Shown: positions 1 through 29,485 of the stretch, piece after piece
Layout: every line of letters begins with the position of its first letter
How positions within the stretch are numbered: the first letter of the stretch is position 1
Source of the DNA: Candidatus Micrarchaeota archaeon
GTDB lineage: Archaea; Iainarchaeota; Iainarchaeia; Iainarchaeales; JAGVWC01
DNA length: 29,485 nucleotides
Direction: 5' to 3'
Assembly (NCBI GenBank): GCA_043803815.1
Contig: JAZDJR010000023.1
Location: forward strand, 1-29,485
Notes under the pieces: generated by a model
Database searches by the model: none
Seen by the model: only the letters and a program-made list of their open reading frames with translations
What the model was told of the DNA's origin: nothing
Position numbers and translations under genes: made by a program

Positions 1-225
1 ACGGCCATCCAGGCACAGGCCTTTTTGGACAACCTTTTTTCAAAACCCGAAAAGAACTGGTCGCCGCGCTATGCGCAAACCCAACCACTGGACAATGGCA
101 TTCAATGGTATGCAGACCGCAGCCGCGAAATCCTTTCCGACTTGTCGGGCAATCCGAATAATTTCGCTTTCTTTGACCAAACCCGAAAGAGCATGCTTGA
201 TTTTATTGTGGCGTTGGTGCAGTAG
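1..225 (+). CDS. 3' end of a hypothetical protein (partial, starts before window)
   Basis: Frame 1 is open from position 1 to TAG at 223-225; no recognisable motif. Confidence 0.6.
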   Translation, partial: TAIQAQAFLDNLFSKPEKNWSPRYAQTQPLDNGIQWYADRSREILSDLSGNPNNFAFFDQTRKSMLDFIVALVQ

Positions 226-339
226 TGAAGTGAACCACTGTTTTCTGCAATGGTTCCATTTAAGAATTATATCGGCAATTATTCCCGGAGTTTCGAAAAG
301 AAATCATTATTAATCCGAAAGGGGGTTGTTGTTTTTAGT

Positions 340-846
340 ATGGTAAAATTTGCTTCGGTTGAATTGAACCGTTTTCATGCCGCGGGAATTATTATCGTTG
401 CCAGTGTGATTGTTTCCCTTGTTTTTGGAACCGGCCTTGTAGGCCGAGCATTTTCCTATCCGGCCGGCGCGGTATGCGAAAAAAGCTGCACCGACCATTA
501 CGCAATTATTTGCCCTTCGGATTCAGCAAACACCGCTGTTTCTCCCGCCGGCAACGGCTGGACACTGGATTCCACAGGCAAAGCATGGATAGCCGCAAAC
601 GCTTATGCCTATGACAGCGCTTACATGGGCGGCTGTTCTTTGGATTGCTCAAAAAAATGCGAAATTCCAACCGGCCCGAAATACAATGAATTTGTAAAAG
701 AAAAAGTCCTTCAAATCGCCGTCGCCAGGGAATATGAAAAGAAAAATAACGTTTTCTGCTATTACAACACTCCCGTTTTGGAAAATACCTGCGCAACCAT
801 CGGCCTGAATATGCTGACCCAAGCGCACCAAACCCCCGCAAAATAA
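340..846 (+). CDS. Cys-rich secreted or membrane-anchored hypothetical protein
   Basis: ATG at 340 preferred over 250 (GGGGGT upstream); hydrophobic segment GIIIVASVIVSLVFG followed by a domain with several Cys. Confidence 0.7.
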   Translation: MVKFASVELNRFHAAGIIIVASVIVSLVFGTGLVGRAFSYPAGAVCEKSCTDHYAIICPSDSANTAVSPAGNGWTLDSTGKAWIAANAYAYDSAYMGGCSLDCSKKCEIPTGPKYNEFVKEKVLQIAVAREYEKKNNVFCYYNTPVLENTCATIGLNMLTQAHQTPAK

Positions 847-855
847 ATGCGGTTT

Positions 856-1851
856 TTATTCGAATTCGGTCAATGCCAATTGATTTTGCTTTCCTAAGGG
901 CCGGCAGGGAATTTTAAGCCTGCGCGAAACCGCATTGGCCAGTTCTCTTGCAAAACCATGTACGGTATACACCTGTTTTGGAGCGCAATCCCGGACAAAT
1001 TGCATAAGGCCCGCAAAATCCGCGTGGTCGCTGAGCGGAAAAATCTTGTCAAAACCGCTTCGATAGCTCCAGCCCGTTGAATTAGCCGTAACCACTTTTT
1101 TTTGCACGCCGAATTCAAGTGCGGATACCAAATGCTTGTCCATCAAAGACGGCGGCAAAATCAAAACGCCGGACTCCTTCAAATTGTGCTCCAGCTTAAT
1201 GTATTTTCCCAAATGAACCCCGAATTTTTCGTACGTCTGGTTGATTTCAAAAATAGTCTCGTGAACCAGCGGAGCCGTATCCGCAAAATCGTTTACAATC
1301 CGCGTCAATTCCTGCGCTTTTCCCAAAGAATAGCCCGCCAATACCACAAAGCGATTATTGGCGGCTTGCCGCCTAATCCACTCGCCTATTTCCTCATGAA
1401 CGGCTTCCCGCAAAGGAAACGAATATTCGGGCAAGCCGAATGTAGACTCGATAATCAGGGTGTCGCAGGCTTGCGGTTTTGCCGCCTCGAACAAAACCGA
1501 ATCCACAGGATTAAAATCCGACGAAATCAAAACAGACTGGCCGTTTTCCAATAAAACTTGCGAAGAGCCCAGCACATGGCCCGCATTGTGAAGCGAAACC
1601 GAACAATCTTCCACATTAAATTTTTTTTCATATGAAACCGTTTTGACATTTTTCAATTCCGAATGGCGGTTCAAAAGCAAGGCCTGCGTTTCCGGAGTCA
1701 TCCACGCGGCCGCATGGCCGTTGGCAAAATGGTCGGAATGCGCGTGCGACACAATCGCGGTCATTTTCCTGTTTTTTTTGGAATGCGGGTCAATGACAAA
1801 CCCCGCGGAACCGTTGCGATACACCAAACCGTTGTCGAAAGAAAAAGGCAT
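856..1851 (-). CDS. Metallo-beta-lactamase/beta-CASP nuclease (similar to ligase-associated exonuclease family)
   Basis: Motifs SHAHSDH, AGHVLGS, ESTFG, YSLGKAQ, LSDHAD, VHG. Confidence 0.88.
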   Translation of the reverse strand: MPFSFDNGLVYRNGSAGFVIDPHSKKNRKMTAIVSHAHSDHFANGHAAAWMTPETQALLLNRHSELKNVKTVSYEKKFNVEDCSVSLHNAGHVLGSSQVLLENGQSVLISSDFNPVDSVLFEAAKPQACDTLIIESTFGLPEYSFPLREAVHEEIGEWIRRQAANNRFVVLAGYSLGKAQELTRIVNDFADTAPLVHETIFEINQTYEKFGVHLGKYIKLEHNLKESGVLILPPSLMDKHLVSALEFGVQKKVVTANSTGWSYRSGFDKIFPLSDHADFAGLMQFVRDCAPKQVYTVHGFARELANAVSRRLKIPCRPLGKQNQLALTEFE

Positions 1852-1884
1852 GCAAAGTAGTACAGCCTTGGACTAAAAAAAGCT

Positions 1885-3783
1885 TTAGGCGAATTTTGGC
1901 GGGTTTGTTCGTTTTTGAATCGTTTTTTTGAGCAGTTCCGAGATTTTTTCTCCGCTTGTTTTTCCGCGCAGTTCTTTCATCGCATCACCCATCAAAGGAC
2001 CGATAGCCGCCATTCCTTTTTCCGCAACCAAAGCCTTGTTTTTTTCCACGATTCTTGCGATAACCGCTTCGACTTGGGAATCGCTTAAGGTTTGCGCGCC
2101 GGCTTGGGACAAGATTTTTTCAAGGGAGTCAAAGGGCTTGTTGCACCAGAACCGAAGAATATCCAATGCGGCTTCCTTGGCGATTTTGCCTTTTTTATGG
2201 AACTCGAAAAATTGCCCCAGTTTGAATCGGGTTAATTCTTCGATTGCGACTTTTTCCCTTTCCAATTGGGTCAGCGCTTCAAGCAAAATCCACGCCATAA
2301 AATTCGCGTTCATTCCTTTTTCAAGCTGACTTTCAAAAAACGGCGCAAAATTGTCCAGTTTCATCTGCTCGGCCAATTGTCTGGACAAGCCGTTTTTTTG
2401 GTATAAAACAAGGCGCTGTTCCGTGCTCAACGGCAAATTATTTTTTAGTTCGCTTAATTTCTTTTGGCTTATTTCAATGGGGCCAATATCGGTTTCGGGA
2501 TACATGCGCGACGCGCCGGGCAAAGGCCGCAGGTACTCCGTGTTTCCGCCATCGATGGCTTGTCGCGTCTCTTCGGGAACACCGGCCAAAGCCGATTGAC
2601 AGCGCTCCACCACAATTTGCAACGCGCGCCTGCATTTTTCGTTTTCGCCTGAAACCAAAACAAACGCATCGGAAAGGCCGCAATTCAAATGCTTTTTTAC
2701 TTTTTCAACCTCGACAGCCGTTACGCCGTACGCGGGAAGCTCGTCGGAATGCAAAATTCCCGACAAGCCGGTCTTGGTTTTCACATAATTGGCGACTTCG
2801 GTCCCGAACCGACGGTTAGGCTGGACTTCAAAGCCGAAAATTCCTTCAAACTGCGGAATGCAAATCCCGAAAACGGTTTTATCCTTCAAAAATTTGCAGT
2901 CCGAACCGGAAAAAACCGCGGAACAGTCGGTTACGGGCTGGCGAAGTTCGACTTTCGAAATCCCGTTGTCCAACAATTTGCGCTTAATTTCCAGCAAACC
3001 CTGCTGGCGGCAGATTTCGCGGCGGACATACTCATCAATCAGCTCCAGTTCCTGGACGCCTTTGACTTCCACGCGGCTGCCGCCAACAATCGAAATGTTC
3101 AGGTCTTGGCGGATCGAACCCAAGCCCCGCTTGGCGTTTCCCGTTCGGCGAAACAACTCGCCGATAGCCAAAGCGGCTTGCTTGGCTTCCTGCGGCGTTG
3201 CAATGTCCGGCGCCGTTGCCAGTTCAATCAAGGGAATTCCCAAGCGGTCCAAACGATACGTTACGGTAGTTTCGGTTTTGGACATCGGCCGAGCGGCATC
3301 CTCTTCCAAAGCCAACGACTGAATGCCGATTTTTTTATTTCCAATATTGATTGCACCGTCTACCGCAATTAACACCGTGCGCTGAAAACCGCTGACATTG
3401 GAACCGTCAATCACGATTTTGCGCATGGTTTGGCAAAGCGGAATAATCGTTGCACCCGCCATCAAACTGACCTGCAAAACAGTATCCAGCGCTTTTGGAT
3501 TCGCGGGAAGCGGAGGCTGATCGTCGCACTCGATAGGGCAATTGCAGTCGTTAAACGCCTCGTACTCGTACGAAAACCCTTTTTGGTAGGCTTCCAAAGC
3601 CGCGGCATCGTACTCGCCGAGTTCGGAAGCAACAGGCCGCAGGCGCCTGCGGATTTTATAATCGAATTTTTCCTCTTCGTGCAGTTTTCCCGGGCAGCGG
3701 CAAAACAATTTTCCCGTATCCAGCTGCTGGTGAACTTCCAAGCCGCATTTCAAGCCGATTTTGGAATAGTCTGTTTCTTGCAT
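1885..3783 (-). CDS. gatE: Glu-tRNA(Gln) amidotransferase subunit E
   Basis: GLKCGLEVHQQL, MRKIVIDGSNVSGFQRT, LEEDAAR, RLDRLGIPLIE, RGLGSIRQD, RMYPETD, C-terminal Yqey-like domain; 632 aa; near gatD. Confidence 0.97.
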   Translation of the reverse strand: MQETDYSKIGLKCGLEVHQQLDTGKLFCRCPGKLHEEEKFDYKIRRRLRPVASELGEYDAAALEAYQKGFSYEYEAFNDCNCPIECDDQPPLPANPKALDTVLQVSLMAGATIIPLCQTMRKIVIDGSNVSGFQRTVLIAVDGAINIGNKKIGIQSLALEEDAARPMSKTETTVTYRLDRLGIPLIELATAPDIATPQEAKQAALAIGELFRRTGNAKRGLGSIRQDLNISIVGGSRVEVKGVQELELIDEYVRREICRQQGLLEIKRKLLDNGISKVELRQPVTDCSAVFSGSDCKFLKDKTVFGICIPQFEGIFGFEVQPNRRFGTEVANYVKTKTGLSGILHSDELPAYGVTAVEVEKVKKHLNCGLSDAFVLVSGENEKCRRALQIVVERCQSALAGVPEETRQAIDGGNTEYLRPLPGASRMYPETDIGPIEISQKKLSELKNNLPLSTEQRLVLYQKNGLSRQLAEQMKLDNFAPFFESQLEKGMNANFMAWILLEALTQLEREKVAIEELTRFKLGQFFEFHKKGKIAKEAALDILRFWCNKPFDSLEKILSQAGAQTLSDSQVEAVIARIVEKNKALVAEKGMAAIGPLMGDAMKELRGKTSGEKISELLKKTIQKRTNPPKFA

Positions 3784-3786
3784 CGG

Positions 3787-4275
3787 TTACCTTTCGTTTT
3801 GTTCGGGCAATAAGGGTTTTTTTCCCAATAATGCGCGGGCTTCGTTTTCCGCAAATTCAACGACAACCAGATTGCTGCGAAGTTCTTTGATTAGGGTTTG
3901 CAGCGCATCAAAATCCTGGGCTCTTTCTGGAGGAAAGTTCCCCGCAACATTCCAGTCGTTATAATGCCGCAGGACTGCGCGTGCATCAGCCAAGTCTTGT
4001 TCAAGCGCTAACCGGAGGTTGTTTCCGTTTTTTTCTATTTTTGCAAATGTTGAAAGGGAAACCGATTTATTTTGAGCCAAATCACGTATGCCGTTTAATT
4101 CCGCAGTATGTTTTTGAATATTGGCTATTAACCGATTAAACAGTTCCATTCGACCGGTTTCGTTTTTGATGGCGCGCGTTCTTGCTTTTGTTTTTCTTTG
4201 AATTAGGCGCGCCGATATCCGGCTTTTTCGTTCCCTATTTTCCCGTTCCGTTCGAAAAACGATTCTTTTTGCCAT
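3787..4275 (-). CDS. Orphan helical protein with Arg/Lys-rich N-terminus
   Basis: 162 aa ORF packed between neighbours; no motif. Confidence 0.7.
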   Translation of the reverse strand: MAKRIVFRTERENRERKSRISARLIQRKTKARTRAIKNETGRMELFNRLIANIQKHTAELNGIRDLAQNKSVSLSTFAKIEKNGNNLRLALEQDLADARAVLRHYNDWNVAGNFPPERAQDFDALQTLIKELRSNLVVVEFAENEARALLGKKPLLPEQNER

Positions 4276-4288
4276 TTTTTCCCTTTTT

Positions 4289-4546
4289 TTAATCGATTTT
4301 TTTCACGCGCGAATGCTTGTACAAAAAGTATGCGGACACCAAGGTCCAGATGGCGTTGATGGTCAGAAAAACAATGTCGTTGATTTGAAGCGCGTACCAC
4401 GCGAGGATTCCTGAGCCCGCAAAGTTCAGACCGTTGTATTCAAAAGACAGCCATTTGGCGTGCTTGCGGTGCACAAGCAAAAAAGCAACAAACAAAAGGG
4501 AAATGCCGAACAATCCGATGACGACTTGAGGTTCGATAAGGGCCAT
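4289..4546 (-). CDS. Small three-TM membrane protein (CBU_0592-like)
   Basis: 85 aa, three hydrophobic segments, YNGLNFAGSGILAWYA...NAIW pattern. Confidence 0.75.
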   Translation of the reverse strand: MALIEPQVVIGLFGISLLFVAFLLVHRKHAKWLSFEYNGLNFAGSGILAWYALQINDIVFLTINAIWTLVSAYFLYKHSRVKKID

Positions 4547-4548
4547 AT

Positions 4549-5883
4549 TTATTCCTTGAATTGCAGGCTAGGATTTTGGCTGTTCAGCGGCTGGCGCTCG
4601 TTGATTTCGCCGACCATGTTTTCGCCGAACAATTTTTCGGCTTCCTTTTTGGAATAATTTCCAAGCAGCCACGCGAGTTTGATTAACGCGGTTTCCGCGA
4701 GCATGTCTTTTCCTTCCAGAACCCCGATGCTTTTGAGTTTTGGGCCCGCGCCGTACACGTGCATTTGCGTGCTCCCGAAAATGCATTGCGAAACCATGCC
4801 GACCACGCAGCCTTTTTTAATCAGGGATTCCAAGGCCTTGAAATTCCGGTCATTGGTCTTGTCTTTCGGGTCGCGGCTGATGACCGGCAAATGGCCAAGC
4901 CCTGTTCCTTCGACAATAAGCCCCTTGAATTTGAGCTTTTCAAATACTTTTATCTGTTCGGGAACCAGGGAGGGGTGCGATTTTAAGAGTCCGACTTTTT
5001 CTTCCAGTTTTATTTTAAACGACGCTTGCTTTTGGCTTTCTTTTCTCGGATAATTTTTATCCAAAAACTCGGTTTTGCCGCTGGCATAATCGATTCGGCC
5101 AATCGGCTTTGCGTTGACCGAACAAAACGCGTCCCTTCGCGAAGTATGAAGCTTCCGGGACTTGGTTGCGGGCAAAACAACGCAGGTCGAATCGTTTTCG
5201 TTTTCGTGCATGCAGATTCCGATGCCGCAAAAATCGGTTTTGGTGATAAAATCGACCGCGCAGGACAGGTTTTGGGCCGCGTCGCTACTCCCGCGGTCCG
5301 AACTTCGCTGGGCGCCGACCAAAAGAACCGGAATGGCCGGATTTTGGACCATAAACGCAAGTGCTGCGCTTGTATACGCCAAGGTATCCGTGCCGTGCGC
5401 GATAATGATTCCAGAAAATTTTTTCGCGTCCGCTTTTTCGATTTCTTTTGCAATGGCGCAGTACTGGAAAAACCGCATGTTTTCGCTTTCCATGCTTTCC
5501 ATTTTTCGGGTTTCAAAATTCGCTTTTTTTTCAAGCTCGGGAAACATGGTCAGCAGGTCCTGAGCCTCGAATCCCGCGGTCACGCCGCCGGTAGTATAAT
5601 CCACGCGGCTCGCAATGGTTCCGCCGGTATGCAAAATTAAAATCGAGGGCAATGCAGAGTTGAACGGAATGGTTTTGGCCGCGGGTTTTTGGGCTTTTTT
5701 GGATTCCCCGATTTTGGAAACCTTGATTTGGCTCAGGGAAAAACCCGCGTTATAGCCGCTTTTGAGCTTTAACTGAAGGGTTTTGGAATTGGCGCTTGGA
5801 ATCACGGTTCCTTCAAAGGACTTGCCTTCAAATTCCACCCGGACAAAGTCGCCGTTTTGAAAACTGCTTTTAGTGCCAACCAT
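4549..5883 (-). CDS. gatD: Glu-tRNA(Gln) amidotransferase subunit D
   Basis: N-terminal LKLKSGYNAG domain, TGGTIASRVDYTTG, HGTDT, GAQRSSDRGSSDA, RKLHTSRRDAF, GTGLGH. Confidence 0.97.
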   Translation of the reverse strand: MVGTKSSFQNGDFVRVEFEGKSFEGTVIPSANSKTLQLKLKSGYNAGFSLSQIKVSKIGESKKAQKPAAKTIPFNSALPSILILHTGGTIASRVDYTTGGVTAGFEAQDLLTMFPELEKKANFETRKMESMESENMRFFQYCAIAKEIEKADAKKFSGIIIAHGTDTLAYTSAALAFMVQNPAIPVLLVGAQRSSDRGSSDAAQNLSCAVDFITKTDFCGIGICMHENENDSTCVVLPATKSRKLHTSRRDAFCSVNAKPIGRIDYASGKTEFLDKNYPRKESQKQASFKIKLEEKVGLLKSHPSLVPEQIKVFEKLKFKGLIVEGTGLGHLPVISRDPKDKTNDRNFKALESLIKKGCVVGMVSQCIFGSTQMHVYGAGPKLKSIGVLEGKDMLAETALIKLAWLLGNYSKKEAEKLFGENMVGEINERQPLNSQNPSLQFKE

Positions 5884-6013
5884 TCCTTGAAATAAGAAAA
5901 AATGGTTTTTTAAGGTATCGCACCAAGACTAAACAAAAAACACCGCGTTTGCCGCATTTTTTGGCTTCATTTTTTCAAAATCCTAAAATCGGGTGAAGAA
6001 AATTCAAGCTTGG

Positions 6014-6988
6014 CTAGCGGCACTGGTCCTGAGTTAGTATTTCCGTTGTTTGGCTGAAAGAAAAATCACCCAATTCAAAAGAACCGGAACTTGCGGCCTG
6101 CCAGGCGTCCCGACAATCGATTCCCAAAGAACAATTCTCGCAAAAAAACTTGGACATGCACTCGCTTGTATCGCTGTTCCAGATTTTAAGCGGCGCAACT
6201 TCGGTTATAGGCCTGCAATCGGACGCCTGCGAACCGGTCACCTTTAGCGGCAGTTTTTTTTCGTCAAAACCCGCATTATCGCTTTCCGCGCGAACCACAA
6301 TTTCATAATTTCCGGGAGAATCCAATTCAATCGGGCCGATGGATAACCGCTGGAATTCGCTTGGACCCAAACTGTTCAACTCTTTTTCCCGGCCTTTGAA
6401 CGGCAATTCCAGCATCACGCCCGTAGGCTGTGCCTTGGTAATTTTTACGGTCACAATTCCGGGGCTGGCAACGAGCGCCCCTGAATTTTTTACTTCCAAA
6501 GCAACCGAAAACGGACGGTTCGCGCTTAAATCAAACGAGGACGGATACTCAAACCCCGACAATTCCAATTGGCCCGGCTTCAAGCCGAAAAAAATGGTGC
6601 AGGCAAAAAAATCGTATTTTTCATTGCAGCGCACAAAAACCGGGACCTTAATTGACGCCCCAAACGTCAAGGCCTTTGAATTCCACCTGATCTTTGACGA
6701 ACAATCCGCTCCGCTGTCACAGCAAAACTTCGGATCATTGCATTCAAACACGAGATCGGTTTTTGAATCCGAAAACGCGGAACTGGACAAGCCGCTTTGG
6801 CCGGAAAACTCAACTTCACCAAGACCCGAAGCCTGGCCGGAAAACGACTTGGCTGAAAAAACCGCCGAAGTTAATTTAGGAATCGGGTCGGTTTTTACCG
6901 TAAACAAATCCAAAAACCGGTCCGCAAAAACGTATAATAACGCCACCGCAATTACTGCCACTACCAATAAACTAAACGCCGACGCCAT
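6014..6988 (-). CDS. Membrane-anchored Cys-rich surface protein with CARDB/Ig-like domain
   Basis: N-terminal hydrophobic helix; VALEVKNSG...PGNYEIVVRA Ig-like pattern; Cys clusters. Confidence 0.75.
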   Translation of the reverse strand: MASAFSLLVVAVIAVALLYVFADRFLDLFTVKTDPIPKLTSAVFSAKSFSGQASGLGEVEFSGQSGLSSSAFSDSKTDLVFECNDPKFCCDSGADCSSKIRWNSKALTFGASIKVPVFVRCNEKYDFFACTIFFGLKPGQLELSGFEYPSSFDLSANRPFSVALEVKNSGALVASPGIVTVKITKAQPTGVMLELPFKGREKELNSLGPSEFQRLSIGPIELDSPGNYEIVVRAESDNAGFDEKKLPLKVTGSQASDCRPITEVAPLKIWNSDTSECMSKFFCENCSLGIDCRDAWQAASSGSFELGDFSFSQTTEILTQDQCR

Positions 6989-6989
6989 T

Positions 6990-7232
6990 TTACCGCCTTT
7001 TTTTCACAAACAACACGTGAAACTCTTTTTTGACCAGCCACTTGATAGCATAGCCGATTGCAAAGGCAAAAATCAAAAAATAAACCAGGTTTTCCCAGCT
7101 TCCGCCGACCCACAAAACCTTGCGGAACTCGCCGGCATACTCGTCAAACCGAATCAAAAACAAAATCGCGACAATAAACACAACGGCAAACACAAACAAG
7201 CGAACCAAAAAACCCGCATTTTTACCCAGCAA
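6990..7232 (-). CDS. Small two-TM membrane protein
   Basis: Host-like part of ORF 6990..7484; TTG start at 7232 preferred because the longer ORF overlaps AT-rich ORF 7325..7513. Confidence 0.6.
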   Translation of the reverse strand: MLGKNAGFLVRLFVFAVVFIVAILFLIRFDEYAGEFRKVLWVGGSWENLVYFLIFAFAIGYAIKWLVKKEFHVLFVKKRR

Positions 7233-7324
7233 AACAATCCCTTTGCTTGAACTAACTCGCTTCAATAATAAAAAGGTTGCGGGGAAAATGGCTTTGTTAA
7301 ATAAGTAGCGTTTGTTAAAAAAAG

Positions 7325-7513
7325 TCATTTTTTCGTTTTTATTAAAATTAGACATATAATTACAGCAATCACTGAAATCCCAAACATAATCCAAGAATAT
7401 GAAAGTGCATTTTGATTCTGGCTGATTTTCCAAACATTTATTATGCTCATTAGGCCAATCCCTATCCAAATACAAATACCCCACTCTAATTGTCTTTCGT
7501 TTTTGTTTATCAT
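7325..7513 (-). CDS. Small two-TM peptide, AT-rich, paralog of 7510..7698
   Basis: 62 aa; WGICIWIGIGLMSIINV; ATGA overlap with the upstream paralog. Confidence 0.7.
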   Translation of the reverse strand: MINKNERQLEWGICIWIGIGLMSIINVWKISQNQNALSYSWIMFGISVIAVIICLILIKTKK

Positions 7514-7698
7514 TTTTTCGCCCTTTTCAATAAAATTATATTTAAAATTAAACCAAGAATAGCAACACCTGTTATCAAATAATTATAAAATAAAATATTG
7601 CCTTGAGCAGCACTCCTATAATTCATAATCATATTGATTATACTATAAATGCCGCCACCAATCCAGAAACCGATTCCATATTTATTTAATTCACTCAT
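7510..7698 (-). CDS. Small two-TM peptide, AT-rich, paralog of 7325..7513
   Basis: 62 aa; YGIGFWIGGGIYSIINM; basic C-terminus; TATA-like AT box about 30 nt upstream. Confidence 0.7.
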   Translation of the reverse strand: MSELNKYGIGFWIGGGIYSIINMIMNYRSAAQGNILFYNYLITGVAILGLILNIILLKRAKK

Positions 7699-7814
7699 AC
7701 TAAGCTAACTAGACATACTCGGTATATATTAATCGTTTTTGTTTCCTTTTTCCCCGCCTTTTCTTTTTCTTCAAGATCCAGCAGCAAAGACACAACTAAC
7801 ACAATAACTGAAAC

Positions 7815-9683
7815 TTATCCTTCCGTCTCGCCCGCGTCTTCCACCAACTGCACTTTGCCCTGCTTTTCATACATCGATTGGATTTCACTTACGGTGGTAG
7901 CGTCTTCGGGCAATCGGTCGATTCGAAAACTAATCATGCGCGGAAAGCGAAGCGCAAATCCTTCACCGCCCGCGGTTTTTCCCGCGCAGTGAATCGGGCT
8001 TTTGGTGATTTCGTCCGCGCGGACCTCGATGACGATTTTGGGTTCCACCCAAAAATCGGGTTCCAGTTCGCTCGCCACGTTTTTGGGCTTTTGTTTCACC
8101 TTTAATTTGGATAATTGCTCTTCAAGTTCGGACAAGACCTGTTCGGTCATGCCGGTCCCGATTTTGGCGATGCTTGCAAACGAATCGTTTTCCTTGTCGT
8201 ACACCGCGGTCAATAGTCCCCCCAAGCCGAACTGGGTTCGTTTTCCTTTTCCGGAATAATAACCGATTATCACAACGTCCGCGGAATCCTGCAGTTCACC
8301 TTTGTACGAGCGCTTCAATTTTATCCACGCGAATTTTCTGGCGCCCGCAATATAGCGCGCAGCCAAGTCCTTGGCGATGATTCCTTCCAATCCGCGGGAA
8401 ATGCTTTCCTCGAAAAACGCGTTGAGTTCGGACGCCTTATCCGTAATAATCATCTCGGTCAGCGAAAGAATCGGGCCTTTTTTGATGATGCTTTCCAGTT
8501 TTTTTCTGCGCTTCAAAAACGGCTGTTCCATGAGGTTTTCGTTGTTTACCATTACCACGTCAAAGCAAAGCAGTTTGAGGGGAAACTCCTCGGATTTTTC
8601 GGCAATGCCGTATTTTCGCTTGCGTTGAATCGTCACCTGAAACGAAAAAAACTCGCCGGTTTCTTCCTTAAACGCGATTGCTTCGGCTTCAAAAATCGCC
8701 TGCTTTGGAATAATCTGTTCCTGAATCGCTTTCACCAAATCCGGAAAGCTATTCGTCATGTTTTCGGACTGGCGCGAAAAAATCCAGACTTTTTCTCCGT
8801 CCTTGTGGCATTGCAGGCGAAACCCGTCGAGCTTGGTTTCCACCGCGCACTTCCCGAGCTTTTCAATGATTTCTTCCCCGCTGTTCAGCCGCTCCGCCAA
8901 GGTGGGGCGAATCGGGATTCCCGAACGCAATTCGATTTTTTTCAATCCCTTCAAGCTGCGCTCCAAAACATTTTGAACCACGAGGCCCAAATCGGGATGC
9001 ACGTTGTATTTTTCCTCGATTAATTCGCGCACGTAACGCTTGATTTTGAGTTCCAACTCTTCGGACCGCTCTTTTTCTTTTTTGGATTTTAATTCCGACT
9101 CAAACTGTGCAACCTGTTTTTTGTTTTCTTTTTTGAAATTTTCCGCTTCATTTACGGCCAGCGCGTCCATAATCGTCGGGTCGCCGACTCCCAAGCGCAA
9201 TTGTTCCATCGGAATCCGGACTATAAACCGCGCTTCCAAAGAAGACGCGCTGTTCAGCAATTCCGCCAGCATGCGGATTTTGGATTCCTGGCTTCCTGAA
9301 CCTTGCGCATGCGCGATTTTTTGCATGTTGTCAAACACTTTTTTCAGGGACAATACCTGAGACGAAAACGACTGCTGTTTTTTTTGGGCGACAAAATATT
9401 CCGCGGTTTCCCCCAAATCGCCGTTTTCCTTGAATTTTTTGTTCACCTGAACCGGAGAAAAGCCCGCGACTTTTCCAATCGCCTGTTCGACAAATTTTTC
9501 ACCCATTCCGATTTTGACGTTTTCATAATCGGGGGCGAGTTTTCCCTGCAACAAATAAACAAACGGGGCTGCTTCCAAAAACGGCAACTCGTGGAAAAAA
9601 ACCGCTAACTGGCTTGTCATTTCCAGGCGCGAACCGGTTTTTTCAAGGCCATCGAACAATTCCGCGATTTTTTTAAATTCCAT
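7815..9683 (-). CDS. lig: ATP-dependent DNA ligase
   Basis: Motif I ETKLDGFR, EGIIAK, WIKLK, OB domain, LRFPR; N-terminal DNA-binding domain. Confidence 0.97.
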   Translation of the reverse strand: MEFKKIAELFDGLEKTGSRLEMTSQLAVFFHELPFLEAAPFVYLLQGKLAPDYENVKIGMGEKFVEQAIGKVAGFSPVQVNKKFKENGDLGETAEYFVAQKKQQSFSSQVLSLKKVFDNMQKIAHAQGSGSQESKIRMLAELLNSASSLEARFIVRIPMEQLRLGVGDPTIMDALAVNEAENFKKENKKQVAQFESELKSKKEKERSEELELKIKRYVRELIEEKYNVHPDLGLVVQNVLERSLKGLKKIELRSGIPIRPTLAERLNSGEEIIEKLGKCAVETKLDGFRLQCHKDGEKVWIFSRQSENMTNSFPDLVKAIQEQIIPKQAIFEAEAIAFKEETGEFFSFQVTIQRKRKYGIAEKSEEFPLKLLCFDVVMVNNENLMEQPFLKRRKKLESIIKKGPILSLTEMIITDKASELNAFFEESISRGLEGIIAKDLAARYIAGARKFAWIKLKRSYKGELQDSADVVIIGYYSGKGKRTQFGLGGLLTAVYDKENDSFASIAKIGTGMTEQVLSELEEQLSKLKVKQKPKNVASELEPDFWVEPKIVIEVRADEITKSPIHCAGKTAGGEGFALRFPRMISFRIDRLPEDATTVSEIQSMYEKQGKVQLVEDAGETEG

Positions 9684-9763
9684 GCCAAAAATAGGCTAAA
9701 ACCCAATAAAAAGAATTCCCAACCGCATTTTTAATTAAAACCCGCTTCAAATTAGGTATACCA

Positions 9764-9903
9764 GGGGCTGTAGTCTAGCCTGGTAGGATTCATGCTTTGG
9801 GAGAGCCCCTTTTCTTTTTAGGAAAAGAAAAGGCCCTCGGTTCAAAAGAAAACCCGTTGGTCCAAACGAGCATGTGACGGGGGTTCAAATCCTCCCAGCC
9901 CCA
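9764..9903 (+). tRNA. tRNA-Pro(TGG) with 67-nt intron at 37/38 (intron 9802-9868); CCA not encoded
   Basis: Acceptor GGGGCTG/CAGCCCC-A; anticodon stem CATGC/GCATG; T-loop TTCAAAT; canonical BHB (TTTG/CAAA helix, bulges GGA and CGA). Confidence 0.95.
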
Positions 9904-10140
9904 CAGCTTTTTTTGCATGGCAAAAAAACCTCCGTTTTGGGCACCGAATCAAGCAGTGCTTGATTGGCCCTTTTTGGCCAACAGCCAAAAATGGAAGCCC
10001 AAAAGGACCCTTGAAGCTTTGCTTCAAGTGGTGGGAAAAAATTGCCTTCGGCAACAGCTTTTTTTCATTCTGGAAAAAAACCCGGGAAAAACTTCGATTC
10101 TTTTTTCGGGTTTTCTTTCCAAGAAAAGTTTTGCGGGGAA
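9903..10140. repeat. Mosaic of short hairpins and triplex-type repeats
   Basis: At least six inverted repeats; ACAGCTTTTTTT at both 9903 and 10054. Confidence 0.75.
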
Positions 10141-10156
10141 CCGCTAATTTTAGTTT

Positions 10157-11401
10157 TTATTTTTTCGGTTGGCTCTGAAAATGAACCAGCATGTTCAGTC
10201 GGACAATGTATTTGTGCACATTTATTTTTTTTTCAATTTCTTCGGCTTCTATCAATAATTGGGCGGTTTTTTCGGGTGATTGGTTCGGTTGTGCCGCATC
10301 CACCACTTTGGCGCGGATTTCGTTGCGCAGCAGAAATTGTTTGACCGCGCTGTTCAGGATTTTTTTGTCGGTTTCAAACCGCCCCGTGATGCGGGGCGTT
10401 TGGTGGTCATCGTGGTAATACAGGCCGTTTTCGGATTTTGCCATAAGGAGTGCGGACTGGAATTTGATCAGTTTGGTTGAATGAAAGTTTTCTTCTTGTT
10501 GGAGAAATTCCGCGATTACGCTCGCGGTTCTCATGGGATGATGCTGGGGTTTGGCTACTGTTAAATGCTCGTTCTTAACTTGTTCCCGCATTTCTTTGGG
10601 ATTGGGCTCTTCCATTTGCTGGAGGCCGGGAAGTAGATATGTGCGTGCCAGCCTTTTGCTTTCCGCTATCTGGTTCTCCAGTTTTTGCATAGCCTTAAGC
10701 CGGGCTATAATCTGGATATGAATATCTTTGTCCTGTTGGACTTCATTTATTGAAAGCTGGTCAAACTCCGCGACAAGCGCTTGGATATGGCTGGTTACCC
10801 TGTCAAGCTGTTCGGGAGTAGCCCCTCGACGTTTGTATTCTGTGTATACTCCCTTGGCTTGCTGGATTTTGCGCGTTATTTCTTGGGGCTTTTCTGGGTG
10901 CGAAAGGGAAACTGCTGCGAGTTCTTTCCGCAGCTGGCCGATTTCATCGCGCCGTTCGCGCATGATTCGCGCTTGGTCCCACATTCCGGAATCATTGATA
11001 AAATTGCCGGTTACATTAGGCGTTTCGGTTTCAGGATACCAAAATTCGCGTTCGGTTTGAAGTTGCCTGGAAATGTGTTTCCAAAGCCGGGGGAATAAGT
11101 GGGATTCGTTGCGGAGAAAAACCGCCAAATCGGGCAATTGAAGCGCACGGTCCTTAACCCCGTGGGCTTTTTGTTCGCTAAGAAAATTAAACCAAGTCAT
11201 TTTTTTGGATTTTTCCTTGAAAGCGGAACGGCGCCGTGGAACTGCATCTCCAAAAACTACAAGCCGCCTTCCTTTCAACGCGTTTCGAGCGCGATTAAAG
11301 CTTTGCCGTGCGAATTCGGCATTTTTCTTTAAGCAAACCTTGGTTCGGATTCCGACATTTCGCATTTTTTTTCGAAGGAGCCTTCTTCCCGTTGCTGCCA
11401 T
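10157..11401 (-). CDS. Orphan coiled-coil protein with Arg/Lys-rich N-terminus
   Basis: 414 aa ORF; GAGGT just before ATG; no motif recognised. Confidence 0.75.
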   Translation of the reverse strand: MAATGRRLLRKKMRNVGIRTKVCLKKNAEFARQSFNRARNALKGRRLVVFGDAVPRRRSAFKEKSKKMTWFNFLSEQKAHGVKDRALQLPDLAVFLRNESHLFPRLWKHISRQLQTEREFWYPETETPNVTGNFINDSGMWDQARIMRERRDEIGQLRKELAAVSLSHPEKPQEITRKIQQAKGVYTEYKRRGATPEQLDRVTSHIQALVAEFDQLSINEVQQDKDIHIQIIARLKAMQKLENQIAESKRLARTYLLPGLQQMEEPNPKEMREQVKNEHLTVAKPQHHPMRTASVIAEFLQQEENFHSTKLIKFQSALLMAKSENGLYYHDDHQTPRITGRFETDKKILNSAVKQFLLRNEIRAKVVDAAQPNQSPEKTAQLLIEAEEIEKKINVHKYIVRLNMLVHFQSQPKK

Positions 11402-11482
11402 ACCTCATTTTGTTGCCCAGCAGATTAGAAAAAGGTTTGGTTGGCCGCTTGGCAGTTAAAAAAAAACGTTAAAAACAACAGT

Positions 11483-12691
11483 TTAATCCAGCTGAAAGCT
11501 TTTGAACGTCTTGAGGATTTCGTCGTTGTACGAGTCGTGCTGTTCCTGGGTTCCCGAAAAAACCACGCGAATCAGCTGACCGGCTTTTTTTGCAAACAGC
11601 GAATAATGCACCATCGGCTCGACCAAACCCGTTTTGGTGTACGTGACAAAAAAGTATTCCAAAACGCGGTCTTTTTCGCCCACCATAACGTCGGGATTTT
11701 GCTTTAAAAATTCCTCCACGCTTTCGTCCAAACTGAAAAATTCGTTGGTTTCATCCAAAAAAACCTCGAGCTTGAAACCGTCTTTTTCAACCGACACCAA
11801 GGCGCTTGAATCCGAATTTTTGGATTTTTCCCAGGCGGGATAATCCAATGAAAAAACCGAATGCGAAAAATGCAGGGATTCTTCTTTGGTTTCTGCGACC
11901 GCATCGGCCAAATCTTCTTTGGTTTCTGCCACCGCCTTGGCCAACGCCTCTTTGGCTTCTTCAAGGCTTAGCGATGAGGCCTTTTTCGGTTCGCTAATGA
12001 CGGGTTCTTCCGCTGGTGCGACGGGTTTTGGAATAAAGGGAATAGTCGCCATTGGTTTTTTCGGTTTTGGTTTTTTTTCGCGGTGAGTCTGCACAAATGA
12101 CGGTCCGCCAAGCGGGGACGATTCATTGATTGAAAACCCGCCGATTTTGGGTCTGGCCAAAGAAACCTTTTTCTTTGGTTTCTGCAAAACTTTCGGCTTT
12201 GCTTTGATTTTTATTTTTTTAAGCGGTTTAGCTGGCTTAATCAAAACGGGTTTTGGCTTGCCGCGACCTTTAACGGGCAAAACCCGCTTTGCGGCCGCGA
12301 TTTTTTTCTTGGAAACGATTTTTGGCTTTGGCGGCCGGTTTTTTTGCAAAAACGACTTGAGTTTTTCGATTTTGCCCTTGATTTTTTCCTGCTGGCCGCG
12401 CAGTTTTTTGATTACAACGGTTTTTTGCACCAATTGCGTTTTTCTGTTTTTAAGGCGGTTCAATCGCAGTTCCAGTTCGGCCTGCGAATGCGACTTTGTT
12501 TTTTCGGCTTTGGAAACCGCGCGCAGTTCTTCATCGATGGCCTTGGCCAAAGCGGACTGCAGCTGGGCATCCGATTGCTGCTCGGCTTTCTGAAGGATTG
12601 CAATCGCTTTTTGCTTTTGGCTGATTTCGCGGGTCAAATCAAAAACCTGTTTTTCCATTTCCATAATTCTGGATGGCGCATTATCCGTCAT
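11483..12691 (-). CDS. Coiled-coil, Lys/Pro-rich protein with C-terminal PsbP-like domain
   Basis: Heptad N-terminus, low-complexity middle, C-terminus FSLDYPAWEK...ILKTFKSFQL. Confidence 0.7.
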   Translation of the reverse strand: MTDNAPSRIMEMEKQVFDLTREISQKQKAIAILQKAEQQSDAQLQSALAKAIDEELRAVSKAEKTKSHSQAELELRLNRLKNRKTQLVQKTVVIKKLRGQQEKIKGKIEKLKSFLQKNRPPKPKIVSKKKIAAAKRVLPVKGRGKPKPVLIKPAKPLKKIKIKAKPKVLQKPKKKVSLARPKIGGFSINESSPLGGPSFVQTHREKKPKPKKPMATIPFIPKPVAPAEEPVISEPKKASSLSLEEAKEALAKAVAETKEDLADAVAETKEESLHFSHSVFSLDYPAWEKSKNSDSSALVSVEKDGFKLEVFLDETNEFFSLDESVEEFLKQNPDVMVGEKDRVLEYFFVTYTKTGLVEPMVHYSLFAKKAGQLIRVVFSGTQEQHDSYNDEILKTFKSFQLD

Positions 12692-13062
12692 TTTTTTCCC
12701 GCCTTTTTAAGCGCTTTATTAAAGCCGCGCTGCAACGATTCCAGTTCGCGCTGCAAAACTTTTTGCTCCCACACCGCGTTCATAATTTGCTGGGTTTTGG
12801 TTTGCTTGGACAGCGCCTTGATTTGGCCGCCGACTTTTTTGCGCACTTCCTTGGTCTGGCTCTCGGTCTGCTCTTCCCGTAACACCAATGAACGGTACGA
12901 TTGCCGCAATTGACGGTCAAGGTTTTGCTGGGCCAAAAACAGTTTTTTTTCAAGGGACAGCAAAGCGATTTCTTCAAGCACGATTTGTTTTCGCGTTTTG
13001 TGCAGCTGCTCTTCCAATTGGCCGACCCGCTTTAAAAAATCGTTTTCAACCACTTTAGCCAC
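12688..13062 (-). CDS. Coiled-coil hypothetical protein
   Basis: GTG at 13062 lies about 25 nt below a TTTATA box (13085-13090); stop overlaps the next start. Confidence 0.65.
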   Translation of the reverse strand: MAKVVENDFLKRVGQLEEQLHKTRKQIVLEEIALLSLEKKLFLAQQNLDRQLRQSYRSLVLREEQTESQTKEVRKKVGGQIKALSKQTKTQQIMNAVWEQKVLQRELESLQRGFNKALKKAGKK

Positions 13063-13170
13063 GATTACTATGACGATTTTTTGGTATAAATAGGTTTGGT
13101 CTGCGGTCCAAACACCATTTAAAAAACGATTCAAGCGCAATTTAATCGGAATTCACTGGCGTTTAATCGG

Positions 13171-13278
13171 TTGGGGCCGTAGCCGTAGCAGCCTTTTTAA
13201 TAAAAAGGCTGGCGAAAAAATAGTATCGGGCATTCTAAGAATGCCCGGTCGTATGCGTCGTAAATGGACCAACCATTT
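13171..13278. repeat. Duplicated tRNA 5' end (12 bp) plus double-hairpin element resembling the tRNA intron
   Basis: TTGGGGCCGTAG at 13171 and 13277; hairpins CAGCCTTTTT/AAAAAGGCTG and CGGGCATTC/GAATGCCCG. Confidence 0.8.
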
Positions 13279-13424
13279 GGGGCCGTAGTCTAGCCTGGTA
13301 GGATTTCAGCATGGGGAGAACCTTTGTCAAAGGTTCGCGAAAAATACGTTATACCCTTTTCAAGGGTACTGCGTATGCCATTGCCAGCGTGCTGAAGACG
13401 GGAGTTCAAATCTCTCCGGCCCCA
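13279..13424 (+). tRNA. tRNA-Pro(GGG) with 73-nt intron at 37/38 (intron 13317-13389); CCA not encoded
   Basis: Acceptor GGGGCCG/CGGCCCC-A; anticodon stem TCAGC/GCTGA; A32/U38; T-loop TTCAAAT; relaxed BHB. Confidence 0.92.
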
Positions 13425-13425
13425 A

Positions 13426-13497
13426 AATTACTGGTTTCTTTTCCCCAGGCTTTTCTTTTCCAAAGAAAAGGCTGGTGGACAATCTCTCCGGCCCCAA
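13426..13497. repeat. Triplex-type hairpin element followed by a 17-bp copy of the tRNA 3' end
   Basis: AATCTCTCCGGCCCCAA at 13409 and 13481; TTTCTTTTC-N6-CTTTTCTTT-N3-AAAGAAAAG between them. Confidence 0.85.
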
Positions 13498-13545
13498 CCC
13501 ACATTTTCGACTGCTGTATATTTTAATGAGAAGCCATATTTGAAT

Positions 13546-14436
13546 ATGATTCAATCAATCAAAGCGTACGGCTTTGCATTGCTATCCGTAATGCTTTGGG
13601 CAACCGCGGCCGCGGTTTCCAAACTGCTTTTGGGCAAAGGGTTAAATGCCCTGCAATTGCTGCTGTTCACTTCTTTTTTTGCCACGGTGTCACTTGTCCT
13701 GGTTGCGGCAAGCAACGGCAAATTAAAACTGGTAAAACATTTTTCCGTTAAAGAATGGATTCAGCTGGGCGCCATCGGAGCCATTGGAATTTTTTTGTAT
13801 CACATTTGTTATTTCGGCTCCCTGCAATATTTGCCCGCGCAGGAAACAACCATTATCAATTATTTGTGGCCGCTAATGACCGTGCTCATCGCGATTCCGC
13901 TTTTGCACGAATCGTTTTCGATTCGAAAACTTGGGGCAACGGTTTTGTCGCTGGCGGGAGTCTGGATAGTCGTATCCAACGGAAATATTTTTTCATTCCG
14001 CTTTGACAACGCTTTTGGCGTTGCTTTGGCGTTTTCAGGAGCCGTGCTATACGGATTGTTTGCGGTTCTGGGAAAAAAATCCAAGATTGACAAAACCTCC
14101 AGCATGCTGGCATACTGCGCGGTCACGTTTGCGTTATCCCTGATTTCGGTTCCGGTATTCAGCCGCATTCCGGCTATTTCGCTTTTGCAGTTAATTGGAA
14201 CTGCATGGCTTGGCATTTGCATCGGAATCGGCTTTTGGCTCTGGTTTTTGGCTTTGCATTACGGCGACACGGCTAAAATTTCCAATCTGGCGTATTTAGT
14301 CCCGTTTATTTCCCTGGTATTTGTGTATGTTTTATTGGCCGAGGAAATCATGTGGTTTTCCATTGCCGGCCTTGTGCTGATTGTGGCGGGCATTTTCGCG
14401 CAAACCTGGCCAAAACCCGATTTTAAACGGCAATAG
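13546..14436 (+). CDS. DMT/EamA family transporter
   Basis: About 10 TM in two repeats; INYLWPL, LAYLVPF, LLAEEI. Confidence 0.92.
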   Translation: MIQSIKAYGFALLSVMLWATAAAVSKLLLGKGLNALQLLLFTSFFATVSLVLVAASNGKLKLVKHFSVKEWIQLGAIGAIGIFLYHICYFGSLQYLPAQETTIINYLWPLMTVLIAIPLLHESFSIRKLGATVLSLAGVWIVVSNGNIFSFRFDNAFGVALAFSGAVLYGLFAVLGKKSKIDKTSSMLAYCAVTFALSLISVPVFSRIPAISLLQLIGTAWLGICIGIGFWLWFLALHYGDTAKISNLAYLVPFISLVFVYVLLAEEIMWFSIAGLVLIVAGIFAQTWPKPDFKRQ

Positions 14437-14480
14437 CGTTTGGTTTAAAATTCCCTCAATTCCTTGTATTATGACTAATC

Positions 14481-15956
14481 ATGCCCGAAACAAAACCCGA
14501 AAAAGTGACTTTTGCAATCGACAAGGAAGCCAATTTTTCCGAATGGTTCACTGAAATCATCAAGATCGCGGAACTCGCGGACCTGCGCTACAACGTCAAA
14601 GGATTTTTGGTTTATCAGCCCTGGTCGGTTCTGACCATGGAAAAAATGTACGATTTTTTGGAAGAACTTTTGCAGAAAAAAGGCCACAATCCGTATTGGT
14701 ATCCCGTACTAATTCCCGAGGGAAATTTAAAGATGGAAGCCGAGCATGTGGAAGGATTTGCACCCGAAGTATTCTGGGTAACCGAAACCGGCGACGGCCA
14801 AAAGCTTGAGGAAAAGATGGCTTTGCGCCCCACTAGCGAAACCGCGTTTTACCAGATGTTCGCCTTGTGGATTCGCTCTTACAACGATTTGCCGTTTAAG
14901 ACCTACCAGCGCGCGCAGGTATTTCGCTACGAAACCAAAGCCACGCGCCCGTTTTTGCGCAGCCGCGAAATTTATTGGATAGAAACCCACAACGCTTTTT
15001 CCAATCATGAGGACGCATTAAGGCAAATTCAGGAAGACATGAAAACCACCGTCGAATTCTTAACAGAATATCTGGGAATTCCTTTTATTTTTTTCAAGCG
15101 CCCCCAATGGGACAAATTCGCCGGCGCAATCAACACCTACGCCGCGGATTCCTTGATGCCGGACGGAAAAGTCGTCCAGCAGCCGTCCATGCACGATTTG
15201 GGGCAAAACTTTTCCAAAGCGTTTAACGTAACCTTCAAGGACAAGGACGGAACCGACAAATTCGCCTACATTACCTGCTTTGGGCCCGCCATTTCCCGCA
15301 TTTTTGCCTCGCTCATTTCGGTTCACGGCGACACCAAAGGACTGCGCTTTCCGTTTGAAGTCGCGCCAAAGCAAATCGTGCTTATCCCGATGGCGGCCAA
15401 CAAAGACCCGAACGTTTTGCCGTTTGCCCGAAAACTCGCGGAAGAACTGCGGTTAAGCGGCTACCGCGTGCACCTGGACCGGTCGGACAAAATGCCCGGC
15501 GAAAAGTTTTATTTCTGGGAAATGAAAGGCGTGCCGCTTCGAATCGAAATCGGGCCCCGCGAACTCAAAAACAAAAAACTCGTAGTGTACCGCCGCGACT
15601 TGCAGCAAAAAGAAACGATTAACGCCAAAGACCTAGCCGGCTGGATTCAAAAAACCGGAAAAGAACTTTCAAGCAACCTGCGAAAAGACGCCGGTCACCT
15701 GTTTGACAACGCGATTAAAGACGCGAATTCTTTTGAAGAACTCAAAAAACTCATCAACACCCGCGGATTTGTCAGAACCAATTTTTGCACCGACGAACTA
15801 AGCGCAAGCGCCTGCGCGGAAAAAATCGAAAAAGAGCTTTCCGCCAACGTGCGCGGACAAAGAGCAGAAAAAACCGAACAGCCCTTCGGAAACAAGACCT
15901 GCATTGCCTGCGGAAAACCCGCCAAAGTCGTACTGTACGTGGCCAAGCAATATTAG
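14481..15956 (+). CDS. proS: Prolyl-tRNA synthetase, archaeal/eukaryotic type
   Basis: LRPTSET, FRYETKATRPFLRSRE, HDLGQNFSKAF, HGDTKGL, anticodon domain WEMKGVPLRIEIGPRE, CIACG, terminal Tyr. Confidence 0.96.
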   Translation: MPETKPEKVTFAIDKEANFSEWFTEIIKIAELADLRYNVKGFLVYQPWSVLTMEKMYDFLEELLQKKGHNPYWYPVLIPEGNLKMEAEHVEGFAPEVFWVTETGDGQKLEEKMALRPTSETAFYQMFALWIRSYNDLPFKTYQRAQVFRYETKATRPFLRSREIYWIETHNAFSNHEDALRQIQEDMKTTVEFLTEYLGIPFIFFKRPQWDKFAGAINTYAADSLMPDGKVVQQPSMHDLGQNFSKAFNVTFKDKDGTDKFAYITCFGPAISRIFASLISVHGDTKGLRFPFEVAPKQIVLIPMAANKDPNVLPFARKLAEELRLSGYRVHLDRSDKMPGEKFYFWEMKGVPLRIEIGPRELKNKKLVVYRRDLQQKETINAKDLAGWIQKTGKELSSNLRKDAGHLFDNAIKDANSFEELKKLINTRGFVRTNFCTDELSASACAEKIEKELSANVRGQRAEKTEQPFGNKTCIACGKPAKVVLYVAKQY

Positions 15957-15964
15957 GTGCAATT

Positions 15965-16630
15965 GTGGAACTCAAAGCAGTTTTGTTTGACTTGGACGGC
16001 ACTCTCATCGACTCGATTCCGCTTCACAAAAAGTCGTTTCAGCTTTTGTTTTACAAATTCGGCCGGCGCCTTCCCGAAAAATCAATCAGCCAATACATCC
16101 GCTGGTCAACCGAAGAAATTTACCGAAAACTAAAAGTCGCGCAAAAACTCGGCTTGCCGATTGAAACGTTTTTGCGCTTGCGCCGGGAAATTTATTGGGG
16201 GCTCGTCAAAAAAAAGAAAAACCTCGAATTCAAATCGCGCACCGCTTTTTTAAAAAAACTCAAAAAACAAGGATTTAAACTCGCGCTGGTGACGAATTCC
16301 TCGCGCCAAACTACGGAACGCACCACCCCCAAGCGCGTGTTAAAACTGTTTGACTGCATCGCCACTTTTTCAGAGGTTTTGCACGGAAAGCCGGCTCCGG
16401 ACTTGCTGCAATTCGCGTGCCGAAAAATGAAACTCAACCCCGCGGAATGCATCATGGTCGGCGATTCGATTGTGGACCTGAAAGCAGCTGAGTCTGCAAA
16501 AATACGGGGAATTGGTTTTTGGGGAAAAACAGGGGCGTCTTCTTTTTCCGATTTGAAAAAGGAAAAACCGTTTAAGATTGTAAAAACCGTGCGGAAACTG
16601 AAATCGGTTTTGGATTCGCTTGGAAAATAA
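15965..16630 (+). CDS. HAD-family phosphatase (IA)
   Basis: FDLDGTLIDS, VTNS, KPAPD, VGDSIVD; GTG at 15965 after AGGTG. Confidence 0.92.
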   Translation: MELKAVLFDLDGTLIDSIPLHKKSFQLLFYKFGRRLPEKSISQYIRWSTEEIYRKLKVAQKLGLPIETFLRLRREIYWGLVKKKKNLEFKSRTAFLKKLKKQGFKLALVTNSSRQTTERTTPKRVLKLFDCIATFSEVLHGKPAPDLLQFACRKMKLNPAECIMVGDSIVDLKAAESAKIRGIGFWGKTGASSFSDLKKEKPFKIVKTVRKLKSVLDSLGK

Positions 16631-17359
16631 CTACATTTCGCCTTTTTTTCTTGCATATTCCATAATGGCCTGTCTTTCTTGAGGCGACAAGTTGCGCACA
16701 GTAAGTAATCCGTTCAGCGCGTTTTGGTGATAGGTTATTTGCCGGTCTACAAATTCGCGGTTTTTGGCGGAAAGAACGATTCTCAGTTCCTCGCACACTT
16801 GTTTTAGTTTTTGCCAATGCATGAGCTGTTTTTTTCCGCCGGCAATGATTTTCCGGTATGCACTTGACCCGGTTTTTCCTTTGCAATTGATGAGTGCGAT
16901 TCCAATGGCGTACTTTACGTCCATGTCCCTGTTGTTATCGCGAAACAGCGTTTCCCGCATCTTTCGCTGGTAATCGATTCCAAGAGGAACGAATTTTCGA
17001 AGGAATTCGCGCTGTTGTTCGGGAGTTTGGCGTTCCAAAGCCTGCAATTCGCGAAGCTGCTGTTCAATATAGTCCAGATTTGTTCGAAACAGTTCAATCG
17101 TTCGGGGGTCTGCCCTCAGTTTTTGGACTCGCTGAAGCGATAATTCCTGTTTTTCCCGTTTTCCGGAAAGTTCCGCAAAAATGCTTCCAACCGTGCGGTC
17201 CTCAATGAGTGCATTCATGACTTTGAGGGCGACTCCGATTCTGGATTGCGGAACGAACTCCGAAAACGGCTTTGCGCCGGCCTGCGGCCGAAAACTTTTC
17301 CGCCGCTGTTTTTCTTTCCTTTTTCTGCTTTGCTTATCCCGTCTTTGCTCGCGCGGCAT
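16631..17359 (-). CDS. Orphan helical protein with Arg/Lys-rich N-terminus
   Basis: 242 aa; MPREQRRDKQSRKRKEKQRRKSFR. Confidence 0.75.
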   Translation of the reverse strand: MPREQRRDKQSRKRKEKQRRKSFRPQAGAKPFSEFVPQSRIGVALKVMNALIEDRTVGSIFAELSGKREKQELSLQRVQKLRADPRTIELFRTNLDYIEQQLRELQALERQTPEQQREFLRKFVPLGIDYQRKMRETLFRDNNRDMDVKYAIGIALINCKGKTGSSAYRKIIAGGKKQLMHWQKLKQVCEELRIVLSAKNREFVDRQITYHQNALNGLLTVRNLSPQERQAIMEYARKKGEM

Positions 17360-17408
17360 ACTACTTACTACGATAAAATCAGGTTATTATTACTGCCGAA
17401 CGGCTCTC

Positions 17409-17870
17409 TTAAAAAATTCCCAGCCATTTTTTTCGCGGGGACAGCTGCAAGGCGTATTCGTCCACGACCGCGTCATCGATTTCTTTTTCCAAAGTCGAAA
17501 CCCAGACAAATCCCGCTTTTTGGTACATTTTTTGGGCGACTTTGTTTTCCCGCTTGACCAGTAACTCGACTTTTTCAAAGCGATTTTGCTTCAAAAACAA
17601 AATGGATTCTTTCAGCAATTCGGTTCCAACCCCTTTTTTTCGGAACCGAGGAAACACGGCGAGTCCGTTTAAGCGGACGATTTTGGCTGCCAGTTTTTCC
17701 AGTTCGATAAAACCCGCGAGTTTTTTTTCGCGCTCGATTTTAAACAAAAAAAAAGCGGGCAAATTCAGCTTGGCCTGAACCTGCAGACGCGGGTTCCGCA
17801 GGTAAGGAAACTCGGTTGCAATCAGTTCCTGCACCGGCTCCACGTCTTTTTCTTCCAGCGGTCCGAACAT
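17409..17870 (-). CDS. GNAT N-acetyltransferase (RimI-like)
   Basis: LAVFPRFRKKGVGTELL; ENKVAQKMYQKAGF. Confidence 0.92.
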   Translation of the reverse strand: MFGPLEEKDVEPVQELIATEFPYLRNPRLQVQAKLNLPAFFLFKIEREKKLAGFIELEKLAAKIVRLNGLAVFPRFRKKGVGTELLKESILFLKQNRFEKVELLVKRENKVAQKMYQKAGFVWVSTLEKEIDDAVVDEYALQLSPRKKWLGIF

Positions 17871-17874
17871 GCAA

Positions 17875-18558
17875 TTATTTTTTGGGCAAACGGTTTATAT
17901 AATCCAGAATTTCCCGGCTTGCGACCGCGCAGCCCGCGGTCTTGACGGCAAATAACGACGCTTCCAAAGTCGCGGGATTTTGGGAAAGCTCGTAGCCGAA
18001 CAAGTCGTGTTTATACGTCCACGCCAGCAAATCGCACGAGCGCACAATCAACGCGGACTTGAACTGCTGCCGAATCGGGGCAAGGGCGGCCTGGTTCACC
18101 GAAACTTTTTTGTCGTACTTTGCAGCAATGTGGTTTTGAAGGCGAAGCGGCTCTTCAACCAGCATGCGACACGTCCTTTCGTCGATAGCCATGGCGTCCG
18201 CCTGCAAAGACAAATACAAAGCCATGGTTTCGATTTCTCCGGCCTGCAGAATCGCCAAGGGTTTTTTTCCGATTAAAAAACTGTGATTGGCCCAGTCCGC
18301 GATTTTGGCTGCCCATTGTTTTGTTTCGCTGGTCGGCTGGACGATTTCCATCCATTCCATCTCGACGGCTTCGCGAATCCGCTCGGCGTTAAGCTCGAAG
18401 CGGTGAATCCGGGTGGGGGTTTCGACTGATTCGTCCCAAACCGACTGGGAAAGCAAAAACCGGCAGTCGGAATGGTCGTGCATGTGCATTAACAGGCGAA
18501 AAAAACATTTTTCGGAAAGCGAAATTAGAGTGCTGGAATCGAAAATAATGGCGTTTAT
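17875..18558 (-). CDS. PIN-domain protein; probable ATA start at 18558
   Basis: In-frame extension above the listed ATG gives IIFDSSTLI (first PIN strand and Asp); also SVWDE, AGEIE, IDER; GAGGTG 5 nt before ATA. Confidence 0.75.
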   Translation of the reverse strand: MNAIIFDSSTLISLSEKCFFRLLMHMHDHSDCRFLLSQSVWDESVETPTRIHRFELNAERIREAVEMEWMEIVQPTSETKQWAAKIADWANHSFLIGKKPLAILQAGEIETMALYLSLQADAMAIDERTCRMLVEEPLRLQNHIAAKYDKKVSVNQAALAPIRQQFKSALIVRSCDLLAWTYKHDLFGYELSQNPATLEASLFAVKTAGCAVASREILDYINRLPKK

Positions 18559-18740
18559 ATCAACACCTCGCCGTTGATTTTCGCGAAGCGATTTTCTTTT
18601 TCCCGGGTTTTTCTTTTTTGAAAAGAAAAAGCCGCGGTACTGGAATCGAAAATAATGGCGTTCAATTCAACACCTCGAAATTCGAATCGAAAATAATCGC
18701 ATTCAATTCAGCGCATTGACTTGGAACCGAAAATGGCGAT
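18533..18740 (-). repeat. Three to four tandem decaying copies of the PIN gene start with an inserted triplex-type element
   Basis: 38-bp copies at 18533 and 18640 (3 mismatches), 27-bp copy at 18684, degenerate copy near 18722. Confidence 0.85.
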
Positions 18741-18741
18741 T

Positions 18742-19308
18742 TCATGCCAGCACCTTGTCCAGCCGCTTTACCCTTGATTCGATTTCGGAAGCGGTTTTTT
18801 GCTCGTCGTGCATTTTGGTGTAGCCGATGTAATTGAACAGATCTTTTTTGTTCGCGCCGGTAAGTCCGGTGGCTTGGCTTAAACTAAGCCCCAGCGCGTA
18901 AAGCGAACTGGCCTGCTTGACCCTGCTTTTTTCCAATAGGTTTTGGACAAAATGCCCGCCTTGGCTGTCGATTTTGTACACGTGTTCCTGCAGATGGTCC
19001 AAGAGTTTTTCAAAAGCGGGAACGTTTTTTTGAACCAGCGCTTTTTGGGCGTCAGCCAAATCCATGCGAATATTTTTTTGGATAAACTTCCATCCTTTTT
19101 GGCCTTGCAAATGTTCCTTGGTCAAAAGCTTGTGCAAGGCATACGCGAGCACCGCCACTTCGGCCTGCAAAGAATCGTTTTCAAGGGATGCGCGATAAAC
19201 CGCTTGGTCCGCGATTTCGCGCAATTCACGGGCATTATTGGACGAAAACGCGGCCTGGATTTTCGCGATTTTTTTGGACAATTCTTCAAGCACAAAACAA
19301 ACACGCAA
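18742..19308 (-). CDS. Hypothetical helical protein upstream of the PIN gene
   Basis: 188 aa ORF, host-like codon use; start uncertain. Confidence 0.8.
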   Translation of the reverse strand: MRVCFVLEELSKKIAKIQAAFSSNNARELREIADQAVYRASLENDSLQAEVAVLAYALHKLLTKEHLQGQKGWKFIQKNIRMDLADAQKALVQKNVPAFEKLLDHLQEHVYKIDSQGGHFVQNLLEKSRVKQASSLYALGLSLSQATGLTGANKKDLFNYIGYTKMHDEQKTASEIESRVKRLDKVLA

Positions 19309-19390
19309 CCGCGGTTTTTAAGGTTTTAGCCCGCTTTTGGGCAAAGCGGATTCGCTGGATTTAAATAGTTCAATTCGGTATTTTTAGCAA

Positions 19391-20740
19391 ATGAACCTCC
19401 TCCGATTGGCTACTGCCCTGTTCCTGCTGATAATGATTTTAGCGGGGGTTTTTGCGTCCGTTGCGGCTCCTGAAGCCGTTGATTGGATTGAAAACCAAAA
19501 TCATTTCCTGAAAAAAAACGATTCCATTGAAACCCCGACTGTTTTAATCGAGCACGACGGCCAAAAATACTGGCTGATACCCGTAATTGCGGGAGCCGAT
19601 TTGACCACGTTTTTTCCGGTTTCTTTTTCCGACAAAACCGTGTCGGTTAACGAAGGCGTAAACCGCGAATTGTTTGCCACCGCGCGCTTTTTGCGCGGAT
19701 ACCTGCCCTATCGAAACCAAAGCCGAACCAACAAAAGCTGGTTCATCGGTTCCGACAACGCGTTTATTATTTCCAATTTATCCAGCGACCTGAAAAGCAG
19801 CCAATTCAAATTAAACAATTTAAAATCCGAACTTAACCGCGTAGGCGAAACCAGCGACATTGATTCCATGCAATCAGCCTTAAGCCAAATGGCCGATGTT
19901 GCAACCGCTCTAGGAGAAAATATTTCCAGTGCAGTCAGCGCTGAAAACGATTTTTTAGAAAACCCTTCCACCGCAACGGTCGCCATCATCAAGGAAAAAT
20001 TCGGCGTTGCGTATGATTCCCTGTTCCAATTGGAATCCTTGGCGCGCCAGTATCAGGAAATGGAAAACGAACTCAAAACCAAAATTTCGGGTTCCACCAA
20101 ATTAACGGCCGCGGAGCGAAACAACCTGATTCCGTTGGCCAGCGCCCCTCAAAGCCTGTACACTATTGGCAGCAAAAACATCGGCAACTGGGTCATCACG
20201 GCCAACGAAAACAAGCAAAGCGTGGAAACCATTTTCAATCAGTCCAAATCCCTTTCATTTTTGGACACCGCGGTGTCCGAATTCAACAAGCGCCTGAAGC
20301 AAAACGAAACGTATCAGGGCATTTTCGGCATTGACCAGGAATTTTCCGCGGCCAGCGGCTCCCCTTCTTTAAAACTGGCCATGGACGACTTGCAATTGCC
20401 GGAAAAAAAAACCCTGTGGAAAAATCAGGAACAGCTGCAAACCGCAGTGATCCAATATCAGTCCGCGGTTGATTTGCTGAACAGCGAAGAATTCGAATTA
20501 AGCAAAATCGCGGCGCAAAAAGCCAAAAACGCGGTTTTAAACGTGATTGCGGACGGTTACGTGGAAGAACCGCCAACCGGCATTAATCCGCAAGACCTGA
20601 TAAACGTAGCCATTATCGGGTTTATTCTGGTGATTTTATTATACGCGCTCAAAAACCGCGGCAACATCATGACCGCAATTTCTTCGGGCGGGGAAAATAA
20701 GGAAACGGAACTCGACCCATATGGCTGGAACAAAAAATAA
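19391..20740 (+). CDS. Secreted helical protein with C-terminal TM anchor
   Basis: Signal peptide, coiled-coil body, C-terminal TM. Confidence 0.85.
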   Translation: MNLLRLATALFLLIMILAGVFASVAAPEAVDWIENQNHFLKKNDSIETPTVLIEHDGQKYWLIPVIAGADLTTFFPVSFSDKTVSVNEGVNRELFATARFLRGYLPYRNQSRTNKSWFIGSDNAFIISNLSSDLKSSQFKLNNLKSELNRVGETSDIDSMQSALSQMADVATALGENISSAVSAENDFLENPSTATVAIIKEKFGVAYDSLFQLESLARQYQEMENELKTKISGSTKLTAAERNNLIPLASAPQSLYTIGSKNIGNWVITANENKQSVETIFNQSKSLSFLDTAVSEFNKRLKQNETYQGIFGIDQEFSAASGSPSLKLAMDDLQLPEKKTLWKNQEQLQTAVIQYQSAVDLLNSEEFELSKIAAQKAKNAVLNVIADGYVEEPPTGINPQDLINVAIIGFILVILLYALKNRGNIMTAISSGGENKETELDPYGWNKK

Positions 20741-21605
20741 AACCCCAAACCGGAAAATAAAATTCCTGTTCTTATCGTTTTTTTTGCTGGGCTTAACCGC
20801 GACAGCAGGAGCCCAGTTTTCGGTTTTAATTCTGCCGCAAAGCCAAAACGGATTCTGGTACCAAAACGAAATCGTTCCCGTCGAAATCAAAATCATTAAT
20901 CTGGGAAACCGGCGCGAAACCGGAATCCGATTGTTTGTCGAAACCACCAAAGACCTGGCAATAATTAATCAGGACCAAATCAGGCCAAGCCAGGAACTGG
21001 CCATTCCCGAACTGTTTGCCAATCAAGCCGAATCCCGAATCGTTTTTGTCAAAGCGACCGGTGCACCGACCCAAAACGCCATACTATCGGTTTCGTACGG
21101 CATCGGAAAATATTCCAATTTGGCCAGCCAAACCGTTGAAATCCGCTCTGCCCCTGTTCGGCTGGAATTAAACCAGAACCGGTTTGTCCTGTTCGAATCC
21201 AAACCCCAAAAAGTATTCGCCAGTTTTTTTAACGACCAAAACAAAACGCTAAGCAACCTGCAAATCCGGCTTTTCGGACCTGCCGACGTTGACATCACGG
21301 GAAAAACATTCCAACAGGAAACCGTCGGGCCGTTCCAATCCATCCAAAACGCGGAACTCGAATTTTGGCCGCAACCCTTGGCCACCGGAACCCGCGAACT
21401 CACCGCGGTCGCATCCTACACCGATTCCAACGGATTCCATCAAACCGAACAGCGGTTCCTGGTGCGCTACACCGCAAACGCTTCAACCAATTTTTTTCCG
21501 TTTTTAGTCCTGATTTTGATTTTAATTTTTTACTTCGTCTGGACACAGCTTAAACCAGCGGCCCAACCCGGTTCCAAAAACGAAAAACCGAAAGAAAAAA
21601 AGTAA
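20721..21605 (+). CDS. Surface protein with Ig/CARDB-like repeats (S-layer-like)
   Basis: Signal peptide, VEIKIINLG beta pattern, SYTDSNG, C-terminal TM and basic tail. Confidence 0.8.
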   Translation: MAGTKNKTPNRKIKFLFLSFFLLGLTATAGAQFSVLILPQSQNGFWYQNEIVPVEIKIINLGNRRETGIRLFVETTKDLAIINQDQIRPSQELAIPELFANQAESRIVFVKATGAPTQNAILSVSYGIGKYSNLASQTVEIRSAPVRLELNQNRFVLFESKPQKVFASFFNDQNKTLSNLQIRLFGPADVDITGKTFQQETVGPFQSIQNAELEFWPQPLATGTRELTAVASYTDSNGFHQTEQRFLVRYTANASTNFFPFLVLILILIFYFVWTQLKPAAQPGSKNEKPKEKK

Positions 21606-21608
21606 AAG

Positions 21609-21677
21609 TGCGGTCAGCAGGTGTTAACATCGTCAACGGCTTTTGGCCTCGGAGTTGAGTTAATTCATCATCCCGCA
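21609..21677 (-). ncRNA. Archaeal C/D box guide sRNA
   Basis: TGCGG-G-ATGATGA(C)-12 nt-CCGA(D')-hairpin-TTGACGA(C')-12 nt-CTGA(D)-CCGCA; 5-bp terminal stem; TTTTAATA 22-29 nt upstream. Confidence 0.88.
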
Positions 21678-21727
21678 GCAAAAAAAACAATTAAATTGTA
21701 TTAAAACCATTGGTATTCGGCGGTTTC

Positions 21728-22426
21728 ATGCACGACGTATTGTCTTTTACCAAAAGCGAAATTCCCGCGATAAAGGCGTTCTTAGGCCGGTTTGACGAGC
21801 AATTGCCGCCGAACCAGTACGAACTGGTGCGCTGCAAAGTCAGCGGCAACACCCTGATTTTGTTTGAAAGCGGAAAACTCGTGATACAGGGAAAAAACAC
21901 CGAACCGCTCAAAGAACGAATCCTAAAAGAACTGTCCAAAACAACGGAAGAAATCATTTTGGGAATCGACGAAACCGGACGCGGAGAAAACACCGGCGAC
22001 TTTTGCATCGCGGGAGTCCTTGGCAAAACCGGGGATTTGCGCGAAGTGCGCGACAGCAAAAAAACCGCGAACATAAACGAAAAGAAAAAAATTGTCGAGC
22101 AAAAAGCATTGAACGCGGTCGTTTTATGCTATTCCGCGGAAACGATTGACGCGTTGCGGAATGAAGGGGTCAATTTGAACCAAATCGAAGGCCAAGCCAT
22201 CGACTGGATAAGCGATTTTTTCGAGCAAAACTTTCCCAAACCCCAAAAAATTATCGTGGACGGCGGATATCTGCCCGTGCAAAACAAAAAAATCGAGTTT
22301 TTGCCCCGCGCCGACGATTTGGAACCCGTGGTTTCCGCCGCGAGCATTCTGGCGCGCGCCGCACGCCTAGAAGGCGACACCAAAACGCTTCGCAAAACAT
22401 GGAAAACAAAAAACAAAGACGAATAA
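21728..22426 (+). CDS. Type 2 ribonuclease H with N-terminal TBP-like (RNase HIII-type) domain
   Basis: GIDETGRG, RDSKK, IIVDG, RADD, VSAASILAR; N-domain FESGKLVIQGK. Confidence 0.88.
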   Translation: MHDVLSFTKSEIPAIKAFLGRFDEQLPPNQYELVRCKVSGNTLILFESGKLVIQGKNTEPLKERILKELSKTTEEIILGIDETGRGENTGDFCIAGVLGKTGDLREVRDSKKTANINEKKKIVEQKALNAVVLCYSAETIDALRNEGVNLNQIEGQAIDWISDFFEQNFPKPQKIIVDGGYLPVQNKKIEFLPRADDLEPVVSAASILARAARLEGDTKTLRKTWKTKNKDE

Positions 22427-22672
22427 AAAAAACGGAACAAAAAAATTATTTTTTATTTTTCTGGCGGCATTAAAAGCCAACCATGCAATCGCCCCTCAAA
22501 CGAACCGCCTGTTTTTTCTGCCGGCCGACTTTTTGCCGACACGGTTCACGGCCAGCCAGGATTCGATTTGTTCGGCAAGACTTTCAGTTCGAGGTGAAGG
22601 CACGCCGGCCAACGGTCCACTCAACCTTTCAGAGATAATGTTTTTCTATTCCTATTCCCTTTGTCAAGTCAA

Positions 22673-25327
22673 ATGAAAATCCTTTTCCGGGTCTTGACGC
22701 TCGCACTCATCGCCGCGTTAATTTTTCCCCTGGTCCTCGCCGAGTGCTCCATTGCCACTCCCGATAATCTCGTGCAAAACCCCTGCATCGAAGACGCCGG
22801 TGCCGGCGGAAACCCCGCAGTTTGGTCCATCTATACCGATGACCAAGCCCCGCCCGCGACTCTGTGGGAACTTACCTGGGAGAATGGATACACCGGCAAC
22901 TCTACGCGCGTGCTCAAAACATTTTCCCGGACTACCGTCACCGGCTGGCCCTATCGGTTTGGATGGGGACAAAGCGTGGCCGGCATCGAATCCGGCGCGT
23001 GGTACGAATTCTCGGCCGACATGGCTATTAAAGACCTCGAACCATTCCTCAACGACGACAACTCGCTTTCGGGCAAAGCCACGAGATTGGGCATTGCAAT
23101 CGAATTCATGTATCCTGCCAACGGCGTCGTCTATGGAATGGGATACGGCGAGGAATCATCGGGGTTTTTATCCTATGGCCCCGTTCTTTCCGATTGGAAC
23201 CAAACCAGCTGGATTCACGCAACCGTGACAAATCGCACGGACGACTGGAGACGATTCAGCCAATTCGTGCAAGCTCCCGCCGGCACCACGCGCGCACTCC
23301 TGCGCACCGTCAACATGCCTCGCGGCGCCGCTTATTTTGACAATATTTCCCTTCGCAAAGTCTCCGCCGATAGCGTTCCCTACAAATCCGACTTGAAAAA
23401 ACAGGGAACACTTAATTTGTTCCAATACCAAGGCCAAAACTTTTTCCCCATCTCGGCCTATGGATACCCAAAAAATGCCGCAGGCGATTTGTCCATCGAC
23501 GAAATGAAAAATTTAGGATTCAACACGGTTTATTTCTTCCACCGCTCCTATCTGAATCCCGCGGATTTCCAGCAATACCTGCAAACAGAGCACCCGGAAC
23601 TCGCGGTTTTCGGCAATGCTGGCACTCGCTTTTACTATAACACCGACCCTTACGACAACACACTTTATCACTGGATCGACCAGGTTCGCTCGAACTTTTA
23701 CCCGAATTACATTGGCGCCGCTGGCATCCGCACAAACATAGATGCCTGGGCTGAAAACTCCCAATTGCTGTTTTGGGACAACATTGACCAGGACGAAACC
23801 GACTCATGGAGCTACAGCAATAACGGAAGCTACTTGCCGGAACTGACCGCCGCCAAGGCTTTTAGCGATTATGCGCACGCCCGCAACATAAAAGTGTCCA
23901 CCAATTTGGGCGGCGGCCCCTACACGGGAAACATGATGGACATGGCGACTTATTACCGGCTCTTGGATATTGTTTCCTTTACGAACAACACTCACCGCGC
24001 CTACCCCAAATTCTACGACAACAGCAACGATATAGTCATTCTGCCCGACTTGCCCGATGCCGGCAGACGAATCCGCAGAGCCATTGAAACCGCTGCGGCA
24101 GCCGGACATCCCATCAAAGCTATTGCTTTTGGAACCGGCAACTACCAATGGACCAGCTGGGACGGAATTTCATGTTGTAATGGACGCGACCAGCACCGCA
24201 AAGTCCCTTTTAACCTCCAGCGATTCCAGGTTTTCAACGACATTATCAACGGAGCCAGCGGCGCCACGTTTTTCGGGGCAGGCAACGGAGTCCAGCTGGA
24301 AGACCCAAATTATGGCATCTATTTTACTTACTCGTGGAACCAAATAAAGGCTATCGTCAGAGAACTCGCCAACCTGCGGCCCATACTCGAAGAACCACAA
24401 TTTTTCAACGAATGGACTGTGAGCGATTCGCGCATCAACGCCATGCTCAAAAAACACGATGAAAAAATTTATTTGCTGGCCGCGAGCACGGCCTACGAAG
24501 ACCTCTCCAACATACAATTCACCCTGACCGGAAATTATAGTGTAACCAAAGTAACCGCGCTCAACGATATAACCAACGGCGACTTTGAAAACCCCCAAAA
24601 CCGCCTACTATGCGGAGCAACAAGCCCCGCCTGCCAAAACAATTCGTTCACGGATAATTTCATCGGCGAAAACGCGTCATCTCCCCAGGGGTTCAACGCG
24701 CCAGGCTACGCGGTCCACATCTACAAAATCGAACTCGCCGGAGAACCACCCGCCGCAATTTGCGGAAACAATACCATCGAAGGAACCGAACAATGCGACA
24801 CCACCGACCTGAACGGGCAAACCTGCTTAACAAAAGACTTTAACGGCGGCATACTCACCTGCAATTCCAACTGCACATTCAACACCGGCGCATGCACCAC
24901 AATCACGTACCAATGCTCGGACGGAATCGACAATGACAACGACAACAAAATCGACTACCCTGCCGACCCCGATTGTTCAAGCCCAAACGACAACAACGAA
25001 ACCGGAACCACACTACCCTGCATTGAAAATTGGACCTGCACCGAATGGAGCGCGTGCGAAAACGGATTCCAAACCCGAACCTGCACCGACACCAATCACT
25101 GCGCAACCACCACCACAAGCCCCCAAACCAGCCAAACCTGCTCAACCGACAACAACCAAAACAGCAATCCGGACAACAACCCAAACCCGGCCATTGACCA
25201 AAATCAAGCCAAACCCGGAGACAACCAATTCGCACTCGACGCCACCAAAACCGCACTCATCGCATTTGCAATATTGGTCCTGCTCGGCTCCACCATCACC
25301 GCCATCAAAACCATGACGGATGTTTAA
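22673..25327 (+). CDS. Large cell-surface protein: CBM-like domain, putative glycoside hydrolase barrel, Cys-rich repeats, TM anchor
   Basis: Signal peptide; NLVQNP...AYFDNISLR; FFPISAYG...LGFNTV...INGASGATFF; CGNNTIEGTEQCD; CSDGIDNDNDNKIDYPADPDC; WTCTEWSAC. Confidence 0.8.
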   Translation: MKILFRVLTLALIAALIFPLVLAECSIATPDNLVQNPCIEDAGAGGNPAVWSIYTDDQAPPATLWELTWENGYTGNSTRVLKTFSRTTVTGWPYRFGWGQSVAGIESGAWYEFSADMAIKDLEPFLNDDNSLSGKATRLGIAIEFMYPANGVVYGMGYGEESSGFLSYGPVLSDWNQTSWIHATVTNRTDDWRRFSQFVQAPAGTTRALLRTVNMPRGAAYFDNISLRKVSADSVPYKSDLKKQGTLNLFQYQGQNFFPISAYGYPKNAAGDLSIDEMKNLGFNTVYFFHRSYLNPADFQQYLQTEHPELAVFGNAGTRFYYNTDPYDNTLYHWIDQVRSNFYPNYIGAAGIRTNIDAWAENSQLLFWDNIDQDETDSWSYSNNGSYLPELTAAKAFSDYAHARNIKVSTNLGGGPYTGNMMDMATYYRLLDIVSFTNNTHRAYPKFYDNSNDIVILPDLPDAGRRIRRAIETAAAAGHPIKAIAFGTGNYQWTSWDGISCCNGRDQHRKVPFNLQRFQVFNDIINGASGATFFGAGNGVQLEDPNYGIYFTYSWNQIKAIVRELANLRPILEEPQFFNEWTVSDSRINAMLKKHDEKIYLLAASTAYEDLSNIQFTLTGNYSVTKVTALNDITNGDFENPQNRLLCGATSPACQNNSFTDNFIGENASSPQGFNAPGYAVHIYKIELAGEPPAAICGNNTIEGTEQCDTTDLNGQTCLTKDFNGGILTCNSNCTFNTGACTTITYQCSDGIDNDNDNKIDYPADPDCSSPNDNNETGTTLPCIENWTCTEWSACENGFQTRTCTDTNHCATTTTSPQTSQTCSTDNNQNSNPDNNPNPAIDQNQAKPGDNQFALDATKTALIAFAILVLLGSTITAIKTMTDV

Positions 25328-25343
25328 CGTCAAAAAAAATAGT

Positions 25344-25838
25344 TTATTTTTTTTTCGGCATACTGCGCCGGTTAAACGCCAGTGCATGAAGCCGTTCTTC
25401 AAAAGATTGGGTTTGTTTTTCCCGGCCTCCAATTTTTTGGGCCGCGGAATTCAGGCGTTCCAATGATTCCATTTTTTTATTCAGCGCTTCCACTTCAATC
25501 CGAAGCTCGTCGCGCGACTCAACGAGGCGTTCCACTTTGGCTTCCAGTTTGGAAACATCGAATTCTTTTTTCAGGCGGTCAACGGGCAAAGCGGCAACAA
25601 TGTTTTCAATGCGAACCAAACGCCCCTGCAATAATTCGGTTTTTTTGTCCAGCATCGCGATTTTGGACTGGAAAAAAACAGTCTGCTCGTCTTTGGCAAT
25701 CGCACTTGACACGACAAAATCAGAAAGTGCAATGCTTTGGCGAACTTGGGGCTTAACCGGTTTAAGCCGGTTCAGGGCAACAATTCCCATAACCAGCAAA
25801 ACAATCAAAACCAGCAAAGCCAAAGTCAAAGGACCCAT
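25344..25838 (-). CDS. Membrane-anchored coiled-coil protein
   Basis: ATG at 25838 directly before a TM helix; heptad repeats. Confidence 0.75.
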   Translation of the reverse strand: MGPLTLALLVLIVLLVMGIVALNRLKPVKPQVRQSIALSDFVVSSAIAKDEQTVFFQSKIAMLDKKTELLQGRLVRIENIVAALPVDRLKKEFDVSKLEAKVERLVESRDELRIEVEALNKKMESLERLNSAAQKIGGREKQTQSFEERLHALAFNRRSMPKKK

Positions 25839-25978
25839 ATACCGATTTAACTCCAAAAAGTTATTAAAAGGGTTAATTTGGGCAAAGGGGATAAAAAAAC
25901 TGGGCTTTTTTAAGGTGCAGAAACCGAAACCAACAGGTTTGTTCAAAATCGCCAACCGATTGCAAAGCCGCCAATCGA

Positions 25979-26734
25979 TTATTTTAACAGGCTTCGAAGG
26001 TTTTGGGTAGTTTCATCGGCAATCGTTTGAACGGCAGTGTTTCGCAATTCCGCGACTTTTTGGCCCACTAAGGGAATCCAGGAAGGATCGGATAAAACGC
26101 CGTTAAAAGGGGTCGGAGAATCGGTTTCCAAAACCAAGCGGTTCAACTCAATCGTTGCGGCTATTTTTTGGATTTTTTTCTGGTTTAAAACCGCGGGACC
26201 CACCGAAACCAGCCAACCGTTATTTTGAATCCTGTCCAACTGTTCAGAGGTTCCGTCAAACCAATGAATCAAAACTTTTTTCATTCTGAATTTTTCAAGC
26301 GTTGCAATCGTCTCGTCGACCGCTTTTCGCGAATGCACCAAAACCGGCTTTTCGGATTCAAACGCGATTTTCAGCAAGCGTTCAAACCACACTTGCTGTT
26401 TTTCCCTTTTTTCGGAGGAATCCGCATACTTAAAATCCAATCCGATTTCTCCGATACCAACCGCACTAGAAACGTTTTTTTGAATCCAGTCCGCGCAGCG
26501 ACTATTCTCGCTTTCGGAATTGGCTAAAACCGCTTCCGGATGCAAGCCGACCGCAGCCAAAATATTTTTGAATTGTTTTTGCTGTTTCAGTGCTTTTTCG
26601 TTCGAAGCCAAGTCCGCTCCGCACGAAACCGCGCCCCGCACCTGCAAGGCATTCATTTTTTTTAAAGCTTCCGAAGGCAAAGCAAGGCCGGAAAAATGGC
26701 AGTGGCCGTCCATCCAGCCCGAATCCGCATTCAT
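25979..26734 (-). CDS. tatD: TatD-family hydrolase/DNase
   Basis: DGHCH, GLHP, GEIGLD, VHSR, HWF, LETDSP. Confidence 0.95.
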   Translation of the reverse strand: MNADSGWMDGHCHFSGLALPSEALKKMNALQVRGAVSCGADLASNEKALKQQKQFKNILAAVGLHPEAVLANSESENSRCADWIQKNVSSAVGIGEIGLDFKYADSSEKREKQQVWFERLLKIAFESEKPVLVHSRKAVDETIATLEKFRMKKVLIHWFDGTSEQLDRIQNNGWLVSVGPAVLNQKKIQKIAATIELNRLVLETDSPTPFNGVLSDPSWIPLVGQKVAELRNTAVQTIADETTQNLRSLLK

Positions 26735-26794
26735 GCTAGTTTTGCCGCCTAAAGCTTTTTTAAATGTTTTTTAAGAAGAATAGTAATAAACTCC

Positions 26795-26840
26795 TTCAAA
26801 CCAAAAACAATTCAAACCAAAAGAACCATTCAAACCAAAA
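26795..26840 (+). repeat. Three direct repeats TTCAAACCAAAA
   Basis: Copies at 26795, 26811 and 26829. Confidence 0.7.
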
Positions 26841-26871
26841 AAAATTAATAAAATCAAAAAGATTGATTACA

Positions 26872-27957
26872 ATGCCAGCCGCAAAAAAAACCGATTCAAA
26901 AAAAGCCGATTCCGGCAGTACGGCAAAACCCAAAAAAGCATCTTCGCTTTTGGAAACACAGGTTCCAACCGTACTAGCCGTATTATTGCTTATTTTGGGG
27001 CTGATGGCGGGGTTTGCCCTGCACGCCTGGTTTTTTCCCGCCAAAACCATTATCGCTTCGCCCGAATCAACACCGCTTGAAATTACATTACTAATAGATT
27101 CGGACTGCAAGCTCTGCAAAAACGAATCCTCCTTTGAAACGCTTTTGACCCAGAGAAAAATTTCTTTCCATACAACGATTGTGGATGCCAAAACTGCCGC
27201 TGGGCAGGCACTGGCAGAACAAAATAAAATCGTTTCGTTTCCAGCCGTCGTTGTTCCCGTGGAAGAATTCAAAAATGCGGACGCAGCGTTGTTTGCGAAT
27301 CTGCAGGTTTCGTTTCCCATTCAAAACAATTCCCTTGTAATGGAAGAACGAATATTGGCCAGGCAAACCCGCGTGGCCGCCAATTTTATGTTTGCGAAAA
27401 ACCCGGCCGGAACCGCCTGCACGGTCAAGCCCGACCAAGTCACTTTGTGGGAATTCGGCGACTTTTTAGCGCCGCCGGTTTTTGAAGCGGATTCCAAAAT
27501 CCAGCAATTGGAAAACGATTTGAACCGACAACTCGATTTTGAATTCAAATTTTTGTTCGTGCAAAGCCAAAACGCGGAATATCCCGCCTTTGCACAGGCT
27601 TGCGCCGCAGACCAAGGCCTTGCCCGCGAATACCGAAGGCAATTGCTTTCGCGATACCACTCCCTGCAAATCCCCATTTGGATTCTTGACGAAGAATTTT
27701 ATCTGGCCCAAAACGTCCTGCATATTGCCGACATCAACCTGTTTAAGGACTGCGTCATCAACCAAAAATATCGCGGCGCCGTTTCGCGCGACAACGGAAG
27801 CGACCTCGCACTGGCCAAAGCCTACGGATTTACCGAGCCCCGCAACACGGTTCCATGGTTTGTCGTCGACTGCCAATACGTGGTTCAGTCCCCCGACCAA
27901 TTGCCAAGCCAGGTTTGCCAGCAAAGGCCAGAGTTAAGCAACTGCAAAGCCCGGTGA
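26872..27957 (+). CDS. Membrane-anchored tandem thioredoxin/DsbA-fold protein
   Basis: TM, CKLC...SFPA domain, then DsbA-like EFGDFLAPPV...TVPWFVV. Confidence 0.75.
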   Translation: MPAAKKTDSKKADSGSTAKPKKASSLLETQVPTVLAVLLLILGLMAGFALHAWFFPAKTIIASPESTPLEITLLIDSDCKLCKNESSFETLLTQRKISFHTTIVDAKTAAGQALAEQNKIVSFPAVVVPVEEFKNADAALFANLQVSFPIQNNSLVMEERILARQTRVAANFMFAKNPAGTACTVKPDQVTLWEFGDFLAPPVFEADSKIQQLENDLNRQLDFEFKFLFVQSQNAEYPAFAQACAADQGLAREYRRQLLSRYHSLQIPIWILDEEFYLAQNVLHIADINLFKDCVINQKYRGAVSRDNGSDLALAKAYGFTEPRNTVPWFVVDCQYVVQSPDQLPSQVCQQRPELSNCKAR

Positions 27958-27964
27958 AAAAACA

Positions 27965-28531
27965 ATGGCGAACCCGCTGAAACAAACTATTTCTATTTTT
28001 GTTTTAGGGCTCTTAATCGGAAGCGCGGGAATGTGGATTTATCAAACCGATTTTCAATCATCAACTACGGGTTTAGCAACACTTTCAAACACCAACAGCA
28101 TTCAGCCATTTTTTTGCCCTCGCGATTCGTGCGCAAATCGTTTGTCCCAAAAAATTTCCGAAGCCAAAGATTCGGTTGACGTCGCGATTTATTCGTTTAC
28201 TTCCAAAGAAATCAAAACCGCGCTAATTGAAGCCAAAAACAACGGAGTAACGGTTCGCGTATTGTTCGACGCGGGACAAGCCAAATCCCAATACTCAACA
28301 GACGAAGAACTCCAAAACGCGGGAATTTTAGTCAAGCGCATGGAACTGGAACGCGGAATTTTGCACGACAAATTCGCGATTATTGATTCCCAAACCGTAG
28401 CAACAGGCTCGTTTAATTATTCCGCAAACGCGGACGAATACAACAAGGAAAACCTCGTGTTTATTACCGATTCCGCGATTGCACACCAATACGCCGCCGA
28501 ATTTGAAAACTTATGGAACCAAACCATTTGA
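27965..28531 (+). CDS. Phospholipase D-family (single HKD, Nuc-like) exported nuclease
   Basis: HDKFAIID, TGSFNYS, NKENL; N-terminal TM. Confidence 0.92.
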   Translation: MANPLKQTISIFVLGLLIGSAGMWIYQTDFQSSTTGLATLSNTNSIQPFFCPRDSCANRLSQKISEAKDSVDVAIYSFTSKEIKTALIEAKNNGVTVRVLFDAGQAKSQYSTDEELQNAGILVKRMELERGILHDKFAIIDSQTVATGSFNYSANADEYNKENLVFITDSAIAHQYAAEFENLWNQTI

Positions 28532-29109
28532 CCTTTTCCGTTGAAAAAACGGTTTACCCGCCATGCGAAGATTCCTATTTACTGGCCCATGCGCTGAAAA
28601 TTCCCCGCAACGCGGCCGTTTTGGATTTGGGGTGCGGAAGCGGAATCCAAGGCATCACCGCAATCAAAGGCGGGGCCAGCGAAATTTGGTTTTTGGATAT
28701 AAACCAAAAAGCGCTTTCTTGCGCAAAAAAAAACCTTGAAAAAAACATCGGGAAAAAAGAATTAAAAAAAATAAAAACGATTTTCAAAAAATCCGACTTG
28801 TTCTCCAAAATACCGGGAAAAAAAACATTTGACTGCATTGTTTTCAATCCGTCGTACGTTCCAAGCGAAACCATCCAATGGAACGACACGGACGGCGGAA
28901 AAAACGGGCGCGAAACCCTGGACAGGTTCCTAAAATCCGCGGGAAAATTTTTGAACCCCAAAGGAACGGTTTATTTTTTGCAGTCAAGTGTGAACGGAAT
29001 CCAAAAAACCGAATCCAAGCTGAAAAAACTCGGGTTCGAATTTGAAATCGTCGCAAGGCAAAAACTATTTTTCGAAGAACTCGCCGTTTTTCGCTGCAGA
29101 AAAAAATGA
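28513..29109 (+). CDS. HemK2/Mtq2-like SAM methyltransferase
   Basis: VYPPCEDSYLL, LDLGCGSG, SDLFS, FNPSY, DGGKNGRE. Confidence 0.92.
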   Translation: MEPNHLTFSVEKTVYPPCEDSYLLAHALKIPRNAAVLDLGCGSGIQGITAIKGGASEIWFLDINQKALSCAKKNLEKNIGKKELKKIKTIFKKSDLFSKIPGKKTFDCIVFNPSYVPSETIQWNDTDGGKNGRETLDRFLKSAGKFLNPKGTVYFLQSSVNGIQKTESKLKKLGFEFEIVARQKLFFEELAVFRCRKK

Positions 29110-29344
29110 CCGCCTCAACAAAATAGAACCGTTGTTTTTCCTAAACGATACTTTGTCAAGCGAAACCCTAAAACAATTGCGAAAGGAAAAATACACGATT
29201 CACACCAAAATACGATTGATTCGGGAGCGATTCAGCATCAAAACGGATTATTTCGTCCCGGCCAAAATCCAATTCAAAGAAAATATTTGGACGAATGAAA
29301 AAAGCACACCCGGTGAAATGCTTTACGACGGGATTATTTTTGAT

Positions 29345-29485
29345 CCTGACTTCGCCACTTTTTGAGTAAAAAAAGGTTACGTTTTGTGGTATCATTATTG
29401 AGGTGATACCTTTTGAGACAAAACGTAACCTATACTATTGGAAATATCGCATTGATTGATAAAGTTAACGAAAAGTTCGGTTTGT
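29345..29485 (+). mobile_element. Probable left end of an IS (IS1634/IS4-like), truncated by the window edge
   Basis: Candidate end CCTGACTTCGCCAC, strong SD GAGGTGAT, TTG 29413 ORF MRQNVTYTIGNIALIDKVNEKFGL, long hairpin covering SD and start. Confidence 0.5.
29413..29485 (+). CDS. 5' end of a gene, possibly a transposase (partial)
   Basis: SD at 29400-29407, TTG start, open to window end. Confidence 0.6.
   Translation, partial: MRQNVTYTIGNIALIDKVNEKFGL

Follow-up and report, generated by a model that had tools for sequence, protein, structure and literature searches.

What fills the intron of the tRNA-Pro(UGG) gene at this locus, and how did it come to be there? The preliminary description of the locus had proposed that the intron is mostly a copy of a dispersed repeat, and that this repeat either invaded the intron or gave rise to it. 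The gain of tRNA introns in archaea and the sharing of sequence between unrelated tRNA genes are presented as an open question in PMC4090602, and a 2026 preprint on the tRNA introns of Asgard archaea offers, in its abstract, no general route by which they arrive (10.64898/2026.10.13.758758). The window analysed here, a stretch of 29,485 nt, is contig C23 of an assembly of 1.08 Mb in 36 contigs (46.6% GC, 85.6% complete). Its prolyl-tRNA synthetase is closest, at 62-66% identity, to MAGs that carry the label Ca. Iainarchaeum / Diapherotrites or simply 'archaeon', with Woesearchaeota-labelled MAGs next at 55-60%, which places the organism among the DPANN archaea.

The full length of the gene is matched by the Rfam tRNA model RF00005 (48.2 bits, E 1.5e-7), which places an insertion of 70 nt in the anticodon loop, and ARAGORN, when introns are permitted, calls a tRNA-Pro(tgg) with a 67-nt intron after G37; both results agree with the intron coordinates first proposed. 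In its default mode ARAGORN reports zero tRNAs across the window, and no Rfam family other than tRNA reaches threshold there. The intron lies at the canonical position 37/38, one nucleotide 3' of the anticodon, and a canonical 3-4-3 bulge-helix-bulge (BHB) motif can be drawn around it, with cuts between 9801 and 9802 and between 9868 and 9869. Its central helix draws on the last 16 nt of the intron, where CAAA (9863-9866) can pair with U32-G35 of the anticodon loop. To call this BHB perfect, as had been done, is an overstatement: the 3-4-3 form is drawable, but it is not the predicted minimum free energy (MFE) structure, being 4.6 kcal/mol less favourable (constrained -20.9 versus MFE -25.5 kcal/mol), and its inner helix h' comprises just 2 bp, which is weak unless the repeat's own stem fills that role. 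Judged from its sequence, this is an ordinary archaeal BHB intron at 37/38, and its splicing is predicted. A look-up of sequencing runs for positions 9600-10200 of the window listed no RNA run, and two DNA runs contained 5-7% of the sampled words.

Two other readings of the intron were rejected. A split-tRNA arrangement, in which the intron would supply a terminator together with a promoter for the 3' half, leaves no room for that promoter: the third tract of the element lies just 17-25 nt before exon 2, and the intron of the orthologous gene in one relative (G002) is, at ~45 nt, too short to hold one. A C/D-box guide was set aside as neither C nor D boxes were seen by eye. Upstream of the gene, the promoter appears by eye to be an ordinary T/A-mixed box.

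The interior of the intron is occupied by an element which, on one strand, runs as a pyrimidine arm, a short loop, a complementary purine arm (tract R1), a spacer, and a second purine tract (R2) that mirrors the first. In the Pro intron, 11 bp (9808-9818 with 9823-9833) close a TAGG loop; the hairpin is present in the predicted MFE, in which it is extended by the GAG/CTC outer stem across a CC/CC mismatch, and the fold z-score is -1.9. The spacer ends in TTC, after which R2 begins. The hairpin and third tract are thus positioned as initially described, and the intron is, as had been claimed, mostly a copy of a dispersed repeat, which fills 50 of its 67 bases in the orientation reverse to that of the copies at 13435 and 18592. 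The coordinates of this element and of the related features of the window are collected in Table 1.

Table 1. The tRNA-Pro genes, repeat copies and flanking duplications of the window (bit scores and E values are those of model R1, described in the text, unless another source is named)
Feature	Position	Strand	Parts and remarks	Basis
tRNA-Pro(UGG)	9764-9903	+	exon 1 9764-9801; intron 9802-9868; exon 2 9869-9903	Rfam RF00005; ARAGORN
BHB of the Pro(UGG) intron	central helix 9796-9799 with 9863-9866	+	bulges 9800-9802 and 9867-9869	drawn and energy-evaluated
Three-tract repeat copy in the Pro(UGG) intron	9803-9852	+	outer stem GAG 9803-9805 / CTC 9836-9838; pyrimidine arm 9806-9819; tract R1 9823-9833; spacer 9834-9843; tract R2 9844-9852, AAAAGAAAA	sequence layout, fold, homology to G024/G004 copies
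Partial copy, hairpin only, T7/A7	9905-9931	+	starts 1 nt after the tRNA-Pro(UGG) 3' end; model positions 9-35	25.8 bits, E 3.3e-5 in window
Full copy, CCYGGG-spacer subfamily	10048-10094	+	same orientation as the intron copy; training sequence of model R1	50.6 bits
Degenerate copy	10098-10135	-		15.1 bits, E 0.03 in window
Weak copy	13182-13221	+	57 nt upstream of tRNA-Pro(GGG)	21.8 bits, E 4e-4 in window, E 0.016 genome-wide
tRNA-Pro(GGG)	13279-13424	+	73-nt intron 13317-13389	Rfam 45.9 bits; ARAGORN
17-nt direct repeat of the tRNA-Pro(GGG) 3' end	13409-13425, 13481-13497		around the 13436-13481 copy	direct-repeat search
Full copy	13436-13481	-	directly after tRNA-Pro(GGG)	51.7 bits
41-nt tandem repeat units	18530-18570, 18637-18677, 18678-18718		around the 18594-18641 copy	41 nt at 90%
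Full copy	18594-18641	-	between units of the 41-nt tandem repeat	51.4 bits

Scans for pyrimidine/purine hairpins and for the spacer core exposed the wider family in this genome. Seventeen intergenic copies align cleanly in the arrangement CAGC - T-run - loop - A-run - CCTGGG - A-run, and their consensus fold comprises 10 pairs, four of which show compensatory double changes (e.g., CAG/CTG versus CGG/CCG); a C.C mismatch is conserved among them and is kept in 45 of 53 aligned matches in relatives. A covariance model built from these 17 copies, here called model R1, produced 48 matches in the genome at E<=1, 25 at E<=1e-3, and 22 at or below 5e-7, its training copies accounting for 17 of the matches. 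The repeat measures about 45-55 nt and comprises several spacer-defined subfamilies. Matches on which the model was not trained include the introns of tRNA-Ser(UGA) on contig C8 (47.3 bits, antisense to the tRNA), Ser(GGA) (42.4 bits), Leu(TAA) (39.7 bits), and Arg(TCT) (38.0 bits), while those of Glu(TTC) (21.8 bits, E 0.016) and Glu(CTC) (15.4 bits, E 0.9) score more weakly. Rfam confirms both Pro genes, Arg(TCT), Trp, Ser(GGA), Ser(UGA), and Leu(TAA); the two Glu genes and Tyr, which are among the eight intron-bearing tRNAs counted below, and Arg(GCG), which is also mentioned, are calls of ARAGORN alone, unconfirmed by Rfam.

Among the intergenic copies of the window named in the preliminary description, those at 13435 and 18592 are strong matches, but that at 10098 is weak (Table 1). 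Two window copies were absent from that account, namely the full copy at 10048-10094 and the partial copy at 9905-9931, both oriented like the intron copy. Furthermore, the intron of tRNA-Pro(GGG) was seen by eye to begin with a miniature hairpin followed by an A-tract, as does that of tRNA-Arg(GCG).

The kinship that had been drawn between the Pro(UGG) intron and these named copies holds for the architecture, which they share, but the intron copy is not close to them: against model R1 it reaches 8-10 bits, with only the hairpin scoring (8.4-9.9 bits, E 0.8-2.2 in the window, not significant), and blastn of the intron against this genome returned no second copy (best 16 nt, E 0.012). Because both of these searches were negative, membership was established through the relatives. 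When the whole gene was compared with 40 of these by BLAST, the intron part (query 41-89 of 95) matched some 15 dispersed places in one genome, G024, at 88-92% identity over 49-57 nt (E 1e-12 to 1e-9 per genome), as well as places in G004, G007, G032, G034, G037, and G038. In alignment, the Pro copy is identical to the G024 and G004 copies at 47-50 of 58-63 nt; in these copies the flank reads CAGCCCC, against GAGCCCC in the window, and CTGGGG stands in place of the window's CTCGG, a double change from CAG/CTG to GAG/CTC by which the outer stem is preserved. The intron of tRNA-Tyr in this genome is also related to the Pro intron, with 38 of 63 positions shared.

What chiefly sets the Pro copy apart from the CCTGGG type is a second C.C mismatch and a spacer that is longer by three bases. 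Given its homology to the G024 and G004 copies and to the tRNA-Tyr intron, and its identical architecture, it belongs to a sister subfamily, whose spacer is longer and ends in TTC and which is present in multiple copies in other genera of the order. Its assignment to the family is thus argued from the relatives and from the common architecture.

The distribution of the family was followed in a phylum sample of 215 species genomes, of which a single order contributes 196. The exact pattern T4CT4-N2-8-A4GA4-N3-18-A4GA4 occurs in 108 of these 196 genomes, with about 379 matches (150 listed and 229 unlisted), against 7 in all for the same pattern read backwards (the R-R-Y control); for the present genome the corresponding figures are 3 and 0. 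The exact three-tract arrangement was found in none of 19 genomes from other orders of the class, and, within the set of genomes searched, the repeat family is confined to this DPANN order. For the CCYGGG core, the count is 17 in the present genome, 8-14 in each of the three others of its taxonomic family, 5-14 in each of four from other families, and 0-1 in each of the 33 that remain; the backwards control totals 1 over all genomes. The spacers are recurring types that are common to different families.

Comparison of the orthologous tRNA-Pro(UGG) genes reveals a shared intron position and a changing content. In two genomes of the same family (G001 and G002), the intron is nearly all a CCTGGG-type copy plus the anticodon-pairing CAAAC; in G004, G024, and G026 it holds other subtypes of the repeat; and seven relatives have no intron (G003, of the same family, G006, G011, G015, G017, G037, and G040). 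The three-tract element was not seen by eye in the Pro(UGG) introns of G018 (170 nt) and G030 (44 nt), genomes with 1-2 and 0-1 exact or core pattern matches, respectively. Hence the intron position is shared and its content turns over among relatives, and the same intron was not seen in repeat-poor relatives, a comparison to which the preliminary description had pointed as a check. Of the two origins it had offered, invasion is the better supported and creation of the intron the less so, in view of these orthologues and because the anticodon-pairing strand of the BHB is particular to the tRNA, and a generic repeat cannot bring it along.

The repeat is concentrated at tRNA genes. Thirteen of the 25 copies found by model R1 at E<=1e-3 are tRNA-linked, four lying inside tRNA genes, in introns, and nine within 100 nt. 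Genes and 100-nt flanks together make up 1.0% of the genome, and the four intron copies fall within 1171 nt of intron; the binomial P for the enrichment at tRNA genes is 5e-20, and it rises to 2e-8 when the part of the genome available to copies is taken as only ~12%. The frequency of the motif in introns had likewise been put forward as a check, and the enrichment there and in tRNA flanks is strong. Intron copies begin 1-8 nt past the 5' splice site and trailer copies 1-6 nt past the 3' end of the tRNA, and the T-run starts 4-6 nt after the 3' ends of the tRNA-Pro(UGG), His, and both Ala genes. One copy sits in the 16S-23S spacer, directly after tRNA-Ala, with a possible promoter downstream of it. 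Others lie just 3' of ORF stops in either orientation (C36:9640, C29:73731, C14:22173, and position 18594 of the window); the underlying ORF calls are crude and noisy (88% 'coding', with overlaps) and were used for a few clear gene 3' ends.

With regard to orientation, the intron copies of this genome are tRNA-sense in 7 of 8 cases. Among 20 loci fetched around BLAST matches to the intron part, 14 have an ARAGORN tRNA gene; the element is intronic in 10 of these loci, tRNA-sense in all 10, and lies directly after a tRNA 3' end in 7. A second sample, picked by spacer pattern only, was taken from G001, G002, G003, G011, and G015, and yielded 52 R1 matches, 19 of them linked to an Rfam-confirmed tRNA: six in introns (4 sense, 2 antisense), six on the 3' side (4 sense, 2 antisense), and seven on the 5' side. 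Five further intron calls in this sample are ARAGORN-only, and the remaining matches, after overlaps had been re-read by hand, have no tRNA within 100 nt. The antisense copies in this sample rule out a strict tRNA-sense orientation; roughly one copy in two is tRNA-linked, and introns show a genuine preference for the sense orientation, though one with exceptions. Since both orientations occur in introns, Ser(UGA) holding a reversed copy in two genera, a DNA element fits better than one RNA motif.

Traces of DNA-level events surround the repeat. Exact direct repeats of 13-23 nt flank six of the 25 copies on both sides, at a distance of no more than 80 nt, whereas in a control of 2000 random sites 0.25% reach 12 nt and the maximum is 14. 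In addition to the duplications of the window (Table 1), a 19-nt duplicate of the tRNA-Arg(GCG) 3' end and a 22-nt duplicate of the tRNA-Trp 5' end were found elsewhere in the genome, and the copy upstream of tRNA-Ser(GGA) stems from a partial duplication, in tandem, of that gene's exon 1 together with its intron element. The bracketing repeats are either insertion scars with a variable target duplication or the product of rearrangements provoked by the element, and in either case they arose at the DNA level. Neither a transposase nor a target duplication of fixed length was found, nor were terminal inverted repeats beyond the internal hairpin.

The relation between the two purine tracts was assessed on 51 copies, from this genome and from loci L016-L064, that carry an internal G in both tracts. 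The mirror alignment is the better in 27, the direct alignment in 4, and 20 are tied (sign test P = 3e-5; 18 v 2 when each distinct R1 tract is counted once), and R2 is perfect over the shorter tract in 38 of 51 as a mirror and in 14 of 51 as a direct repeat. Before terminal G-runs were trimmed, the mirror, direct, and tied cases numbered 37, 12, and 31 of 80, most of the 'direct' ones arising because G's of the spacer had been included in the tract. Symmetric A4GA4 tracts make up most of the ties, the window copy included; such a tract is its own mirror, so the Pro copy alone cannot separate mirror from direct. All of the clearly asymmetric tracts are mirrored (among them L024, which is the Pro(CGG) intron of G038, L057, L058, L029, and L016), and in ~20 asymmetric cases judged by eye the number of A's after the G in R1 equals, within 1, the number before the G in R2. 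Tracts also vary inside one spacer subfamily (T4CT4, T5CT4, T3CTCT4), with matched changes in all three arms.

A mirror repeat is what is required of a third strand that lies antiparallel to the purine strand, and on the complementary strand the requirement is for a pyrimidine third strand parallel to the purine strand; to our knowledge, no copying process yields mirror repeats. The three tracts change together, as an intrastrand triplex requires, and the pattern reads as the code for a fold-back triplex, of the purine motif on the Y-R-R strand and of the pyrimidine motif on the complementary strand, whose formation we infer. The hundreds of copies with matched changes in three tracts would constitute unusually clean comparative evidence that such a code is under selection. 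As to which strand folds, the mismatches give no signal: G.U outnumbers A.C by 6 to 2 in the present genome and by 2 to 0 in another set, and the relatives show 1 G.U against 6 A.C. Holder et al. 2015 state that intrastrand triplexes of the pyrimidine motif form in RNA and that those of the purine motif do not (citing Semerad and Maher 1994; PMC4666352), and a 2026 review lists A.A-U/G.G-C RNA triples, in the passage concerned, only as a class (PMC13541005). Because most of the intron RNAs carry the purine-motif order, the selected fold, if any, more likely forms in single-stranded DNA than in pre-tRNA.

The nearest parallel is found in the PIT/BoxC/TMECO repeats of Enterobacteria and Cyanobacteria, described in PMC4666352 as dispersed, mostly intergenic, linked to genomic instability, lacking promoter or terminator activity, and of no known function. 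As portrayed there, they share with the archaeal repeat the pyrimidine-loop-purine-loop-purine order on one strand, a multi-copy, dispersed occurrence, sharp differences in copy number between relatives, and a link to local rearrangement. However, the archaeal repeat is A/T-rich and not G/C-rich, and has no similarity to the CCCTCNCCC consensus given in that source; its tracts are T/A-rich with 1-3 C/G and do not conform to the full TMECO/BoxC consensus of Proteobacteria, CCCTCNCCC N3-6 GGGNGAGGG N3 GGGNGAGGG. Its second loop is longer and subfamily-specific (6-15 nt), and about half of its copies lie in or beside tRNA genes, many in introns that are predicted to be spliced. Furthermore, a triplex was seen in vitro for TMECO (PMC4666352), whereas the archaeal repeat is known from sequence alone. 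By layout, the two belong to the same architecture class and to different families, and the repeat is most likely an A/T-rich archaeal counterpart of the bacterial ones.

Other known systems resemble it in part. In the Thermoproteales, 2010 work on intron 'transposition', as recounted in PMC4090602, found the introns of isoacceptor tRNAs in one genome to be closely alike, and a gain at the DNA level was thought to have occurred by a mechanism called unknown. There, as here, different tRNA genes of one genome share intron sequence, but in the present case what is shared is a defined three-tract repeat that also occurs in trailers, leaders, the rRNA spacer, and gene flanks and is accompanied by target duplications, and the introns, in another lineage, are at the canonical position. 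Mirrored purine tracts and the rules A.A-T(U)/G.G-C or T.A-T/C+.G-C recall H-DNA and RNA major-groove triplexes as treated in PMC13541005; in contrast to duplex H-DNA, a strand that bears all three tracts, separated by short loops, is suited to folding back on itself. As known so far, natural RNA triplexes use a U-rich third strand, which only the minority of antisense intron copies would supply. Like MITEs and REP-like palindromes, the repeat is small, non-coding, dispersed, hairpin-forming, and intergenic, but it differs from MITEs in its lack of terminal inverted repeats beyond the internal hairpin, its variable target duplications (13-41 nt), the absence of an identified transposase, and a third, mirror tract that has no counterpart in them. 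The literature searched describes no repeat of this kind in archaea and none with a triplex code in their tRNA introns; archaeal genomes are covered by the ITxF database, which, like the supplements of Holder et al. 2015, lay outside that search and could list related motifs.

Taken together, we lean towards an explanation in which a small dispersed DNA repeat carrying an intrastrand-triplex code has come to occupy the interior of a BHB intron that already existed at 37/38. The family would have propagated or rearranged at the DNA level, and its copies would persist where they are harmless, i.e., in tRNA introns, from which splicing would remove them, in tRNA flanks, in the rRNA spacer, and in gene 3' flanks. 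Family membership, tRNA enrichment, three-way covariation, flanking duplications, and the turnover of the orthologous introns support this explanation directly. The three-tract code held across the order, the kept C.C mismatch, and the mostly tRNA-sense introns could equally mean a cellular function, and the readings of the element as an RNA processing motif or as a terminator module retain substantial weight. Under the former, the element would be a functional motif of pre-tRNA and pre-rRNA, a hairpin with a docked A-rich strand placed after the cut points, which aids the folding, processing, or stability of the precursors or of excised circular introns and has spread by selection, not by mobility. 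The close spacing from splice sites and tRNA 3' ends is what such a motif would show, as are the predominance of the sense orientation in introns (7/8 in this genome, 10/10 in the BLAST-derived loci), the conservation of code and mismatch across many genera, and the copy that follows tRNA-Ala in the 16S-23S spacer. A tRNA-sense RNA would, however, need the purine-motif triplex that PMC4666352 states not to form in RNA; 2 of 6 Rfam-confirmed intron copies, in addition to that of Ser(UGA), are antisense; the orthologous tRNA is intronless in seven relatives; about half of the copies are not close to a tRNA; and the flanking duplications indicate DNA events. On these grounds an RNA motif seems unlikely, if still a serious contender.

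The second functional reading, which we regard as improbable, holds that the element is a bidirectional terminator module, with oligo-T on one strand and two oligo-T runs on the other, that was copied around the genome, its hairpin and 'triplex' appearance being a by-product of facing T- and A-runs. The T-run shortly past the ends of four tRNA genes would suit it, as would, within the limits of crude ORF calls, the copies just downstream of stops in either orientation. Yet T5-T7 runs stand in the sense strand of the introns of presumably essential tRNAs, in both orientations; a terminator needs neither mirror-matched G positions in a third tract nor a covarying outer stem, and the bacterial PIT elements are reported to be without terminator activity (PMC4666352, citing Hoyne and Maher 2002). 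A chance likeness between low-complexity A/T-rich tracts, such that the intron merely resembles the repeat, could draw on the self-mirrored A4GA4 that makes the Pro copy a tie, on the failure of model R1 to score it, and on the fold z-score. It is scarcely credible in the face of the backwards-pattern control (7 v about 379), of the BLAST matches to the G024 copies at the E values given above, and of the shared flank, spacer, and covarying outer stem.

A DNA repeat filling an existing intron, as preferred here, may help to explain how tRNA introns acquire sequence. Since the repeat is also found outside introns, leaves duplications, and differs between orthologous introns, its insertion and turnover can be studied directly. 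A bolder form of this explanation, in which the element folds as a triple helix in vivo and carries sequence into, and possibly creates, DPANN tRNA introns near precursor cut points, strikes us as quite doubtful; were it true, it would provide a first mechanistic handle on the arrival and turnover of archaeal tRNA introns and, through the three-way covariation, a natural case of selection for an intrastrand triplex. Finally, the introns have consequences for annotation, as tRNA finders miss or mislabel the genes that bear them: Rfam missed tRNAs with introns of >100 nt, and ARAGORN labels the Ser(UGA) gene on contig C8 as Ala(tgc).

Pieces of tRNA genes are duplicated beside copies of the dispersed three-tract repeat at several loci of this genome. 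In the window, the 3' end of tRNA-Pro(GGG) is present twice, as a 17-nt direct repeat (13409-13425 and 13481-13497), and the 55-nt segment lying between the two duplicates is in essence one inverted repeat copy. This bracketing resembles a scar of the att or target-duplication type. Partial duplicates of three further tRNA genes, those for tRNA-Ser(GGA), tRNA-Trp and tRNA-Arg(GCG), are listed in the table below. A repeat copy also lies within a 41-nt tandem repeat of three units (18530-18718; 100, 90 and 66% identity), where units 1 and 2 are separated by 66 nt containing the copy at 18594-18641.

Inspection by eye revealed that the tRNA-Pro(GGG) and tRNA-Arg(GCG) introns open with the same miniature hairpin and A-tract, followed by TACG. 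This shared start may be a second intron module common to both genes, or else the repeat in reduced form. With regard to the identity of the tRNA genes, the ARAGORN call of tRNA-Ala(tgc) for the tRNA-Ser(UGA) locus was overruled on the evidence given in the table, and several Pro(UGG) genes of relatives were likewise wrongly labelled by this program as Ser, Leu or Pro(ggg).

Within the repeat itself, a C.C mismatch separates the outer 3-bp stem from the T/A stem, and 45 of the 53 aligned hits from the relatives G001, G002, G003, G011 and G015 (alignment A2) retain it. The conservation of a mismatch may point to protein recognition, or to a specialised junction that accommodates the third strand.

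At the rRNA locus, 16S, tRNA-Ala(UGC) and 23S are linked (contig C4, 53262-58390, minus strand), and the 400-nt spacer past tRNA-Ala contains a repeat copy, more T-runs and an A/T-rich stretch, the last of which could be a separate 23S promoter.

Features of the window and of other contigs (C8, C14, C29) of the same genome, G000
Feature	Location	Strand	Remarks
tRNA-Pro genes	window 9764-9903 and 13279-13424	+	same neighbourhood as prolyl-tRNA synthetase gene
tRNA-Pro(GGG) intron	window 13317-13389
tRNA-Arg(GCG) locus	C14:53737-53893		intron with shared start
tRNA-Ser(UGA)	C8:31281-31471	-	108-nt intron; Rfam alignment and long variable arm
tRNA-Ser(GGA) exon 1 and its intron element, partial duplicate	C29:62376-62428		adjoins repeat copy
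tRNA-Trp 5' end, 22-nt partial duplicate	C29:4402-4423		adjoins repeat copy
tRNA-Arg(GCG) 3' end, 19-nt partial duplicate	C14:53876-53955		adjoins repeat copy
ATP-dependent DNA ligase gene	window 7815-9683	-	three Pfam ligase domains
Prolyl-tRNA synthetase gene	window 14481-15956	+	Pfam tRNA-synt_2b, HGTP_anticodon, ProRS-C_1

Upstream of tRNA-Pro(UGG), the ligase gene ends approximately 80 nt away on the opposite strand. The prolyl-tRNA synthetase gene is clustered with two of its cognate tRNA genes, tRNA-Pro(GGG) lying approximately 1 kb upstream of it and tRNA-Pro(UGG) at a distance of 4.6 kb.

Follow-up and report, generated by a model that had tools for sequence, protein, structure and literature searches.

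Repeats of triplex-type geometry and tRNA genes in the window

The window, a 29,485-nucleotide stretch from a Candidatus Micrarchaeota archaeon, carries two intron-containing tRNA-Pro genes on the plus strand: tRNA-Pro(TGG) at 9764–9904 (Rfam tRNA model, 48.2 bits; aragorn with introns allowed), with an intron of 67–70 bases at the canonical position, and tRNA-Pro(GGG) at 13278–13425 (Rfam, 45.9 bits; aragorn), with an intron of 73–77 bases. The first-pass annotation had described three copies of a dispersed repeat of the form Y1, 6 nt, Y2, 3 nt, R. An exact search for this geometry (Y1 the mirror of Y2, R the reverse complement of Y2, tracts of at least 7) recovered all three: copy A at 10098–10127 (plus strand) with 7-nt tracts, copy B at 13435–13470 with 9-nt tracts and copy C at 18592–18630 with 10-nt tracts, each with loops of 6 and 3. 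The pattern is far above chance frequency, since 200 dinucleotide shuffles gave a mean of 0.015 sites against the three in the window (one site in 3/200 shuffles, more than one in 0/200). Genome-wide, the mirror arm was present on five asymmetric-tract pyrimidine/purine hairpins, and the six control arrangements (direct copy, R copy upstream or downstream, and others) were present on none.

In the 1.08-Mb genome, a family profile built from 15 seeds gave 21 matches with E values no higher than 1.3e-4. Copies B and C are members of a real family: they matched the profile at E 3.5e-9 and 7.7e-11, and their DNA folds (-13.6 kcal/mol, z -4.4, and -12.7 kcal/mol, z -3.0, respectively) were equalled in 0/200 shuffles. 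Copy A, by contrast, was not matched even at E 10. It has neither the CC..GG nor the GC flank, and its fold is weak (-4.4 kcal/mol, z -1.2; 25/200 shuffles fold equally well). It is not counted as a family member: either the geometry is all that it has in common with the family, or it is a marginal, decayed copy. The ViennaRNA folds contain the hairpin only and leave Y1 unpaired.

Copy B (13435–13474 with its flank, plus strand; TTTCTTTTC, CCCAGG, CTTTTCTTT, tcc, AAAGAAAAG, GCTG) lies between plus-strand direct repeats of 17 bases. The left one (13409–13425) comprises the final stretch of tRNA-Pro(GGG), which starts at the T-loop, and the right one (13481–13497; 17/17 identical by blastn-short) begins 6 bases from the hairpin foot. 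Copy C (18592–18634, plus strand; TTTTCTTTTT, CCCGGG, TTTTTCTTTT, ttg, AAAAGAAAAA, GCCG) is bracketed in the same way by plus-strand repeats of 38 bases at 18533–18570 (23 bases exact, 35/38 by eye) and 18640–18677, the latter 5 bases from the hairpin foot and followed by two further, diverged repeat units. The duplications reported to bracket several copies are thus present at B and C, whereas copy A is without such flanks.

The related copies that had been listed were of different kinds. The one at 10059 is a full family member on the minus strand (10055–10091; core match, profile E 7.8e-11 over 10045–10097), which on the plus strand reads CAGC, T7, loop, A7, CCCGGG, A5 and lies tail to tail with copy A. 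The one at 9808 is a variant element in the tRNA-Pro(TGG) intron (9803–9852, minus strand), read by eye and present as a hairpin in the folds, with a profile E of only 4.8; on the tRNA-sense strand a hairpin (T4CT5 / A4GA4GG), with its foot about 2–4 bases past the 5' splice site, is followed by CCCTCGG and an A4GA4 tail. Those at 13189 and 13318 are sister modules, and the one at 19324 was unsupported. In addition, a partial element without tail (CAGC, T7, loop, A7, CC; 9904–9930, minus strand) begins at the 3' end of tRNA-Pro(TGG) (profile E 1.6e-3 over 9897–9931).

Both sister modules consist of a hairpin plus an A-run tail. The first (13189–13220, minus strand; hairpin CAGCC-T5 / A5-GGCTG, GCG, A6 tail), read from the sequence, had a profile E of 0.63, and this stretch (query 37–71) had many matches across genomes of the same order. 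Its foot is abutted by a copy of the first 10 bases of tRNA-Pro(GGG) (GGGGCCGTAG) with a repeated CCGTAG (13173–13188, plus strand), a layout that recurs at a different tRNA in the relative locus L004. The second, supported by its fold, occupies the 5' end of the tRNA-Pro(GGG) intron (13318–13345, minus strand; hairpin AACCTTTG / CAAAGGTT, CGCG, A5), and its type is also found in the tRNA-Arg(GCG) intron on contig C14 of the same genome. Taken as a whole, the first-pass observation is partly confirmed.

Anatomy and distribution of the family

Copies B and C, the 10055–10091 element and the 9803–9852 variant belong to a family of elements of about 40 bases that is common to many DPANN archaea and of which we found no published description. 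Each element consists of a T-rich Y1, CCXYGG, a T-rich Y2, a loop, an A-rich R and G-C-Y'X', where Y2 pairs with R and XY with Y'X', and the G opposite G between the two helices is kept without exception. Among 242 anchored hairpins from this genome and fetched DPANN loci, the flank was complementary to XY in 175, all of which have G directly after R (175/175). The commonest combinations were CCAAGG/GCTT (84), CCCAGG/GCTG (39), CCAGGG/GCCT (31) and CCCGGG/GCCG (12), plus four rarer ones.

The third arm covaries with the hairpin. In 57 copies picked independently of Y1, a C in Y2 was mirrored by a C in Y1 at 66/88 positions, against only 3–10 of 47–88 when Y1 was slid by 1 or 2 positions. In 150 distinct copies C was mirrored at 212/239 positions, a value reached in 0/2000 shufflings of Y1 among the copies (mean 129, maximum 147), although these counts overstate the independence of the copies because related copies share descent. 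At least nine different placements of mirrored C occur, and at the free positions of a strict 28-position pattern 53 copies had T/T/A across the three arms, 64 had C/C/G and 1 was mixed, both states being found with all four main XY types. Despite shared descent, several C patterns and XY types recur among copies. Judged by sequence, the mirroring of Y1 and Y2 is the covariation that a pyrimidine-motif triple helix would require, and the earlier proposal that the arrangement permits such a helix is borne out to that extent.

The strict pattern matched at least 112 stretches, all from archaeal records and most of them titled as DPANN groups, against a chance expectation of about 0.004 if equal base frequencies are assumed. 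Of the 121 genomes that belong to the window's order, 62 contained the core pattern, copy number across the order ranging from 0 to 114 per genome, and the same pattern reversed gave 4 matches in all against several hundred forward. Distribution is patchy between related genomes, with the element in 0/11 genomes of one family and 10/10 of another. Conservation of the element sequence across phyla could also mean function. In loci that were chosen for carrying the element, copies occupy tRNA introns, directly adjoin tRNA ends or stand in intergenic DNA facing either way, and tandem copies about 50–55 bases apart occur in relatives (L053; contig 2 of G094).

Sites of the element, flanking duplications and the search for mobilising enzymes

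Copies within tRNA introns number 37, and in 34 of them the hairpin foot adjoins a splice site. With intron boundaries from aragorn that may be off by a few bases, the foot lies 0–7 bases from the 5' boundary in 30/33 copies opposite to the tRNA sense and 4–10 bases from the 3' boundary in 4/4 same-sense copies. The tRNA transcript accordingly receives the purine-tail strand, not the Y1-Y2-R strand, in 33/37 cases. Genes for the splicing endonuclease and RtcB ligase are present in the genome.

The proposed link to duplications extends beyond the window. Direct repeats of at least 12 bases flank 28/149 elements but 10/530 shifted controls, about ten times more often, and repeats of at least 14 bases 20/149 and 5/530, although some of the 28 are pieces of neighbouring elements. 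Of these 28 elements, 15 have a repeat no more than 8 bases away from the hairpin foot and 5 have one that close to the tail; in the cleaner cases one repeat abuts the foot. The repeats are 12–40 bases long, a clean one accompanies only about one fifth of the copies, and the bracketed inserts are gene-free and about 43–160 bases long. Non-tRNA sites have such repeats too (L041, L071, L100, and 70738 on contig C29 and 9647 on contig C36 of this genome). Of 121 tRNA genes, 11 are preceded by a same-sense copy of their 5' end and 9 are followed by one of their 3' end, about 4–5 of these 20 being neighbouring paralogous tRNAs; copies on the wrong side number 4 (all paralogs) and antisense copies 1.

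In a strain about 93–95% identical, copy B and its repeat are present, while the tRNA-Pro(GGG) intron is replaced, the stretch 13317–13388 giving way to 23 other letters (joint 13316 to 13389). A related genus has neither element nor repeat after tRNA-Pro(GGG), beside an orthologous ProRS gene (66% identity). No pair of filled and empty sites was found within a strain for either copy B or copy C; both strains have copy B in place, and the contigs are interrupted within copy C. When the genome, which is 85.6% complete, was searched for donors of the bracketed inserts, none carrying the same spacer turned up.

In line with the earlier remark that no mobilising enzyme is visible, no transposase, integrase or reverse transcriptase family was found on the window's contig. 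Elsewhere the genome contains two Phage_integrase genes and an IS200-type Y1 transposase gene, whose insertion sequence carries GC-rich hairpins of a different kind and has no copy of the element beside it. A 17-base copy of the tRNA-Leu(GAG) 3' end delimits what is likely an integrated element of 30 kb. The occurrence of the element does not follow that of HUH transposase or reverse transcriptase genes, eight element-rich genomes had no Y1_Tnp match, and no dedicated enzyme was found among the families searched.

Origin of the element and comparison with known systems

The covariation, the range of 0–114 copies per genome, the excess of flanking repeats and a contig on which no transposase, integrase or reverse transcriptase family was found support one of the two readings offered by the first-pass annotation, and we consider the element to be probably a structure-defined, non-autonomous insertion element, for which we infer both the fold and the way of moving. 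The selected fold would be the hairpin with Y1 in its major groove (T.A-T and C+.G-C triplets), formed in single-stranded DNA or in RNA of the same strand. The element may spread without a transposase of its own, perhaps via host replication or repair: a newly copied strand could fold and the polymerase switch template, or the element could be taken up where a break leaves staggered ends. In tRNA genes the helix beside the splice-site bulge would come from the element's hairpin, and the element may persist there because the splicing endonuclease and ligase can remove it. Against insertion counts that, to our knowledge, no transposase gives repeats of such varying length.

It is unlikely that the element is instead an immobile cis-element under selection, acting as a two-way transcription stop, as an RNA-processing landmark by tRNA ends or as a triple helix that protects RNA 3' ends. 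Such a role would suit a sequence kept across several DPANN groups, whose hairpin foot lies 0–2 bases from the 3' end of tRNA-His, tRNA-Ala(TGC) (C4) and tRNA-Ala(CGC) (C29) in this genome, with the partial copy beginning at the tRNA-Pro(TGG) end; a crude ORF caller places 26 gene 3' ends but 10 gene 5' ends among the neighbours within 30 bases, and the T-run comes first in either reading direction. However, the copy numbers within one order and the all-or-none families speak against it, intergenic copies take either orientation to the flanking genes, some of them between divergent gene starts, and most intron copies give the transcript the purine-tail strand. Since 887 kb of called coding sequence holds 3792 runs of at least five T in its sense strand, an oligo-T run by itself cannot act as a strong stop in this genome. 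The flanking duplications, too, would be left unexplained.

A dedicated mover, either a tyrosine integrase at tRNA-type attachment sites or a DPANN-specific recombinase with the inserts as minimal cassettes or leftovers, seems quite improbable to us. Three 3'-end repeats of this genome (Pro-GGG, Arg-GCG and Ala-TGC) reach from the T-loop to the end of the tRNA, as is classic for integrase attachment sites; the two integrase genes and the likely integrated element at tRNA-Leu(GAG) also fit. The inserts, however, measure only about 43–160 bases and hold no gene, the repeats vary from 12 to 40 bases and occur at non-tRNA sites, and in two relatives (L060, L090) the repeat runs past the tRNA end.

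Very doubtful is the other reading offered at first pass, a non-inserting structure that stalls forks, with errors of adjacent replication making local duplications. It would account for the enriched repeats and the tandem copies in relatives, and bacterial intrastrand triplex repeats have been linked to rearranged loci (Holder et al. 2015, PMC4666352). Slippage, though, should yield tandem units that include the element, whereas here two repeats bracket a single copy; element and repeat are both missing in the related genus, and the arrival of some 20–110 similar copies at unrelated sites is left unexplained. Finally, a chance origin in a genome rich in A and T runs (7219 sense A runs of at least five besides the T runs, in the same coding sequence) is next to negligible for copies B, C and the family, where the shuffles, control geometries, reversed pattern and strict-pattern count refute it, and would apply only to copy A, which taken alone could be chance.

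The element resembles several known systems. The bacterial intrastrand triplex repeats PIT, BoxC and TMECO consist, in the description of PMC4666352, of three consecutive blocks, two of which pair as a hairpin while the third is the mirror of one hairpin arm; TMECO, from Proteobacteria, is G/C-rich (CCCTCNCCC, N3-6, GGGNGAGGG, N3, GGGNGAGGG) and folds in vitro, and A/T-rich motifs were treated there largely as chance. Going by that account, these repeats and the DPANN element alike have many dispersed copies, sharp copy-number differences between close relatives and a link to unstable loci, and the complementary strand of the DPANN element (Y, loop, R, loop, R) has the block order of TMECO. 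Unlike TMECO, the DPANN element is A/T-rich, has C at one or two positions and is framed by invariant CCXYGG and GC flanks; it is archaeal, fills tRNA introns and has flanking target duplications.

REP/RAYT and IS200/IS605-derived elements are likewise short extragenic hairpin repeats without coding capacity; the DPANN element differs in that it abounds in genomes without a Y1_Tnp match and does not flank the genome's own IS200-type insertion sequence. As far as is known, IS200/IS605 insertion leaves the target unduplicated. RNA triple helices capping the 3' ends of transcripts (ENE, MALAT1) combine two U-rich tracts and an A-rich tract, with C+.G-C among U.A-U triplets. The DPANN element has the same block order, and in a few copies (L004, L067, L069 and one on C8 of this genome) its A-rich arm similarly stops immediately ahead of a tRNA 5' end or 3' splice site; unlike them, it has no fixed orientation to transcription, and most intron copies are antisense for the triplex fold.

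Closely similar introns in different isoacceptors are also known from the transposed tRNA introns of Thermoproteales (Fujishima et al. 2010), and in the summary given in PMC4090602 this similarity is taken to mean that introns were gained at the DNA level, by a mechanism left unexplained there. Compared with what is summarised there, the DPANN introns differ in lineage and sequence; their shared unit is a defined structured module of 40 bases, which is found away from tRNA genes too, lies in both orientations and is accompanied by flanking duplications. The element thus offers a testable lead on the spread of such tRNA introns.

Geometry and family membership of the window copies

The first-pass annotation had described three sites in which a pyrimidine tract Y1, its mirror Y2 and a purine tract R complementary to Y2 follow one another: 10098-10127 (copy A), 13435-13470 (copy B) and 18592-18630 (copy C). 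We searched the 1.08-Mb genome bin that contains the window for exact instances of this geometry, in which a pyrimidine tract Y2 is preceded at 3-10 bases by its mirror Y1 and followed at 2-7 bases by its reverse complement R, every tract being at least 7 bases long. Seven sites were found genome-wide. Three of them lie in the window and coincide exactly with copies A, B and C; the loops measure 6 and 3 bases. The pattern occurs well above chance frequency: against the three sites observed, 200 dinucleotide-preserving shuffles of the window gave a mean of 0.015, with three shuffles containing one site and none containing more. Because A/T runs are very abundant in this genome, the geometry test was also conditioned on the actual hairpins of the same genome, taken as 88 strand-wise records of pyrimidine/purine hairpins with asymmetric tracts: among them the mirror arm was present at 5 sites, and six other arrangements were each found at none. 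In the 887 kb of called coding sequence of this genome, homopolymer runs of at least 5 bases number 3792 for sense T and 7219 for sense A.

A family profile built from 15 aligned copies (T-run Y1, CCCRGG, T-run Y2, a loop often with a small GC stem, A-run R, GCYG) gave 21 matches in the genome of the window at E values up to 1.3e-4. Copies C and B were recovered with E values of 7.7e-11 and 3.5e-9, respectively, and a partial copy directly after the tRNA-Pro(TGG) gene (9897-9931) scored 1.6e-3. Copy A was missed by the profile even at E 10 and lacks the family flanks; the z-score of its hairpin energy is weak (-1.2, with -4.4 for copy B and -3.0 for copy C). The proposal that the three sites form one family thus stands for copies B and C, and copy A shares the geometry only. 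The sites listed with them as related copies fared unequally: that at 10059 is a full member (10045-10097, minus strand, E 7.8e-11) and that at 9808 is a variant within the tRNA-Pro(TGG) intron, those at 13189 and 13318 are sister modules (hairpin and A-run tail), which are met again in relatives and in a further intron, and that at 19324 is unsupported. A chain of at least five hairpin modules fills the 240 bases after tRNA-Pro(TGG) (9905-10140); some of these resemble, by eye, modules of the 168-base tRNA-Tyr intron on another contig of the genome, C14, e.g. GGCCCTTTTTGGC...GCCAAAAA.

Covariation of the hairpin and of the third arm

We collected hairpins in which the anchor CC-XY-GG precedes a pyrimidine run able to pair with a purine run further downstream, in the genome of the window and in fetched DPANN loci. 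The final counts are without the duplicate loci L003, L005 and L007, whose DNA is also present in other loci; some intermediate counts still include them. In 175 of the 242 anchored hairpins, R is followed by G, C and the complements of Y and X, mostly as CCAAGG-GCTT (84), CCCAGG-GCTG (39), CCAGGG-GCCT (31) and CCCGGG-GCCG (12), along with four less common types. All 175 have G as the base that follows R, so that a G opposite G is always retained between the two helices; this G would Hoogsteen-pair with the first C after Y1.

The arm Y1 follows the hairpin. A strict 28-position pattern leaves three positions unconstrained, namely the final base of Y1, the opening base of Y2 and the final base of R. 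The combination there is T/T/A in 53 copies and C/C/G in 64; one copy is mixed. Both states were seen with all four main XY types (a count that includes duplicate loci). Among 57 copies that had not been selected through Y1, a C in Y2 was mirrored by a C in Y1 in 66/88 cases, compared with 3-10 of 47-88 when the arm was slid by 1 or 2 bases; for T the corresponding values were 295/334 and 189-233 of 261-334. In 150 distinct copies C was mirrored in 212/239 cases; when the Y1 arms were redealt among the copies, the mean was 129 and the maximum 147, and 0/2000 trials reached 212. C is mirrored in nine or more distinct placements, and Cs at least 7 bases from the CCXYGG loop are mostly unmirrored. 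The third arm, which was the core of the first-pass claim, thus holds across the family, where the copies share descent and 66/88 and 212/239 do not count independent events. One mirror rule recurring over different C patterns and XY types is nevertheless difficult to explain in another way.

The arrangement of an intrastrand triplex, with two Watson-Crick blocks, a third block mirroring one arm and short loops, is found in copies A, B and C and, as mirror covariation, throughout the family. The mirroring of C and T across copies shows that Y1 is maintained as the parallel complement of R, as T.A-T and C+.G-C triplets would require. In our reading of the sequences, an antiparallel Y1-R hairpin would be incompatible with the T-type copies. 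The predicted fold of the element would be an intrastrand triple helix, probably formed in single-stranded DNA. Purine-motif triplexes are not known to form well in RNA. As to which strand folds, 12 G-T and 8 A-C mismatches were counted, favouring neither clearly. Copies between protein genes are found in either orientation relative to transcription, and this variability speaks against a role in host RNA. With a crude ORF caller, orientation at gene ends was without clear asymmetry, and 41 of 140 non-intron copies (duplicate loci included) fell within called ORFs, which shows that the caller is rough; these context counts come from loci picked for carrying the element. The idea of an oligo-T terminator was set aside, T runs of at least 5 bases being common in coding sense strands.

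tRNA introns, flanking duplications and distribution of the element

With default settings ARAGORN reported no tRNA in the window because introns were disallowed. When they were allowed, two genes with introns of ~70 bases were found by both ARAGORN and Rfam, namely tRNA-Pro(TGG) at 9764-9904 and tRNA-Pro(GGG) at 13278-13425; Rfam at gathering scores found nothing further in the window. About 20 of the 34-35 tRNA genes detected in the genome have introns, of 19-168 bases; many of these contain an element module, and a near-identical intron element is shared by the genes for Ala-TGC, Ser-GGA, Leu-TAA, Arg-TCT and Glu-TTC. Fourteen of the 21 profile matches lie in a tRNA gene or at most 150 bases away, in DNA that by our arithmetic makes up ~1.3% of the genome. 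The other seven are more than 150 bases from any detected tRNA, and the element is thus not confined to tRNA or rRNA genes. Genes for a splicing endonuclease and the RtcB ligase are present in the genome. Intron load, estimated from tRNA match lengths in three element-rich genomes and two that lack the element, showed no clear relation to copy number; one genome (G061) has 31 copies yet few long tRNA matches, under a threshold that misses long-intron tRNAs.

In all loci together, which were picked for carrying the element, 37 copies lie within tRNA introns, with boundaries taken from ARAGORN; gene calls here are crude, and the genomes are metagenome bins. Thirty-three of the 37 copies put the purine-tail strand into the tRNA transcript, and in 30 of these the foot (the base of the hairpin) lies within 0-7 bases of the 5' intron boundary; of the three that deviate, two are second copies in an intron that already has one. 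The four copies in the opposite orientation keep the foot 4-10 bases away from the 3' boundary. In loci L040, L058 and L091 an intron of 47-50 bases consists of the element with 3-4 bases on each side and nothing else. In the genome of the window, the foot is also found 0-2 bases past the 3' ends of tRNA-His, tRNA-Ala(TGC) and tRNA-Ala(CGC). The foot is thus turned towards the exon or the tRNA end and the tail (the Y1 side) away from it. The predicted folds of the two pre-tRNAs of the window extend the anticodon stem. The simplest reason for the orientation would be selection, if splicing works only on copies with the helix beside the splice-site bulge. At G000:C33:2807-3187 in the same genome, a tRNA-Arg(GCG)-like gene has a 287-base interruption (ARAGORN with a 300-base intron limit) that encodes, by eye, Cys-x2-Cys and His-rich motifs of the HNH-endonuclease kind; this may represent a homing-type endonuclease within a tRNA gene, or the gene call may be false.

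It had been remarked that several window copies are bracketed by duplications of tRNA or gene ends, and this generalises. Direct repeats of at least 12 bases, excluding low-complexity sequence, bracket 28/149 elements compared with 10/530 control intervals shifted by 400 or 700 bases; for repeats of at least 14 bases the counts are 20/149 and 5/530. Among the 28 bracketed elements, in which some of the repeats are pieces of neighbouring elements, the repeat lies at most 8 bases from the foot in 15 and at most 8 bases from the tail in five. Clean repeats were seen at copy B (17 bases, the 3' end of tRNA-Pro(GGG)), at copy C (23 bases exact, 35/38 overall) and at tRNA-Arg(GCG) (18-19 bases), tRNA-Ala(TGC) (18), tRNA-Trp (22) and tRNA-Ser(GGA) (13-18), as well as at non-tRNA sites in the same genome (contig C29 at 70738, 17 bases; contig C36 at 9647, 14) and in loci L041 (23), L071 (38) and L100 (26). 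Of 121 tRNA genes, 11 have a same-sense copy of their 5' end upstream and nine have one of their 3' end downstream, ~4-5 of these 20 being neighbouring paralogs; wrong-side copies numbered four, all of them paralogs, and antisense copies one. The repeats in the genome of the window end within 1-2 bases of the mature tRNA ends, and those in loci L060 and L090 extend at least 8 bases beyond. Upstream of the ORF at 17875-18489, the window has four ~38-base units (GAATCGAAAATAATGGCG... type, 18530-18745), which may be regulator sites; copy C separates the first two, which are nearly identical, and the last two are diverged and adjacent.

An assembly error behind the duplications is unlikely, since the structures are shorter than the reads and an independent contig of a related strain holds copy B with its repeat. 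The contigs of this strain, ~93-95% identical, span 13050-15326; copy B and its repeat show a 2-base deletion in a T run there, and 23 other letters stand in place of the tRNA-Pro(GGG) intron stretch with the 13318 module (13317-13388). At copy C the contigs of three DNA runs are interrupted (18609/18610, within the copy), so that filled and empty alleles are not distinguished there, and the joint of 9918 to 10033 was left out, its shorter side having only 28 letters. In another genus of the same family (locus L002), tRNA-Pro(TGG), tRNA-Pro(GGG) and a ProRS gene 66% identical to that of the window are adjacent; tRNA-Pro(TGG) again has an element at the 5' splice site, and tRNA-Pro(GGG), with a 20-base intron, is followed by neither element nor repeat. 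An additional transporter gene between tRNA and ProRS in the window makes this comparison imperfect. ProRS was the sole synteny anchor, as tblastn of the EamA gene and of a 150-aa ORF against the relatives' loci gave no match. The two tRNA-Pro genes, 14 bases apart in L002, are separated in the window by three minus-strand ORFs (10157-13140; 414, 402 and 150 aa) without Pfam, NCBIfam or PHROG family and with hairpin-module clusters on both sides; this region may be an inserted island. The six ORFs beside the window copies matched no NCBIfam or PHROG family except for one weak match.

In a species-level genome collection, the strict 28-position pattern was found in at least 112 stretches, compared with ~0.004 expected by chance according to our arithmetic. 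The matching records are archaeal, with no bacterial record title among the matches listed; the titles there read Iainarchaeum, Micrarchaeota, Aenigmatarchaeota, Woesearchaeota, Pacearchaeota, Nanoarchaeota, Undinarchaeota or only 'archaeon', and one listed match is a 4-kb contig titled Methanosarcinales. A viral contig collection contained none. Among 121 sampled genomes of the order of the window, a 16-base core was present in 62, and the pattern read backwards gave four matches in all. Copy numbers range from 0 to 114 per genome (114 in G094, 60 in G115, 56 in G077, 31 in G061 and 21 in the genome of the window), and whole genome families stand at 0/11 or 10/10 for the core. Such patchy, burst-like spread is the pattern of selfish repeats, unlike that of a housekeeping signal. 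Tandem arrays with a period of ~50-55 bases occur as three copies in L053:550-680 and as five copies in G094 (contig 2, 40317-40546).

Candidate mobilising systems and comparison with known elements

As the first-pass annotation had noted, the window contains no visible mobilising enzyme; all transposase, recombinase and TnpB-type matches are on other contigs. An IS200-type Y1 transposase is encoded in the genome (85.6% complete) at G000:C21:1362-1856, with a cut second copy at a contig end (G000:C8:5-130); it is probably a multi-copy insertion sequence that breaks the assembly. The genome also has two tyrosine recombinases and a sub-threshold TnpB-type match, and in this bin neither a reverse transcriptase nor a Cas_Cas1 match was found. 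One tyrosine recombinase gene (58225-58719) adjoins tRNA-Leu(GAG) (59185-59290) on contig C29, where a 17-base copy of the 3' end of this tRNA lies ~30 kb from the gene; the interval 29403-59290 seems to have the classic signature of an integrated mobile element.

Derivation from REP/RAYT or IS200/IS605 systems would call for a Y1 HUH transposase whose presence follows the repeats, which is not seen. Y1_Tnp is present in 35/121 genomes of the order, and it is missing from eight element-rich ones (G061 with 31 copies, G109 with 28, G003 with 16, G011 and G067 with 14 each, and G002, G057 and G069 with 13 each). The GC-rich sub-terminal hairpins of the insertion sequence in the genome of the window are unrelated to the element, which was not found beside it. 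A reverse transcriptase-dependent retroelement was likewise rejected: RVT_1 occurs in 17/121 genomes, mostly in families with few or no elements (5/11 in each of f3 and f10), and in 0/10 genomes of each of the element-rich families f20 and f30. If an integrase had duplicated tRNA attachment sites, an integrated element encoding it would lie between the repeats; the inserts are of 43-160 bases and gene-free. Integration by Cas1, of the casposon or CRISPR-like kind, is disfavoured by the variable repeat length and by the missing Cas_Cas1 match in the 85.6%-complete genome. A MITE would have terminal inverted repeats, which one hairpin with a tail lacks, and a fixed target repeat rather than 12-40 bases.

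We infer that the element inserts, rather than merely sitting in place, and that host replication or repair moves it. A nascent strand would copy a donor element, fold once the hairpin is complete, leave the template and re-anneal slightly upstream at the original site. This model would account for junctions that end exactly at the foot and for a tail-side spacer and a duplication that both vary. When the donors of eight bracketed inserts were sought with blastn-short, similarity was confined to the 18-37-base core and no matching spacer was found. A bolder reading, which we regard as rather unlikely, is that the element represents a new class of transposase-free mobile DNA, whose own fold ejects the polymerase just past the foot, so that restart nearby copies the element and duplicates 12-40 target bases. 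Under this bolder reading tRNA genes would tolerate the element because the tRNA splicing machinery can excise it, and it would be the raw material of the long DPANN tRNA introns.

No description of the element was found in full-text searches, supplementary motif lists aside. As far as we searched, this is an A/T-rich intrastrand triplex motif backed by base-triplet covariation and not by pattern counts alone, and it extends intrastrand triplex repeats from bacteria to archaea. A close known repeat, TMECO, is described in Holder et al. 2015 (PMC4666352) as a G/C-rich purine-motif consensus of Proteobacteria. The element has the same block order, and TMECO is likewise multi-copy, strain-variable and tied to unstable loci; the element differs in being A/T-rich and in its loops, sequence, archaeal host range and tRNA-intron habitat.

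The transposed tRNA introns of Thermoproteales have one intron sequence among unrelated tRNA genes, with a mechanism stated to be unknown, and the origin and movement of archaeal tRNA introns have been open since then (PMC4090602). The element is a defined 40-base unit with a clear structural signature, readable target junctions and 0-114 copies in relatives, which makes the question of intron spread testable. Like these introns, it provides an intron sequence common to unrelated tRNA genes; unlike introns of the Thermoproteales type, it is also at home outside tRNA genes.

Follow-up and report, generated by a model that had tools for sequence, protein, structure and literature searches.

The intron of a tRNA-Pro(GGG) gene in a small archaeal genome, the look-alike of this intron that lies just upstream of the gene and the hairpin that follows its 3' end are probably three copies of one family of modular hairpin elements, whose insertions are kept either by a repeat that rebuilds the end of the gene or by splicing; we give this reading a probability of about 0.55. 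Its members are of three kinds, those in tRNA introns, those flanked by rebuilt gene ends and those at ordinary intergenic sites, and direct repeats on both sides of the hairpin are a general mark of it. The window, i.e. the whole stretch of 29,485 nucleotides analysed here, is contig C23 of a draft archaeal genome (G000; 1.08 Mb in 36 contigs, completeness 85.6%), and a neighbouring protein encoded in it has 60% identity to a protein of a Candidatus Iainarchaeum MAG.

The tRNA-Pro(GGG) gene occupies positions 13279-13424 of the forward strand, on which all features of the locus are given here, and scores 45.9 bits with the Rfam tRNA model; ARAGORN assigns to it an intron of 73 nt, at the canonical position (13317-13389). 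Run without its intron option, ARAGORN calls no tRNA in the window, and at the gathering score two tRNAs are the sole Rfam matches there, the hairpin elements belonging to no Rfam family. A C/D-box RNA or another known RNA is ruled out for these elements by the lack of an Rfam match and of box motifs on reading the sequence. Upstream of the gene, the 12-nt direct repeat TTGGGGCCGTAG, which consists of TT plus tRNA positions 1-10, occurs in an outer copy at 13171-13182, a 5' fragment of the tRNA, and with 100% identity in an inner copy at 13277-13288, and between the two lies a 94-nt look-alike of the intron, so that, as the preliminary description had it, the insert is flanked by a duplication which leaves an intact tRNA. 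The look-alike begins with CCGTAG (13183-13188), an echo of the fragment end, for which CCRTAG or TCGTAG stands at the matching junction in G032, in G084 (L092) and in a contig of run X2. Then come hairpin 1 (13189-13211), with a 10-bp stem of T-run and A-run arms and a 3-nt loop, an A-rich linker made of GCGAAAAAATA and GTAT (13212-13226, or 13212-13222 in its narrower span), hairpin 2 (13227-13247), with a 9-bp stem and a 3-nt loop, and a tail (13250-13276) that holds CGTATGC at 13250-13256, a stretch pairing with 13212-13215 as a closing helix and a small hairpin of 4 bp. The intron has the same order of modules, namely a hairpin with a 3-nt loop (13318-13336), the linker (13337-13346), which reads GCGAAAAA(A)TA in both copies, a second hairpin with a 3-nt loop (13352-13368) and CGTATGC (13372-13378). 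The repeats, hairpins, linkers and CGTATGC motifs named in the preliminary description are thus all where it had placed them.

The 3' end of the gene is duplicated as well. Its last part AATCTCTCCGGCCCCAA, 17 nt running from T-loop position 58 to one base beyond the discriminator, is exact at 13409-13425 and at 13481-13497, and the 55 nt between (13426-13480) form a downstream element with a T-run and then a 14-bp hairpin (13445-13475), a reverse-oriented member of the CCTGGG-AAAA hairpin type that is common in the genome. The outer 3' fragment is complementary to the outer 5' fragment over 14 nt (93%) in an inverted-repeat search, and the two pair in the predicted fold of 13150-13510, which has -148.4 kcal/mol and a z of -7.6. 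Before the outer 5' fragment, a local duplication of TTTAATCGG with 21-nt spacing (13141-13170) separates it from a TATA-like box, TTTAAAAAA at 13118-13126, of which 13118-13125 reads TTTAAAAA and which stands 47-55 nt before the fragment.

The kinship of the two look-alikes was examined with covariance models. An alignment of six copies by MAFFT proved structurally inconsistent, and therefore models of single sequences were built first and a model-guided alignment afterwards. Model 1, made from the upstream copy alone, found the intron with 20.6 bits (E 0.016 in 40,347 bases) at rank 18 of 71, several of the matches above it being hairpin-only; better relatives were the tRNA-Arg(GCG) intron of G000 (33.3 bits) and, in G003, a tRNA-Gly(CCC) intron and copies upstream of tRNA-Glu (34.7-49.4 bits). 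For model R2, which was built from seven relatives with both window copies left out, the best match in the window is the upstream copy, with 82.1 bits and an E of 2.9e-17, and the next best is the intron, with 33.9 bits and an E of 5.3e-6; the tRNA-Arg(GCG) intron receives 67.3 bits; in whole-genome scans the intron is absent from the list owing to the first-look filter. The downstream element is matched weakly by R2, with 20 bits on the minus strand. The proposal that one element family had entered this gene twice is therefore borne out as to the kinship of intron and upstream copy, and falls short in the number, as there are three hits and the 3' element is among them. Within the seven-sequence alignment, 92.6% of the cells pair and 15 of 28 pairs are changed on both sides, against a mean of 6.0 after shuffling, with 0/500 shuffles as high and slid controls at 4 or fewer; these counts lean towards structure because the alignment was fitted to the model, and since covariation of stems may also arise at the DNA level through palindrome correction, they are no proof of a role as RNA.

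The search for further members proposed in the preliminary description was productive. At E<=1e-5, R2 finds the family in 39 of 121 genomes and in 24 of 62 genera of the order, which comprises Iainarchaeum-like DPANN archaea, and the settings are tRNA introns, the space between duplicated tRNA ends and sites downstream of genes. We read 25 further loci, each the best R2 match of its genome: six are in tRNA introns called by ARAGORN (Ser, Trp, Arg), seven lie within 100 nt of a tRNA gene and 12 have no tRNA call within 100 nt. The module is thus found in the introns of Pro(GGG) and Arg(GCG) in G000 and, among relatives, in those of Gly(CCC), Ser, Trp and Arg(TCT), and in many of the intron copies that were read hairpin 1 begins no more than a few bases from the 5' splice site. 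Exact-motif search and short-word BLAST of the genome returned the two window copies, one hairpin at C25 and nothing else, and it was through other tRNA loci, rather than through exact motifs, that the family became visible.

The second hairpin behaves like an exchangeable cassette. Hairpin 2 (13227-13247) is wholly different among copies that are otherwise near-identical, i.e. those of the window, of L014 (197-265) and of the X2 contig, which comes from another organism and runs at this place into a palindrome matching hairpin 2 of the unit that flanks tRNA-Glu in G003. This replacement points to a cassette-like exchange or to hypermutation driven by the palindrome. A separate observation is a conserved double-hairpin module inside the loop of hairpin 1 in L015 (96-210 and 1440-1570), L016 (330-440), L017 (380-450) and G000:C8 (31105-31280), by which elements sit within elements.

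Duplicated tRNA ends were sought in G000 as exact matches of at least 10 nt between a tRNA end and its 300-nt flank, for 32 tRNA genes and 64 ends. Nine of the 64 ends match and two of these matches are owing to neighbouring tRNA genes, which leaves seven ends of six genes, with exact repeats of 10-22 nt, against 1/64 ends in a control with reversed flanks. Of the six genes, Pro-GGG has both ends duplicated, the only such case among the 32; two have a 3' repeat, namely Arg-GCG (18-19 nt) and a Ser-TGA-like gene at C8:31281 (17 nt), and three have a 5' repeat, namely Ser-GGA (17 of 18), a Trp-like gene at C29:4496 (22 nt) and His (10 nt). The anticodons of two of the six were assigned by reading the sequence. 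In every case a hairpin element lies between the repeats, which are 42-160 nt apart at the tRNA loci of G000 with no gene inside. Each of the three 3' repeats begins in the T-loop, at position 57 or 58, the 5' repeats stop between positions 10 and 22, and the repeats extend to or past the tRNA termini. End duplications belong to 5 of the 12 tRNA genes with long introns and to 1 of the 20 others, in what are small numbers, and the copy upstream of tRNA-Ser(GGA) very closely resembles the hairpin in the intron of the same gene. Two further tRNA genes are missing from both tRNA lists (G000:C18:32309-32464 and C14:50141-50226), and the intron of the former has a hairpin with a second hairpin nested inside; at G000:C30:9017-9968, ARAGORN predicts a tRNA-Phe with an 866-nt intron.

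The same layout is found in other genera. G003 has three tandem units before tRNA-Glu and one before tRNA-Arg, and G032, a one-contig genome of another family, has two tandem units before tRNA-Pro(CGG). Units also lie upstream of tRNA-Gln in G040 and upstream of tRNA-Gly in G084, where the repeat is 28 nt long and reaches 18 nt upstream of the gene; G015 has 3' fragments of tRNA-Gln, and in G020 a 13-nt 3' repeat accompanies the 3' end of tRNA-Gln.

Protein-coding genes show the mark too. In G000, 241 hairpins combine T-run and A-run arms with a stem of at least 9 bp, several of them directly 3' of tRNA genes. Among the 112 with a stem of at least 10 bp, nine lie between direct repeats of 12-23 nt, compared with 0 of 672 random control positions, and these nine are five tRNA cases and four protein-gene ends: a gene start with its ribosome-binding site at 18480-18760 of the window (minus strand), the first codons of an oxidoreductase subunit gene at C29:70.7 kb, the last codons of a gene at C18:97.4 kb, and the stop/start overlap of two ribosomal-protein genes at C36:9.6 kb, where the two copies, of 14 nt each, do not differ and the sister genera have just one. 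Both of the protein-gene insertions that were tested have empty sites in the sister genera G002 and G003, i.e. a single target and no hairpin, and these two insertions are therefore derived. In three of the four protein-gene cases the exact repeat continues as a diverged copy, with five differences, all synonymous, at C18:97.4 kb and with ATG CTA against ATG ATT at C29:70.7 kb; such tails look more like two alleles than like a fresh duplication. At the window locus, the hairpin 18604-18634 lies between exact 23-nt copies of the ribosome-binding site and first ORF codons; the copies are alike over 37 nt save for a 4-nt patch. The start codon of the upstream copy is TTG, for which ATA stands in the downstream one. 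For the target duplication that had been claimed for the tRNA-Pro(GGG) gene it follows that the signature is there, and that it is not peculiar to this gene, being present at 6/32 tRNA genes, at four protein-gene ends and in other genera.

Related strains differ at the locus, as compared here on the contigs of runs X1 and X2. A contig of 2228 nt from run X1, belonging to a strain of about 94% identity, covers two blocks of the locus, 13050-13316 (12 differences) and 13389-13750 (34); the upstream element is retained, as are the two pairs of repeats, while 23 other letters replace the 72-nt body of the intron. In this strain the linker and tail motifs are changed at 13218, 13250 and 13252, and the tRNA-end fragments are identical. 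From run X2, one contig has an intron-less Pro(GGG) gene, and a second (record 5) follows 13173-13228, i.e. fragment, hairpin 1 and linker, with 2 differences before it passes into a different palindrome. The Pro(GGG) genes of G002 and G003 are intron-less, and that of G001 has a 20-nt intron which opens with the same seven letters, AACCTTT, as the long intron. Presence and length of the intron thus differ among the X1 strain, X2 and G001-G003, and intron content therefore turns over quickly. The search for empty alleles that had been suggested gave no clean one at the tRNA-Pro(GGG) locus: the closest strain already has the upstream element with both repeats, and more distant relatives are not syntenic at the locus.

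Whether the flanking elements are spliced was judged by the BHB motif. Every register in which cutting both copies of a repeat rejoins an intact tRNA was examined for a central helix of 4/4 pairs and two flanking helices of at least 2 bp each, and the motif is formed in 0/18 registers upstream and in 0/22 downstream, while the intron of tRNA-Pro(TGG), used as a control, forms it with 4/4, 5 and 2. A free scan for motifs between leader and trailer gave 4 strict ones against 4.4 expected by chance. An origin of the flanking elements as introns, or a BHB that joins leader and trailer, is ruled out by the register test and by a scan at chance level, and without a BHB these elements are leader and trailer rather than introns. 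The intron at 13317-13389, at position 37/38, has a relaxed BHB with 3/4 pairs in the central helix, 7-8 bp in the exon helix and 0-2 bp in the intron-side helix, and no intron seen here departs from the canonical position. The stretch 9764-10130 of the window holds the tRNA-Pro(TGG) gene mentioned above, which has a 67-nt intron built around the T/A hairpin 9808-9833, and directly after it a cluster of at least four more hairpins, among them a double-hairpin module also present in G003.

The promoter evidence concerns the upstream element. Other tRNA genes of G000 have a box of the TTTAAAA type 27-48 nt upstream, and the inner Pro(GGG) gene has none at that distance; the sole upstream match to it is the one at 13118-13126, which agrees with the preliminary placing of the best TATA (13118-13125) before the dead fragment. 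The A-rich linker is an unlikely promoter, as it does not match the box of the other genes. Since the box precedes the outer fragment and the inner gene lacks one, fragment and element are most likely transcribed as leader RNA, and judging by the sequence they would most likely be removed by RNase P, the RNA of which is present in the genome (86 bits). The earlier view that the element should be in the pre-tRNA leader thus agrees with the position of the box, with the lack of a BHB and with the presence of RNase P RNA.

According to the reading which we prefer, the module would be a T/A-rich hairpin followed by an A-rich linker and often by a second, variable hairpin; it would have spread through this archaeal order by inserting at or near gene ends, with a repeat of 12-23 nt of flanking sequence at each insertion. 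A tRNA gene could survive such an event along two routes: either the repeat rebuilds the whole gene beside a dead fragment of its end, as may have happened at 5' (13171-13288) and 3' (13409-13497), or the element comes to lie at position 37/38 and the splicing endonuclease removes it as an intron. A transcript would most likely begin at the old promoter (13118-13126) and contain the dead 5' fragment as well as the element; a cut by RNase P at 13278/13279 and removal of the intron by way of its relaxed BHB would follow. What we infer from these comparisons is the direction of events at tRNA-Pro(GGG), the fate of its transcript and the origin of its intron as such an insertion. The intron may instead be an older one that was later colonised by the element, and the second copy of the tRNA end may have been carried in by the element in the fashion of an attachment site rather than made by target duplication; since the junction of CCRTAG followed by a hairpin recurs in G032 and G084, and the X2 contig matches 13173-13228, a tRNA-like piece may travel with the element. 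Against the preferred reading stand the lack of a clean empty allele at this locus, the allele-like tails of the repeats in three protein-gene cases, the repeat lengths of 10-28 nt, which are unlike the work of a classical transposase, and the absence of a consistent partner enzyme across the element-bearing genomes searched.

The enzymes and the known classes of element bear on the last point. Y1 transposase (Y1_Tnp) is present in G000 and G001 and was not found in the element-bearing genomes G002, G003 and G032 (83-94% complete). The element has the inverted-repeat ends and the many copies of a MITE, with 241 T/A hairpins and 39/121 genomes, and empty sites in G002 and G003 at 2/2 protein-gene insertions tested; target-site duplications of a fixed length are not seen, the lengths being 10, 12, 14, 17, 17, 17, 18, 19, 22, 23 and 28 nt. 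As with the attachment sites of integrases, the direct repeats include the tRNA end, and no integrase or cargo lies between them, the inserts of 42-160 nt being too short for a gene. A retroposed (SINE-like) element was considered and given up, as RVT_1 was found in none of the five genomes searched (G000, G002, G003, G032 and G040, 83-94% complete), and so was a casposon-derived element, since Cas1 was not found in G000 (85.6% complete) and the repeats vary in length as against duplications of 14-15 bp. Repeats that vary between 10 and 28 nt, allele-like tails and a junction that recurs are not what a classical transposase or a plain integrase would leave.

Some mobile elements of G000 are to be recorded separately. 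The genome has two tyrosine recombinases, one of which, a 444-codon ORF, directly follows an intron-bearing tRNA-Leu(GAG) missed by ARAGORN and the Rfam scan (G000:C29:57921-59289); about 30 kb downstream, the same strand has a second copy of the last 12 nt of this tRNA (C29:29404-29415), and the region may be an integrated element. The same 23-nt palindrome stands about 95 nt from the ends of nine contigs (C7, C12, C13, C15, C19, C21, C27, C29 and C33), and a Y1 transposase is encoded on C21 and, in part, at the start of C8, which suggests a multi-copy IS200/IS605-like element that breaks the assembly.

A bolder form of the insertion reading, which we regard as tentative, takes the modules as a self-propagating miniature element that is the DNA-level vehicle of archaeal tRNA intron gain, landing in the D-, anticodon- and T-loop parts of tRNA genes, reshaping the starts and stops of protein genes and using an enzyme of an undescribed type. 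An element at 37/38 would become an intron because a BHB can form there, insertions in the D- and T-loop would survive only with a duplication that rebuilds the gene, and the enzyme would have to produce duplications that are long and differ in length, with no help from a reverse transcriptase, from Cas1 or from a consistent transposase. Somewhat more doubtful still is recombination at an attachment site, in which the element, or a larger one since collapsed to a hairpin, brought its own tRNA end, so that the repeats are attL and attR and the outer fragments are the displaced original ends. The allele-like tails, synonymous-only at C18:97.4 kb and ATG CTA versus ATG ATT at C29:70.7 kb, keep this alternative alive, and so do repeats that reach or pass the tRNA termini with all three 3' repeats of G000 starting at T-loop 57 or 58, the junction after tRNA position 10 that recurs in G032 and G084 and in an X2 contig equal to 13173-13228 save for 2 differences, and the tyrosine recombinase gene directly downstream of a tRNA-Leu in G000; a 5' tRNA fragment beside a rebuilt tRNA with a new intron after integration has, moreover, a precedent in the portion of Sugahara et al. 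2012 (PMC3293823) consulted. However, at every tRNA locus of G000 there are just 42-160 gene-free nt between the repeats, and a uniform collapse of many large elements into one hairpin is unlikely; a circle of about 100 bp is too small a substrate for a recombinase, and the identical 14-nt copies at the ribosomal-protein junction, single in the sister genera, have the pattern of a simple target duplication.

A selected structure is unlikely. The fragments and hairpins would then be kept in leader and trailer for the processing, stability or transcription of the pre-tRNA, for instance as terminators or as promoter-like T/A palindromes, which agrees with the 14-nt pairing (93%) of the outer fragments, with the fold of 13150-13510 (-148.4 kcal/mol, z -7.6), with the layout being found in several families of the order, with fragments that are identical in the strain of ~94% identity and with similar hairpins immediately downstream of tRNA genes, the place at which one expects a terminator. 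Yet the layout is limited to 6/32 tRNA genes and occurs at both ends in tRNA-Pro(GGG) only, zero changes in 29 nt at ~6% divergence are by our estimate not significant, linker and tail motifs are altered in the close strain (13218, 13250, 13252), and the empty sites in relatives for the same signature at protein-gene starts and stops are the pattern of insertion. A purely local origin, by tandem duplication of the 5' exon with the intron and later deletion of most of the first exon copy, would need no mobile family and would suit the tRNA-Ser(GGA) copy that is so close to its own intron hairpin and the tandem arrays of G003 and G032; we hold it to be very improbable, for the upstream element is closer to the tRNA-Gly intron and the tRNA-Glu-flanking copies of G003 (43.6-49.4 bits) than to its own intron (20.6 bits), two precise steps would be needed at each of many loci, and the protein-gene cases would be left unexplained. 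An artefact of assembly, which a 36-contig draft of a metagenome-assembled genome may bring to mind and which had been named as a way in which the duplication could fail, is hardly credible, in that the independent contig of the ~94%-identical strain spans the whole arrangement with both duplications, the repeats (12 and 17 nt) are shorter than the usual assembly words, and the single-contig genome G032 has the same layout.

The origin of archaeal tRNA introns is an open question: the part of PMC4090602 consulted calls the mechanism of their transposition unknown, and the part consulted of a 2026 preprint on Asgard archaea reports that no general route by which such introns arrive was found. 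Here one family is met in three forms: it serves as an intron, it stands as an unspliceable insertion beside a gene end that has been rebuilt, and it forms plain intergenic insertions for which relatives have empty sites; as close strains also differ in intron content, the question becomes testable by population genomics and RNA mapping. The finding is thus a concrete lead on how archaeal tRNA introns arise. Gene-end fragments duplicated beside hairpins are, besides, common in these small genomes, which bears on the annotation of tRNAs and of gene starts.

Within a limited collection of main texts, such elements are not described in Iainarchaeota or DPANN. Looser parallels may be drawn with REP/BIME and MITEs. 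Bacterial REP/BIME and MITEs consist of short palindromic units that conserved linkers join into mosaics; they lie mostly between genes, have many copies and resemble terminators. As far as the portions of PMC3184786 and PMC10969869 consulted go, the elements here share with them mosaic palindromes, linkers, intergenic position and multiple copies. Unlike them, the present elements have long and variable repeats (12-23 nt, up to 28), reside in tRNA introns and have no consistent partner transposase. Integrase attachment sites have preferred sub-locations within the tRNA. Examples of such sites in tRNA genes are given in the portions of PMC3293823 and PMC4090602 consulted; here too the repeats run from a loop region of the tRNA to the end of the gene and the gene is rebuilt, but no integrase or cargo lies between the repeats, and 5' sites in the D-arm are as common as those in the T-loop.

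Closer precedents are found among the archaea themselves. In Thermoproteales, according to the part of PMC4090602 consulted, near-identical introns occur in tRNA genes of different identity, which points to spread at the DNA level, and here likewise one module is common to introns of different tRNA identity. The present module differs in that introns are not its only setting: it is met between duplicated gene ends and downstream of protein genes as well, and relatives have empty sites; its introns are all at the canonical position, and its lineage is DPANN. In the Caldiarchaeum model, as set out in the part of Sugahara et al. 2012 (PMC3293823) consulted, a tRNA gene is disrupted by integration of a mobile element, and a 5' tRNA fragment stands, as it does here, as a direct repeat upstream of the rebuilt intron-bearing tRNA gene, in connection with intron gain. 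Going by the same part of that source, the intervening DNA of Caldiarchaeum measures 1.8 kb and encodes a recombinase, whereas here it is 94 nt of gene-free hairpins, and 3' ends and protein genes bear the signature here too. The transposition of introns in Thermoproteales and the integration model of Caldiarchaeum are the closest precedents for the elements at tRNA-Pro(GGG).
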